Positions 1 through 45,686 of a stretch of 45,686 bases of DNA are shown piece after piece. Position 1 is the stretch's first letter, and each line of letters starts with the position of its first letter. The DNA is from a virus. The notes beneath the pieces are model-generated. The model saw only the letters and a list, made by a program, of their open reading frames with translations, did no database searches and had not been told where the DNA came from. The stretch is taken from positions 1 to 45,686 of the IMG/VR virus record IMGVR_UViG_3300045988_032761; one strand, written 5' to 3'. The position numbers and the translations under genes were made by a program.

Positions 1-99
1 ATTTTTTTTTACCTTTGATTTCTTCTTTCTCTTTTGAGTTTTGAATGGAGATTTCTTTCCGGTAAAATGTGTAAAATTATTTGCTCCCATTATTTATCA
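1..99. repeat. Terminal direct repeat, copy 1 (identical to 45588..45686)
   Basis: Compared base by base with the last 99 nt of the window. No mismatches seen. Confidence 0.9.
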
Positions 100-191
100 C
101 CTATTGTATTTCCTTTCCCCTCTACCTATAATGCATTTACAGGCACCGACATGCCGAGTATAACGAAAGGGGAATTATATGGTTGAAACAA

Positions 192-512
192 TTACACGGC
201 TGTATCATTGCCACAAGATTCACAAACACGTGACTGTTTATGAAGAGTATGAGGTTTCTGATAGCGGTCGCCACCTACTGCGGTGCTCATGTCCATATCA
301 TCAATACACGGAAATGAAGCCGCACTGTGATGGGCATAATGACCATGGTTTTCAATGTGGTTATGCAAAAAATCAATAACCAGGCTCACTAACTCATCTG
401 GTCGCTCGCTTGGCGATAGGTAACAGTAAAGCCGTAGGTCACATTTGCAACAGTCTCCACCAGATTCTTTGCAGTGTTGGCTGACGGCTTTGTTAAATTG
501 TAATGCGTCCAT
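192..512 (-). CDS. Cys-rich early protein, unknown function
   Basis: ATG immediately follows the stop of the upstream gene, with SD AAAGGAG 6 nt upstream. N-terminal cysteine cluster GGDCCKCDLRLYC. Confidence 0.6.
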   Translation of the reverse strand: MDALQFNKAVSQHCKESGGDCCKCDLRLYCYLSPSERPDELVSLVIDFLHNHIENHGHYAHHSAASFPCIDDMDMSTAVGGDRYQKPHTLHKQSRVCESCGNDTAV

Positions 513-731
513 TTATTCTCCTTTCTGCTCTGGAATTTTCGGTTCAAGAAACTTGTCAGTCCCAACAGATAACGCCCCGCAAATTAATTCGTATTCATCG
601 AAATCTAATCTGCGATTTCCATTGAGAGAAAGATTGAGTTTCTGAACAGGAATGCCAGTTTTATTGGCGACAAATGTCTGTGTTATGCCGTTGTTCTCAA
701 GGTATGACTTAATTTTTTTACCAACGCACAT
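513..731 (-). CDS. XRE-family HTH regulator, Cro-like (first gene of the minus-strand lytic operon)
   Basis: HTH signature KKIKSYLENNGITQTFVANKTGIPVQKLNLSLNG. The ORF extends to 767, but the ATG at 731 has SD AAAGGAG at 8 nt. Divergent from the CI-like gene. Confidence 0.8.
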   Translation of the reverse strand: MCVGKKIKSYLENNGITQTFVANKTGIPVQKLNLSLNGNRRLDFDEYELICGALSVGTDKFLEPKIPEQKGE

Positions 732-778
732 TTTCATTTCTCCTTTCTGTTTGAATTTCGTTCTCATCGAACAATTAC

Positions 779-807
779 AGTATAACTTCGAACTATCCGA
801 ATGTCAA
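779..807 (-). promoter_or_regulatory. Sigma-70-type promoter for the minus-strand (lytic) operon
   Basis: Minus strand reads TTGACA (807..802), 17 nt, TATACT (784..779). Confidence 0.6.
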
Positions 808-857
808 GAAGAAATTTCGAGAAAATCGAAATTATTTTATTGACAGTTCGAAATTTC
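787..857. promoter_or_regulatory. Operator motif set of the genetic switch
   Basis: GAAATTTCGA (811-820) and its exact reverse complement TCGAAATTTC (848-857). TCGAAATT again at 826-833, forming the inverted repeat AATTTCGA-N5-TCGAAATT. TTCGAA at 787-792 lies inside the minus promoter spacer. Confidence 0.6.
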
Positions 858-868
858 TATATTATTAT
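840..868 (+). promoter_or_regulatory. Sigma-70-type promoter for the CI-like gene / lysogeny module
   Basis: TTGACA (840-845), 17 nt, TATTAT (863-868), then SD AAAGGAGGA before the ATG at 893. The operator copy at 848-857 lies in the spacer. Confidence 0.6.
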
Positions 869-892
869 TAATCATGAAAGGAGGAACCGATA

Positions 893-1237
893 ATGACATT
901 TGGCGAGAAAATCAAGCAAGCCAGAACGGCAAAGAAGCTGACTCAGAAGCAACTTGCAGAAAAAATCAATGCAAAGCATAATTCAATTAGCGACTGGGAA
1001 AAAGATAAGTGTAAACCAGATATGGACACCATTGAGCTTCTATGTGGCGCTTTGGAAGTAACACCGACATACCTCATGGGTTCTAAAAGCGATGACGATT
1101 ATGCAATCATAATTGGAAATCTTATGTCAGAACCTGACATCTTAGATTTTATCGAGGAATACAAAGCACTCGATAAAGAAGATAAGAAAGCAATAAAACA
1201 AATAGTTTCATCGCTAAACAAAAAGAGCAAGGGTTAA
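893..1237 (+). CDS. XRE-family HTH repressor, CI-like
   Basis: FGEKIKQARTAKKLTQKQLAEKINAKHNSISDWEKDK HTH. Strong SD. Heads the plus-strand lysogeny module that ends with the integrase. Confidence 0.85.
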   Translation: MTFGEKIKQARTAKKLTQKQLAEKINAKHNSISDWEKDKCKPDMDTIELLCGALEVTPTYLMGSKSDDDYAIIIGNLMSEPDILDFIEEYKALDKEDKKAIKQIVSSLNKKSKG

Positions 1238-1258
1238 TCCCCTTGCTTCTTTGATTTT
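1226..1258. terminator. Stem-loop terminator after the CI-like gene
   Basis: AGCAAGGG-ttaatc-CCCTTGCT followed by a T-rich tract (tctttgatttt). Confidence 0.55.
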
Positions 1259-1350
1259 AGATATTTGATAAGAATTGTATAGACAAATTTTAACTTGCCC
1301 TCATTTTCAGTATTCTCTATCATCTCAATAATTTCTTTCTTATAATCCAT
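1234..1350 (-). CDS. Possible 38-aa ORF (MDYKKEIIEMIENTENEGKLKFVYTILIKYLKSKKQGD)
   Basis: Below the ORF-track cutoff. SD GGGAGGG about 6 nt upstream of the ATG. Its stop overlaps the stop of the CI-like gene. Confidence 0.3.
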   Translation of the reverse strand: MDYKKEIIEMIENTENEGKLKFVYTILIKYLKSKKQGD

Positions 1351-1422
1351 AAATAACCCTCCCTGTCGCAACTACCACCTACACTACAGTATATGTTCGG
1401 CTGTGGGAAATAGAACCGAACA

Positions 1423-1755
1423 TTAGTTCGTTTTTGCTATTATACCACCTATCCCGACTCTTGGCAACTGCCAATGATATACATGGATTTTCGCCATTTC
1501 ATACATAAACTTTGCAATCTCAAAGAAAATTATGCTTTCATAGAAGAAAAATGCGAGATCACAAACTTTTCCACCGCCGTTGTTTGTATGTGGATACTTC
1601 TGGACAGAATGCTCCTGATATACCATATACGAATGAACTATCTGCATATCTTTCTGATTATTATTGGAAATTATCTTTTGTGGGGTATGTACAAGACTAA
1701 ATACCTTATAGATCAGCAAGAGAAGTACAAAGCACTTAAAACATTTCTTTTTCAT
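1423..1755 (-). CDS. Uncertain ORF in an AT-rich spacer (signal-anchor-like N-terminus MKKKCFKCFVLLLLIY)
   Basis: Weak SD only. A competing plus-strand ORF at 1474..1779 has no SD. Strand and reality are unresolved. Confidence 0.25.
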   Translation of the reverse strand: MKKKCFKCFVLLLLIYKVFSLVHTPQKIISNNNQKDMQIVHSYMVYQEHSVQKYPHTNNGGGKVCDLAFFFYESIIFFEIAKFMYEMAKIHVYHWQLPRVGIGGIIAKTN

Positions 1756-1782
1756 CTAAATCACTCTATTTCGTTCTAAATC

Positions 1783-1811
1783 TTTACAATATGCTCTTAA
1801 AATGATAAAAT
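1783..1811 (+). promoter_or_regulatory. Candidate promoter of the moron operon
   Basis: TTTACA (1783-1788), 17 nt, TAAAAT (1806-1811). Confidence 0.35.
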
Positions 1812-1928
1812 AAAAATACCACGAATAACCGTACTTTACATAATATTGCAAAATCAGCGGTACAAAATACATAATCCGCATGAAAAGTGCGAAGCGTGGC
1901 GAATAAAGCTATTAGGAGGAACGATTCT

Positions 1929-2504
1929 ATGAATAAGAAAAAGGCTGTCGCAATGTTCCTGACTGCTACATTTACTTTGACTTCTTCTGTTCCGGTTCTG
2001 GCAGGCGGGAAGGACGTTACCGTTACTGTCCCAAGCTACGGGTTCGAAGAAGATGATGATACTTCATCAGTACCAGAAGCAAAGGAAGCTGTTGTAAACG
2101 AGGATGGCTCCATCACCTACACTCTCACAAAGAAGCAGCAAAAAGAATGGAAAAAGGCCGTAAAATCCAACTTTGATGATTATATCAAAGATATCCTGGA
2201 TGACGATACTAATTATCCAAACGTTGAGGACATCACATACAATAATGATATGACTGAGTTCGAAATTGATCTTGCTACTACTAATATAGCACAATCTGAA
2301 CTCTTCATTGGATACATCGCACTGTTTACAGCTCCGGTGTATCAGCAGGTGAATGGGGTGGCTGAAAAAGATGTTGATTATAAGGTCACAGTCAAAGACT
2401 CCTCAACCGGTGAAGAGACTGTATCAACTTATGCAGAAAATAAGGCTGACTGGGAAAGTCTCAATGATTCTTTCACCATGTACAGCGAAGATACGCAAGA
2501 ATAA
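1929..2504 (+). CDS. Secreted protein of unknown function (moron)
   Basis: ATG at 1929 with SD AGGAGGA. Signal-peptide-like MNKKKAVAMFLTATFTLTSSVPVLAG. The acidic mature part has no recognisable motif. Confidence 0.75.
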   Translation: MNKKKAVAMFLTATFTLTSSVPVLAGGKDVTVTVPSYGFEEDDDTSSVPEAKEAVVNEDGSITYTLTKKQQKEWKKAVKSNFDDYIKDILDDDTNYPNVEDITYNNDMTEFEIDLATTNIAQSELFIGYIALFTAPVYQQVNGVAEKDVDYKVTVKDSSTGEETVSTYAENKADWESLNDSFTMYSEDTQE

Positions 2505-2524
2505 TCAAACGGAGGAATAACAAT

Positions 2525-2713
2525 ATGGCTAAGAAAATCAAATGCCCACGTTTTGGATGCGGCAGTACTGACGTTGAATATCTGTCGGGCAACCAGAAAA
2601 CAACCCTTAACTTAAATCCGCTGCATCCTTTTACTCTTGTCAACACAAAGCCAAAGGGCAAACAAACATTCAGATGCAAGAAATGCGGGCGGGTATTCGA
2701 AGTAAAACTTTAA
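2525..2713 (+). CDS. Small zinc-ribbon protein
   Basis: CPRFGC ... CKKC pairs (two CxxC-type knuckles), SD GGAGGA. Confidence 0.7.
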   Translation: MAKKIKCPRFGCGSTDVEYLSGNQKTTLNLNPLHPFTLVNTKPKGKQTFRCKKCGRVFEVKL

Positions 2714-2722
2714 GAGGACTAT

Positions 2723-3484
2723 ATGAAACACGTATTTAATTTTTACAAAAAACATAAACTCGCAGCATTCTTTACAGCCTTGTGGTTTTTGTTTATGACG
2801 TGCATCACTGTTTCTGGATTAAGAAGTGGAAACGCCCAAGGCCCTGTCGAAGTAGGCTCGGGAATCTTTGCAGGAATCATCATGTTCATTCCCGTAGCAT
2901 TGATTATTGCTGCATTATCGGCAATGCTGTCAAAAATAATTGCCACTTTAAGTGAAATCATACATATTAACGGAACTGATAACGATGGTTTAGTTGACCC
3001 TGTTATTCCAGAATATAATTATCACTCTCAAGAGGAACAGCATAGCTGTCAAGAAAAACCGATTATACTTACACCTGAGATATTCCCGGAATTGGTTTCC
3101 GAACCAGAGCCGGAAATTCCACAACTCCCAGTATATGATACAATGGAGGGACACGACTTCGAATACTATTGCGCTGATCTGCTTCGTAATGATGGCTTTT
3201 ATAATGTAGAAGTCACACAAGAAAGTGGCGATCAGGGGATTGATATACTGGCAGAGAAGGCCGGAATCCGATATGGGATACAGTGCAAATGTTATTCGAA
3301 TAATATTGGGAACAAAGCAGTGCAGGAGGCGTTTGCCGGAAAGACGTTCTATCATTGCCACGTTGCAGCAGTTCTGACCAATAGGTATTTTACCCGTTCT
3401 GCGAAACAACTGGCAGAAAAAGACCAAGTACTTCTCTGGGATAGAGACGAACTCGAAAGACTCGTACAAAACGCTGAAAGCTAA
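2723..3484 (+). CDS. Membrane-anchored restriction-endonuclease-like (Mrr_cat-type) protein
   Basis: Two N-terminal hydrophobic helices, a Pro/Glu linker, then HDFEYYCADLL...ESGDQGIDILAEK...GIQCKCY...AVQEAFAGK...VLTNRYFTRSA. This is the Mrr catalytic-domain pattern (D...D/E-x-K). Confidence 0.8.
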   Translation: MKHVFNFYKKHKLAAFFTALWFLFMTCITVSGLRSGNAQGPVEVGSGIFAGIIMFIPVALIIAALSAMLSKIIATLSEIIHINGTDNDGLVDPVIPEYNYHSQEEQHSCQEKPIILTPEIFPELVSEPEPEIPQLPVYDTMEGHDFEYYCADLLRNDGFYNVEVTQESGDQGIDILAEKAGIRYGIQCKCYSNNIGNKAVQEAFAGKTFYHCHVAAVLTNRYFTRSAKQLAEKDQVLLWDRDELERLVQNAES

Positions 3485-3494
3485 ATAAAAAAAC

Positions 3495-3525
3495 CGCCCG
3501 GTATTGGCGTACCGAGACGGCGTTT
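3495..3525 (+). terminator. Possible terminator of the moron operon
   Basis: Interrupted stem CGCC-CGGTA...TACCG-agac-GGCG followed by TTTAT. Confidence 0.4.
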
Positions 3526-3659
3526 ATACATCTCTGAAGAGATGCTATATTCTGGCAAAACATATTGTATCATCTTCGGAGCGGTCGAACAAGACAGAAA
3601 ATTTGTTCGGCTGTTATTTTTATACCTAAAACAGCTACATAAAGAAAAGAGGAATAAAA

Positions 3660-4838
3660 ATGGCGAAGAAGCGAAAAAAATATCCAAAATTGCCGAATAA
3701 TTTCGGCTCTATCCGGTATCTTGGCAAGAACCGGAGAAACTGCTTCGCAGTACATCCACCAGCTACACCGGACGATAATGGTAAACTAAAACGTCCGCCG
3801 GCGATCTGCTACGTTGATGACTGGATAAAAGGTTTCACTGTCCTGACAGCATACAAAGCCGGCACGTATCAACCCGGCATGGAACGGACTCTTGAGGTGT
3901 CTCCTACGACCGATATAGATACCCTTATAAGTCGCTTAATTGCCGACTACAATACAATCAAGGGTGTAGAGGATAAACGCCCGGAAATCAAGAAATTGAC
4001 GTTCTCAGATGTATATGAGCAGTTTTACGCGTGGAAGTTCCCAGAGGGGACAAAACTGTCATACAGTTCAAAGGAAGCATATCGGACAGCTTACACAAAC
4101 TGTACTGCTCTGCATAATCGCATATTCGAAGATTTAAAGGCTCCTGATATGCAAAAGGTTATTGATGATTGTACGCTAAAAAAGGAAAGCCAGATGATTA
4201 TTTTAACTCTGTTCAAACAGATGTACAAATATGCAGTCTACTCAGAAATTGTAACGGAAAATAAGGCGTTATATGTCCATGTCAACGCCGATAATGACAC
4301 AGAGCATGGGACACCATTTTCCGATCAGGAATTGCAAGTACTGTGGAACAATACCGACGATCCAGAAGTGCAGCTCATTCTTATTATGTGTTACTCTGGC
4401 TGGAGAATTGGGGAAGTACTAAAACTCACAACTAACTTGGAAGAAAAATACTTTCAAGGCGGAATCAAAACAAAAGCCGGTAAAAGCAGAATTGTCCCGA
4501 TACATCCTGCTATATATCATTTTGCTGAACAGAAAGTACTGGCGCAAAACGGGAAGCTATGCGTATATACTCAGCAGCACTATAGAAAAGCGTTGTTCTA
4601 TCCTACACTGAAACGTTTGGAAATAGTCGGCAATCCGAAACACACGCCGCACGATTGTCGGCACACATTTTCTGCCCTATGTGAAAAATATGGCGTCCGG
4701 GAGAACGACCGAAAGCGAATGCTTGGCCACTCCTTTGGTGGAGATATTACAAACGCGGTATATGGACACAGAACACTGGAAGAACTCCGGGCAGAGATAG
4801 AAAAGATAGAAGTTCCGTTTGTGACTAATTGTGACTAA
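3660..4838 (+). CDS. int: Tyrosine recombinase / phage integrase
   Basis: C-terminal catalytic signature GWRIGEV ... HDCRHTFSALC ... MLGHSFGGDITNAVYGH (R..HxxR..Y). Confidence 0.95.
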   Translation: MAKKRKKYPKLPNNFGSIRYLGKNRRNCFAVHPPATPDDNGKLKRPPAICYVDDWIKGFTVLTAYKAGTYQPGMERTLEVSPTTDIDTLISRLIADYNTIKGVEDKRPEIKKLTFSDVYEQFYAWKFPEGTKLSYSSKEAYRTAYTNCTALHNRIFEDLKAPDMQKVIDDCTLKKESQMIILTLFKQMYKYAVYSEIVTENKALYVHVNADNDTEHGTPFSDQELQVLWNNTDDPEVQLILIMCYSGWRIGEVLKLTTNLEEKYFQGGIKTKAGKSRIVPIHPAIYHFAEQKVLAQNGKLCVYTQQHYRKALFYPTLKRLEIVGNPKHTPHDCRHTFSALCEKYGVRENDRKRMLGHSFGGDITNAVYGHRTLEELRAEIEKIEVPFVTNCD

Positions 4839-5085
4839 CGGAACCCATTTTAATCTTTCTAAAACAACCGAAATATCATTATCGAAATGCCGGAAACCCT
4901 ATTAAAATCAACGTTTTCAGCGATTTTACAAGGATTTCCCACATTTCATTTTCATTACTTTAATTTTATTGATTGTGACTAACAAATAGAATTTAGAAAA
5001 TTGTGCAAATGCCTGTAAATACAGTATTTTGGGCACTATTATATTAGGAAACAATATTTTTATTTGTGACTAACGTGTGTCTAAC
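4819..5085 (+). repeat. attP-like region with reiterated arm-type repeats TTGTGACTAA(C)
   Basis: Exact copies at 4819-4828, 4829-4838, 4973-4982 and 5064-5073, all in the same orientation. One 9/10 copy at 5076-5085. Located directly 3' of int. Confidence 0.6.
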
Positions 5086-5137
5086 GATAACAGTCTAAAA
5101 CTTCCGAAATGATACTAAATATGTTTGTAAATAAAGT

Positions 5138-5168
5138 TCCCGGGGAATTAACCCCGGGATGTTTTTAT
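5138..5168. terminator. Bidirectional terminator between int/attP and the endolysin gene
   Basis: TCCCGGGG-aattaa-CCCCGGGA with T-runs on both strands. Confidence 0.7.
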
Positions 5169-6583
5169 ATAGCAATCAAATCTTTCCATGTAGCGGGTCC
5201 ACAGATTCCGTCCACTTCCAGAACTTCTTTTCTGGATTCCTGATAAGCTTTCAGAGCGTAAATCGTGTTTGCATCTGCCGTCCATGTAAGTTTCAGGGCT
5301 TTGCCGTTTTTGCCTTTAAAGCCTCTGGCTCTTAAAATTTCCTGTAAGAGGAGCACAGATGTGTTTTTGTCTCCTGCTTTTACTGTTTCTGGATTAAACA
5401 TATATTTCTCTCCTGTTTGTGCGGTATTAGGCAATGCATTTTCAGATTTTGCGGGTACAGATGCATCAGATGCAATACTATAATCTGGTGTACAGAACTT
5501 AGTTCCGGGCATCTGGCTGTTAAGATAACTCTTTGCACAGACACCGCCGCCATTTGCAATAATTCCAGATGCACCAGAAGTATTTCCCTCGATGGTATAG
5601 AACCTGTCTCCGATTACGGCCGTTACGATGCCGGTATGAGTGAAAGTTCCATTATGATAAAAAATTACAATATCACCGATCTTTGGATTAGCGTTCCTTG
5701 TAAGCAGATTACCAAGTGTTGGGCAGTAAACATAGGGCCAGTGTTTTAACAGTTTTTTTGCTTTTTCCTGTCCGAATGCTTCCATAAAGCACCAACTCAC
5801 GAATGCTGCGCACCAAGGCTGTCCTTGATATGATGGCTTAATGTCTCGCCAGTACTTCGTATAGTTGCTCGAACCGGCGTTCGCAGTCTTACTGTCGAGC
5901 TGACTATTGCTCTTCTTTTCAAGGTATCCAATCTCATTTTTTGCAATGAGAATCACTTTTTCAATAGCTTTATCCATTGCAGAAACCTCCTCTTTGTAAT
6001 CCTTATAGAATACATCCATGTCAACGTTACCACTAATGCCGGATACTTTTCCTCTACTGGAATACTGCCAGCCTACACCAACAGATGGACGCAATCTTTC
6101 CTGTACAGAGCCATTATCACCAGCCGGATAACGAGCAATCCAGCAATCGTACTTTTTCAGGGTGTCTGACAGAACGTTATTGTACCAATCAAGATTGCAG
6201 TAGATACCGACCTTATAACCGGCTTTTTTGATTCTGGTCAGAAATGCTACTGCAATATTCTCAATCGCCTGTTTTCCAAGGTTTCTCTGCTGACTCCATT
6301 CAAGGTCGTAGAAGATTGGAAAGTCCATTCCGCGTCCGCCAAGAACAGAAATTACGCTCTCAGCTTCATCAATTGCCTGTGCCGGTGTCAGAGCGTAACT
6401 GTATTTATATCCGCCGACAAGGATTCCATTTGACTTGCATCCTTTGTAGTTATGCTCAAAAGAGGAATCAGTTCCAGATTTTTGATGGATTCTCAATATT
6501 GCAAACTTAATTTCAGAATTCAATACTTTCGCCCAGTCTGGCTTATTCTGATAAGATGATACGTCAATTCCTTTAATTTCCAT
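5165..6583 (-). CDS. Three-domain endolysin: GH25 muramidase, CHAP/NlpC-like amidase-peptidase, PG_binding_1
   Basis: N-terminal IKGIDVSSYQNKPDWAKV (GH25). Central PWCAAFVSWCF...THTGIV...TIEGNTS (Cys/His CHAP). C-terminal LLLQEILRARGF...VDGICGPATWKDL. Confidence 0.9.
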   Translation of the reverse strand: MEIKGIDVSSYQNKPDWAKVLNSEIKFAILRIHQKSGTDSSFEHNYKGCKSNGILVGGYKYSYALTPAQAIDEAESVISVLGGRGMDFPIFYDLEWSQQRNLGKQAIENIAVAFLTRIKKAGYKVGIYCNLDWYNNVLSDTLKKYDCWIARYPAGDNGSVQERLRPSVGVGWQYSSRGKVSGISGNVDMDVFYKDYKEEVSAMDKAIEKVILIAKNEIGYLEKKSNSQLDSKTANAGSSNYTKYWRDIKPSYQGQPWCAAFVSWCFMEAFGQEKAKKLLKHWPYVYCPTLGNLLTRNANPKIGDIVIFYHNGTFTHTGIVTAVIGDRFYTIEGNTSGASGIIANGGGVCAKSYLNSQMPGTKFCTPDYSIASDASVPAKSENALPNTAQTGEKYMFNPETVKAGDKNTSVLLLQEILRARGFKGKNGKALKLTWTADANTIYALKAYQESRKEVLEVDGICGPATWKDLIAI

Positions 6584-6604
6584 ATTTTCTCCCTTGCACG
6601 TATT

Positions 6605-6766
6605 TTATTTCACTATTCCTGGTTTTGATTCTGTTACTGTCCCATCCTCATTCAGTACATAGCCATCCTTTTGAAGTCTTTCAATTACCTTCTTATTCCA
6701 CAACTCAGGAACATCTGTCCATTTTTTTAGCCCATTGATTACTCGCTCTTCGAAAAATTTAACCAT
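6605..6766 (-). CDS. Small XkdX-like protein (no TM segment)
   Basis: MVKFFEERVINGLKKWTDVPELWNKKVIERL resembles XkdX-type proteins found between fibre and lysis genes. The internal ATG was preferred over the TTG at 6790. Confidence 0.4.
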   Translation of the reverse strand: MVKFFEERVINGLKKWTDVPELWNKKVIERLQKDGYVLNEDGTVTESKPGIVK

Positions 6767-6998
6767 TATTCTTACCTCCGATTGTTGCAACTAATGTAGC
6801 AAGTTCGTCAAGTGCCGAATCATGCGTTGATACAAGTTCAGCTAACCCGTCAATACCATCACCATTAATTAGAATTTTATGATTAGATTCTGCATTGAGC
6901 ATCTGCATCACAACGTCTAACTTCTCAGACATCTCATTCAGCCTGTTTGAAACTCGATTGATGGCTTTGTAGATATTCGCAATTTCTTTTTTATCCAT
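6759..6998 (-). CDS. Coiled-coil protein, unknown function (no TM segment)
   Basis: SD GGAGG upstream. Sits between the fibre and lysis genes. Confidence 0.6.
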   Translation of the reverse strand: MDKKEIANIYKAINRVSNRLNEMSEKLDVVMQMLNAESNHKILINGDGIDGLAELVSTHDSALDELATLVATIGGKNNG

Positions 6999-7096
6999 AT
7001 GTACCTCCTGTTCTTAGCTATTCAACTAAATAATTCATTAATTTGCTTTCCCGATTGTCGCAAATCTTTTTAACCGCCTTACGATTTGCTAGGATT

Positions 7097-9433
7097 TTAG
7101 ATACATAAGCAAGGGACAACGCCAAAAGTGTCACTGGCATCGCCAGTGCCCGCATCCCCGTCTAAGCTCACACGACAGAAGGAATTGCTGCCGCTGGAGA
7201 AAGGCGAACGCTCCCAATAGTAGCCAGATACATAGTCACTGCCATGACGTGGTTTCTTATATCTATTGGCAGTAGCATTTTTAAAATACTGATATTGTTT
7301 CCCCTCTCCTGCGAAAGAATACGTTGTACTGCCAAAAATTTCAATTTCAGATGGTAAAAACGCATAGTCATTTGAGCTACCTCCTGATGTCTTTTTCTTG
7401 ACCTGCTTCATCATATTCTGAATATAAGTAGGCAAGCATTTCTTGTACACTTCATTGCACCATATACGTCTTTCACAGTCTTGCCAACCACCATCGTTTG
7501 TTCTTAAGCTATTCATATAACCACATTCATGTGATGTATCATAAGAACTGTTATATTTTGTCGTAGTGTCTAAATACAGCATACGTTCTGTCTGAATTGT
7601 AATAGCAGCTTTGGTCTTACCATTGATAGGAGTCACTAAGTCATCATGTTCAATTCCGATAATCACATAAGCGTAATCATTTGCTTTGTGTGACTCACTT
7701 ACACCCGTTGCAGACATTGCGTTATGATGAATGGTTCTCTTATCACCAACCGCCCAATAATCACCAATGTTGATTTTGCCTGCGTAATGCGCTTCAATCA
7801 TCTTTGTGATTTCAGCATCTGTTCCATCGGCAAATGTGACAATCTTCAAACCCTCTGGTTCACCGAGAAGCCTGTTTCCTGCATCGTAGTTGTATATGCC
7901 ATCGGTAGAATATGGAAACAATGTGAAGTAATATTTTTTGCCATTTGTCAGCCCTGTAACGGTATAGCCTGTGGTTTTGTATTTGTCACGAACTGTGTTA
8001 TCAACCACAAGTATTCCGTCATCTGGATTTGCAGGATAGCCCGTTTCTTTCATTACGAGTTTTGTACCAGCCCATGTAGAGGTTGTTGAGCCACTAATTA
8101 CAGTATTCTCTGGGTCTTGCCATTTAATTATAACTGATGCGTTCGCATTCTCAACCGTTGGGTTGTTTACGGGTTTGGGAGGGGTAATGGTTGCGCCACC
8201 GCCTTTTGCGTGGAGCGTTCCATCTTCATCTACGAATGTTGTCTTGCCGTCAGGCTTAATCTTGCCAAGAATTTCAATTGTAGCAATCGGGACAGTCGCA
8301 TCACTCCCCTTGTCTCCTTTTGGTCCTTTGATGTTTACTGTTTCGGGATTGGCAATTCCATCAGTGTTGCTCCAACTTATGTTTCCATCAGTATCCACAC
8401 TTGGGATAAATGTAGTGCCCTTGTCTCCTTTAGGTCCTGCACCCCCAACCTCTCCCTTTTCTCCTTGCGGTCCAACATCTCCTTTCGCACCCGTATCGCC
8501 TTGCGGCCCGGTAATATTTACCGTCTGGGGGTTTTCAAGTCCTCCATCATTACTCCAACTTATATTTCCTTTGCTGTCTACAACAGGAGTGAATGTGATT
8601 CCTCGCGCGCCAGTATCTCCTTTTTCTCCGGGGTCTCCTTTTACGCCCTGCGGTCCTGGGTCGCCCTTTGACCCTTGCGGACCAACCGGACCCTGTGGGC
8701 CTTGCGGTCCTTGAATCTTGCCGGCATTGTTCCAATTCGTGCCGTCAAAAACCCACATTTCTCCATTTATTAAATACGCGTCGTTCTTCTCTGCACTCAG
8801 GGGGAGGTCTGCCTCAGATTCTTTTGTACCAAGAATATTGAGAGATGTTCCGTCTTTTCCTTGTTCGCCCTTTTCTCCTTGTGGACCTTGCGGACCAACT
8901 GGCCCAACATCTCCTTTATCACCTTTTGGACCCGGCACTCCTTGAGGCCCTATAACATTCCCAACATTTTCACTATCACCATCTGAAAATGTTATTGTCA
9001 AATTTCCATCTGTGTCGATACTGACCGCTGTGATAGAGACACCCCTCAGTGATTCTTTCTGCTCAGGTGTCAGCGATTCAAATGCCACGGTGCCATCCAC
9101 GCCCTTTTCTCCCGGATCGCCCTTTTCTCCTTTTTCACCTTTTGGACCCTGTGGACCAGTAGGACCCGCTGCGCCCTTATCTCCTTTCTCGCCTTTTTCA
9201 CCTTTTGGACCCTGTGGACCAACAAATTCTCCGGCATTAACCATCTCTGAAATATCCTCAATGGAACACAACCGCCTTACATCATTAGCCGCAAATGCAA
9301 TGTATAAGGCTTTACCGGATGGAACGGACGGGTCATTGCCAAGAATCGCAACGGGCTCTCCGGGGCGAATTTTCGACGTATCAAAATCGGAGTACATACC
9401 GCGCCGGAATTGTATTGTATATGTATCAGCCAT
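7097..9433 (-). CDS. Tail fibre / receptor-binding protein with collagen-like GXY repeats and a lectin-like C-terminal domain
   Basis: N-terminal [25 protein letters not shown] (fibre N-terminal motif). Several runs of G-P-x-G-x-K-G-E/D. Two repeated ~38-aa modules ([23 protein letters not shown]). C-terminal [11 protein letters not shown]...[10 protein letters not shown]...GVVPCLCI. Confidence 0.85.
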
Positions 9434-9448
9434 ATTAAATTTACCTCC

Positions 9449-9649
9449 TTATAAAAGGAAATTATTCCTTATGTAATTCTTTACAGAATTAAGATTTTTC
9501 TGCACATCGTCATTCATCACAAGGAAATTGCCTTTATTGTTCTGGCTGATAATACTTCCCGTGTTTTCGTCTACTTCTGAATAGGTGTAAGCGATGCGGC
9601 TTCCCTCTCCAGTGCTAAGATTCATAAAACTTGTTAAAATCTTCTTCAT
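9449..9649 (-). CDS. Small hypothetical tail-module protein
   Basis: Compact ORF whose start overlaps the upstream stop. Confidence 0.55.
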   Translation of the reverse strand: MKKILTSFMNLSTGEGSRIAYTYSEVDENTGSIISQNNKGNFLVMNDDVQKNLNSVKNYIRNNFLL

Positions 9650-12600
9650 GATATTACCTCCATCTGATTGATAATGCTTAACCTGTCGTTAGTAAGTTCT
9701 GATTCATAATCTGGTTCCGAGATCTCTGTTTCTTCTGACTCATAATTTGGTTCCGGGATTTCTATATCTCTTGCGTCTGTATAAGCCGTATCTCCCGGGT
9801 CAGTAAATCGCATATGCTCATATTCAGCTTGTCTTGCTTTGATTTCGAACGAAAATTTAAGTCCCGGAGTTCCTTTTACAACAAAATAATTCTGCTCTTT
9901 CTCGGCTATCCAGCAGTCACCCTCTCCTTCTCTTTGCAAAAACACATAATATTTAATGCCAACATTTGCAGATTCTTGAAAGATATCATCTATGTCAATC
10001 ATACAAGTCCCGTCATCCGATATTACAGATTCACCGATATCTCCGAAAAATGGGGTTGGCATTTCATAGCAGTAAAAGAGCTGTTCATCATAGTCTACCG
10101 TCGAAACTGATCTTGATTTCGTCCCGCTTACTTTCAACTTCCCTCTGATAGAAGCATCTGCTAAATCAGTACCCGTGCCCGCGCAATAAAAATGCCCGTT
10201 ATTCCACGCTTCAATGTGACTGCGTGATTTAATAATTCCGCCCGCTTCAATGGTCTTTGTTGCGCTAATAGCATCAGCCGAAACGCTAGTATTAACCGAA
10301 ACTGAGCTTGCGTGTACGGTTCCTGTGTAAAGATTGATTCCTCTAATTCGCGTTCCATACAACGTCCCGTACCCCGGCACATATACTCCTGTATTCGTCT
10401 TTGAATAAATCTCTCCAGTTGAAGCGTCTAGCGTTACTTCTCCATACGTGCCCCTTGCTGAAAGTTTTTTATTTCCAACTTGCCATCCTGCTAATTCACC
10501 TGTGTTAATATAATCGGCATTCATGTACACATTGCCATTTGATAGATACAGACCTTTATTATTACTGTTATCGCTTAGCACATCAATAATCTCTTGTTTA
10601 GACATTTTTCCTATGTCGAGATCACCAAGTGCTTCGTCTGTATAGCGATTCGCATTCGATAACGCTGTCGAAGCTTTATCTTCCGCAACGCTATATATTG
10701 TATCGCCGTTTGTTAGTGCGAATGTATTAGGTCTGAGTGTAACATTTCCGTAGTTATCAATCGCAAATGTTGATATTCCAGAACTGTTTGTAATATTAAT
10801 GTTTTTCAGATTAATCAAATCAGCTGAAATCTGGCCAGACTTAATATAGGAAGCATTTACATACAGATGTCCGTTCTGCATATAAATTCCCTCTTGCTTG
10901 CCGTTATCCGTTAAAGCGTTAAAAACTCTTTCAAAATTGACAATTTTTTCAACATCCAGTTCTTGCCAAACGCCCTCAGCCCCAGAAAACATATATACTT
11001 GGCTTGTAGAGAAATTCATGAAAATCGAGCCGTCATGTTTTTCATATTCTTCACTTTTCCACTCAGATGCCGGATAGTTCTGCAATGTTGGCGCGTACGT
11101 ACCATAATAGTTCGGGATAGTCACATTATTTTGAACCGCCCCATCCACAACGTCCTTGGCGATCTGTTCAATAGTTCTACTTTTTAGCGTAAAGTTTTCA
11201 ACTTCTAATGTGACAGCACCCGTGTCAGCATCTATTCTTAATGTCGTATTCCCGTTATTGTCTTTCGCTGTGAAGCCTCTTGTATTAATCCATTCTGATT
11301 GAATGCCAATCGCGTAAAGAATGTTCAGAACAGCATCGCCATTGCTGTCAAATCCGGCTTTCCATGTCTGACCGCCGTCTACTGACAAGAAGAATCCATC
11401 AACACCTGTCTTATAAATTACTTTAGAATCGGCAAGTGCAGGCTTGTCGTGCCGATACGTTATCACGGAGCCATCTTCTTGTATTTCCTCTGTATAGAAG
11501 AAACCCAGTGTGTTTGCTGCAAGCTCATTCATTTGCTTGAGCTTTACGTCATAGGCAGATAGTTTCTTCTCTATATCTTTTTTTGACTGCTCTACCGCTA
11601 CTTGCTGACTACCAATAAACTCGCTTACATCTTCTTCGGCACTCTTTGCACTACAGCTCCATGATGTTGAACCACCGAACACAAACTCTACATTAGTTGC
11701 AAATGATCTAAAAACACGATTTTTAGTGTCAATAAATTCAACTGGGTCGCCAAAAGTGGCGTATCCGTTGGCGATTCCGTCGCATGAAAAAGGGCGCATT
11801 CGCAAACCGATTAATTGATTTCCAATAGCTTCGACTCCTGCCTGTGCATTTCCTGGCAATAGCTGATTATCAATAGTAATTACATAGCCGTCCTGACCCG
11901 ACATATATTCGGTCTCATCTTCTACGTATTTGACACCTGTTACAACAACATCGTCTACGTCATATTGTAAATTTTGAATTGAAAATAACGCGTGATAATC
12001 GTTATTGCTTAACGTACCACCATCAATCACAGTCCCTGCCGTCCACGGATTAAGCGTGCCTCCATCCAGATCATCACCATTTGTCCAGTTCTTTACTGTT
12101 CCACCATCGTAAATAGCCGCATTAGTAAATGTCTTATCAAACGTAATAATCCTGAGTAAGTCATTTTCATCAATTCTTGCATTTCCGCCGGCTATCCCGG
12201 CACACATTCCGATTACTGTACGATACGTTGTGCTAGATGGTGACTGCTGAATCTGAAAATTTGAATTCGGGAATGTTACATCACCAAGCGCAATATTACA
12301 CTGCTGACAACATTCTGAAAGCAATTCTTTGACAGTGCAAGGAAAAGATAAATTAGAATCATATGTCTTATCAGCATTATGCATTTTATCTAAGAGAGAA
12401 AGACTTATTTCACTCGCTGTTGCAGGCTTTTTCGATACAATGTAAGTACCTCTTTTAATAGTTTCTAATTTATCAGACAACTGAAGGTTAAGAAAAATGA
12501 CAAATCTTGCACCGTTAAAGTTGTAATCGTCAAAGCGACCATCGTCATTCACTAATGACAGATTTGCTGTTTTTTCTATTGCTACACCCACCGGGAAATC

Positions 12601-12759
12601 CCCAGAGTCTGCTGAATCTACAAGACTATTTCCGGACAGATAAAAGTCTTTTTTGCCTAATTTGAGAGTAGTGCCGTCTGACAATGTAACATTTGCCGTC
12701 ACGTAATAATTTCTGTTTGTAAGAGATTCTTTCTTCAATTGAGTAGATACATTTATCAA
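9646..12759 (-). CDS. Tail tip / tail-associated (Tal-like) structural protein
   Basis: 1037 aa, immediately after the Dit-like gene and the tape measure gene. No catalytic motif recognised. Confidence 0.65.
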   Translation of the reverse strand: MINVSTQLKKESLTNRNYYVTANVTLSDGTTLKLGKKDFYLSGNSLVDSADSGDFPVGVAIEKTANLSLVNDDGRFDDYNFNGARFVIFLNLQLSDKLETIKRGTYIVSKKPATASEISLSLLDKMHNADKTYDSNLSFPCTVKELLSECCQQCNIALGDVTFPNSNFQIQQSPSSTTYRTVIGMCAGIAGGNARIDENDLLRIITFDKTFTNAAIYDGGTVKNWTNGDDLDGGTLNPWTAGTVIDGGTLSNNDYHALFSIQNLQYDVDDVVVTGVKYVEDETEYMSGQDGYVITIDNQLLPGNAQAGVEAIGNQLIGLRMRPFSCDGIANGYATFGDPVEFIDTKNRVFRSFATNVEFVFGGSTSWSCSAKSAEEDVSEFIGSQQVAVEQSKKDIEKKLSAYDVKLKQMNELAANTLGFFYTEEIQEDGSVITYRHDKPALADSKVIYKTGVDGFFLSVDGGQTWKAGFDSNGDAVLNILYAIGIQSEWINTRGFTAKDNNGNTTLRIDADTGAVTLEVENFTLKSRTIEQIAKDVVDGAVQNNVTIPNYYGTYAPTLQNYPASEWKSEEYEKHDGSIFMNFSTSQVYMFSGAEGVWQELDVEKIVNFERVFNALTDNGKQEGIYMQNGHLYVNASYIKSGQISADLINLKNINITNSSGISTFAIDNYGNVTLRPNTFALTNGDTIYSVAEDKASTALSNANRYTDEALGDLDIGKMSKQEIIDVLSDNSNNKGLYLSNGNVYMNADYINTGELAGWQVGNKKLSARGTYGEVTLDASTGEIYSKTNTGVYVPGYGTLYGTRIRGINLYTGTVHASSVSVNTSVSADAISATKTIEAGGIIKSRSHIEAWNNGHFYCAGTGTDLADASIRGKLKVSGTKSRSVSTVDYDEQLFYCYEMPTPFFGDIGESVISDDGTCMIDIDDIFQESANVGIKYYVFLQREGEGDCWIAEKEQNYFVVKGTPGLKFSFEIKARQAEYEHMRFTDPGDTAYTDARDIEIPEPNYESEETEISEPDYESELTNDRLSIINQMEVIS

Positions 12760-13133
12760 ATCGGCTCAATCCTCCTTACGTTAATAGACAAATCTGTCCA
12801 CTTTTCTTCCCCGTCTTTCAGAGTTTGCGCGGCCATATTGAAATTTGATGCGTAGAACGTTCTGTCTATCCATCTTCCCGGAACAGTCGGGTCTTTGTGG
12901 TGGAACGTGAATTGACTTTTATTAAGTACAGTGTTTAGTATAGTTGCTATTTCAGCCCACGAAAGTTCACCCCATTGCATGTCATACCCGCCAATCGTTC
13001 CCATTGGCGTGTTGTGCATAATCAAATCCTGACTTCTTTTAGAGTCTTCTGTAGAAGTGGTTGCGAACACCGGTTTATAACTGTCCGGTGCTCTTATAAC
13101 AACATTGTCTATCTTGAACTGTTCCTGTGTCAT
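12756..13133 (-). CDS. Putative distal tail protein (short Dit-like)
   Basis: Position between the tape measure and tail tip genes. Function inferred from synteny only. Confidence 0.45.
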   Translation of the reverse strand: MTQEQFKIDNVVIRAPDSYKPVFATTSTEDSKRSQDLIMHNTPMGTIGGYDMQWGELSWAEIATILNTVLNKSQFTFHHKDPTVPGRWIDRTFYASNFNMAAQTLKDGEEKWTDLSINVRRIEPI

Positions 13134-13143
13134 ATTCTTCTCC

Positions 13144-16100
13144 TTATGCTAACTCAAATGGATTTTTCCCGTTTCGATTTCTTCTCATTTCGGCTTCACT
13201 AATAATAATATCTAACAATTTTCTGCCAGATGCATTGACTGTAACATTGTAGGTATTTCCGTCTCCCTGTCCTTTTCCTGATTCTTCCCGGACGATCTGG
13301 CGCAACAGGCTTTCCGGTGTTTCTAAGTTATTGCCTTTTTTCTGATCGCCTAATACCGCAAGAAATTCGCTTCGTGGCGGAATAACTGCGCCACTGGCCA
13401 GATACGGAATAGTTCCGACACGCGGAAATGTCGCATGAAATCCAATTCTTTTCTTTCCAAACGGCGTAGGTACATCCCATGGCCCAAAAGAAAACGCAGA
13501 TTCAATTCCACCAATTGCATTATTAATCATCCCAACTGCATTATTGACGATACCGATTGCCTGATTAATGGGAGCTTTAATAAAATTCACAATTCCTTCA
13601 AATGCAGATTTGACTGCATCTCTGGCGGCATTAAACTTATTAGTGATAGCATTTTTTATCGCTTCTACTTTATCGGAAACAAATGTAGTTACGTTTTCCC
13701 ATACTTGGGACGTTTTGCTTTTTACACTATCCCACACACCTGTAACTTTATTCTTGATTGCGTTAAATACTGTATTCGCGGTGGATTTAAGAGCGTTCCA
13801 TAAATTAGAAAGCGTTTTTTTAATGGCATTCCAGACTGTTGAAGTCGCTGTCTTAATTGCGTTCCAGGCAGTGCTGATGACGGTCTTTATTATTTTAAGT
13901 GCGCCTTTCGTCACAGTTTTAATTACGTCCCATGCGCCAGTTATAATGTCTTTAATAAGATTCCATATTCCATCTGCAATCTCTTTTATTCCCTGCCAAG
14001 CCAGTTCCCAGTCTCCCGTGAAAACGCCGACAAGAAAATCAATGATTCCGCTCAGCGCGTCTGTTACATCACCAATAATTTTAATTAATGATTCCAAGAC
14101 TTTTATTGCTGTGGTTCCTACAACGTCAATTATCTTTGCCACAACTGGAAGCAAATTTGCGATTATCCAGTTAATCAAAGGCACTAACACTGACTCCCAC
14201 AGAAGTTTCAGAGAATCAATGAGTTTTCCGAGGAATGTTTCTATCTTTAAAATCGCATCCCCTAACGGTCCCTCTAATAGCCCTTTGAACTGTTCTGCCA
14301 GTCCTTGTAATACCGGAAGAATGTATGTGTTATAGCCAGTCATCAGGGTTCCAAATATGCTTGACAGTCCATTTGCTATAGAATCAAAGAACGGTTTTAC
14401 ATGTTCATCGTATAGCCTCGATATTGCATCACTAAGGTTTTGAACAACTGTTAAGACCCCACTTGTTACGGTTTCTATTACTCCGAGACTACCCTCGATT
14501 GCTGACTTTAAAATGTCCTTGTTGTCGATAAAAGGCTGCGCAATCATGTTAAGGATATCTCTGCCAAGTTTTGCAGCCGTTTCTGTAAGAACCATTCCGA
14601 TTTCAGCAAAGATTCCGATTAAATCCGCAGTAATCTGCTGTGCGGTTTCTCCACCAAAAACTGAGAAAACATCCGCAAAGGCGACTGCAAGATTCCCTGC
14701 GATTTGCGAAATTTCAGAGCCGATATTGAACATATCTATCAGATAGTTCTTTATTCTTTGCGTGTTCTGCTTTAAAAACTTTTCAATTCCGCCTATAATG
14801 TTTTGTGCAATTGTCAATCCAATTCTGGCAAATGAACCGGCAACTTGTCCAATTGCATATGCAAATGAATCAAGAAAATTATTTGCTGCTTTAGTAACTT
14901 CTGAATCAGTAAAGATATCCTTTAAAGATTTCCATATGGAATCGAGATCCTTTTTTATTCCGTCAAGAATTGGTTCGTAATCTCCTAATCCATCCCAGAA
15001 TCCTTTTGCGATTAACTTAGCCAACTGTTTAAATCTGTCGATTATCTTTTTTAGCGGTTTTGACATTTTATCAAGAACTGTCTCACCCTCTGCCAATTTT
15101 CCATAATCAACATTTTGTACAGCATCTTTCATCTGATCTGCAAGTCCGCCGGTTGCGCTCGGTGCTTTTAACGATGAATCCGTACTTTTATCCGTTGAGT
15201 AATTATTTATTTCATCCAAAGGACTAAGATATCCCTTTGCCGCCTTAGTAGCTTTCTTGGTTGCGTCTGCTGTATCATTTGTCGCATCTGCCAACTTTTC
15301 AGCATTGTCGGCAGCATTTCCATATTGGTCGGCTGTGTCAGCCATTGCATCTGTTCCGGCAAGGCCTGCACCACTCGCGCCTGTCTGACCGGAAGATTTT
15401 TTGCCAGTGATAAGCTCTGTAAATGACTTGAAGGCATTTGCCAGAGTCGCCAGTTTACCCAGTAAAATATTAATAATTTTCAGAACAGGCGTGAAAATAT
15501 TAATCAATCCCTGTCCGACTGTTGCCTTGAGAGATTGCAGCTGTAACTGCATCACCCTGACTTGGTTTGCCCAGCTGTCTGAAGTACGAATGAAGTCACC
15601 AGATGCGGCAGACAACTGTTTCTGCACAAAAGCCAAGCGGAGAGCCACTTTCTCCTGCTCGGTCATTTCAGATGTGGTTTTTCCGTAACCGTTTGCAAGT
15701 GCATACTGGTCGAGGGCACTTTGCGTCATAACGACACCCAAATCTTTTAGCGTTTCCGTTTCGCCTGTAAACACTGATTTCAGCTTAATATAAGCTAAGT
15801 CCTGGCTGATGTTATAGAATGATGCTACATCACCAGTCAGCTGTGTCAGAGCCGTTGACATGTCGTAAGCCTGCGCTTCCGAGAAACCGAATGACTTGGA
15901 CATTGCTCCGAACGTTCCGACATACCGTTTAGCCATTGTCTCTGACAGTCCGGCTGAGGTCATGGCATTCTTCGCAAATTCATTGACCTTATCCGACATG
16001 GTTGTAAATGTAACATCAACCACGTTCTGAACTTCTGCGAGGTCGGAACCAAGCTCCACACACTCTTTTCCGAACTGCGCTAACTTACCAACTGCAAATG

Positions 16101-16236
16101 CTCCGCCAATCAGTACGCCTATTTTTTTTACTACGCTGCCAAGTCCGTTAAATGACTGTTTTATAGCTGATACGCCATTTTGGACACCAGTTGTGTCCAT
16201 TCTGGTATCAATAATGACTGAGCCATCAGCAGCCAT
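13144..16236 (-). CDS. Tail tape measure protein
   Basis: 1030 aa, helical and low complexity, with reiterated ..AWNAIK../..VWNAIK.. segments. Lies downstream of the chaperone pair. Confidence 0.9.
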   Translation of the reverse strand: MAADGSVIIDTRMDTTGVQNGVSAIKQSFNGLGSVVKKIGVLIGGAFAVGKLAQFGKECVELGSDLAEVQNVVDVTFTTMSDKVNEFAKNAMTSAGLSETMAKRYVGTFGAMSKSFGFSEAQAYDMSTALTQLTGDVASFYNISQDLAYIKLKSVFTGETETLKDLGVVMTQSALDQYALANGYGKTTSEMTEQEKVALRLAFVQKQLSAASGDFIRTSDSWANQVRVMQLQLQSLKATVGQGLINIFTPVLKIINILLGKLATLANAFKSFTELITGKKSSGQTGASGAGLAGTDAMADTADQYGNAADNAEKLADATNDTADATKKATKAAKGYLSPLDEINNYSTDKSTDSSLKAPSATGGLADQMKDAVQNVDYGKLAEGETVLDKMSKPLKKIIDRFKQLAKLIAKGFWDGLGDYEPILDGIKKDLDSIWKSLKDIFTDSEVTKAANNFLDSFAYAIGQVAGSFARIGLTIAQNIIGGIEKFLKQNTQRIKNYLIDMFNIGSEISQIAGNLAVAFADVFSVFGGETAQQITADLIGIFAEIGMVLTETAAKLGRDILNMIAQPFIDNKDILKSAIEGSLGVIETVTSGVLTVVQNLSDAISRLYDEHVKPFFDSIANGLSSIFGTLMTGYNTYILPVLQGLAEQFKGLLEGPLGDAILKIETFLGKLIDSLKLLWESVLVPLINWIIANLLPVVAKIIDVVGTTAIKVLESLIKIIGDVTDALSGIIDFLVGVFTGDWELAWQGIKEIADGIWNLIKDIITGAWDVIKTVTKGALKIIKTVISTAWNAIKTATSTVWNAIKKTLSNLWNALKSTANTVFNAIKNKVTGVWDSVKSKTSQVWENVTTFVSDKVEAIKNAITNKFNAARDAVKSAFEGIVNFIKAPINQAIGIVNNAVGMINNAIGGIESAFSFGPWDVPTPFGKKRIGFHATFPRVGTIPYLASGAVIPPRSEFLAVLGDQKKGNNLETPESLLRQIVREESGKGQGDGNTYNVTVNASGRKLLDIIISEAEMRRNRNGKNPFELA

Positions 16237-16251
16237 ATATTCACCTCCTAA

Positions 16252-16824
16252 CTATTTGAGGTTCAACATCTCATTCAGCGCATCCTTGTACGCTTGCTCT
16301 TCGTCGCTGAGACGTGTTTTTATATCAATGATGTTCTTGTTTTCCTGATAGAATTTCTTTTCCCATTTGTCCAACCGTTCGCCTTTCGCCTTTTTTGAGC
16401 GAATTCCAACAACTGTGTTGAACAGGCACTCGCCGGATTCCATAAAATATCCGAAGAACGTCCACCAGTGCATATACGGTACGGCTCTGATTTCTTTACC
16501 GGCAACCTTGTTTACCGCCGGGACGATCATGTCTCCGTCCTGTTCCCAGTCCATTAAGCGGGGCTTCGGTTTGTTTGGATCATTGTCAGCTTGACCACAG
16601 TCGATGAACTCACAAGCCTTTTGACAGGCCTCATCCAGACACTCAACCGGTATGCTCTGCCAGTCCTCAAACAGAATCTGTAACATAACTACCGCTTTCG
16701 CTTGCTCGTCCAGTTCTGGGTCGTTCATAGCTATGAGAATGTCAATAATCACTCGAAAATCCGTTCTGATAGAAAAATCCACCCCACTGATATTTAGTGA
16801 GGTGGGTAACTCATAGGCGGTCAT
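16252..16824 (-). CDS. Gp15-family tail assembly protein
   Basis: N-terminal LPTSLNISGVDFSIRTDFRVIIDILIAMND matches the Phage_Gp15 pattern as remembered. ATGA overlap with the upstream chaperone gene. Confidence 0.65.
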   Translation of the reverse strand: MTAYELPTSLNISGVDFSIRTDFRVIIDILIAMNDPELDEQAKAVVMLQILFEDWQSIPVECLDEACQKACEFIDCGQADNDPNKPKPRLMDWEQDGDMIVPAVNKVAGKEIRAVPYMHWWTFFGYFMESGECLFNTVVGIRSKKAKGERLDKWEKKFYQENKNIIDIKTRLSDEEQAYKDALNEMLNLK

Positions 16825-17246
16825 TTTGTATACTTCTCCGTATATTTATTGACTACTTCCTGCATTTTTTTCTTTCTCTTTTCAATTTCTGGAGCAAGTG
16901 CTTCATTGATTTTGTCCAGAACGATATAGGCAAACACCTGACCATTTTCAAAAACAGTCGTTGCGGTAATTGGTTCTTTAAATAAATCTTTAGATGCTTC
17001 ATATCCGAGCATATAATTGATTTTGTCCTCGATCTGCTTATTAATCTCTGCCATCTCTTTACTGGAAGAAACATTTTTAACAGATTCCTGAGCCTGTTCA
17101 AAGAAAGTTTCCAATTCTTCCGCTCTTGCCGCAATGTTGATGTCAGTAGGGTTCAGTTTAAATGAAGAGAACACTTCACCCTGTTTATTTGTAAATGTGA
17201 AAAGAAGAAATCCATCATCAATGTTTGTGTTAATTGTTTTTGCCAT
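16821..17246 (-). CDS. Tail assembly chaperone
   Basis: Acidic 141-aa protein between the major tail and tape measure genes. Confidence 0.6.
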   Translation of the reverse strand: MAKTINTNIDDGFLLFTFTNKQGEVFSSFKLNPTDINIAARAEELETFFEQAQESVKNVSSSKEMAEINKQIEDKINYMLGYEASKDLFKEPITATTVFENGQVFAYIVLDKINEALAPEIEKRKKKMQEVVNKYTEKYTK

Positions 17247-17266
17247 TTTCTATACCCTCCTAAAAA

Positions 17267-17767
17267 TTATTCGCTGTCGGCTGTGAATGTACCGGAACTG
17301 ATATCAAACTTTCCTTTTACACGTTCGCCAGTATAATTGACGGTAAATGGAATCTGATAGCCGGATGTATCACCGCCGTAGGATGTCGGCACAACATAAC
17401 AATCCTGCTGATATGCTTCATATTTGCCTGCTGTAGCTTCAGTCCAGAGATGGACCTCAACTGCTTTTGTCTTGAGGTTGTCGTCTTTGAGACGTCCATC
17501 TACAATTTTCTGTAATGCTGTGAACAGATCAGAAGTAGTATCTGCATAGAACGGATCAGCGTCAGAAGAAACTTCATAGCCGTTGTGTTTGAATGTGGAT
17601 TCTCCAAGAATGTTTTTAGAGGTTTCAGTATCCGGATTGAGTTCTACGTTATACTCTTCCAGATCCTTTCCAAGACGCTCATATTTCGGTGTCAGTCCTC
17701 CACAGAGGGAACCTGCATCAATATAATGGGCCATATATTTACGGTCAATCTTGCCTGTAACTGCCAT
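17267..17767 (-). CDS. Major tail protein
   Basis: Synteny. The ATG at 17767 has SD GAAAGGA at 8 nt, whereas the track start at 17827 is a TTG without SD. Confidence 0.7.
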   Translation of the reverse strand: MAVTGKIDRKYMAHYIDAGSLCGGLTPKYERLGKDLEEYNVELNPDTETSKNILGESTFKHNGYEVSSDADPFYADTTSDLFTALQKIVDGRLKDDNLKTKAVEVHLWTEATAGKYEAYQQDCYVVPTSYGGDTSGYQIPFTVNYTGERVKGKFDISSGTFTADSE

Positions 17768-17848
17768 AGAAATGTCCTTTCTGCCTATAACTTTTAAAAG
17801 GCCGTGTAGGTTAGCGACTATCTCCAATTGATAGCCGGTTGTTACTTG

Positions 17849-18358
17849 TTATATTACTTCGTAAGTGTTTTCGTAGCGTACTGACAATGGCAATAGCCAG
17901 TCCTGTACGCCGTTCTCCTGTGGCTCTAAACCATAAGAGTTATCGCGTGTGATACGTTTTATCACTCGCCCCTGCGAAAGCTCAGGAAACGCATTTAAGC
18001 GTGTCTCAGAGCCGTTTATGACAACTGGTTCTCGACATATCCATTTACCAAGATTGTCAAGGAACTTCTGAACAGATAACTTCTGCCTCTCCTTGTCGGA
18101 TGCTGTTCGATATACCACATAAAATGGATACTGGCATACCTGATGCATTGTTCCGCAAACATCTTCTTTTTCTGAATAGATCAAAGCTCCATTATCTGCC
18201 GAGAACGCAATTCCTGATTCCTTGCCAAGTTCCTCAAATTTGATTGTTTCATTTTCGTATAGTCCCGGATACTGGTTCAAAAGTGCTTTCATGGCATCTG
18301 TCAGAATCTCGTATCCGGTTGCATCTTTTCCGATAGGCTTATCCGCCATGTCTACCAC
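17849..18358 (-). CDS. Tail completion / head-tail joining protein
   Basis: Synteny between the adaptor and the major tail protein. Confidence 0.5.
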   Translation of the reverse strand: MVDMADKPIGKDATGYEILTDAMKALLNQYPGLYENETIKFEELGKESGIAFSADNGALIYSEKEDVCGTMHQVCQYPFYVVYRTASDKERQKLSVQKFLDNLGKWICREPVVINGSETRLNAFPELSQGRVIKRITRDNSYGLEPQENGVQDWLLPLSVRYENTYEVI

Positions 18359-18830
18359 CTCCTGCCTGTGCTTTTACTTTGCGAATCCATGTGCTGCCGT
18401 ATTGTCGTTTAGCAGCATCGAACCACTTTGCTTGTGCCCGTGGGTGAGCCTGTTTGGTGTATTCAAGATTTTCTTTTGCGGCTGTCTGACCAGAAAACTG
18501 ACTGACAAGGACTTTCTTTGCTCCACGTCTTGCGTAGGGACTTCCGGTTGCTTCGTCGACCATTCCTTTTCCTTCATACAGAAAACGTCCATAAGGAGCC
18601 GCCGCTGCACATACTTTCCCAGTTCCTTGTAGGGATGCACTCTCAACTCTTGTTCGATTGATAAAGTCCCCTGTAATCATCGGCATAAACGGCACCATAC
18701 TGTCCATGACCATCCCATCAAGGAGATACTGAGCTTCTTGGTACTGTCTGGAGAACCTGTCCATATTCAGCTTTATTTTCATATCTCCATCGACTACGGA
18801 GAAACCTTTGAAATGATGAATTTTACTCAT
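18339..18830 (-). CDS. Head-tail adaptor (minor-capsid-type protein)
   Basis: AAPYGRFLYEGKG...SPYARRGAKK pattern typical of minor capsid / HK97-gp10-like proteins. The ATG at 18830 is 1 nt after the upstream stop. Confidence 0.55.
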   Translation of the reverse strand: MSKIHHFKGFSVVDGDMKIKLNMDRFSRQYQEAQYLLDGMVMDSMVPFMPMITGDFINRTRVESASLQGTGKVCAAAAPYGRFLYEGKGMVDEATGSPYARRGAKKVLVSQFSGQTAAKENLEYTKQAHPRAQAKWFDAAKRQYGSTWIRKVKAQAGGGRHGG

Positions 18831-18831
18831 A

Positions 18832-19293
18832 TTACTTACCCAGAATCTCAAAATGTGGAATCAGTGTATACGGACCGCCTACACTGGTAATCTTAAACAC
18901 GTTATCCTTGTTCTCATTCATGTACTGGTAGAATCCATTCCGATAATCACCATCGGATACCGTTTCGCCAGTCCACACACCTTCCCAGAAGAATGATTCG
19001 TCCGAGAATGTGATAGTGTCTTCCAGAGCGTTGTTAATCTGCCTTTTCCACTCTTTAGGCGGAATCCATGGGAGAATCTTACCGTTTTTATCAGTAATGG
19101 TTATATCGCCGTTCTGGACGGTATAACGGATGTGTAACTGTGCGTTGTCAGTTACATCTGGTCCGTACTTTTTAAGGATTGCCCCTTTGTCAGTAATGAG
19201 GTCGACACTGGATAAAACATGAGGATACCAGTACGCATCTTTTGTTGTGGCACTTTCGTAATAATTGAAAATCGTCACCGTTTTTTCGTACAT
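18832..19293 (-). CDS. Head closure / connector-module protein
   Basis: Synteny only. Confidence 0.45.
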   Translation of the reverse strand: MYEKTVTIFNYYESATTKDAYWYPHVLSSVDLITDKGAILKKYGPDVTDNAQLHIRYTVQNGDITITDKNGKILPWIPPKEWKRQINNALEDTITFSDESFFWEGVWTGETVSDGDYRNGFYQYMNENKDNVFKITSVGGPYTLIPHFEILGK

Positions 19294-19308
19294 GATACCC
19301 TCTCCTAA

Positions 19309-19578
19309 TTATTCTTTCTGCACTGTCTGCTTAATAACCTGATTCACACCGGTAGCCGACAATCCGTTAAACATACCGACCGCAACTGCTGTGATATAAT
19401 CCGTTGCCGGGAAATCTGGGATAACTCCCATTCCGACTGCTCCGAGAATGCCACCAATAACCGCCATGATTACCGGAATCCATTCATCAGAGATTCTTTT
19501 TGATGCTTTGCAGCCCATTCCTACGATATAGCAAATCATAACGATTGCTATACATGAGCCTAATGTTGAAATGTCCAT
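19309..19578 (-). CDS. Holin-like membrane protein
   Basis: Hydrophobic helices STLGSCIAIVMICYIVGMG and WIPVIMAVIGGILGAVGMG, then AVAVGMFNGLSATGVNQVIKQT. This resembles Hol44/phage_holin_5-type holins. ATG at 19578 with SD GAGGTG. Confidence 0.6.
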   Translation of the reverse strand: MDISTLGSCIAIVMICYIVGMGCKASKRISDEWIPVIMAVIGGILGAVGMGVIPDFPATDYITAVAVGMFNGLSATGVNQVIKQTVQKE

Positions 19579-19588
19579 TATTATCACC

Positions 19589-19963
19589 TCACATCAATTT
19601 AAGTTCATTAAATACTTTAAAAATTTTTGGTGACTGAATAGCAAACCAGTCAACCATTTCTTCGTTCACAGCCCAACTGTCAGCACTGTTTGAATTGGAA
19701 TCAAGTCCAGATTCGAGCAGAAATGCATGAATGATTTCGTGTCTAACAACCTGCTTCTGATAGCTTTCAAGGTCTGCCTTTGCTCCGATCTGTCCCTTCG
19801 ATGCCTCCATATCATCAACCACAATTTCTCGTGTTGATAAATCAGTATAGCCATCTACATTTGTCAGATTCGGATATTCTTTCTCGTTCCCGAACTTCAC
19901 GTTCCATTCGGAGCCTAAGATATTAACCTTAAAATCCTGCATATAAAATCGGTATCCCTTCAT
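19589..19963 (-). CDS. Small HExxH metalloprotease-like protein
   Basis: Motif VVRHEIIHAFLLESGL. 124 aa, lying inside the connector module. Confidence 0.55.
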   Translation of the reverse strand: MKGYRFYMQDFKVNILGSEWNVKFGNEKEYPNLTNVDGYTDLSTREIVVDDMEASKGQIGAKADLESYQKQVVRHEIIHAFLLESGLDSNSNSADSWAVNEEMVDWFAIQSPKIFKVFNELKLM

Positions 19964-20423
19964 CCGTTCTTACTCCCATCAGAAGCGGTAACGCTGTCTT
20001 TAAGAGTAAGTCGTTCGTTTTCTGTACATCTCCGGCGGTGGCATACACCGCGCTCCATTCCTTTGCACCCGACGCTTTCTGCTGAGGCGTTGCATAAGAG
20101 ATGGATTCACTGCCGGAATTTACAGATGTTACAATGCCTGTCGTGCTACCACTGGACCCGATTGTGGTTGATGTACCACTCACAGCGGCATTAGTAGCAT
20201 TCTTTTCAGCAAGCTCAATCTGATACATTAATTCAGCTAGTGAGCAGACCGCCTTTTTGATACGTTTCTGAGAGCGTTCATTTTCCGGCAGTCCATCCAC
20301 CAACCTGTCAAACGTCATTGTGTCCACAAAATCACTGGCTCTTTCTGCCAGTCGTGGAAAGTCGGTTTCTGGCACGACATTGCCGAATGATTCTGTGTAG
20401 AATTTATAATCTGCATAAGCCAT
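19929..20423 (-). CDS. Head-tail connector protein (gp6-like)
   Basis: MAYADYKFYTESFGNVVPETDFPRLAERASDFVDTMTFDRL is a typical N-terminus of gp6-like connector / DNA-packaging proteins. Located downstream of the capsid gene. Confidence 0.7.
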   Translation of the reverse strand: MAYADYKFYTESFGNVVPETDFPRLAERASDFVDTMTFDRLVDGLPENERSQKRIKKAVCSLAELMYQIELAEKNATNAAVSGTSTTIGSSGSTTGIVTSVNSGSESISYATPQQKASGAKEWSAVYATAGDVQKTNDLLLKTALPLLMGVRTDEGIPILYAGF

Positions 20424-20441
20424 GCCAGTTACCTCCTATGT

Positions 20442-21611
20442 TTATGATTTCGCTGTTACGCTTGTACTTCCGGCATTCAGTGCTTTGTATGTTCCGTCAC
20501 ACTCAACCACTGTAATCTTCTGTCCGGTTGTTGCCTTAACATCAGCTTTTCCGTCCCAAGTGCTCCAGTTTCTGAGATTCTGTCCATATCCAACAGTTAC
20601 TGCGTCTGTTGCAACTTTGTATTTGTATACGTTGTTGGAGTTTTCCTTAGCCGGATTTACAGTGATTTTTGTATCACCAGTTGCTGTTCCTGCCGCAGAT
20701 GTTACTGTCAGAGTACCAAGTGTTGGTGTCTCATCAATGGTGATTACTGCGATTGCGTCAATGTACTCTGCAAAAAGAGTAAGTCCCATAACTGCGAACG
20801 CTTCGGACACTGCTGTGTGGTAGTTGCCCTGCGTGTGGAATCCGATCAGGTTTGTCTCGCCGGAAACGGTATACACAAGACCTGCTCTTGCAAAGTCAGA
20901 TTCGTTCGGGTCAACATAGTAAAGTACGATGTTCTCAACAGGGGTAGCGATAACCTGTCCTCTCGGGATTTCGCTGTCAGACAGTAAAAAGATTGTGTTG
21001 AAGCCCATGAAATCCTTCATGTACTGGAATCCGAACTGGTTCTGAATGGTGATCTCAGCCGCTCCGAGGTATTCATATACGTCCAGAATGTTCACAAATC
21101 CAACAACACCAGTCACATTTCTGTGCATCTGTTTGAATTTGTTCTCAACACGGCCTTTAGCCATTGCCAGAGCCATCTGGAATGTTGTTTCTGTGGAAGT
21201 AAGTGTGCCGGTTTTCAGATAGTCATAGAATCTGCTGGTAACATCAGTCTGAAGCTGGAAAAGGAATTCATCGTCAGTCATCTGAACAGCGTTCTCATAA
21301 CCGTGATCCTTGATTGCTTCGATAGATACAGCCTTTGCGTACTTTTCGATAGTCATTTCTGCATAGGTCTTTTCTTTTACAGTAAACTTGCTGTAAGGGA
21401 TTTCCTCGCCCTCACCAACATTTCCGCTCTGCAAAGTACCCTCTGCGTATTTGGACTTGAGTACAGCACCCGGCTGTTTTTTGATAGGTCTCATGATTCC
21501 CAGAATGTCACGTAAGTGCTGCCAGTTTCTTTCGAATCTGGTTACAAAGTCAATCTCACGTGCCGTTACCTGAATATCATTAGTCATGATAAGATTAGCT
21601 TTTGCTGCCAT
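20442..21611 (-). CDS. Major capsid protein with a C-terminal Ig-like domain
   Basis: Synteny after the scaffold gene. ATG at 21611 with SD AAAGGA. C-terminal TLGTLTVTSAAGTATGDTKITV...TVVECDGTYKALNAGSTSVTAK looks Big_2-like. Confidence 0.85.
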   Translation of the reverse strand: MAAKANLIMTNDIQVTAREIDFVTRFERNWQHLRDILGIMRPIKKQPGAVLKSKYAEGTLQSGNVGEGEEIPYSKFTVKEKTYAEMTIEKYAKAVSIEAIKDHGYENAVQMTDDEFLFQLQTDVTSRFYDYLKTGTLTSTETTFQMALAMAKGRVENKFKQMHRNVTGVVGFVNILDVYEYLGAAEITIQNQFGFQYMKDFMGFNTIFLLSDSEIPRGQVIATPVENIVLYYVDPNESDFARAGLVYTVSGETNLIGFHTQGNYHTAVSEAFAVMGLTLFAEYIDAIAVITIDETPTLGTLTVTSAAGTATGDTKITVNPAKENSNNVYKYKVATDAVTVGYGQNLRNWSTWDGKADVKATTGQKITVVECDGTYKALNAGSTSVTAKS

Positions 21612-21689
21612 ATAAAAATCCTTTCTACCCATAATTGTTAAGGTATTGGGTTAGCGGCTATACTCTGGCGTATAGTCGGTGTAAAAAAA

Positions 21690-22322
21690 TCACTGGAATA
21701 ACTGGATATTCTGAGCAATTGCAGCCTGTCTCTCGGACGGGTCTTTGATTGCTTCGATATCTTTTTTGGTCATACTTCCCGGTGTCTGCTGCTGCCCAAC
21801 ATGAGTGGTAAATCTTGCCTGATTCTGCTGAGCCTGCTGCTGAGATTCATCCACAAAAGCGGATGCGTCAGACTGTTTCATCTGCTCAATCAGGTCGTTC
21901 AGCCCGAGGATTTTACCATCTTTCAGCTTTAATCCGGCTTCCTTGATGTCTGCCATAACAGACTTCTTTGCTGCTTCACTGGAAAACTTAACATCGTCGA
22001 GTGCCGCTTTGAGCGCATCTGAGAAATCTCTGTCGTAGATTTTTGCGTTAAACTCTTTCTCTGCATCCTCTGCTTTTTTCTTCCATCCAGCAAGCTCTGT
22101 CTGAATGTTCGCCGGGTCGATACCGTCAAAACTTTTTAAGGTTTCCTCTGCTGTCTCTGCGCGTTCTTTCCAGTCATCGCGTTCACCCTCGACTTTTGAC
22201 AGAGTTTTTGCAACTTCCTTTGCGTTCTTGTAATTCTCAGAAAGTGCTTTCTTAATATCTGCCTGTTTATCCTCCGGGATTTCAATTCCAAATGATTTAA
22301 GTGTGTCAATAAGTTTCTGCAT
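21690..22322 (-). CDS. Scaffolding protein (GP20-like)
   Basis: Highly charged coiled-coil 210 aa directly upstream of the capsid gene. Confidence 0.75.
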   Translation of the reverse strand: MQKLIDTLKSFGIEIPEDKQADIKKALSENYKNAKEVAKTLSKVEGERDDWKERAETAEETLKSFDGIDPANIQTELAGWKKKAEDAEKEFNAKIYDRDFSDALKAALDDVKFSSEAAKKSVMADIKEAGLKLKDGKILGLNDLIEQMKQSDASAFVDESQQQAQQNQARFTTHVGQQQTPGSMTKKDIEAIKDPSERQAAIAQNIQLFQ

Positions 22323-22399
22323 AACATCCTCCTGGTCGTGTTTATTGACCTGCCGCCGCAGGTAAATGGATTAAGCCAGTTAGACCACTGGCAAGGTAA

Positions 22400-22471
22400 T
22401 TGCAGGAGACGGATTTGAACCGCCGTTCTCAAGGGTATGAACCTTGTGAGATTCCGCTTCTCTATCCTGCC
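22400..22471 (-). tRNA. tRNA with CAT anticodon (Met; initiator-like features)
   Basis: Hand-folded cloverleaf: GGCAGGA-TA-GAGA-AGCGGAA-TCTC-A-CAAGG-TTCATAC-CCTTG-AGAAC-GGCGG-TTCAAAT-CCGTC-TCCTGCA-A. All four arms pair. U8, G18G19, U33, T54-T55-C56 and G53-C61 are present. Confidence 0.8.
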
Positions 22472-22621
22472 CTTAACCCGGATTCCCGGGTTAGCAAGGT
22501 GTTTAACGTGTCATGCCTGCCACGAGTTGTTTCGGATATTTATTTCTTTTTTTTAAAGAAAAATATAAATAACAAAAATCTTAATCAAGGAGGCGAGCCA
22601 TCTTGCGTGCCAGATGACAAA

Positions 22622-22670
22622 TACGCACGACAAGATTCGAACCTGTTTAACTTTCCATTAAAGCGTGCGC
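22622..22670 (-). ncRNA. Truncated tRNA-like element (acceptor stem + T-arm minihelix with one short hairpin)
   Basis: GCGCACG-CTTTAATGGAAAG-TTAA-ACAGG-TTCGAAT-CTTGT-CGTGCGT-A. It has a 7-bp acceptor stem and a canonical T-loop, but only 17 nt where the D and anticodon arms should be. Confidence 0.35.
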
Positions 22671-22776
22671 ACCAGCTACAAAAAAGAAAGGAGGATTAAA
22701 ACGAAAATGTTAAAACAACTGTTTTGCTCGTGCTTCCTGCTGCACAATTACATTATAACAGATTTCTTTCAACTAC

Positions 22777-22792
22777 CTCTCTACCACTTTTA
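22777..22792 (-). promoter_or_regulatory. 16-bp motif TAAAAGTGGTAGAGAG (minus strand), copy 2
   Basis: Exact copy of 35257-35272. A TATAAT-like box lies about 19 nt downstream. Precedes the tRNA / scaffold / capsid block. Confidence 0.45.
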
Positions 22793-22797
22793 CGTTT

Positions 22798-23352
22798 TTA
22801 GAGCATATCGCGGAGTTTTTCCACGTATCTCTTGACAAGATCACGTTCTTCCCGGCACTCTGCGTCCTTAGACATATCGCTCATTTCTGTAGTAAGCTCG
22901 TCCAGATGTTCTTCCAATGCAGCAAGCATCTTTCTCTTGCAATCCTCAGATTTGCCGGAACGATAGCTCTGTTTCTGTGTCATGTAGTCATCGTAAGCGT
23001 CTCGTCCGTCAGAACAGCTGTAATGCCCTCTAACATAATGCTCACCGCGTCTGGCATAAGAACTGCCACGGTCGTAATCCGGCATCATTCTGCCGTCATT
23101 TGAACTGTATCTCCCCATGCTGTCGCGCTTTCTTCCGCGCTCGCTGTAATCGTCATTGTATCCGCCACGCATCTCATCAAGGACAGCGTTGTAATACTCC
23201 GCTTTCTTGTCCCAGTACTGCGTATTCTTGATATCTTTATACATATCAATCAACTTGTATGTCATTTCCAGATTTCCGGTGGTTAGTCCACTGTCAGCAA
23301 TTTTGGACAGTTCATCTTCGATTCTTGTGCATAAGTCTTTAATATCTCTCAT
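22798..23352 (-). CDS. Hypothetical protein with a Tyr/Arg/Asp/Ser-rich low-complexity core
   Basis: ATG at 23352 with SD GGAGGTG. Central GRYSSNDGRMMPDYDRGSSYARRGEHYVRGHYSCSDGRDAYDDY, with helical ends. Confidence 0.7.
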   Translation of the reverse strand: MRDIKDLCTRIEDELSKIADSGLTTGNLEMTYKLIDMYKDIKNTQYWDKKAEYYNAVLDEMRGGYNDDYSERGRKRDSMGRYSSNDGRMMPDYDRGSSYARRGEHYVRGHYSCSDGRDAYDDYMTQKQSYRSGKSEDCKRKMLAALEEHLDELTTEMSDMSKDAECREERDLVKRYVEKLRDML

Positions 23353-23363
23353 AATCACACCTC

Positions 23364-23786
23364 CTACGCTTCTCTGGTCACGACAATATTTGCGTTCGCA
23401 ACAGAAATTGCCTGATCGCTTGTGTTCTCTACTGCAATATTAACGCAACATCCGCAAGGAACGTCAATATAGATACCTGCGGACACATTATTGTACTGAT
23501 TTACTGCTGCCGGTGTGGAAATCATCTGTGAAGATAATACAGGTTCGCCAGAGATTGCAATAGCCAGAGAAATAGCTCCGACAGTACCGCCTGTTGGAAT
23601 TGCGATATTGCCAGAAAAATCCACGAAGAATCTCGCTTTACACTGATTAGTCAGTCCTCTCAGAGTGATGATTCCGCTTCCCTCTCTGTGCTGAATGCAG
23701 TTAGAACCTTTAACTGCTGTGTTTGAAAATACTACATTTCCATTTGCTGCTACAGTCTGAACAGCTACATTCGTAAATTCTGCCAT
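23364..23786 (-). CDS. Stand-alone beta-sandwich protein, possibly TNF/C1q-like (BclA-C-terminal-like)
   Basis: Pattern ..VVFSNTAV..C..HREGSGIITLRG...ARFFVDFSGNIAIPTGG..GAISLAIAISGEPV...NVSAGIYIDVPCGCC..IAVENTS..AISVANANIVVTR resembles exosporium BclA/BxpB-type jelly rolls. This comes from memory only. Confidence 0.4.
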   Translation of the reverse strand: MAEFTNVAVQTVAANGNVVFSNTAVKGSNCIQHREGSGIITLRGLTNQCKARFFVDFSGNIAIPTGGTVGAISLAIAISGEPVLSSQMISTPAAVNQYNNVSAGIYIDVPCGCCVNIAVENTSDQAISVANANIVVTREA

Positions 23787-23806
23787 AATTTTTACCCCTT
23801 TCATAT

Positions 23807-23834
23807 CACAAAAGGACAGGTCTCAGCCTGCCCC
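23807..23834 (-). terminator. Intrinsic terminator-like hairpin inside the accessory operon
   Basis: Minus strand reads GGGCAGG-ctgaga-CCTGTCC followed by TTTTGTG. Confidence 0.5.
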
Positions 23835-23897
23835 TCTGTGTAATACGGCATAAGCCGACATTCGAATCAATCGAAAGATACTCTCGATATGAAGTTA

Positions 23898-24683
23898 TCA
23901 GCAATTGCATCCGGTGTTGCATCCGCATCCACATCCGTAATATGTGTTCGGGTTAGGAACCTGATATGCCGGAATCGGCGCCGGATTGATTGCATTAATA
24001 AGCTGCTGTGTCTGTGAAGCCATTGCAGTTGTGAGCAATGCGCTCTGGCGATCCTGAGAAGCGGCACGTCTGAGGTCATTGTTCTCAGCCTGCAAGTTAG
24101 AAATCTTTTCATTGCAAAGATAATCAAGAATTGCTCTTGTTCCTGCATTCTGGCTGTCAATAATGTCTCTTGTGTTGCTGTTCATCGTATTCTGCAATGC
24201 GCAGGTATTCTGTGCCATATTGTAGTTTACGCCCTGAATTGCTTCTCTGGTTTCGCAACAGCAGTTCGCAAGCTGCGCCTGGAGTGCGTTGGTGTTCTGC
24301 ATATTCGCTACAGTATCAGCATTGATTGCCTGCTGGATTCCAAATCCAGTCTGCATGATGTTCGTGTTGATTCCGTTAAATCCGGTAAGCATACCGTTAT
24401 TCATAGCATAAAAACCATCACAGAGTCCGCTATTGATTCCGTCAAGTTTGCTGATTACTGCGGAGTTATCGAATCCTCTCTGAATGTCTGCCTGAGTAGC
24501 TGCTGTGGCTGCGTATCCGCCGCCGTTACCATTATTTCCCCAGCCGTTGTTTCCCCATCCGCAGAATGCGAACAAGAAAAGCACGATAAGCCACCATGCG
24601 CCATCTCCGCCAAACATGCCGTCATTATTTCTACCGTTTCCAGTAGCGGCGGCAATATCTGCTAAGCTATAATTTCCATCCAT
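23898..24683 (-). CDS. Membrane-anchored Asn/Gln/Gly-rich protein with a Cys-rich tail
   Basis: TM segment AWWLIVLFLFAFCGW, then GWGNNGWGNNGNGGG, internal CCC, and C-terminal YYGCGCGCNTGCNC. SD AAGGAG. Confidence 0.75.
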   Translation of the reverse strand: MDGNYSLADIAAATGNGRNNDGMFGGDGAWWLIVLFLFAFCGWGNNGWGNNGNGGGYAATAATQADIQRGFDNSAVISKLDGINSGLCDGFYAMNNGMLTGFNGINTNIMQTGFGIQQAINADTVANMQNTNALQAQLANCCCETREAIQGVNYNMAQNTCALQNTMNSNTRDIIDSQNAGTRAILDYLCNEKISNLQAENNDLRRAASQDRQSALLTTAMASQTQQLINAINPAPIPAYQVPNPNTYYGCGCGCNTGCNC

Positions 24684-24712
24684 AATATAATCTCCTTTTT
24701 GTGTATTTACAT

Positions 24713-24728
24713 CAATCTGGCCAGATTG
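24713..24728. promoter_or_regulatory. Perfect 16-bp palindrome CAATCTGGCCAGATTG
   Basis: Lies in the 52-bp gap between the 73-aa and 261-aa genes. Confidence 0.4.
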
Positions 24729-24735
24729 TAATGTA

Positions 24736-24957
24736 CTATTTTATTCCTTTCAACATGTGTTGAAACTGTCCTGCCATCTGCTGGACCTGATTAAGTTGCT
24801 GCTGGGAAATCTTTCCAGACTGTAACATCTTCTGGACTTCTTCCTTCGGGTCTCCCTTGAAATTCTGCTTAAACTGCATAAACTGCTGTATCATCTGCAT
24901 TGGCCCGTTTCCCTGCGGCATCCCACCACCGAGGGCGTTAAATAATGGATTACTCAT
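24736..24957 (-). CDS. Gln-rich 73-aa protein, unknown function
   Basis: MSNPLFNALGGGMPQGNGPMQMIQQFMQFKQNF... Its start overlaps the upstream stop by 8 nt. Confidence 0.65.
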   Translation of the reverse strand: MSNPLFNALGGGMPQGNGPMQMIQQFMQFKQNFKGDPKEEVQKMLQSGKISQQQLNQVQQMAGQFQHMLKGIK

Positions 24958-25420
24958 CTGCGTTTCCTCCCTTGACTGCTGATTCCTGTGCGGTATTAGC
25001 TCTAACAGGTTCAGAAAAAGAATTTAGTCGGTTTATAATAGCTTCGTATTTGCCTTTTAAATCGTCGTATTCCTGCCTGGTGACATATTTACTGTCCATG
25101 CTTTGAACAGGCTGTTTAGGCGGCATTTGAGAGCCTACCTCGTGGTACTCAAACGTCCGTAACGGCTGTGGCATACCGGAAACGTCTGTGGATTTTATGT
25201 AGAACTTTTCGCTTTCACTGTCCATCAGTAAAACGCTTGTTCCGGGTGCTACCAGATAGGATTTTGCGCCGACTTCGCCGGATACCCACAGGATTCCATT
25301 ATTATTTTGCTGTGGTTGTTGTACTGGTTGAGCTGGCATCTGGACAGGCTGTTGCTGGAACTGATTCATCTGCCCCGGAACGCCAAAACTATATTGATAA
25401 GGATTGTTATATAATGCCAT
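24950..25420 (-). CDS. Protein with a Gln/Pro-rich N-terminus and a small globular domain, unknown function
   Basis: ATG at 25420 with SD AAAGGTGGTG. The track ORF up to 25741 reads through the intergenic promoter region. Core ILWVSGEVGAKSYLVAPGTSVLLMDSESEKFYIKSTD. Confidence 0.7.
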   Translation of the reverse strand: MALYNNPYQYSFGVPGQMNQFQQQPVQMPAQPVQQPQQNNNGILWVSGEVGAKSYLVAPGTSVLLMDSESEKFYIKSTDVSGMPQPLRTFEYHEVGSQMPPKQPVQSMDSKYVTRQEYDDLKGKYEAIINRLNSFSEPVRANTAQESAVKGGNADE

Positions 25421-25497
25421 CTTATGCACCACCTTTCTGATTATATTTTTGCATAGATGTATCAATCTAAAAAGTTCAAAAAAGTATCGGAAAAGTA

Positions 25498-25526
25498 TTG
25501 ACACACCACCAATTTGGTGGTATGAT
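25498..25526 (+). promoter_or_regulatory. Near-consensus promoter with a palindromic operator in the spacer
   Basis: TTGACA (25498-25503), 17 nt, TATGAT (25521-25526). The spacer contains CCACCAAtTTGGTGG (25506-25520). Confidence 0.7.
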
Positions 25527-25556
25527 ATAGTCATCAAAGGAACGGAGGAAACAGAA

Positions 25557-25988
25557 ATGAAAAAATACAACTTATCAAAAATCATGAAAAGGGCATGGGA
25601 ACTGGTTAAAAAAGCTGGAATGACAATTTCCTCCGGTCTTAAAAAAGCATGGGAGGAGGCAAAGCATATAGAAGAGACTATTGAAGAAAAACTCATTCGT
25701 CTCGGTTTTAAAGTTTGGGAAAAAGACGAAAAACGTCGCATTTACATTGATTATGTAAAGTATCTCGACGTTGTAGAATCTGATACAAATGCAGCTTTTT
25801 GTTTTACCGTAAACGGGATTTGTGTTGATAATTGGAACCGTTTTAAAAGAAAATATATTATGCAGAACATTTTGACCGGGTACTGCAAATTATATTATGA
25901 TCTTGTTGAAAACAAATGGGGCATGAAAACCGCTCCTTATGCTGAAAAAATCCTTACAACAGTAATTGATAAAATTATGGTTGCATAA
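25557..25988 (+). CDS. Cassette ORF1, unknown function
   Basis: SD GGAGGAAACAGAA-ATG. N-terminal MKKYNLSKIMKRAWELVKKAGMTISSGLKKAWEEAK. The track ORF from 25404 is a TTG read-through. Confidence 0.75.
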   Translation: MKKYNLSKIMKRAWELVKKAGMTISSGLKKAWEEAKHIEETIEEKLIRLGFKVWEKDEKRRIYIDYVKYLDVVESDTNAAFCFTVNGICVDNWNRFKRKYIMQNILTGYCKLYYDLVENKWGMKTAPYAEKILTTVIDKIMVA

Positions 25989-26008
25989 AAAGAATGGAGG
26001 AATGCAAA

Positions 26009-26164
26009 ATGGAAAAATACAACTTATCAAATATTATGAATATTGTTTGCAAAAGTTCCGGTCCAGTATATCATCAGATCTTTGTTCTGACTATTGCCGG
26101 AAAAAGCAATTGCAGATCAATCAATGTGAGGCAGATCTTCGCCGCGGATACAGGAGAAATCTAA
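26009..26164 (+). CDS. Cassette ORF2, 51 aa (frame ambiguous)
   Basis: SD GGAGG 8 nt before the ATG. MEKYNLSNIMN repeats the N-terminus of ORF1. The overlapping frame (25966..26223) also stays open and ends in an ATGA overlap with ORF3. Confidence 0.35.
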   Translation: MEKYNLSNIMNIVCKSSGPVYHQIFVLTIAGKSNCRSINVRQIFAADTGEI

Positions 26165-26219
26165 AGAAATATCTTGACGAGCGAGAAAAATATAAGGCCA
26201 GTCAAAGAAAGGATTGTAT

Positions 26220-26387
26220 ATGACAATTAAAGAATTGCGAAATTTTACTGGATTAAGCCAACGGGCTTTTTCCGATAAATACAAAATTCCTAAAAGAACA
26301 ATTGAAAACTGGGAATCTGGAAAAAGCAAATGTCCGGATTATGTGAGACAGCTGTTAGAGCGAGCTGTCTTGGAAGATTCAAAATAA
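26220..26387 (+). CDS. 55-aa HTH regulator (Aca-like), not in the ORF track
   Basis: MTIKELRNFTGLSQRAFSDKYKIPKRTIENWESGKSKCPDYVRQLLERAVLEDSK. XRE-type HTH with the ..TIENWE.G...P.. signature. SD AAAGGA. Confidence 0.75.
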   Translation: MTIKELRNFTGLSQRAFSDKYKIPKRTIENWESGKSKCPDYVRQLLERAVLEDSK

Positions 26388-26424
26388 AGCTGCTGAAAAC
26401 TTACAAGTCAAGGAGGAAAACAGC

Positions 26425-26655
26425 ATGAAATTAAATACATTATCCTACGTGTTAGGAAATAACGACACAATTGAAACTGGCAAAACCTATTATTTCGGCC
26501 AACTCTGGGACGGAAACGGGGACGGCGAAGAATTATTAGAATCCGGGGCGATTGCAGTATATCAGGACGACGAGGAATTTATTGTTGACTTCGAGATTCT
26601 GGAATCTGCGGAGGATATTTTGCAGACCCGGGTTAAGGTTATTGGGATTGATTAA
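26425..26655 (+). CDS. Small strongly acidic protein (cassette ORF4)
   Basis: SD AAGGAGGA. 76 aa, rich in D/E (DGNGDGEELLESG...DDEEFIVDFEILESAEDIL). Confidence 0.75.
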   Translation: MKLNTLSYVLGNNDTIETGKTYYFGQLWDGNGDGEELLESGAIAVYQDDEEFIVDFEILESAEDILQTRVKVIGID

Positions 26656-26671
26656 CAGGAGGAAAAAAGAA

Positions 26672-26866
26672 ATGAAGAAAACAATTGATTTATTGAATGA
26701 AGTTGTAGCAATGGGATTCGGCAGAGAGCAGGCGCTTACAGACATCGACGCAAGTCTCGACTCAGAACTTGAAGAAAGACAGCCACTGATGGATGAAGAA
26801 ATACCAGAAAGTCTGTACAATAATATTCTTGAAGGATTCCGAGCAGACAAGGAAATGAACGCATGA
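26672..26866 (+). CDS. Small acidic protein (cassette ORF5)
   Basis: ATG at 26672 with SD AGGAGGA. 64 aa (DIDASLDSELEERQPLMDEEIPE). Confidence 0.7.
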   Translation: MKKTIDLLNEVVAMGFGREQALTDIDASLDSELEERQPLMDEEIPESLYNNILEGFRADKEMNA

Positions 26867-27552
26867 AAGCAGTAATGATACAAGGGCATATGGATACCGC
26901 CCGGTTTTCAATACCGGGATGGAATGGCAAGCGGGGCGAAACATACCCACTTCCGCCTTTTTCTACAATTGCCGGGATGGTCCATTTTCTTTGCAGGTGG
27001 GACAGTTGGCATGATATGAAGATATCCGTATCCGGCAATGGAGTCATGAACAAGCCGGAAATTTGCATGAGGTGGCGCGGCGGTGCTGTTGCAGGGTCAG
27101 AAGCAGAAGAATTTAAGCAGCGGTTCCCAGTCCGGGTGAAATCTGGGGATTCGTTTGTAGGATGGGTTAATACACTAATTTATGAAGCGTTTGCCTCTGA
27201 TCTGGACCTGCGGCTGCATATTATGCCGGATAACCAGGAAGAAGTTGACGTAATTTACAGGAAAATCTTAAATCCCCGGACATTCCCAAGTCTGGGACGG
27301 CATGAGGACTTGATAAGAATTGACGACGTGCAGGTTGTCGATATTCTGCCGGCACAGGAAATGGCGCTTGATATGTGCGCGTATGCACCGTCTACAATTA
27401 AGGTACCCGGAACTGTTTACACAATTCACAAGGACTACGTGATCAAAAATGGAAAACGAAGATTTAATGACATTCCGGTGAAATATTTAGACCGAGGAAT
27501 GAAAGTATTTGCAGATTGTGATAATTTAAACAATCCTTGCTTTTTCCTTTGA
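26863..27552 (+). CDS. cas5: Cas5-like RAMP protein (type I, I-B/Tneap-like), orphan
   Basis: Three Cas5 hallmarks in the correct order: GHMDTARFSIP (A-x-F-x-x-P), ETYPLPPFSTIAGMVH, and C-terminal FPSLGRHEDLIRIDDV. At 229 aa it is about full Cas5 length. ATGA overlap with ORF5. Recognition is from memory of family motifs. Confidence 0.6.
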   Translation: MKAVMIQGHMDTARFSIPGWNGKRGETYPLPPFSTIAGMVHFLCRWDSWHDMKISVSGNGVMNKPEICMRWRGGAVAGSEAEEFKQRFPVRVKSGDSFVGWVNTLIYEAFASDLDLRLHIMPDNQEEVDVIYRKILNPRTFPSLGRHEDLIRIDDVQVVDILPAQEMALDMCAYAPSTIKVPGTVYTIHKDYVIKNGKRRFNDIPVKYLDRGMKVFADCDNLNNPCFFL

Positions 27553-27573
27553 TTTGTGTTATTATTCAGATAA

Positions 27574-27598
27574 CAGTTACGAATGTAACTGAATGTAA
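27574..27598 (+). other. Hairpin plus tandem GAATGTAA motif
   Basis: CAGTTAC-GAAT-GTAACTG (27574-27591). GAATGTAA occurs at 27581-27588 and 27591-27598. Confidence 0.5.
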
Positions 27599-27654
27599 AA
27601 TCAAACTGGTAATGAATTATTTTTAATAGTTCCATAGTGGAAAGACGCAAAATA

Positions 27655-27687
27655 AGCCCCTGAGAGATAATCCCGGGGCTTTTATTG
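27655..27687. terminator. Bidirectional terminator closing the plus-strand cassette and the convergent minus operon
   Basis: AGCCCC ... GGGGCT stem with TTTTATTG on the plus strand and TATTTTG on the minus strand. Confidence 0.55.
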
Positions 27688-27692
27688 TCGTC

Positions 27693-27899
27693 TTAACACA
27701 CTTTGATTATTTTATTGTTTACCCGGCGGCTTAACCGTTTCGCCGTGGATATACTCACATTCATCTGTTCAGCACAGTATTCGAGAGTGTGTTCCTTGCA
27801 TCTCAGCCGGAACAATCTTTCTTCATCCGGTGTAAAATTGCACTCTGTCAAGAACCTGTCTATATCTTTCTTTGTGAACACATATAATTTCATGAGCAT
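27693..27899 (-). CDS. Sigma-70 region-4-like HTH protein (68 aa)
   Basis: FTPDEERLFRLRCKEHTLEYCAEQMNVSISTAKRLSRRVNNKI matches the region-4 / LuxR-type HTH pattern. Confidence 0.55.
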   Translation of the reverse strand: MLMKLYVFTKKDIDRFLTECNFTPDEERLFRLRCKEHTLEYCAEQMNVSISTAKRLSRRVNNKIIKVC

Positions 27900-27913
27900 A
27901 CCCCTTACTAATG

Positions 27914-28219
27914 CTAACGTTGATTCTGCGCAAGATAATTTGTAAGTTTCTGTTTTGTTTTTTTTAATTCCTCGACGTTATTCCCACTGATCTGACTGTC
28001 CAACATGGTTGATAACACTTCCAGGATTAATGAATCTCGCTCTGCGATTCTCCGAAGACTTTCATAATCTCGCCTATCATGTTCTTCCAGTGTCTCTACC
28101 CGCTTATTAAGTCGGAATGCCGGAGCAATCCACTTAAAGATTACAGCTGCCGCCCCTCCGACAATGGACACCCCTCCGCAGATAGAGAGGAAAATCTGTA
28201 CAAATTCTGATATGCTCAT
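27914..28219 (-). CDS. N-terminally membrane-anchored coiled-coil protein (BhlA/UviB-like architecture)
   Basis: TM segment FVQIFLSICGGVSIVGGAAAVIFKWI followed by a charged helix. Confidence 0.6.
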   Translation of the reverse strand: MSISEFVQIFLSICGGVSIVGGAAAVIFKWIAPAFRLNKRVETLEEHDRRDYESLRRIAERDSLILEVLSTMLDSQISGNNVEELKKTKQKLTNYLAQNQR

Positions 28220-28223
28220 TTAG

Positions 28224-28604
28224 CTACTCCTTTTCCCAGTAATATACCGGGACTTCATTTCCACTATCCCATGTATCGAAATATTTGCCATCTTGTACCG
28301 TCACTACATGACCATCTATGCAGAGAATATATGTGCCTGTCGGATGGTCTGTACAAAAGTCGTTGACTGTATAGATATATCGCTCTGATTGTTCAATCAG
28401 TTTGCGTCTGTACCCACGTTTATAGAGGTACGCTCCCCAGACATAATTTGCACTTGGCATATCTGACAGAGCACACGCCTGTATCATTAATCCGGTAAAT
28501 ACTGTTTCCCAGTCGAAACCGGTTGCCTTGCATATTGCCCGGACAACGCAATCTCCAACTCGATTCCCGGCAGGATTTGGATTGTAAAATTCCCATCTAT
28601 CCAT
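28224..28604 (-). CDS. Small protein with a putative Cys/His dyad (papain-fold-like)
   Basis: GDCVVRAI ... CIDGHVVTV ... DTWDS. Start overlaps the upstream stop. Confidence 0.45.
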   Translation of the reverse strand: MDRWEFYNPNPAGNRVGDCVVRAICKATGFDWETVFTGLMIQACALSDMPSANYVWGAYLYKRGYRRKLIEQSERYIYTVNDFCTDHPTGTYILCIDGHVVTVQDGKYFDTWDSGNEVPVYYWEKE

Positions 28605-29746
28605 CAGTCAATCCCCTTTGCTGTTTTATATCTCTTTGCCGCTCCTCTGGCTTTTGCGGCGTTCTGGCGATTCCACTTTGCTATCATGAGTCGGTCTTGC
28701 AGTTCCCTCAGGTCGTTCTGCTTGCAGTAATCTTTGTATGCAGCATTTTGTTTTTGAAGAAGATAAGACTTCCGATCAAGGTCTTGCTGGAGTGCAAATC
28801 TTGTCTGCTCATCCTTACAGTTATCAACCGCCGCTTGCATTCCGAGAACTTCACGCTTTGTTTTGCGGATTCTTCGCTCATAAGTACGTTGTCTCTGCTC
28901 CTTTTCGTACTGTTTGCCTTTGTTGGCTTTGTCCTGTGCTGATAGTCCTGCATAGGGATTAAATTCTCCGTCACTTGCCCCAAAGCTATGCCGACAGTTG
29001 ACCCCTGACAATCCGCTTGCTGTCCCGTATCCGGTCAATGAGAACGGTGGAAATTTCTTACTCCTTCCAGAACGAGAGTATATCTTGCCTTGCCACCATG
29101 AGTGATTTCCCGGATTCTCGCCGCCGTCACCCGTCCTCGCTCCTATGTGCGCACTGACCAGAACTAAATCCCAGTCCATTTCTTCCATGCGTTTTAGGGA
29201 TATATCTCCCGTAGCCTGCGCCACGCCAGTTCTAACAGAACGTGCAACTGCTGTTTCAATCGTGTCTTTTCTGCCAGATGGATATGTGACAGTAACACCA
29301 TCTGATACAACGTTATTGACTGCCTCTTTGATGGCTTGTGTATATCCGACTGCCCCATTCATTACGTGATTATATGCAAGGTCGCATTGCTCGATATAGA
29401 GCCTCTGAGCGGCACTTGCGGTTGTTCGTGTGAAGTTCTTCCAATCTCCTAAACAGTGGTTCATATTTCGTTCCATGAGTCTTATCATAGCCGGGGATTG
29501 TTCGAGCGGTACAGGGCTTAATCCTGCCGCCTTGTATATCTTATCATCGTAATAGAGAGCAGTGATACCGGCATCTTCAAACGCTTCAAGAAGTTCCTGC
29601 TGTTCGCGTTTGGTATATCTGGATAATTCTGCCAGAATGTCCTCTAACAGCTCACCAGATTCCTGTAGTGTTCTGATTCTCCACGCGTCGGCATTGGTCA
29701 GAATATAATCCTCACCTCTGCCGATTCTTGCCATCATTCTCGACAC
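28604..29746 (-). CDS. Minor head / head-morphogenesis protein (SPP1 gp7-like)
   Basis: VSAHIGARTGDGGENPGNHSWWQGKIYS ... GVNCRHSF pattern. The start is unresolved (see finding on 29734-29838). Confidence 0.75.
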   Translation of the reverse strand: MSRMMARIGRGEDYILTNADAWRIRTLQESGELLEDILAELSRYTKREQQELLEAFEDAGITALYYDDKIYKAAGLSPVPLEQSPAMIRLMERNMNHCLGDWKNFTRTTASAAQRLYIEQCDLAYNHVMNGAVGYTQAIKEAVNNVVSDGVTVTYPSGRKDTIETAVARSVRTGVAQATGDISLKRMEEMDWDLVLVSAHIGARTGDGGENPGNHSWWQGKIYSRSGRSKKFPPFSLTGYGTASGLSGVNCRHSFGASDGEFNPYAGLSAQDKANKGKQYEKEQRQRTYERRIRKTKREVLGMQAAVDNCKDEQTRFALQQDLDRKSYLLQKQNAAYKDYCKQNDLRELQDRLMIAKWNRQNAAKARGAAKRYKTAKGID

Positions 29747-29919
29747 GATCTCAGAGATGATATACTGATGCAGTTCTTCCGCGATTTGCTCGCTGCCCTC
29801 TGTAATTTGCCGTAAATATTCTGGACTAAGTATAGCATATCACCTCTTTCGATAAAAGTCGTGGTACATGTTTTGGTTTTTTGATGGTTTGAGAAACATG
29901 ATTGATTCTTGTTTGCTTT

Positions 29920-29957
29920 GGTATTACTGGTATATCTTAGCATATATTAGTAATACC
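29920..29957. other. Long imperfect hairpin
   Basis: GGTATTACTGGTATAT-cttagc-ATATATTAGTAATACC (14 of 16 positions pair). Confidence 0.6.
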
Positions 29958-29971
29958 AAAACGCCCCCGAT

Positions 29972-31870
29972 TTAGTTAATCGTGAAATATTTCATAATTT
30001 CCCTCGCATTGTATTTTGCAATCTTCTTTGCACCGTTTTCATTGGTATGAATGCCGTCAAGTAAATCGGTCTGAATTGGTGCAACACCAGATTGGTCAGG
30101 ATGGTCATAATCAATCGTTGTTTGGCTTTCGTAGATATTTCGGATTCCGCATCTACGAGTGTCGATTGTTTCTGCCCCAAGTCTATCGGCAACAAAATTG
30201 ATGAAATCACCTTTCTGGTAAATGCTATCGAAAGTTTCATAGCACTCTTGCGTTGGTGTACACATAAAAATCGCGGCATTCGGATAAGCCTCATGCAACT
30301 TCTGGAATCCATACCGCATAGCACCTGCCAATGTCTGACGATTTACGTTATCAATAGGCACAACAGTAAAGTTATTTTGAGCATAATTCGCGATAAACTG
30401 TGATTCCACACTTTCTTTCGTCTGCAAAGAGAAATCAACAGAATCATTTGTACCAAACGAGAATGTAATGACATCAAAATCCTGATAATCTGCATCACCG
30501 TTTGCTTTTGCATTTAACACTTTCTGCACTTGATTACCCATTACATTGCCATTCGTAGATGGTTGTGGATTTCCGTCATACACCTGATTAGCAACTTTAT
30601 CCTGCCATGTAGAGCCTGCAACAGATACGTTCACAACCTTATCAGCAAGGAGAAACTGTTTGATCCAATACGTCCATCCGTTTACACCGCCCATAGCGGT
30701 AATGCTATCGCCAAGTGTAAGAATCTTTAATCCTTTCCATTTTGGAAGAATCGAACTCGGTAATGCTAACTCCGTTACTGTAACGTAAAGTTCTCCATAT
30801 GGAGTAAATTTAGTAATTCCATATTGTTCGATTTTCAAAGTGTTAAGAGTGTCTCCAAGACCTCCATTTTTAGAGAATCTTAAATAATACGCACCATCGG
30901 GAACTGTTAATACGGTAGGTTCATTATTTACGCCAGACAAATATTTTTTATCTGCATCAAAATATGCTCCCGTACTTGCTACACCGATAGGGAGTTCGTT
31001 GCTACTGAAATAGAGAGTCATTCCTGGTTTTACTGGTATATAATCACTTGAATCCCAACCAGAAAAATTCGAATCAAAATATCCATTTTCTGTAAGAACA
31101 GCACCTTTAGTAACGGTATCTTTATTAAAAAGATTCGTATGGTCTTCCTGTATTTTTGTTACTTCGGTTCTGATTTTGGTCACGTCAACTTTTATATTAG
31201 TAACATCTTCCTTTATGTTATCCACTTCGGCTTTGACTTTAAGCTCACCATATGGAACATATGTGGTTCTTGAGCCTTTTTCAATCTGCAACTTTTCTTT
31301 TTTCGAGCCGAAAGAAAATCTTGCATATCCATCAGATGTGACTGCTATATTATTATTATTATTAGGGTTGCCAAAGGAATCTACACGATTTTTGTTATTA
31401 TCATAAAAAGCACCTGTGGCATAAGTGGTTGGTTCATTATTTGAGCTAAAATACAGAACTTCTCCTTTAGATACGGGAATATAGTCTGTAGTTTCCCATC
31501 CGCTAAATCCATTCATTTCGCTGCCATCACCGGAACTGATAGCCACATTTTCTTTTGCCACTGCCGGATTAAAAAGATTAGGGGAAATGATGTTGTCTAT
31601 ATCTTCCTTTAGTGAAGCAATGTTCGTCTTGTTCTGCTCAATCTGCTGTGCCTGTTCTGTCGTGGCTCCTGGCTTGACTGGATTCTTTTCAAGGTACTCA
31701 TTCACTGCATTCTTGATTTCTTCCGGTGAAATCTCACCGCCAATTCCTTTTAAGCATAATTCGTACAAATACTTCTCTTTTCTCGTGATTGGCTTCGGGA
31801 TTTCGCCTGTATAATCACCTGTCAGATATGCGAGATACTTTTCTTCTCGCGTTACTGGTTTATCTGCCAT
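29972..31870 (-). CDS. SGNH/GDSL-family esterase with duplicated binding-like modules
   Basis: C-terminal LKILTLGDSITAMGG ... FSFGTND ... DGIHTNENGAKK (blocks I, III, V). Two paralogous ~115-aa modules (FSGWETTDYIPVSKGEVLYFSS / FSGWDSSDYIPVKPGMTLYFSS). ATG at 31870 with SD GGAGAGGAG. Confidence 0.8.
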   Translation of the reverse strand: MADKPVTREEKYLAYLTGDYTGEIPKPITRKEKYLYELCLKGIGGEISPEEIKNAVNEYLEKNPVKPGATTEQAQQIEQNKTNIASLKEDIDNIISPNLFNPAVAKENVAISSGDGSEMNGFSGWETTDYIPVSKGEVLYFSSNNEPTTYATGAFYDNNKNRVDSFGNPNNNNNIAVTSDGYARFSFGSKKEKLQIEKGSRTTYVPYGELKVKAEVDNIKEDVTNIKVDVTKIRTEVTKIQEDHTNLFNKDTVTKGAVLTENGYFDSNFSGWDSSDYIPVKPGMTLYFSSNELPIGVASTGAYFDADKKYLSGVNNEPTVLTVPDGAYYLRFSKNGGLGDTLNTLKIEQYGITKFTPYGELYVTVTELALPSSILPKWKGLKILTLGDSITAMGGVNGWTYWIKQFLLADKVVNVSVAGSTWQDKVANQVYDGNPQPSTNGNVMGNQVQKVLNAKANGDADYQDFDVITFSFGTNDSVDFSLQTKESVESQFIANYAQNNFTVVPIDNVNRQTLAGAMRYGFQKLHEAYPNAAIFMCTPTQECYETFDSIYQKGDFINFVADRLGAETIDTRRCGIRNIYESQTTIDYDHPDQSGVAPIQTDLLDGIHTNENGAKKIAKYNAREIMKYFTIN

Positions 31871-31874
31871 CTTT

Positions 31875-33320
31875 TTACTCCTCTCCGAATAATGTTGGCT
31901 CGTCTGGCTGAGCTTCTTTAACCATTGCTTTCGCATCTTCCTCGGTCATTCCTTCAAACTTCACGAAATACAACCATGCCGGAACCTTGCCAGTGGTCAC
32001 ATACTGCCACCATCTTGCACGGTCGTTTTCTCTGACATACAGAATGTCTCCAAAATCATAATTGACTTCATAGGCTCCAACAGGTGCAAGTCCGTACAGG
32101 TCAGCATAAACGTTCAGCGCGTAAATTACTTCATCCAGACAGGATTCCAGTTTGTCTCGAACGTCTTTAATGAACTGAACCGTCCTCTGCTGTTCCGCTT
32201 CTACTCCTGTAGCCGTCTGAATACCGCTAGATTCGTTAAATACGAAGTAGCCGTTAGAGAATCCAATCTTATACCCTAACTGGCTTAAAAGGGCATTTAT
32301 GCCGCTTATACGGGTATCTGTGTTGAGTTGCGGATTGATTTCTTGATAAAACTCTTTCTCGTCCTGTCCGAATACATTCTTGACAAAGTGCGGTAACCTC
32401 ATCTCATTCCGTCTGTTTTCCATACCCTGTGGCGACATGGCTGACACAGGTGCACCGCTTGGCATCAGCAGTCTATCATCTGCCAGAACAATCTTCTGCG
32501 AATCAAAAATCTCTCCGGCGTTTCTGCTGTATGCAATGTCAAGGTCTTTTAACTCTTCGATGGCTTCTGCAAATATCGGTAAGCCAAGTGGTGTACTGAT
32601 ATCTACATTGTTCGCCTGCGGTGTCCGCAGCACTCCATACAGAGGTCCGTCCAGCTTCTCCCCGTTCGCCTTGAGTATTGGTGGCGTGTCTGCCATAAGG
32701 TCAGCCCATTTGGTCTGTTTAAGGTCAATCTTATCACCGATTGACTGAGGAGATTTTGATACATAGGCTCTATTGGAAACGTAGTACGGATAGGTTGTCG
32801 TACCATCCACGGTGGTCTCAACAAATCTATGATATTCAAGCCGCGTGTAGTATTTCCGTCCAACCGTATAAGAATCCTTAAATATAATCCCTTTGATCTC
32901 CTGATTGTCATAATCCACAATCATCACATCTGCCGGTGTAAATACATCAAGTCCTTCTCCATTTGGCTTAATGAATACCGTTCCATAAGCACAGCTATAT
33001 TCCACCCAGTGACGTATTTGGAAATATACCTTGTCAATCTGTTCCTGAAGCCATGTAGCTCTTGCAGAACCGTCTATCTGAATGCCGATCGCCAGCGTTG
33101 CGAGCCGGGCTGTCTCTGAGCAGACAGATTTAGCAAAATTGATCGTCTTGATATTGTTCTTATCATCTAACCATTCCGGTACACCCCTATAGATGTTCGC
33201 GCACCGGTTAATCAACGATTCCATTTCCGGGAATTCTGCTGCCTGGATATTAAAATCCTCTTCAGCTTGTTTTTTGAATATCATGTTAAACCACCTTTTT
33301 AGTGTTGTTATAAGTCCCAT
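31875..33320 (-). CDS. Portal protein
   Basis: 481 aa directly downstream of the terminase region. Sequence pattern typical of SPP1/A118-type portals. Confidence 0.8.
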   Translation of the reverse strand: MGLITTLKRWFNMIFKKQAEEDFNIQAAEFPEMESLINRCANIYRGVPEWLDDKNNIKTINFAKSVCSETARLATLAIGIQIDGSARATWLQEQIDKVYFQIRHWVEYSCAYGTVFIKPNGEGLDVFTPADVMIVDYDNQEIKGIIFKDSYTVGRKYYTRLEYHRFVETTVDGTTTYPYYVSNRAYVSKSPQSIGDKIDLKQTKWADLMADTPPILKANGEKLDGPLYGVLRTPQANNVDISTPLGLPIFAEAIEELKDLDIAYSRNAGEIFDSQKIVLADDRLLMPSGAPVSAMSPQGMENRRNEMRLPHFVKNVFGQDEKEFYQEINPQLNTDTRISGINALLSQLGYKIGFSNGYFVFNESSGIQTATGVEAEQQRTVQFIKDVRDKLESCLDEVIYALNVYADLYGLAPVGAYEVNYDFGDILYVRENDRARWWQYVTTGKVPAWLYFVKFEGMTEEDAKAMVKEAQPDEPTLFGEE

Positions 33321-33616
33321 TTAGTCACCTTTTTTACAGTCAAATCCTTATCAATGCCTAACGGATCTCCTGCAAAGTTCCATAGCTGGATTTCTTTACA
33401 GACAGCTCCGCACTTACAACACTGAACATATTCGCTCCACACCTGGTCTACGTGCATTTTATCATTGATTAGTTTATCCTCTAATGGCTCTTCGGATATC
33501 GGAACAATTATCACGCTTCCGCACTTACCGCATTCCATGATGCGTGCGCAGCCTTTTCCATATCTGATAAATCTGTATGCTATTTTTACTCTATCAAAGA
33601 GCTTATTATCTCTCAT
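33308..33616 (-). CDS. Zinc-ribbon protein between terminase and portal
   Basis: CGKCGS ... CCKCGAVC. Confidence 0.6.
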   Translation of the reverse strand: MRDNKLFDRVKIAYRFIRYGKGCARIMECGKCGSVIIVPISEEPLEDKLINDKMHVDQVWSEYVQCCKCGAVCKEIQLWNFAGDPLGIDKDLTVKKVTKWDL

Positions 33617-35178
33617 TACGCACTGTACCCCCTTCTGTTAAACAACGGTTCATAAGCATATCTAAGTGCCGAGATTGCATGATCGTTTCCGTCAGGATAA
33701 CCACTTATTACATTTCCCTCTTTGTCCCGATCGTACTCATATTCTGTGATTTCTTTATATGCGTTCGGTGTTCGCTTCGGGTCAATGACTATGGTCTTTG
33801 TTTGCAAGAATTTAAAACCATACTCGATACTTCCCGGCCCTTTGATTGCTCCTCTAGCAGGAAGTCCGGCGTCCCGGAAGTCGTTCACAGATTTAGGCTC
33901 CGCAGAATCGCATATCATTGTGTAATCATCATAGCCTTTTTTCTTGATCCAATCAGCGGTCTTGGAGTTGCTCCATTTATTTACATATAGCTCGTCAATT
34001 AGATATATCTTCTCTCTGGCAGAATCGTAATAAGTTCGGAGATAGCAGAAGGCATCCGGGTACCATCCATAATCTACGCCAGGGAAAATACGGTCCATGC
34101 GGCTGATTTCTTCATCTGTAATATCTCTAATCTCCAGATATTCAAATACATTTCCACCGTCGCCATTTGGGACACCTAGGTACTCATGCTCATAGGCTTC
34201 TGGGTTGATTTCTTTCAGATGTGCTGCATCGTCAATAAACTTCTGTCCGAGCCACTCCGCCGGGGCTTCCAGATAACTCGAATGATGAATAACTCTTTTC
34301 GGGTTAGGTATGAGCTTAATCCTGTTTACCCAGTTTGATTTTGATTTTGGTGGGTTATATGATGAAAAATCATAGGACTCATCGCCACCACGAAGCACTG
34401 ACTGATTAACAGAACGTTCCTGGGCATCTCCCTTCATTTGATCTTTTTCCTCTTTCCAGAGGATTCCAATGTAGCCAAATTCCGGCTTAATGGATTTCAG
34501 CTTGGTTTCATCGTCCAGACCACGGAAGTATATTGTCTGCCCCGTCTTAATATATTTGATTTCAAGCGGCGACACCTTACATTCAAATTCTTCCATCAGT
34601 CCAAGTTCGTTGATAGCCCATTTCATGTTAGCATATACGGAATCTTTCAGAGTACCGGCCACCTGTCTTGTAATGCAGGCGTGCATCTGAGGATTGTTCT
34701 TAATAAGTTCAACAATCTTAAAAGCTACGAATGAAGATTTCAGACCGCCTCGACCACCCTCGAATACATATTCGATATTAGGCTTGATTTGCCGGTTAAT
34801 ATCCACGAATGCCTTACCAAGTACTCTGGCAGGAAGCTCATATTTGCTTTCGTCTGATTTTGATACGGCTACCAACTGTTCCCATTTGTCTACCGCCTGC
34901 ATATTACCTTTTATGGCTTTATCATACACGGCAGCCGCAATACGGGCATTGTTATTTGCATCCTCGTCAGATATTCCCATCTTCGCGAGTTTCTTCTTTG
35001 CAGCGGTCGGGGCAGGATTCTCAGCTATCATTTTTGCTAATTCAGAAAGGGTCTTTTTTTGACGGCGTACTTCTCCCGACTTAATACCGCCTTTTTTTGT
35101 TATTTCTCGGAGTTCGCTCGGAGTTCGTTCAGAATTCGGTATTAAATTTTTCTCATTTGCCATCCTATCAACATCCAA
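33616..35178 (-). CDS. terL: Terminase large subunit (PBSX-like) with an N-terminal small-subunit-like extension
   Basis: Walker-A region YVFEGGRGGLKSSF at about aa 138. The first ~110 aa (NEKNLIPNSERTPSELREITKKGGIKSGEVRRQKK...AIKGNMQAVDKWEQL) resemble TerS N-terminal domains. TTG start at 35178 with SD AAAGGA; the alternative ATG is at 35163. Confidence 0.85.
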   Translation of the reverse strand: MDVDRMANEKNLIPNSERTPSELREITKKGGIKSGEVRRQKKTLSELAKMIAENPAPTAAKKKLAKMGISDEDANNNARIAAAVYDKAIKGNMQAVDKWEQLVAVSKSDESKYELPARVLGKAFVDINRQIKPNIEYVFEGGRGGLKSSFVAFKIVELIKNNPQMHACITRQVAGTLKDSVYANMKWAINELGLMEEFECKVSPLEIKYIKTGQTIYFRGLDDETKLKSIKPEFGYIGILWKEEKDQMKGDAQERSVNQSVLRGGDESYDFSSYNPPKSKSNWVNRIKLIPNPKRVIHHSSYLEAPAEWLGQKFIDDAAHLKEINPEAYEHEYLGVPNGDGGNVFEYLEIRDITDEEISRMDRIFPGVDYGWYPDAFCYLRTYYDSAREKIYLIDELYVNKWSNSKTADWIKKKGYDDYTMICDSAEPKSVNDFRDAGLPARGAIKGPGSIEYGFKFLQTKTIVIDPKRTPNAYKEITEYEYDRDKEGNVISGYPDGNDHAISALRYAYEPLFNRRGYSA

Positions 35179-35200
35179 TCATATCCTTTCTGAATTAAAA

Positions 35201-35249
35201 CGCCCTAGCATAGTTATAGTTATATATACTATAATACCATACTAGGGCG
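35201..35249 (-). terminator. Large hairpin followed by a T-run just upstream of the terminase gene
   Basis: Minus strand reads CGCCCTAG ... (inner TTATAGT/ACTATAA) ... CTAGGGCG then TTTTAATT. Confidence 0.45.
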
Positions 35250-35256
35250 TACATAG

Positions 35257-35272
35257 CTCTCTACCACTTTTA
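35257..35272 (-). promoter_or_regulatory. 16-bp motif TAAAAGTGGTAGAGAG (minus strand), copy 1
   Basis: Exact copy of 22777-22792. Lies 16 nt after the stop of the 98-aa gene and upstream of the terminase gene. Confidence 0.45.
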
Positions 35273-35288
35273 TAAATTTTTAAGTTTT

Positions 35289-35585
35289 TTAAAGTCTGCC
35301 AATCAATTTGGCCAGATGATAGTATTCCGCCATGACCTTGCGTTTGTAGCCATAAAAGTCATTCTCCGTTGCAGGAACCGTTCTGATCTTCTCCATCGTT
35401 CGATAGCCGATACTGTTCACAATGCTGTCATAGATTTGCGATTCAATGCCGGGTGCATATTTGATAGATACCTGTAACAGATTGTATTTGTCGCTTTCGC
35501 TAAGATTCCGCAAGTGGCTTTGTAATGTCGGTACATCATCCGGCGGTACTCCGTAGTCAATCAGTGTTGCCTTCCTTAACTTCAT
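35289..35585 (-). CDS. Hypothetical protein, paralogue A of the DFYGY(K/R)RK family (possible late regulator)
   Basis: Shares L.DYG(V/I)P..D...L ... DFYGY(K/R)RK..A..Y....L.G with 38148..38471. It is the last gene before the terminase. Confidence 0.6.
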   Translation of the reverse strand: MKLRKATLIDYGVPPDDVPTLQSHLRNLSESDKYNLLQVSIKYAPGIESQIYDSIVNSIGYRTMEKIRTVPATENDFYGYKRKVMAEYYHLAKLIGRL

Positions 35586-35766
35586 TTATTTCACCTTCTT
35601 CGTTCAGACTCCAGTCACATGGTATGCCTTGAAAACATTCTGGACAGTGCTCGTAGAATCCGCAGCCTCTGCAATCCGCTGGCTGTCCAGTACAATATTG
35701 CTGTAGTACGCGGTATGCTGATATAGCAAGATTTGGCGTTATGTCTGGTTTAGGTTTGTTATTCAT
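35557..35766 (-). CDS. Small Cys-rich protein
   Basis: ATG at 35766 with SD GGAGAAG. CTGQPADCRGCGFYEHCPECFQGIPC. Confidence 0.55.
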   Translation of the reverse strand: MNNKPKPDITPNLAISAYRVLQQYCTGQPADCRGCGFYEHCPECFQGIPCDWSLNEEGEINEVKEGNTD

Positions 35767-35906
35767 TTCTTCATCTTCTCCAACTTTTTCACGGTGAAAA
35801 ATGTATTTATCATTGACGATAAGATTACGAAATTTTTCTCGTACTCTATGCAATCACTTTCTCTCCCATTATCTTCATCAATGTATCTTTTTGTTAATCT
35901 CTTCAT

Positions 35907-36287
35907 CTACTTCACCTCTTCCATCTGGCTTTCTACGGTATCTGCAAGTAGCTTCAAGGACTTAATAAATGAGTTCGTCAATGCTGTTCTGTCTGAGTAT
36001 TTAGTTAATGTTCTGACAAGGCTTATAGCATCTTTGAGCTTCTTCTCATATTCAGTTACGTCTGATGCTTCTACTAATTCATATCCCGGTTCAAGGCTGG
36101 CATTTCTTGTTAGTCCTTTATCGCTATAGAACTTTAATATATCCGGGATCTGCTGTTTTTCAAAAGGATATGGATACGCTTCTTTTCCACCGTACCATCT
36201 ATATCCTTGTTTCTTTGCTGCTTTCAGAATATTTTCATATTCTGCATGTGTTCTGACTAATACGCATTTATTTGTCAGATCAATCAT
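35907..36287 (-). CDS. Hypothetical early protein
   Basis: ORF in operon context. Confidence 0.55.
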   Translation of the reverse strand: MIDLTNKCVLVRTHAEYENILKAAKKQGYRWYGGKEAYPYPFEKQQIPDILKFYSDKGLTRNASLEPGYELVEASDVTEYEKKLKDAISLVRTLTKYSDRTALTNSFIKSLKLLADTVESQMEEVK

Positions 36288-36588
36288 CTACTTCACCTCC
36301 TGTAATCTCATCAATGCACTGGTTCCAGCCCTCCACAAAGCTAGCATCAGATGTATTAGCCGGATAGTCTCCATTGTCTTTTTCTGGCAAATCCATAAGT
36401 GGACACCATTCAGGTCTTGATTTACTTTCAAAGCCGTAGTATTCTTCTGTTAGCAACGTCATGATTTTTCCTAAATGTTCAGCTAATTCACAATTCCCCT
36501 TATAGATATAAATATCGTAATATTCAGTTCCAAATGGACAGTTGTAACAGCTTTTTGGTGTATCAATCACTAATACTGATTTACTCAT
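36280..36588 (-). CDS. Hypothetical early protein (Cys-containing)
   Basis: ORF overlaps its neighbours by 4-8 nt. Confidence 0.55.
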   Translation of the reverse strand: MSKSVLVIDTPKSCYNCPFGTEYYDIYIYKGNCELAEHLGKIMTLLTEEYYGFESKSRPEWCPLMDLPEKDNGDYPANTSDASFVEGWNQCIDEITGGEVDD

Positions 36589-37307
36589 TCCGGCACCTCC
36601 ATTCCTAAATCAAATAATGTTAATTGTGATTTGAACTCGTTCAACCGTTTTTGAGCTGAATCGTAATAATCTTCATTAATTTCATACCCGACATATTCAA
36701 GCCCACATTCTTCATAGGCAATCAATGAACTTCCGCTCCCCACATGGGTATCAAGAATCTTCATTCCTTTCTGCAGATATTTCTGACATATCCAACGATA
36801 TAAATTTACAGGCTTTTGGGTTGGGTGGATTCGCTTTTCGTTCAGCCTTTTGTTGCCCTGCTGTATTGTTCCTTCAATTATTGATTTTCCTTGAAACATT
36901 CCTCTCCACATATAGCGGAAAATGTCAACCCTTCTTGTAAGACTGCAGTAAGCAACTTCTGCGTCTGATTGATCTGAACCATCATTGCATTTATCCCAGA
37001 TTATCAAGCCACCTGCCATTGGGTAATCAAAGTAATTACATCCCCAGATAATCTGATTCTTTGATACTCTGAATAGCTGTTTAAAATACTCTCGATCTGG
37101 CGGTTTATTATCCCAACCATAATTCTTATAGCCGCCATCAGGAACATAAATGGAACTTCCATTTTTCTGCTTTACATATTTACTACGATTCTTACCGCCG
37201 TGTTCTTTGATTCCGTATGGTGGGTCTACAACTGCCACATCGAAGTAATTATCTGGAAAGTCCGGGAGAAAATTCATACAGTCACCGCAAATAAATTCTC
37301 TTTGCAT
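36585..37307 (-). CDS. Orphan DNA methyltransferase (N6-A/N4-C, DPPY class)
   Basis: VAVVDPPYGI (motif IV) is N-terminal and ILDTHVGSGSSL (motif I) is C-terminal. No adjacent endonuclease. Confidence 0.85.
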   Translation of the reverse strand: MQREFICGDCMNFLPDFPDNYFDVAVVDPPYGIKEHGGKNRSKYVKQKNGSSIYVPDGGYKNYGWDNKPPDREYFKQLFRVSKNQIIWGCNYFDYPMAGGLIIWDKCNDGSDQSDAEVAYCSLTRRVDIFRYMWRGMFQGKSIIEGTIQQGNKRLNEKRIHPTQKPVNLYRWICQKYLQKGMKILDTHVGSGSSLIAYEECGLEYVGYEINEDYYDSAQKRLNEFKSQLTLFDLGMEVPE

Positions 37308-37717
37308 CAGTGTTCCTCCTGTAATAATTCTTTATTGTCGAAAATGTTTCCAACTACTTCATAATGTTCCAGATCAAACTTATTAAGATATTCTTTATCC
37401 GTGCTACCAGTTTCGTGTCCTACCCATCCAGCAACGCCCCATTCAACAGTTTCATATGTCGCATCCTCTGGGTAGGATTCGTCCAAGTGTGCCATCAGGA
37501 TGTCATTCTCCCAGATTCTTTTACCGTTCTTGTCGCAAAGTCCTGTGAACTGGCAGAGGGTTTCTGGAACAATTTCCGTTTGTTCCCATGCCGTACGACC
37601 ATCTACATGGAAGATTAAATGTTCTTCGTTTCCTAAAAAATCATGTCTTTTCTGGTAATATCCCTCGACCCATTCATTGCCTCCAACCTGCTTTGCCTTG
37701 AAAAGAATTTCTCTCAT
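37307..37717 (-). CDS. YopX-family protein
   Basis: MREILFKAKQ...WVEGYY ... IVPETLCQFTGLCDKNGKRIWENDI ... VVGNIFDN. Confidence 0.8.
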   Translation of the reverse strand: MREILFKAKQVGGNEWVEGYYQKRHDFLGNEEHLIFHVDGRTAWEQTEIVPETLCQFTGLCDKNGKRIWENDILMAHLDESYPEDATYETVEWGVAGWVGHETGSTDKEYLNKFDLEHYEVVGNIFDNKELLQEEH

Positions 37718-37995
37718 TCAACTCCACCCTCCTTCACAAGCTCGATTGCTTTATCTAATGCATTTCCTACATTTTCATAAGCAACATCTAGCTTTTTATC
37801 TCCTGTGTTTGCTATTGAAAACCAATACATCGCCTTTAAATCTTTCAACTGCTTCACAACTTTGTCCAAGTCAAAAGCTGTCGGCTGATTATTGACGCAA
37901 TCAATAAACTCTTTCTGATCAGAACTAATACTTGTGCCAATTTCCCAAATTTTGATGTATTTAATTAATTCGTCTGCATCAATCAGTCTTCCCAT
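37714..37995 (-). CDS. Hypothetical early protein
   Basis: MGRLIDADELIKYI, a common phage N-terminus of unknown function. Confidence 0.55.
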   Translation of the reverse strand: MGRLIDADELIKYIKIWEIGTSISSDQKEFIDCVNNQPTAFDLDKVVKQLKDLKAMYWFSIANTGDKKLDVAYENVGNALDKAIELVKEGGVE

Positions 37996-38011
37996 TTTTT
38001 CGTCTCTCCTT

Positions 38012-38155
38012 TCAATCGCTCGCCATAAAATTACTAAAACATAACACGCATGCTATAATATTAAGTGTCATAACATCCCACTTCTGATTGATTATATTCA
38101 CAACAATGCATCCAGCATTTGCAATGCCTAAAACTAATGAAAAATATTTACTCAT
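38012..38155 (-). CDS. Small membrane protein
   Basis: ATG at 38155 with SD GGGAGG at 9 nt. Two hydrophobic segments. Confidence 0.45.
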   Translation of the reverse strand: MSKYFSLVLGIANAGCIVVNIINQKWDVMTLNIIACVLCFSNFMASD

Positions 38156-38471
38156 TGTTTTCATCCTCCCATACTCCCAACAACCGCATTCTCTCATACA
38201 GTACAGCGACGGTCTTGCGTCTGTATCCGTAGAAGTCTTTTGGATTCATCGGGATATATCTTTCTTTGCTGATTTTCCTGTAACTTTTCCGGTGCAAGAT
38301 ATTCTCAACAACCATATCCGCTATCACCGTGTTCTTAGGGCAAGCTGACAAGGCGGCGCTGGTAAGCAGGTATCCGTACTCTGCCGGGAAGTCTTTCAGC
38401 ATCGTGTTTAATTTTTCAATGTCCTCTGCCGGAATACCGTAGTCTTTCAGCTTTTTATTCCTTGTCAGCAT
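38148..38471 (-). CDS. Hypothetical protein, paralogue B of the DFYGY(K/R)RK family
   Basis: ATG at 38471 with SD AAAGGAG. See the paralogue at 35289..35585. Confidence 0.6.
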   Translation of the reverse strand: MLTRNKKLKDYGIPAEDIEKLNTMLKDFPAEYGYLLTSAALSACPKNTVIADMVVENILHRKSYRKISKERYIPMNPKDFYGYRRKTVAVLYERMRLLGVWEDENNE

Positions 38472-38484
38472 ACCGTTCTCCTTT

Positions 38485-38586
38485 CTATTCGTCTGGATGG
38501 TGTTTGTCGTACATGATCGCCACACATACAAGACTAACCACTCCAAATATAGTTCCAAGGGTGAATCCTAATAAGAATGTAATCAT
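38485..38586 (-). CDS. Possible 33-aa single-TM peptide (MITFLLGFTLGTIFGVVSLVCVAIMYDKHHPDE)
   Basis: Below the ORF-track cutoff. ATGA overlap with the upstream stop. Confidence 0.4.
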   Translation of the reverse strand: MITFLLGFTLGTIFGVVSLVCVAIMYDKHHPDE

Positions 38587-38816
38587 GCTTCCACCTCACT
38601 ATCATCTGGCATCTGATGATCAATATGTCCATTTACATAGGCTTCCTGAATCATATCCAGTACTTTTATAACTTTTGCTTCTGTCGAATACTCTCCAATA
38701 TCATAAATAGCATCACCATTATTAGCAAAAATTCTTAATCTATCATCGCCCACTTCTATACTTGATACGTTGTTCATATTGATTAATATGCGTTTATCCT
38801 GACTTCTGATTAACAT
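38583..38816 (-). CDS. Hypothetical early protein
   Basis: ORF in operon context. Confidence 0.55.
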   Translation of the reverse strand: MLIRSQDKRILINMNNVSSIEVGDDRLRIFANNGDAIYDIGEYSTEAKVIKVLDMIQEAYVNGHIDHQMPDDSEVEA

Positions 38817-39391
38817 TTTGCGTCCTCCTTAATCTTGCAAAAATCGCATTCAGTATTGCAATTTTTCCACTCGTCTGAATATTCTTCATATCCATCCGCT
38901 CCATTCAAATACTTATATGCAAGCACATTCATACATCTTTCGCAGGCCGTAGAAAAAACAACGAGTGCTTCCTGTAGTGTATAATCTCCGCTGTTTACCA
39001 TTGCCATTATGACATCTTGATTTCCACCTCCAATACTTGTATGTAAGTCAATAAGTGGTGTAGTATCCGTTCCAGAATCCCATTTTCTTCCCCAAGGCTG
39101 CCACCACTTTCTTGTTTGGCTACACCCACAATTAGTGCATATATGGCCTTTTAATCCCTTTATCAGACCTGTATCCTTTTTCCAATATTTTCTTTTGTGT
39201 TTGCACGCTTCCTTTTGAGATTTGCTATGTACCGTATAAACGCATTCCGTTATTTGCAATGGGAAACAAGAATGATACGTTCTTGCCTTTTCCGGTGTTT
39301 CACACATTAAATCTTCTTTTTGATTAATCACATTTCCATTCTCATCTTCGTACCAAATTCCTAATTTCAATTTTGCTTTATCAATATTCAT
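38810..39391 (-). CDS. Cys-rich hypothetical protein
   Basis: Multiple CxxC pairs (CTNCGC, CERC, CDFC). Confidence 0.55.
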   Translation of the reverse strand: MNIDKAKLKLGIWYEDENGNVINQKEDLMCETPEKARTYHSCFPLQITECVYTVHSKSQKEACKHKRKYWKKDTGLIKGLKGHICTNCGCSQTRKWWQPWGRKWDSGTDTTPLIDLHTSIGGGNQDVIMAMVNSGDYTLQEALVVFSTACERCMNVLAYKYLNGADGYEEYSDEWKNCNTECDFCKIKEDAKC

Positions 39392-39629
39392 TTTTCATTC
39401 TCACTTTCTCATATAATTCAAAATATTCTTCCAATGTTTCTGGCAGTTTGATACAATCTGGCTCATAAGGTTTTGGATATACAGCATATCCGCACTTCGG
39501 GCATTTGATTTGTGGTGGAAAGTCCCTACTCCATTCCATATTTCCACCACATTTTCTGCAACGAATGTATCTCTCTACTTTCTTTGGTTTTGTTTTGAAA
39601 AATGAAGTGTAATTATTATTTTTTTTCAT
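39381..39629 (-). CDS. Zinc-ribbon protein
   Basis: ATG at 39629 (SD GAGG). CRKCGG ... CPKCG. Confidence 0.55.
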   Translation of the reverse strand: MKKNNNYTSFFKTKPKKVERYIRCRKCGGNMEWSRDFPPQIKCPKCGYAVYPKPYEPDCIKLPETLEEYFELYEKVRMKNEY

Positions 39630-39646
39630 TTCCATCCTCGCTTTCC

Positions 39647-39666
39647 CCATGTAAGCAACTACATGG
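39647..39666 (-). promoter_or_regulatory. Hairpin element A (CCATGTA-GTTGCT-TACATGG)
   Basis: Intergenic, about 18 nt upstream of the ATG at 39629. Shares AGTTGCTTACAT with element B. Confidence 0.45.
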
Positions 39667-39670
39667 CTAA

Positions 39671-40033
39671 TCAACAAAACTCCATCTGTCCATCATCAAT
39701 AAACTTCTTTTTCTTCCGGCTTAATGTATCACCCTGCTGTTTCAATCTATCCACGCGGGCTTTCTGGTTAAAGTTCGCCATATAATTATCGTCAACTTCT
39801 GGCGGTACTTTTAGAAAATATTCTTCTGGAAGCGGAAGATTATGTTCCTCACAACAATTTGCAATCTCATTTCTGTATGAAAGAATATGATTTCTGGTCA
39901 GATTCATATTACATCCATCCGCCCAAAATGGATCATTATAGCCATTTTCGTTTATGTGCTTCCAGATAGTGCGCTCATGTAATAGGCTTTCTCTTAACAA
40001 CTCTAATTCCTGTTCCGGTGTTTTTTGCTTCAT
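39671..40033 (-). CDS. Hypothetical early protein
   Basis: ATG at 40033 with SD AAGGAG at 7 nt. Confidence 0.55.
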   Translation of the reverse strand: MKQKTPEQELELLRESLLHERTIWKHINENGYNDPFWADGCNMNLTRNHILSYRNEIANCCEEHNLPLPEEYFLKVPPEVDDNYMANFNQKARVDRLKQQGDTLSRKKKKFIDDGQMEFC

Positions 40034-40048
40034 CCTCATTCTCCTTTT

Positions 40049-40092
40049 GCCAATGTAAGCAACTGACACGCTATTGTGTAGTGGTACATGGC
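40049..40092 (-). promoter_or_regulatory. Hairpin element B (GCCATGTA ... AGTTGCTTACATTGGC)
   Basis: Same arms as element A, with a roughly 23-nt larger loop. Lies upstream of the ATG at 40033. Confidence 0.4.
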
Positions 40093-40469
40093 TTTTCACT
40101 TTCATACAAAATATCCGGGTTGAACACTTTTTCTATGTAATAATAGACATATCTTTTTCCAGTTTCCGAAACAAATTCGACTTTTGAACCGCTAACTAGG
40201 TGTCCACTGACAAGTCCGCTAAAATTCATTGGATTCTCTGGAAAAACTCCGACAAATAATAATTTGTCCATCATCTTTTCAATGTCAGATTCCGTTTCTG
40301 TCTTTAAATACATGGTTTTATGTAAATGCGATAATGGTATTCGTATTTCTTTCGTATTAGTTCCAAATACTCTGTACATATCGCTAAGGCTTTGCCACAT
40401 AGCCAGTTCTTTTTTGTTTAGGGACTGACTTAATTTGATTGTTTCGGATTTATAATTTATTTCTTTCAT
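40071..40469 (-). CDS. Hypothetical early protein
   Basis: ORF in operon context. Confidence 0.55.
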   Translation of the reverse strand: MKEINYKSETIKLSQSLNKKELAMWQSLSDMYRVFGTNTKEIRIPLSHLHKTMYLKTETESDIEKMMDKLLFVGVFPENPMNFSGLVSGHLVSGSKVEFVSETGKRYVYYYIEKVFNPDILYESEKPCTTTQ

Positions 40470-40856
40470 TTAAACTCCCATCTTCTTAACCAGATTTTTA
40501 TTCATCTCGTCAAATCTTACATCTGTGTTCTCTTCAATGTCCTGTATCATGCTCAGAACGCTCATTTTGCCCTCATTTGCCATTTTAACGTATTCATTGG
40601 CAGTTTGTACGACTGTGAGTAAACGCTTCGTAGAAAAGCCATACAGCTTTCTCAGAGCCATCATGGTTGTGACGGTGTTGATCGTATTGCTCCAATCTTC
40701 TCCGGTATTGAATCCGTCCTCATAAGCTTTCTTTTCCATTTCTTTAAGCTGACTACTTACATTCTGCATGGCTCTTCCAAACGCCTGTGCAGCCTGATTG
40801 TTCTGCGCCAGCGGAAGTTTCCGCTTCTTTGGCTTTATTTTTAATTTGCTACTCAT
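40470..40856 (-). CDS. Hypothetical early protein
   Basis: ORF in operon context, abutting the next gene. Confidence 0.55.
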   Translation of the reverse strand: MSSKLKIKPKKRKLPLAQNNQAAQAFGRAMQNVSSQLKEMEKKAYEDGFNTGEDWSNTINTVTTMMALRKLYGFSTKRLLTVVQTANEYVKMANEGKMSVLSMIQDIEENTDVRFDEMNKNLVKKMGV

Positions 40857-40868
40857 ATCTTTTTCCTC

Positions 40869-41633
40869 TTATCCGTTTATCCCTGCAAGGAACTCTCGCT
40901 GTTCCCCCATGGCCTTTTTCTTCCGGATGCTCTCTTCCGGCATTTGTAACTCTACACTAGTCTTTACGATCCGGTCTCTGGTCCTTGCATCCACGTTCAG
41001 TCCGTCTGTGCTCATGTTCGACGTGTAGATCGTGATATTCCCGTCTTCCATGCGCTTATTTATCAGGCGGAATAGTTCCTGCCTCTGCCAGTCCTTGTCA
41101 GCCTGTGCACCGATATCGTCCAATACCAGTAATCTGCATTCCCGGTAGACTTCACTGGGATCCGCTTCGCCCCTGTCCCTCTTGTAGCTGTCTCCGACTG
41201 TGCTTATGTAGTCCACAGCTGTGATAAACCTCATCTGCAGGTCATATTTCATCATCAAGGACTTTGCCAGGCAGCAGGCAAGGAACGTTTTCCCACTTCC
41301 CGGTGTTTTACTCCAGAGGTATAAGCCTTTCCCTGCTTTATTCCACCTGTCAAAATTTTTCAGGATATCCGTACATAGGGTTTTTAGTTTGCTCATGTCA
41401 ATCCTGTATGCAGCGAAATCAAATTTCATGAAGTCTGCATCATGATACTCCGCTGGAACTCCTGTGTTGTCCTCGCTCCGTCTTGCACCTGTGCATCTTG
41501 TACAGCGTCTTGCAAACATTGCCTCTTCCGGTTCCCCGTAAGTTAGGACTGTTGCTGTGTACAGTTCCCAGCCGGTGCCATGGCATACCGGGCAGTCACC
41601 ATAACCGGACGGAATTTGTTGGTTCTGGGTCAT
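40869..41633 (-). CDS. DnaC/IstB-like AAA+ helicase loader with an N-terminal zinc knuckle
   Basis: CPVCHGTGW; Walker A TPGSGKTFLA; Walker B LLVLDDIGAQ. ATG at 41633 with SD AAGGTG. Confidence 0.85.
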   Translation of the reverse strand: MTQNQQIPSGYGDCPVCHGTGWELYTATVLTYGEPEEAMFARRCTRCTGARRSEDNTGVPAEYHDADFMKFDFAAYRIDMSKLKTLCTDILKNFDRWNKAGKGLYLWSKTPGSGKTFLACCLAKSLMMKYDLQMRFITAVDYISTVGDSYKRDRGEADPSEVYRECRLLVLDDIGAQADKDWQRQELFRLINKRMEDGNITIYTSNMSTDGLNVDARTRDRIVKTSVELQMPEESIRKKKAMGEQREFLAGING

Positions 41634-42351
41634 TTGCCGCACCTTCTTTCGCATCGTAATTTCCATCAAGGACTTTCGCCATGTTGGAATCGCAGATCAG
41701 CCAATCAAAAGTAGCTGACCAGTTGCGCTTATTCGCGCCTTTCAGGAAGTCAGAAGCCTCTGCCTTTTCAAACAGTGTCTGGAAGTCATCAAGAGTATAT
41801 CCTGTCTTCAGCCTTGCGCTGATAGCCTTCTTCCTTGCATCAGACATCTTTACCAGGCGGGGATACGACCCACAAACGGAATTGTATAATTCACGAATCG
41901 TGGCATAGATGCTGCTTTCCGGAGTTCTACTCTCATAATCTCCTTTAGGAGATTTATTATATTCTTCCTTTCTTTCCTTCTTCCCTTCTTCTATTGTTGT
42001 CACTTGATTGTCACTTGATTGTCGATTGACTGTCACTTGATTGTCACTTGACTGATACTTATCATAGTTTTTTATTGTAATTACGCTGAATTTAGCGTGT
42101 CGGTTGCTTGTCACTTCTCCTGTATTTTCCAAATGTTTTAGTGCTGTTCTTACATTCCTGATTGTAAGACCTGTTTCTGCTGCAAGATTTTGCAAAGAAG
42201 TTACAAACGATCCTCTTGGTACTTCTATTCCCTGAAATCTTCCTGGCTTCCAGTTTGCCTTTAACAGAATGTGCAAGAACAGCGCCTTGGTATTTACATC
42301 CGTATACCATTCCCATTCAAGAATCTTCCTGCTGATCTTCACGTAATCCAT
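41596..42351 (-). CDS. Replication initiator / replisome organiser (winged-helix N-terminus, phage conserved C-terminus)
   Basis: MDYVKISRKILEWEWY...FLHILLKANW...GSFVTSLQNLAAETGLTIRNVRTALKHLE. Contains internal iterons. Lies upstream of the DnaC-like gene. Confidence 0.75.
   Translation of the reverse strand: MDYVKISRKILEWEWYTDVNTKALFLHILLKANWKPGRFQGIEVPRGSFVTSLQNLAAETGLTIRNVRTALKHLENTGEVTSNRHAKFSVITIKNYDKYQSSDNQVTVNRQSSDNQVTTIEEGKKERKEEYNKSPKGDYESRTPESSIYATIRELYNSVCGSYPRLVKMSDARKKAISARLKTGYTLDDFQTLFEKAEASDFLKGANKRNWSATFDWLICDSNMAKVLDGNYDAKEGAANDPEPTNSVRLW
41998..42052. repeat. Five tandem 11-bp iterons (putative origin of replication)
   Basis: tgtcacttgat / tgtcacttgat / tgtcgattgac / tgtcacttgat / tgtcacttgac, lying inside the replication gene. 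Confidence 0.7.
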
Positions 42352-42667
42352 AACCAGCCTCCCATTCCCTGTATATCTTCATCCATTCTTCCAGAGGCAT
42401 TGTCACAAGCCATTCACAGTGGTTCTTTCTGTGGAACACCGCTGGCAGTTCTTCTGGCTTTCTGCCTCTTTTAGACTGGTCTACGGCATCATATATATTG
42501 AGCTTCTCTCTTCTCTTGACTTCGATGTGGATTCCGGGAAGTCCGACCACATCCGCATCACCATTGGCCCCGCTGTACTGCTGGCCTCTTCTGGCTTTAT
42601 ATCCGTAGCCCCGAAGGATACCGGCTACTTCTCTTTCGCCGGCAGCTCCTTTATTTCTGCTGTTCAT
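42317..42667 (-). CDS. PD-(D/E)XK Holliday-junction-resolvase-like nuclease
   Basis: KGAAGEREVAGIL ... GDADVVGLPGIHIEVKRR (E ... D ... E-x-K). Confidence 0.65.
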   Translation of the reverse strand: MNSRNKGAAGEREVAGILRGYGYKARRGQQYSGANGDADVVGLPGIHIEVKRREKLNIYDAVDQSKRGRKPEELPAVFHRKNHCEWLVTMPLEEWMKIYREWEAGYGLREDQQEDS

Positions 42668-42744
42668 GTTTCTCCTTTCCCCTTCCCATGATCTGACAGG
42701 CTCACATGGGAAGGAAGAAATCTATGTGAATTTTAGTGGCACCC

Positions 42745-43077
42745 TTATTTGTGGTATACAAGCATCTCTCTGTTCCAATCCGGATAGAGACGCTTCATGT
42801 ATTCTTCTATATAACTAATCATATCCGGTCTGAGTCCCTTGGAGCCATTGTCAAGAAGCTGATGATGGTATCTGCATCCTGTCACTCCATTCTGCTCGAT
42901 TCCAAGACCGCCCTGCGAACGGTTCACGATATGCATGATATCAAGCTGTTTATATTGAAAATCTGCACTGGCATTCATGTAGAATCCGATCTGGCAAAAG
43001 ATGCAGCCATGATCTCTCTCTATGATCTTTCGCTTAACATCCGGTCTGAACTGCAAAGCCCTTGTCCTTCTGTTCAT
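42745..43077 (-). CDS. HNH endonuclease
   Basis: CIFCQ ... HIVNRSQGG ... NGVTGCRYHHQLLD. Confidence 0.7.
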   Translation of the reverse strand: MNRRTRALQFRPDVKRKIIERDHGCIFCQIGFYMNASADFQYKQLDIMHIVNRSQGGLGIEQNGVTGCRYHHQLLDNGSKGLRPDMISYIEEYMKRLYPDWNREMLVYHK

Positions 43078-43645
43078 GTTCTCCTCCTATTCCGTACTGT
43101 TCAAATAGTTTCTGCTTCTCAAATGGTGTCATGATCTCGCTGTCCGGAATGCCGGAATCTCTGCAATCCTCAATAAGTCCGCTGATCAGTCTGGCCATTT
43201 CTTCTGTGTTGTAGGTACTGGAACCTCTCAGCAGAAGATATACTCTCTTTGTCTGTCCTTTCATGACTGTAATCTTCGGAGAGAGTGTCAGATGATATTC
43301 CATCTTATTCAGAACCTCTTTTTCTGTCTGATCAGTATCGGGTAAGGGAACAGCGATCAGCTGTCCCTCCACCCGTTCGAACTGTCCATACTCTCTGAGC
43401 ATCCTGTTATGAGCCTCTGCATTCGTCCATCCATGCACCTTTGCCAGCTTTGCCAGAAGGCACCAGTAATAGGCATTTGCATCAAGAGAACGCTTCTCCC
43501 TGTGCTGTTTCAGCTTCACATCCAGTTCTTTCCCTGAGAACGTCTGTAGGGCTTCTGAGATGTCCTGATCGGTGGATATGGTAATGTTCCAGTTCTTTGT
43601 CACCATATCCCTGAACATGGCTGAGATTTTGCCTTTAAACTCCAT
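43034..43645 (-). CDS. NinB/Orf-like recombination mediator
   Basis: REKRSLDANAYYWCLLAKLAK and LRGSSTYNTEEMARLISGLIEDCRDSGI parallel lambda NinB RSLDQNRKLWACL / GQSTSRM..EFAELLE. Confidence 0.55.
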   Translation of the reverse strand: MEFKGKISAMFRDMVTKNWNITISTDQDISEALQTFSGKELDVKLKQHREKRSLDANAYYWCLLAKLAKVHGWTNAEAHNRMLREYGQFERVEGQLIAVPLPDTDQTEKEVLNKMEYHLTLSPKITVMKGQTKRVYLLLRGSSTYNTEEMARLISGLIEDCRDSGIPDSEIMTPFEKQKLFEQYGIGGEHEQKDKGFAVQTGC

Positions 43646-44268
43646 CAGTCATCACCATACTTTTCCTTTAAGGCATTCAACATATTTCCTGCATCAGTTT
43701 CTGTAAGAGTTTTCCAGCTCTTTCCATTTGAGCTGATCCAGTATTCCAGGTTAATGTTGTGTTTCTGTCCTATGCTCTTGATTGTCTTAACCTGTGCAGC
43801 TGTAGCAAGTGGTTCATCACCCGGTATCTCATTACTGAACGGCTTATGCTCCTCTTTTAACCAGAGATTGAACCCCAGTCCTGTATGTATGGCCACGCAC
43901 TTCACAAAGGAACGGCACATACTGTTCCACACTCTCTGCTGACTCATGGAATTATCCTTTACAGGGTTTGTTCCATTCATTACCGGAGACTGCATGACAT
44001 ATTCTTTGTCATCGATCACAACCTTGATTCTGGTCTCATAAGCCCGGTTCGTTACGCCATTCTTGTCCGTAAATGTAACGTCTGAATAGTAAAGGCTTCC
44101 CCCAGTACGTTCATTCGGGATTGGAACGAAATGCACAGCCTCAGCTCCATTCTCATGCAGAAGGTCAATACATTTTGCCCAGTTCAGATACAACATACCT
44201 TCTCGTTTCTCACAATACGGAAGCACATCGACTTTTCTCATCTCATTAAAATTCTTTAACATATTCAC
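43645..44268 (-). CDS. Rad52-like single-strand annealing protein (Sak/DUF1071-type)
   Basis: YLNWAKCIDLL ... MQSPVMNGTNPV ... VWNSMCRSFVKCVAIHTGLGFNLW. Confidence 0.65.
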   Translation of the reverse strand: MNMLKNFNEMRKVDVLPYCEKREGMLYLNWAKCIDLLHENGAEAVHFVPIPNERTGGSLYYSDVTFTDKNGVTNRAYETRIKVVIDDKEYVMQSPVMNGTNPVKDNSMSQQRVWNSMCRSFVKCVAIHTGLGFNLWLKEEHKPFSNEIPGDEPLATAAQVKTIKSIGQKHNINLEYWISSNGKSWKTLTETDAGNMLNALKEKYGDD

Positions 44269-44504
44269 ACCACCTTAAAAAAGCAATACAAGTTATCTGA
44301 TGCATCTCCGAACTTCTCTCCATCGATATCTTCGGCTTTGTGGTATTCCACATGATCCAAAGACATGTCGCAGTTTTCATAATCCAGAACATAATCCCCT
44401 CTGGATTGAAGCTCTCTGAGCAGTTCGTTAATACATCCTGCTATCTCCAGACTGGGAAGAAGTTTCATAATTGCTATCTGTTTACTCATTTGGACACTTC
44501 CCAT
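44265..44504 (-). CDS. Hypothetical early protein
   Basis: ORF with ATGA-type overlap to its neighbours. Confidence 0.5.
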   Translation of the reverse strand: MGSVQMSKQIAIMKLLPSLEIAGCINELLRELQSRGDYVLDYENCDMSLDHVEYHKAEDIDGEKFGDASDNLYCFFKVV

Positions 44505-44763
44505 CTATCAGAAGTTCCAACAGGAAAGTTTTAATTGCTTTGAGGCTTTCACGGCTTTCTTTCTCATAAAATGGGTTAAAAGATACGTTTTGGTACAAAT
44601 CCCACTTAAACACGTCTTTTGGAAGGCAAACATCTTCTTTTCTTTTAAGCCCACATACTCTCACGCCATAAATTGAATAACTGAATTCGATATTTACTGT
44701 CGGAACTTCGTTCACAACTCTTTTGCATAATCCATATATTTCATCAATCTCTTTCTCGAACAT
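44482..44763 (-). CDS. Hypothetical early protein
   Basis: ATG at 44763 with SD AAGGAGGA. The track ORF up to 44889 lacks an SD. Confidence 0.55.
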   Translation of the reverse strand: MFEKEIDEIYGLCKRVVNEVPTVNIEFSYSIYGVRVCGLKRKEDVCLPKDVFKWDLYQNVSFNPFYEKESRESLKAIKTFLLELLIDGKCPNE

Positions 44764-44783
44764 CTTCTTATCCTCCTTATTTC

Positions 44784-44915
44784 CTACTGCCAGTCTGCTC
44801 TCATCTGGCGCACCGCCCATGCTGCCGAGATACCGAAAAAGATGTTCAGCCAGATAGGTATATCCACATATTTCCCGGCGAGCATGCATGCGGCGATCAG
44901 CATATACTCTTTCAT
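44784..44915 (-). CDS. Possible 43-aa membrane peptide (MKEYMLIAACMLAGKYVDIPIWLNIFFGISAAWAVRQMRADWQ)
   Basis: Below the ORF-track cutoff. SD GGAG upstream. Hydrophobic. Confidence 0.35.
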   Translation of the reverse strand: MKEYMLIAACMLAGKYVDIPIWLNIFFGISAAWAVRQMRADWQ

Positions 44916-44916
44916 T

Positions 44917-45093
44917 TTATTTCATTTCTCCTACAATCCACGCAAGGTTGCTCACCACCAGCGCGGCGGCCGTCACAATCCATGCAGTGAACCATCTTTT
45001 TGACTTTTTTTTACTTTCTTCGACAATTTCAGTCGCAAGGGCTACTTCGATGTCAGCCCATGTTGGCTGATTTTCGTTTCTAATTTCACTCAT
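44917..45093 (-). CDS. Possible 58-aa C-terminally anchored membrane protein
   Basis: MSEIRNENQPTWADIEVALATEIVEESKKKSKRWFTAWIVTAAALVVSNLAWIVGEMK. Below the ORF-track cutoff. Confidence 0.4.
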   Translation of the reverse strand: MSEIRNENQPTWADIEVALATEIVEESKKKSKRWFTAWIVTAAALVVSNLAWIVGEMK

Positions 45094-45228
45094 ATCGTGC
45101 TAATTTCTCCTTATTTTTTCTTATTTGTCTTTACAATTAGCAGATAGAGAACTATAATGTATCTATCCACTAAGGCATTTTAGTGGTGCAAAGCTCCGGG
45201 GTGGAGGTTCCAGCTCCCTCCGGGGCAC

Positions 45229-45558
45229 TCACTTATTGAGAGCAGCCTTGCCTTTCCAGACATGTCCGGTCACTTCATATACTTTCCTAGGGCTTATGAT
45301 GTATGTGATTCGGCCACCGGAAAGGCTTTTTGCCGGCTTGTTATTCTGCACAGCTACGCCAATCGGCAACCATCCATACACAATCCCTGCCCGGATTGCT
45401 GTAATAGGAAGTCCGATCAATTGACTCGCATCGGCTACGGTCATATTCTCTGATGAGAACTCCGGCATCTGTGGGATTCCTGATATGATTCTTGCGACCT
45501 CTGCAGCGAACTGATGAATCTGTGCATTTTCTTTGATGTAAGCGTCAACTTCGCTCAT
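45229..45558 (-). CDS. Putative DNA-binding protein (excisionase/HTH_17-like)
   Basis: MTVADASQLIGLPITAIRAGIVYGWLPIG resembles MerR/Xis-type HTH. SD AAAGGAG. Lies in the early operon. Confidence 0.4.
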   Translation of the reverse strand: MSEVDAYIKENAQIHQFAAEVARIISGIPQMPEFSSENMTVADASQLIGLPITAIRAGIVYGWLPIGVAVQNNKPAKSLSGGRITYIISPRKVYEVTGHVWKGKAALNK

Positions 45559-45587
45559 TTCATGCTCCTTTCATATTTGTTTTTATG

Positions 45588-45686
45588 ATTTTTTTTTACC
45601 TTTGATTTCTTCTTTCTCTTTTGAGTTTTGAATGGAGATTTCTTTCCGGTAAAATGTGTAAAATTATTTGCTCCCATTATTTATCA
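45588..45686. repeat. Terminal direct repeat, copy 2 (identical to 1..99)
   Basis: See copy 1. Confidence 0.9.

Follow-up and report, generated by a model that had tools for sequence, protein, structure and literature searches.

A phage genome that holds a cas5 gene and no other cas gene raises the question of what a single Cascade subunit might do for a virus. The gene considered here, which we refer to as cas5h, is the last ORF of a short cassette in a viral genome of 45,686 nucleotides (the window, meaning the whole stretch of DNA that was analysed). A first-pass annotation had read the cassette as a candidate anti-CRISPR operon. Our analysis showed that cas5h is always paired with a crRNA-like RNA gene in the loci examined, which makes joint action of a protein and an RNA a likelier mechanism than a single defective subunit. 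In our main reading, to which we assign a probability of about 0.5, the locus encodes an anti-type I-B module composed of an AcrIB3-like Cas5 and a Cracr/Racr-like RNA.

A divergent Cas5b homologue in an accessory phage cassette

The cassette occupies 2.2 kb of the plus strand, comprises a promoter, six ORFs, and a terminator, and is surrounded by minus-strand head genes (Table 1). It is a discrete insertion that sister phages dispense with. One of these, MT835739.1 (L187), matches window positions 22802-25455 and 27697-29874 at 86-88% identity and has just 57 bp between the two flanks in place of 25456-27696; another, MT839401.1 (L188), carries other cargo within the same flanks. The original description of a self-contained cassette amid morphogenesis genes of the opposite strand was thus accurate, and the ORF coordinates given there agree with ours apart from the starts of ORF1 and ORF5, which had been placed one base off. 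This is a temperate phage whose integrase lies at window positions 3660-4838, and the chances are roughly even that the cassette serves this gut phage of Lachnospiraceae as an accessory island for counter-defence.

Table 1. Features of the cas5h cassette, in window coordinates
Feature	Position	Strand	Basis or remark
Whole accessory cassette	25456..27696	+	Indel relative to sister phage
Operon promoter, TTGACA-17-TATGAT	25498..25526	+	11/12 consensus positions, plus TG extension
Candidate palindromic operator, CCACCAAtTTGGTGG	25506..25520		Perfect dyad inside promoter spacer
ORF1, 143 aa, basic	25557..25988	+	Weak family matches only
ORF2, 51 aa	26009..26164	+	~91% identity to ORF1 across SD and first 32 nt
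ORF3, 55 aa, XRE/MqsA-type HTH, candidate Aca-like autorepressor	26220..26387	+	HTH profiles
ORF4, 76 aa, acidic, pI 4.05	26425..26655	+	Frequent companion of ORF5-ORF6
ORF5, 64 aa, acidic, pI 4.10, three helices, UBA-like N-terminus	26672..26866	+	Conserved partner of viral Cas5
ORF6 (cas5h), Cas5b homologue, 229 aa	26863..27552	+	Profiles, alignment, AF2 fold
Candidate own promoter of RNA gene, TTGCTT-17-TATTAT, extended -10 TGtTATTAT	27537..27565	+	Read from sequence, inferred
Pseudo-repeat 1, stem-loop CAGTTAC-GAAT-GTAACTG, abuts handle	27574..27591	+	MFE and centroid folds
Type I-B 5' handle, AUGUAAAA, 8 nt	27593..27600	+	Matches the 8-nt 3' end of genuine I-B repeats, GTTTTAATAGAACCATACTGGAATGTAAAT
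Pseudo-spacer core, TCAAACTGGTAATGAATTA, 19 nt	27601..27619	+	Homologous to group B pseudo-spacer
Pseudo-repeat 2, TTTTTAATAGTTCCATAGTGGAA, 5' part of I-B repeat with Cas6-type hairpin	27620..27642	+	Ends at processing site
Bidirectional intrinsic terminator, cassette end	27649..27686		Inverted repeat 27648-27660 / 27675-27687

Profile searches matched ORF6 to the PADLOC Cas5b models (E values of 4e-23 and 2e-20) and to TIGR01895 (E 7.4e-20; 71.5 bits, below the curated cut-off of 96.7), while Pfam Cas_Cas5d was reached at just E 0.049. When 38 sequences, including cellular Cas5b, were aligned, the protein matched Cas5b over its full length, and the N-terminal ETYPLPP.ST..G..H motif and the LGR.ED motif were invariant. 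The 24 best PDB matches of its AF2 model (pLDDT 90.8) were type I Cascade complexes and stand-alone Cas5 crystals (4mjk, 4f3m, and 3vzi), with TM-scores of 0.41-0.57 and E values of 4e-7 to 3e-4; within complexes, the match is at the level of the complex, with the chain unspecified. Cas5h is a clear yet divergent Cas5b homologue, and its annotation as a full-length Cas5 was upheld by the profiles, the alignment, and the predicted structure. The gene is under purifying selection (dN/dS 0.08-0.16). The ATGA by which it overlaps ORF5 (26863-26866), previously taken as a sign of translational coupling, is present.

A tblastn search with a full I-B operon matched cas5 alone in the window, in agreement with the earlier report that other cas genes are lacking. 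It had also been considered that related phages might carry the gene inside a full cas operon. Instead, at least five phage backbones carry cas5h as an orphan, and in no viral locus examined did it lie within a cas7-cas5-cas3 effector operon; a cellular relative with 34% identity (P0048) is part of a complete cas6-cas8b-cas7-cas5-cas3-cas4-cas1-cas2 operon. The viral Cas5h proteins form a monophyletic clade on a separate long branch (100/100 bootstrap, NJ). Membership in the AcrIB3 clade was not supported, as identity to AcrIB3 is 33% and grouping with it received an NJ bootstrap of 16/100, versus 100/100 for the viral clade. In one relative, L008, the gene immediately upstream of cas5h passes the Pfam AcrIC5 threshold.

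A crRNA-like gene downstream of cas5h

Between the cas5h stop codon and the terminator, positions 27574-27642 contain two halves of one type I-B repeat. The order of the unit is stem-loop, 5' handle, short pseudo-spacer, and 5' part of an I-B repeat, after which the terminator follows. The first-pass annotation had seen no CRISPR array anywhere; a canonical array is indeed absent from the window, but this single crRNA-like unit had been overlooked. The genuine I-B repeats that end in the same handle adjoin real cas operons. Pseudo-repeat 2 joined to the handle shows 25/30 identities with a real repeat, and the two halves match genuine Firmicutes I-B repeats, including those of gut Roseburia, Coprococcus, and Lachnospira. 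This similarity supports the earlier proposal that the host carries a type I-B system; the predicted host of group B contigs is Blautia_A. The pseudo-spacer measures 19-22 nt here, compared with 34-36 nt for real spacers. A candidate promoter of the RNA gene itself falls under the scan threshold; its TATTAT is kept in groups A-C, with the form TTGACA-17-TATTAT in group C.

One to five crRNA-like units were found 3' of cas5h in 93/93 related viral loci examined, which have 57 distinct downstream sequences. Eisenbergiella prophages carry mini-arrays of 3-5 repeats with pseudo-spacers of 16-21 nt. This linkage persists down to 44-49% Cas5h identity, with the neighbours rearranged. The stem of pseudo-repeat 1 occurs in ten different sequences across loci, all of which pair, compared with 8% at random positions; within group B, pi is 0-0.03 in the stem and 0.16 in the loop.

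The pseudo-spacer core is constrained further still, being ~45 times less variable than 4-fold (synonymous) sites (pi 0.004 versus 0.182). In two families, the positions that vary include 6, 12, and 18 (P 0.02 and 0.07), whereas Eisenbergiella-type pseudo-spacers lack this six-base pattern. Variation that tends to fall on each sixth base is expected of a Cascade-bound guide and, together with the low pi, lends indirect support to guide use. Searches for a target gave nothing above chance in the 45.7-kb window, found none in the related phage sequences compared, and returned only chance-level best matches in ~0.9 Mb of I-B loci from hosts other than the phage's own. In 87 such host loci there was no significant match of at least 9 PAM-proximal nt to a CreR/CreA spacer or to a cas/creT promoter.

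Units of a related kind occur in bacteria. By a published count, 27% of I-B loci have a regulatory mini-array close to cas6 (10.1101/2023.03.03.530964), and the host I-B loci that we examined contain units of CreR/CreA design upstream of cas6 and repeat-like units within the cas5-cas3 spacer. The architecture seen around pseudo-repeat 2 recurs in the crRNA-like units of hosts, and the viral RNA shares with the CreR/CreA mini-arrays a handle, a pseudo-spacer, a truncated repeat, and a terminator. The host units, however, regulate their own complete cas locus, whereas the phage that bears the viral unit has only one cas gene. In host I-B loci of gut Lachnospiraceae, a repeat-like unit lies directly after cas5; therefore, the linkage of cas5h to the RNA could partly reflect co-capture instead of joint function.

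Companion ORFs and candidate operon control

ORF5 homologues are present in 98/103 viral loci, and their overlap with cas5h is mostly 4 bp. ORF5 is 70% identical in loci whose Cas5h is just 50-56% identical, is under purifying selection (dN/dS 0.13-0.21), and has its exact protein indexed in 491 blocks of an assembly collection. Comparisons of ORF5, whose AF2 model has a pLDDT of 85, revealed no structural homologue and no Cas homologue. ORF4 accompanies ORF5-ORF6 in 56/103 viral loci, and its 404 homologue clusters are without exception unannotated. Both proteins are acidic, as had been noted, but the suggestion that they act as further inhibitors fared less well: comparison of ORF4 with known Acrs revealed no relationship (AcrIB6, hhalign probability 3.6%), and the conservation of ORF5 marks it as a partner of Cas5h, not a generic acidic inhibitor.

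The N-terminal 40 aa of ORF1 resemble the AcrIIA3 family (NF033948) at E 0.032, under the cut-off, and locus comparison found ORF1 confined to this phage type. ORF2 is probably a decayed paralogue of the ORF1 5' end; it is 51 aa long in all same-phage contigs, and profile searches matched it to no family.

The reported near-consensus promoter proved to be the top promoter-scan match of the region, with TTGACA at 25498-25503 and TATGAT at 25521-25526, and the palindrome described in its spacer is perfect and occurs once in the window. ORF3, previously identified as an XRE-type HTH protein, matched HTH_19 (E 8.5e-7), HTH_3 (24.1 bits versus a cut-off of 23), and the MqsA-family HTH (E 1.4e-6). 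As is typical of Aca proteins, it is a small HTH protein encoded within its own operon. The L188 cassette encodes a diverged ORF3 homologue and has the perfect dyad TCACTCAtTGAGTGA at the same promoter position, with the changes mirrored in both arms. Because the dyad is kept through paired changes alongside a diverged ORF3, the proposed Aca-like reading is strengthened, and ORF3 probably represses the operon promoter through the dyad. The cassette resembles Aca-controlled acr operons in its strong promoter with an inverted repeat, its small in-operon HTH gene, and cargo that differs between sister phages. It differs from them in that the HTH gene is third, not last; the window encodes no verified Acr. 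At the other end of the cassette, the bidirectional terminator was confirmed as an inverted repeat with a GC stem followed by a T-run and is also present in the predicted RNA fold; a simple terminator scan missed it because the loop is 14 nt.

Proposed mechanism and competing explanations

In the module that we infer, the conserved core would consist of ORF5, the diverged Cas5b, and a crRNA-like RNA built around a short, fixed pseudo-spacer. The RNA would be transcribed from the operon promoter or from an extended -10 promoter belonging to the RNA gene and trimmed, like a crRNA, at both hairpins, and its 5' handle would be capped by Cas5h. Host Cas7 (~3 copies per 18-19-nt guide) and Cas6 would then load to give a short hybrid Cascade, and this complex would inhibit type I-B immunity by diverting Cascade subunits from immune crRNAs. 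The strong constraint on the pseudo-spacer and its six-base rhythm make it probable that the complex would also bind a fixed DNA site without cleavage, as Cracr/CreR-type RNAs do. A more specific form of this model is tentative. In it, viral Cas5, viral guide, and host Cas7 and Cas6 may assemble into a hybrid Cascade that is Cas3-proof; Cas5h, with help from ORF5, would restrict the complex to the viral RNA (hairpin and handle) or leave it unable to license cleavage, and the fixed 18-19-nt guide would take it to a conserved site in the host, for example, a promoter of a cas or toxin gene. A guide role would be paradoxical for a complex in which Cas5h crippled DNA binding in the manner of AcrIB3.

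Descriptions to date have treated the viral homologues of cas genes and the viral mimics of crRNAs as distinct anti-CRISPR strategies. Here, both are genetically locked together across a large and abundant family of human-gut phages, and Cas5 is the subunit that binds the part of the RNA kept best by the phage. The pairing of Cas5h with the handle offers a directly testable account of the way in which a type I effector with several subunits could be privatised or redirected by a phage. If the model is true, the module would be a protein-RNA "Trojan" effector, an anti-CRISPR class joining cas-gene co-option with guide co-option, and might recur in further viral cas5 loci, for example, in Fusobacterium phage FNU4. 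At ~1 kb, it would be an attractive tool for switching off or reprogramming type I-B systems in Clostridia and Lachnospiraceae.

Alternatively, Cas5h might be a stand-alone inhibitor that replaces host Cas5 and leaves Cascade unable to bind DNA, with the RNA as an independent RNA anti-CRISPR or a co-captured passenger. The precedent is AcrIB3, a Cas5 homologue that enters Cascade and blocks DNA binding, producing a defective Cascade (bioRxiv 10.1101/2023.06.24.545427). Like AcrIB3, Cas5h is a full-length Cas5b homologue that a phage encodes away from CRISPR-cas loci, clustered with HTH and small proteins, and its Cas5 motifs are conserved over the full length. Table S3 of Katz et al. lists four contigs of this family as predicted orphan cas5, with Blautia_A as the predicted host, and a single capture of the host arrangement could explain the gene order. 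However, AcrIB3 nests among cellular Cas5b and is 45% identical to Listeria Cas5b, whereas the Cas5h clade stands apart and is no closer to AcrIB3 than to cellular Cas5b. The crRNA-like gene always follows cas5h and ORF5 usually precedes it, while the published description of AcrIB3 reports neither. Co-capture also sits poorly with a linkage kept in all 93 loci through deep divergence and rearrangement, with the strong constraint on the RNA itself, and with a first repeat half rebuilt as a new hairpin while the Cas5-binding handle was retained. We consider this explanation unlikely. The pipeline of the AcrIB3 study dropped candidates near predicted arrays (10.1101/2023.06.24.545427), and our results suggest that screens for orphan cas genes that discard array-like neighbours miss RNA partners.

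A less probable alternative is that the RNA is the sole effector, a decoy or repressor guide of the Cracr/Racr type that uses host Cas proteins, and that Cas5h and ORF5 stabilise or load it or are unrelated. Racr and Cracr RNAs work without viral proteins, the strongest constraint in the region falls on the pseudo-spacer, and Clostridium phages carry copies of I-B regulatory mini-arrays (Shmakov et al., 10.1101/2023.03.03.530964) without a Cas5 homologue. Cracr RNAs have short spacers and are co-encoded with Acr proteins (Liu et al., 10.1101/2024.10.29.618823). Both these RNAs and the phage mini-arrays are sometimes multiplexed, are often co-encoded with Acrs, and give smaller complexes with shorter spacers (10.1101/2024.10.29.618823; 10.1101/2023.03.03.530964). 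The unit at 27574-27642 likewise lies on a virus, away from any cas locus, and has a short pseudo-spacer between two degenerate repeats. Those RNAs, however, are defined by a PAM-proximal match of at least 9 nt to host CreR/CreA or a cas/creT promoter, and none was found in the 87 host loci for the present RNA, whose first repeat half is an unrelated stem-loop in most lineages. None of them has been reported with a viral Cas5, which 10.1101/2024.10.29.618823 does not mention.

Racr RNAs are repeat mimics from phage anti-defence loci that can be co-transcribed with an acr gene, as in RacrIC1-AcrIC5 (Camara-Wilpert et al. 2023, PMC10651486). That shared transcript has a parallel in L008, where the AcrIC5-domain gene adjoins cas5h. 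RacrIF1 has no 5' handle, and its complex therefore lacks Cas5 and Cas8; solitary repeat units are described as unlinked to cas genes (PMC10651486). Here, in contrast, the handle is the best-kept part of the repeat and Cas5 is co-encoded. Classification of the unit as a Racr solitary repeat was ruled out, since the handle and the 3' repeat half are present and cas5h is linked in all loci. Strong purifying selection on Cas5h and ORF5, and their occurrence in 98-100% of the loci with this type of RNA, also argue against an RNA that acts alone.

Use of the unit with host Cascade as a viral mini-CRISPR array that excludes competing phages (superinfection exclusion) has known viral examples and prophage relatives with up to five repeats in its favour but is very improbable: the pseudo-spacers are too short (16-30 nt versus 34-36 nt in real arrays), match none of the related phage sequences compared, and are near-invariant across many phages and alike within one array, so they were not acquired from invaders. 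We regard as equally remote the idea that the hybrid complex acts as a regulator of genes of this phage or of a non-defence host gene, for example, in the control of lysogeny; the sequence-constrained guide and the integrase of this temperate phage fit it, but the pseudo-spacer has no above-chance match elsewhere in the 45.7-kb genome, sister phages dispense with the cassette, and cas5h neighbours an anti-CRISPR-domain protein in L008.

An accessory cassette with an orphan Cas5b homolog

The window is the genome of a temperate, siphovirus-like phage of the human gut, with nearly all of its genes on the minus strand. Besides an integrase, it encodes an endolysin, a major head protein, a scaffold protein, a minor head protein, and a portal protein. 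Its close GenBank relatives are exclusively unannotated "Bacteriophage sp." contigs from human faeces. In the assembly collection, the exact protein encoded by ORF5 of the cassette appears in 491 indexed blocks, of which 160 have 20- to 50-kb contigs; the same phage recurs across very many gut metagenomes. The plus-strand cassette was present as the first-pass annotation had described it, with a promoter, a palindrome, six ORFs, and an inverted-repeat terminator. In the sister phage MT835739.1, the flanks are 86 to 88% identical to the window and 57 bp stand in place of positions 25456-27696. A second sister phage, MT839401.1, retains the promoter position, a homolog of ORF3, and the terminator, with four other genes between them and no cas5. 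The cassette is thus a discrete accessory module, and its insertion site is a variable accessory hotspot. The MT839401.1 cargo encodes a 119-aa acidic-tailed protein, a 59-aa helix-turn-helix (HTH) protein, a 106-aa ORF1-like protein, and a 97-aa protein. Just past the shared terminator, a convergent gene conserved in the sister phages encodes a 68-aa protein with a sigma-70 region-4-like HTH.

Coordinates of features in the window and in comparison loci (L-numbers)
Feature	Record	Position	Strand	Remark
Integrase	window	3660-4838		
Collagen-like 9-bp periodic repeats	window	8300-9230		inside ORF 7097-9433 (-)
tRNA-Met (CAT)	window	22400-22471	-	between head genes
Promoter TTGACA-17-TATGAT	window	25498-25526	+	11/12 consensus positions plus TG extension
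Palindrome CCACCAAtTTGGTGG	window	25506-25520		perfect dyad; single copy in window
ORF1	window	25557-25988	+	
ORF2	window	26009-26164	+	
ORF3	window	26220-26387	+	
ORF4	window	26425-26655	+	
ORF5	window	26672-26866	+	
ORF6 (cas5h)	window	26863-27552	+	
crRNA-like element	window	27574-27642	+	
Stem-loop CAGTTAC-GAAT-GTAACTG	window	27574-27591	+	
8-nt 5' handle AUGUAAAA	window	27593-27600	+	preceded by A
Pseudo-spacer core TCAAACTGGTAATGAATTA	window	27601-27619	+	
Second repeat half TTTTTAATAGTTCCATAGTGGAA	window	27620-27642	+	followed by AG... and terminator
Terminator	window	27648-27687		GC-rich inverted repeat plus T-run
68-aa HTH protein	window	27693-27899	-	
Iterons TTGTCACTTGA	window	41997-42051		five tandem 11-bp copies
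Cargo of MT839401.1	L188	453-1990		
Host units upstream of cas6	L036; L047; L057	2455-2530; 129-205; ~2364 (-)		also L064, L082, L091/L094, L096
Host units in cas5-cas3 spacer	L039; L056; L057	6714-6800; 6693-6740; 6723-6800		
Annotated "Cas5" of phage FNU4	L183	1831-3180		
Spacer against viral element	L184	8950-8983		
Rfam RNAs of related phages	L021; L008	2715-2781 (-); 8701-8782 and 10136-10618		

The promoter spacer of MT839401.1 has TCACTCAtTGAGTGA where the window has CCACCAAtTTGGTGG. The two differ at three positions, each mirrored in the opposite arm. Because the arm changes are mirrored and the dyad is still perfect at the same place, there is good comparative evidence for the dyad as a candidate binding site of a dimeric protein. 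Most simply, this would be the co-encoded ORF3 product, a 55-aa XRE/MqsA-type HTH protein, whose binding to the dyad we infer.

ORF6 had been proposed to encode a Cas5, and profile searches agreed. The 229-aa protein, here Cas5h, matched the PADLOC Cas5b models with E values of 4e-23 and 2e-20 and TIGR01895 with an E value of 7e-20 (71.5 bits, under the NCBI curated cut-off of 96.7); Pfam barely detected it. Cas5h can be aligned end to end with cellular Cas5b proteins at about 30% identity, with ETYPLPP.ST..G..H and LGR.ED invariant. A sequence search against PDB chains gave no matches. Structural comparison also bore out the assignment: the 24 best PDB matches of its AlphaFold2 model (pLDDT 90.8) were type I Cascade complexes, as whole-complex entries, and stand-alone Cas5 crystal structures (TM 0.41 to 0.57). 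Judged by profiles, alignment, and predicted fold, ORF6 is a real but divergent Cas5b.

With the full set of eight proteins from a genuine type I-B operon as queries, tblastn recovered cas5 alone from the window, as expected from the claim that no other cas gene is present. Several phage and prophage backbones that are unrelated to one another carry homologs with 44 to 99% identity to Cas5h, among them the 45-kb phage itself, a large group of ~77-kb phages, serine-recombinase prophages, and prophages in Eisenbergiella MAGs. These viral homologs are never found with other cas genes. The next relatives (≤36% identity) are cellular Cas5b proteins such as P0048, which lies within cas6-cas8b-cas7-cas5-cas3-cas4-cas1-cas2. 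In a neighbor-joining tree, the viral clade sits on a long branch with 100/100 support. AcrIB3, a tested Cas5-derived anti-CRISPR (sequence from Katz et al., bioRxiv 10.1101/2023.06.24.545427, Table S2), is 33% identical to Cas5h and joins the viral clade in 16 of 100 replicates. Because AcrIB3 instead nests among cellular Cas5b proteins, viral Cas5h is an independent co-option. The Cas5h family is viral, orphan, and under selection (dN/dS 0.08 to 0.16). Four IMG/VR contigs of the family (L118, L149, L156, and L157) are listed in Table S3 of Katz et al. as predicted orphan viral cas5, with Blautia_A as the predicted host. Among isolated phages, no Cas5h was found in 50,697 GenBank phage records.

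A 64-aa ORF5 homolog is present in 98 of 103 loci, mostly with a 4-bp overlap with cas5h; its conservation is above that of Cas5h, and its dN/dS is 0.13 to 0.21. A fragment of a Cas protein was considered and rejected, as the ORF5 family HMM had no matches in the ORFs of 79 host cas loci. Foldseek found no structural match (best E value, 1.9). A whole-library profile search returned 110 small unannotated proteins, a faint UBA resemblance, and no Cas5 fusion. ORF4 accompanies the ORF5-cas5h pair in 56 loci; ORF4 and ORF5 are very acidic, as had been noted (pI 4.05 and 4.10, respectively). We rejected kinship of ORF4 with AcrIB6 (blastp E value of 6e-4 in a 24-sequence database; profile comparison probability of only 3.6%). 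ORF1 to ORF3 are confined to the phage type of the window. An AcrIIA3-like identity for ORF1, from a subthreshold match of its N terminus alone (E value, 0.032), was retained as a weak lead. The start of ORF2 is ~91% identical to the ribosome-binding site and first 32 nt of ORF1 (25544-25590) and then diverges, and a second frame extends to 26223. ORF2 is retained as 51 aa in all contigs of the same phage and looks like a recombination scar or a decayed paralog.

crRNA-like units directly after cas5h

The locus had been described as array-less, a claim that missed a crRNA-like gene directly after cas5h. The 140 bp from the cas5h stop codon to the terminator contain a stem-loop, a handle, a pseudo-spacer, and a repeat half. 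In fetched Firmicutes loci, including those of gut Roseburia, Coprococcus, and Lachnospira hominis, genuine type I-B arrays beside real cas operons are built from the 30-nt repeat GTTTTAATAGAACCATACTGGAATGTAAAT, or a close variant of it, and 34- to 36-nt spacers. Joined together, the two viral repeat halves agree with a real repeat at 25 of 30 positions. Because the genuine repeats match its parts, the element reads as the 3' end of a repeat, which supplies the handle, then a brief spacer-like segment, and finally the first two-thirds of a repeat from its 5' end, with a Cas6-type hairpin and truncated at the processing site. Mature crRNAs and host CreR/CreA-type RNAs, which are crRNA-like regulators of type I-B loci, have the same architecture. 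Rfam searches at gathering and permissive thresholds assigned the element to no family, CRISPR-DR included. An internal hairpin in the pseudo-spacer was rejected (within-group substitutions: one consistent, two inconsistent).

Directly after the stop codon, all 93 viral or prophage Cas5h loci (57 different downstream sequences) carry between one and five crRNA-like units, and the linkage is therefore universal among the loci examined (n = 93). Eisenbergiella prophages carry three to five intact repeats at 46- to 48-nt spacing with pseudo-spacers of 16 to 21 nt. In other lineages, a stem-loop of unrelated sequence abuts the handle in place of the first repeat half; two-unit versions have it inserted within the middle repeat, where it separates the hairpin portion from the handle portion. 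Ten distinct stems all pair (e.g., CAGTTAC/GTAACTG, CAATTAC/GTAATTG, CATCAT/ATGATG, CGTCAT/ATGACG, CAGGCG/TGCCTG, and CAGGTG/CGCCTG), whereas 8% of random positions yield such a hairpin.

A metagenome scan for host arrays with the composite repeat yielded nothing but mini-arrays of prophages and a single spacer directed at the element. This spacer, TTAATAGTTCCATATTGGAATGTAAATTTAGAAC, lies in an array on metagenome contig OGCQ01005281.1 with the repeat GTCACGCCCCTCGCGGGCGTGTGAGTAGAAAT, which we take to be type I-C-like. It corresponds to a viral I-B pseudo-repeat followed by the first part of its pseudo-spacer, indicating that bacteria target the viral element.

We computed nucleotide diversity within the 56 loci of group B, one of the viral lineages. 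It was 0.182 at 4-fold degenerate sites of cas5h, 0.163 in the loop of the first hairpin, 0.105 in the second repeat half, 0.00 to 0.03 in hairpin stems, and 0.004 at pseudo-spacer positions 1 to 19. The pseudo-spacers of the window and of group B are homologous, and within positions 1 to 18 they vary at 2, 3, 6, 8, 12, and 18; none of the three sixth positions is missing from this set (hypergeometric P, 0.02). Position 6 has all four bases in group C, where positions 12 and 18 also vary (P, 0.07), and positions 1, 2, 4, 5, and 9 to 11 never do. The six-base pattern is absent from Eisenbergiella-type pseudo-spacers. Structures of type I complexes show that a Cascade-bound guide has each sixth base flipped out and unpaired. 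Variation at these positions therefore suggests that the pseudo-spacer may act as a guide pairing to a fixed target and is not filler. Matches were at chance level in the window, in ~0.9 Mb of host I-B loci, and in extra gut I-B loci, and a periodic-mask scan gave no signal over background. Candidate targets in cas6 and cas1 were rejected: in cas6, a 19/21 match on the antisense strand of L036 and a pattern match in L088 lie at nonhomologous positions, and in cas1, the 11-mer TTAGAATGTTA, found in seven loci, reflects a single conserved stretch of codons and is about as frequent as chance predicts.

A proposed protein-RNA module and its alternatives

Cas5 is the Cascade subunit that holds the crRNA 5' handle, and the handle is the best-preserved repeat part of the viral RNA. 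We favor a protein-RNA module as the most economical model. Cas5h, possibly with ORF5, would cap the viral crRNA mimic, and host Cas7 and Cas6 would complete a short hybrid complex on it. This complex would deplete immune Cascade and would probably park on a fixed DNA site; all functions assigned to the module are ones that we infer. In L008, a related phage, a gene overlapping the start of cas5h passes the Pfam AcrIC5 gathering score (29.3 versus 27 bits). This AcrIC5-type neighbor and the spacer against the element are supporting context for an anti-CRISPR role.

It is also plausible that Cas5h alone inhibits and that the RNA was merely co-captured, because gut Lachnospiraceae I-B loci hold a repeat-like unit in the cas5-cas3 spacer. 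These genuine loci belong to gut Roseburia, Coprococcus, and Lachnospira hominis. Since their gene order equals that of the viral cas5h-RNA pair, the cas5-cas3 spacer may be where the phage module was captured. The viral unit also has the design of host CreR/CreA-type regulators (handle, pseudo-spacer, truncated repeat, and terminator). An RNA acting as the sole effector is unlikely. Regulation of a non-defense gene is very improbable, and we give equally little credence to an inter-phage mini-array.

The protein-RNA module has precedents for its parts. AcrIB3 demonstrates that Cascade can take up a viral Cas5 and be disabled by it (Katz et al., bioRxiv 10.1101/2023.06.24.545427). The viral repeat mimics Racr (PMC10651486) and Cracr (10.1101/2024.10.29.618823) sequester Cas proteins; Cracrs can redirect them to cas or toxin promoters, form smaller complexes when their spacers are short, and cooperate with co-encoded Acr proteins (10.1101/2024.10.29.618823). 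Phage copies of I-B regulatory mini-arrays occur in Clostridium phages (10.1101/2023.03.03.530964). The Cracr preprint makes no mention of Cas5 (10.1101/2024.10.29.618823), the Racr paper presents its solitary repeats as lacking an association with cas genes (PMC10651486), and Katz et al. dropped candidates close to predicted arrays (bioRxiv 10.1101/2023.06.24.545427). In the searchable literature, we came across no report that pairs a viral Cas5 with a crRNA-like RNA. The individual parts are of known kinds; what is new, as far as can be told, is their fixed combination, together with the rebuilding of the first hairpin and the partnership with ORF5.

Related loci and other features

Many host I-B loci carry units of the handle-to-terminator design upstream of cas6; they fit the CreR/CreA-type regulators of the literature (10.1101/2023.03.03.530964). 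Fusobacterium phage vB_FnuS_FNU4 (OQ808964) has an annotated 355-aa "Cas5" unrelated to Cas5h, whose gene is followed by a terminator and then by two repeat-like units, TTTAAATTCTAATCTAGT(G/A)ATACATTA. This second, unrelated case hints that cas5-plus-RNA pairs may be more general. A search of the phage database for an AcrIB3 locus matched only OR846720.1, "Listeria phage LM 4-11-1," and a Fusobacterium phage. In OR846720.1 (L182), the Cas5-matching region holds an entire I-B cas operon and an array with at least 15 repeats. Either this unverified phage record contains bacterial DNA, or the phage carries a CRISPR system of its own.

Elsewhere in the window, the tandem iterons among the early genes are probably a replication origin. 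The ORF with collagen-like repeats is a 778-aa, tail-fiber-sized gene, and a tRNA-Met gene lies between the head genes. In related phages, Rfam gathering scores are attained by two int-alpA RNAs, a RAGATH-27 RNA, and a hammerhead ribozyme of type II, and tRNA gene clusters lie downstream of the module.
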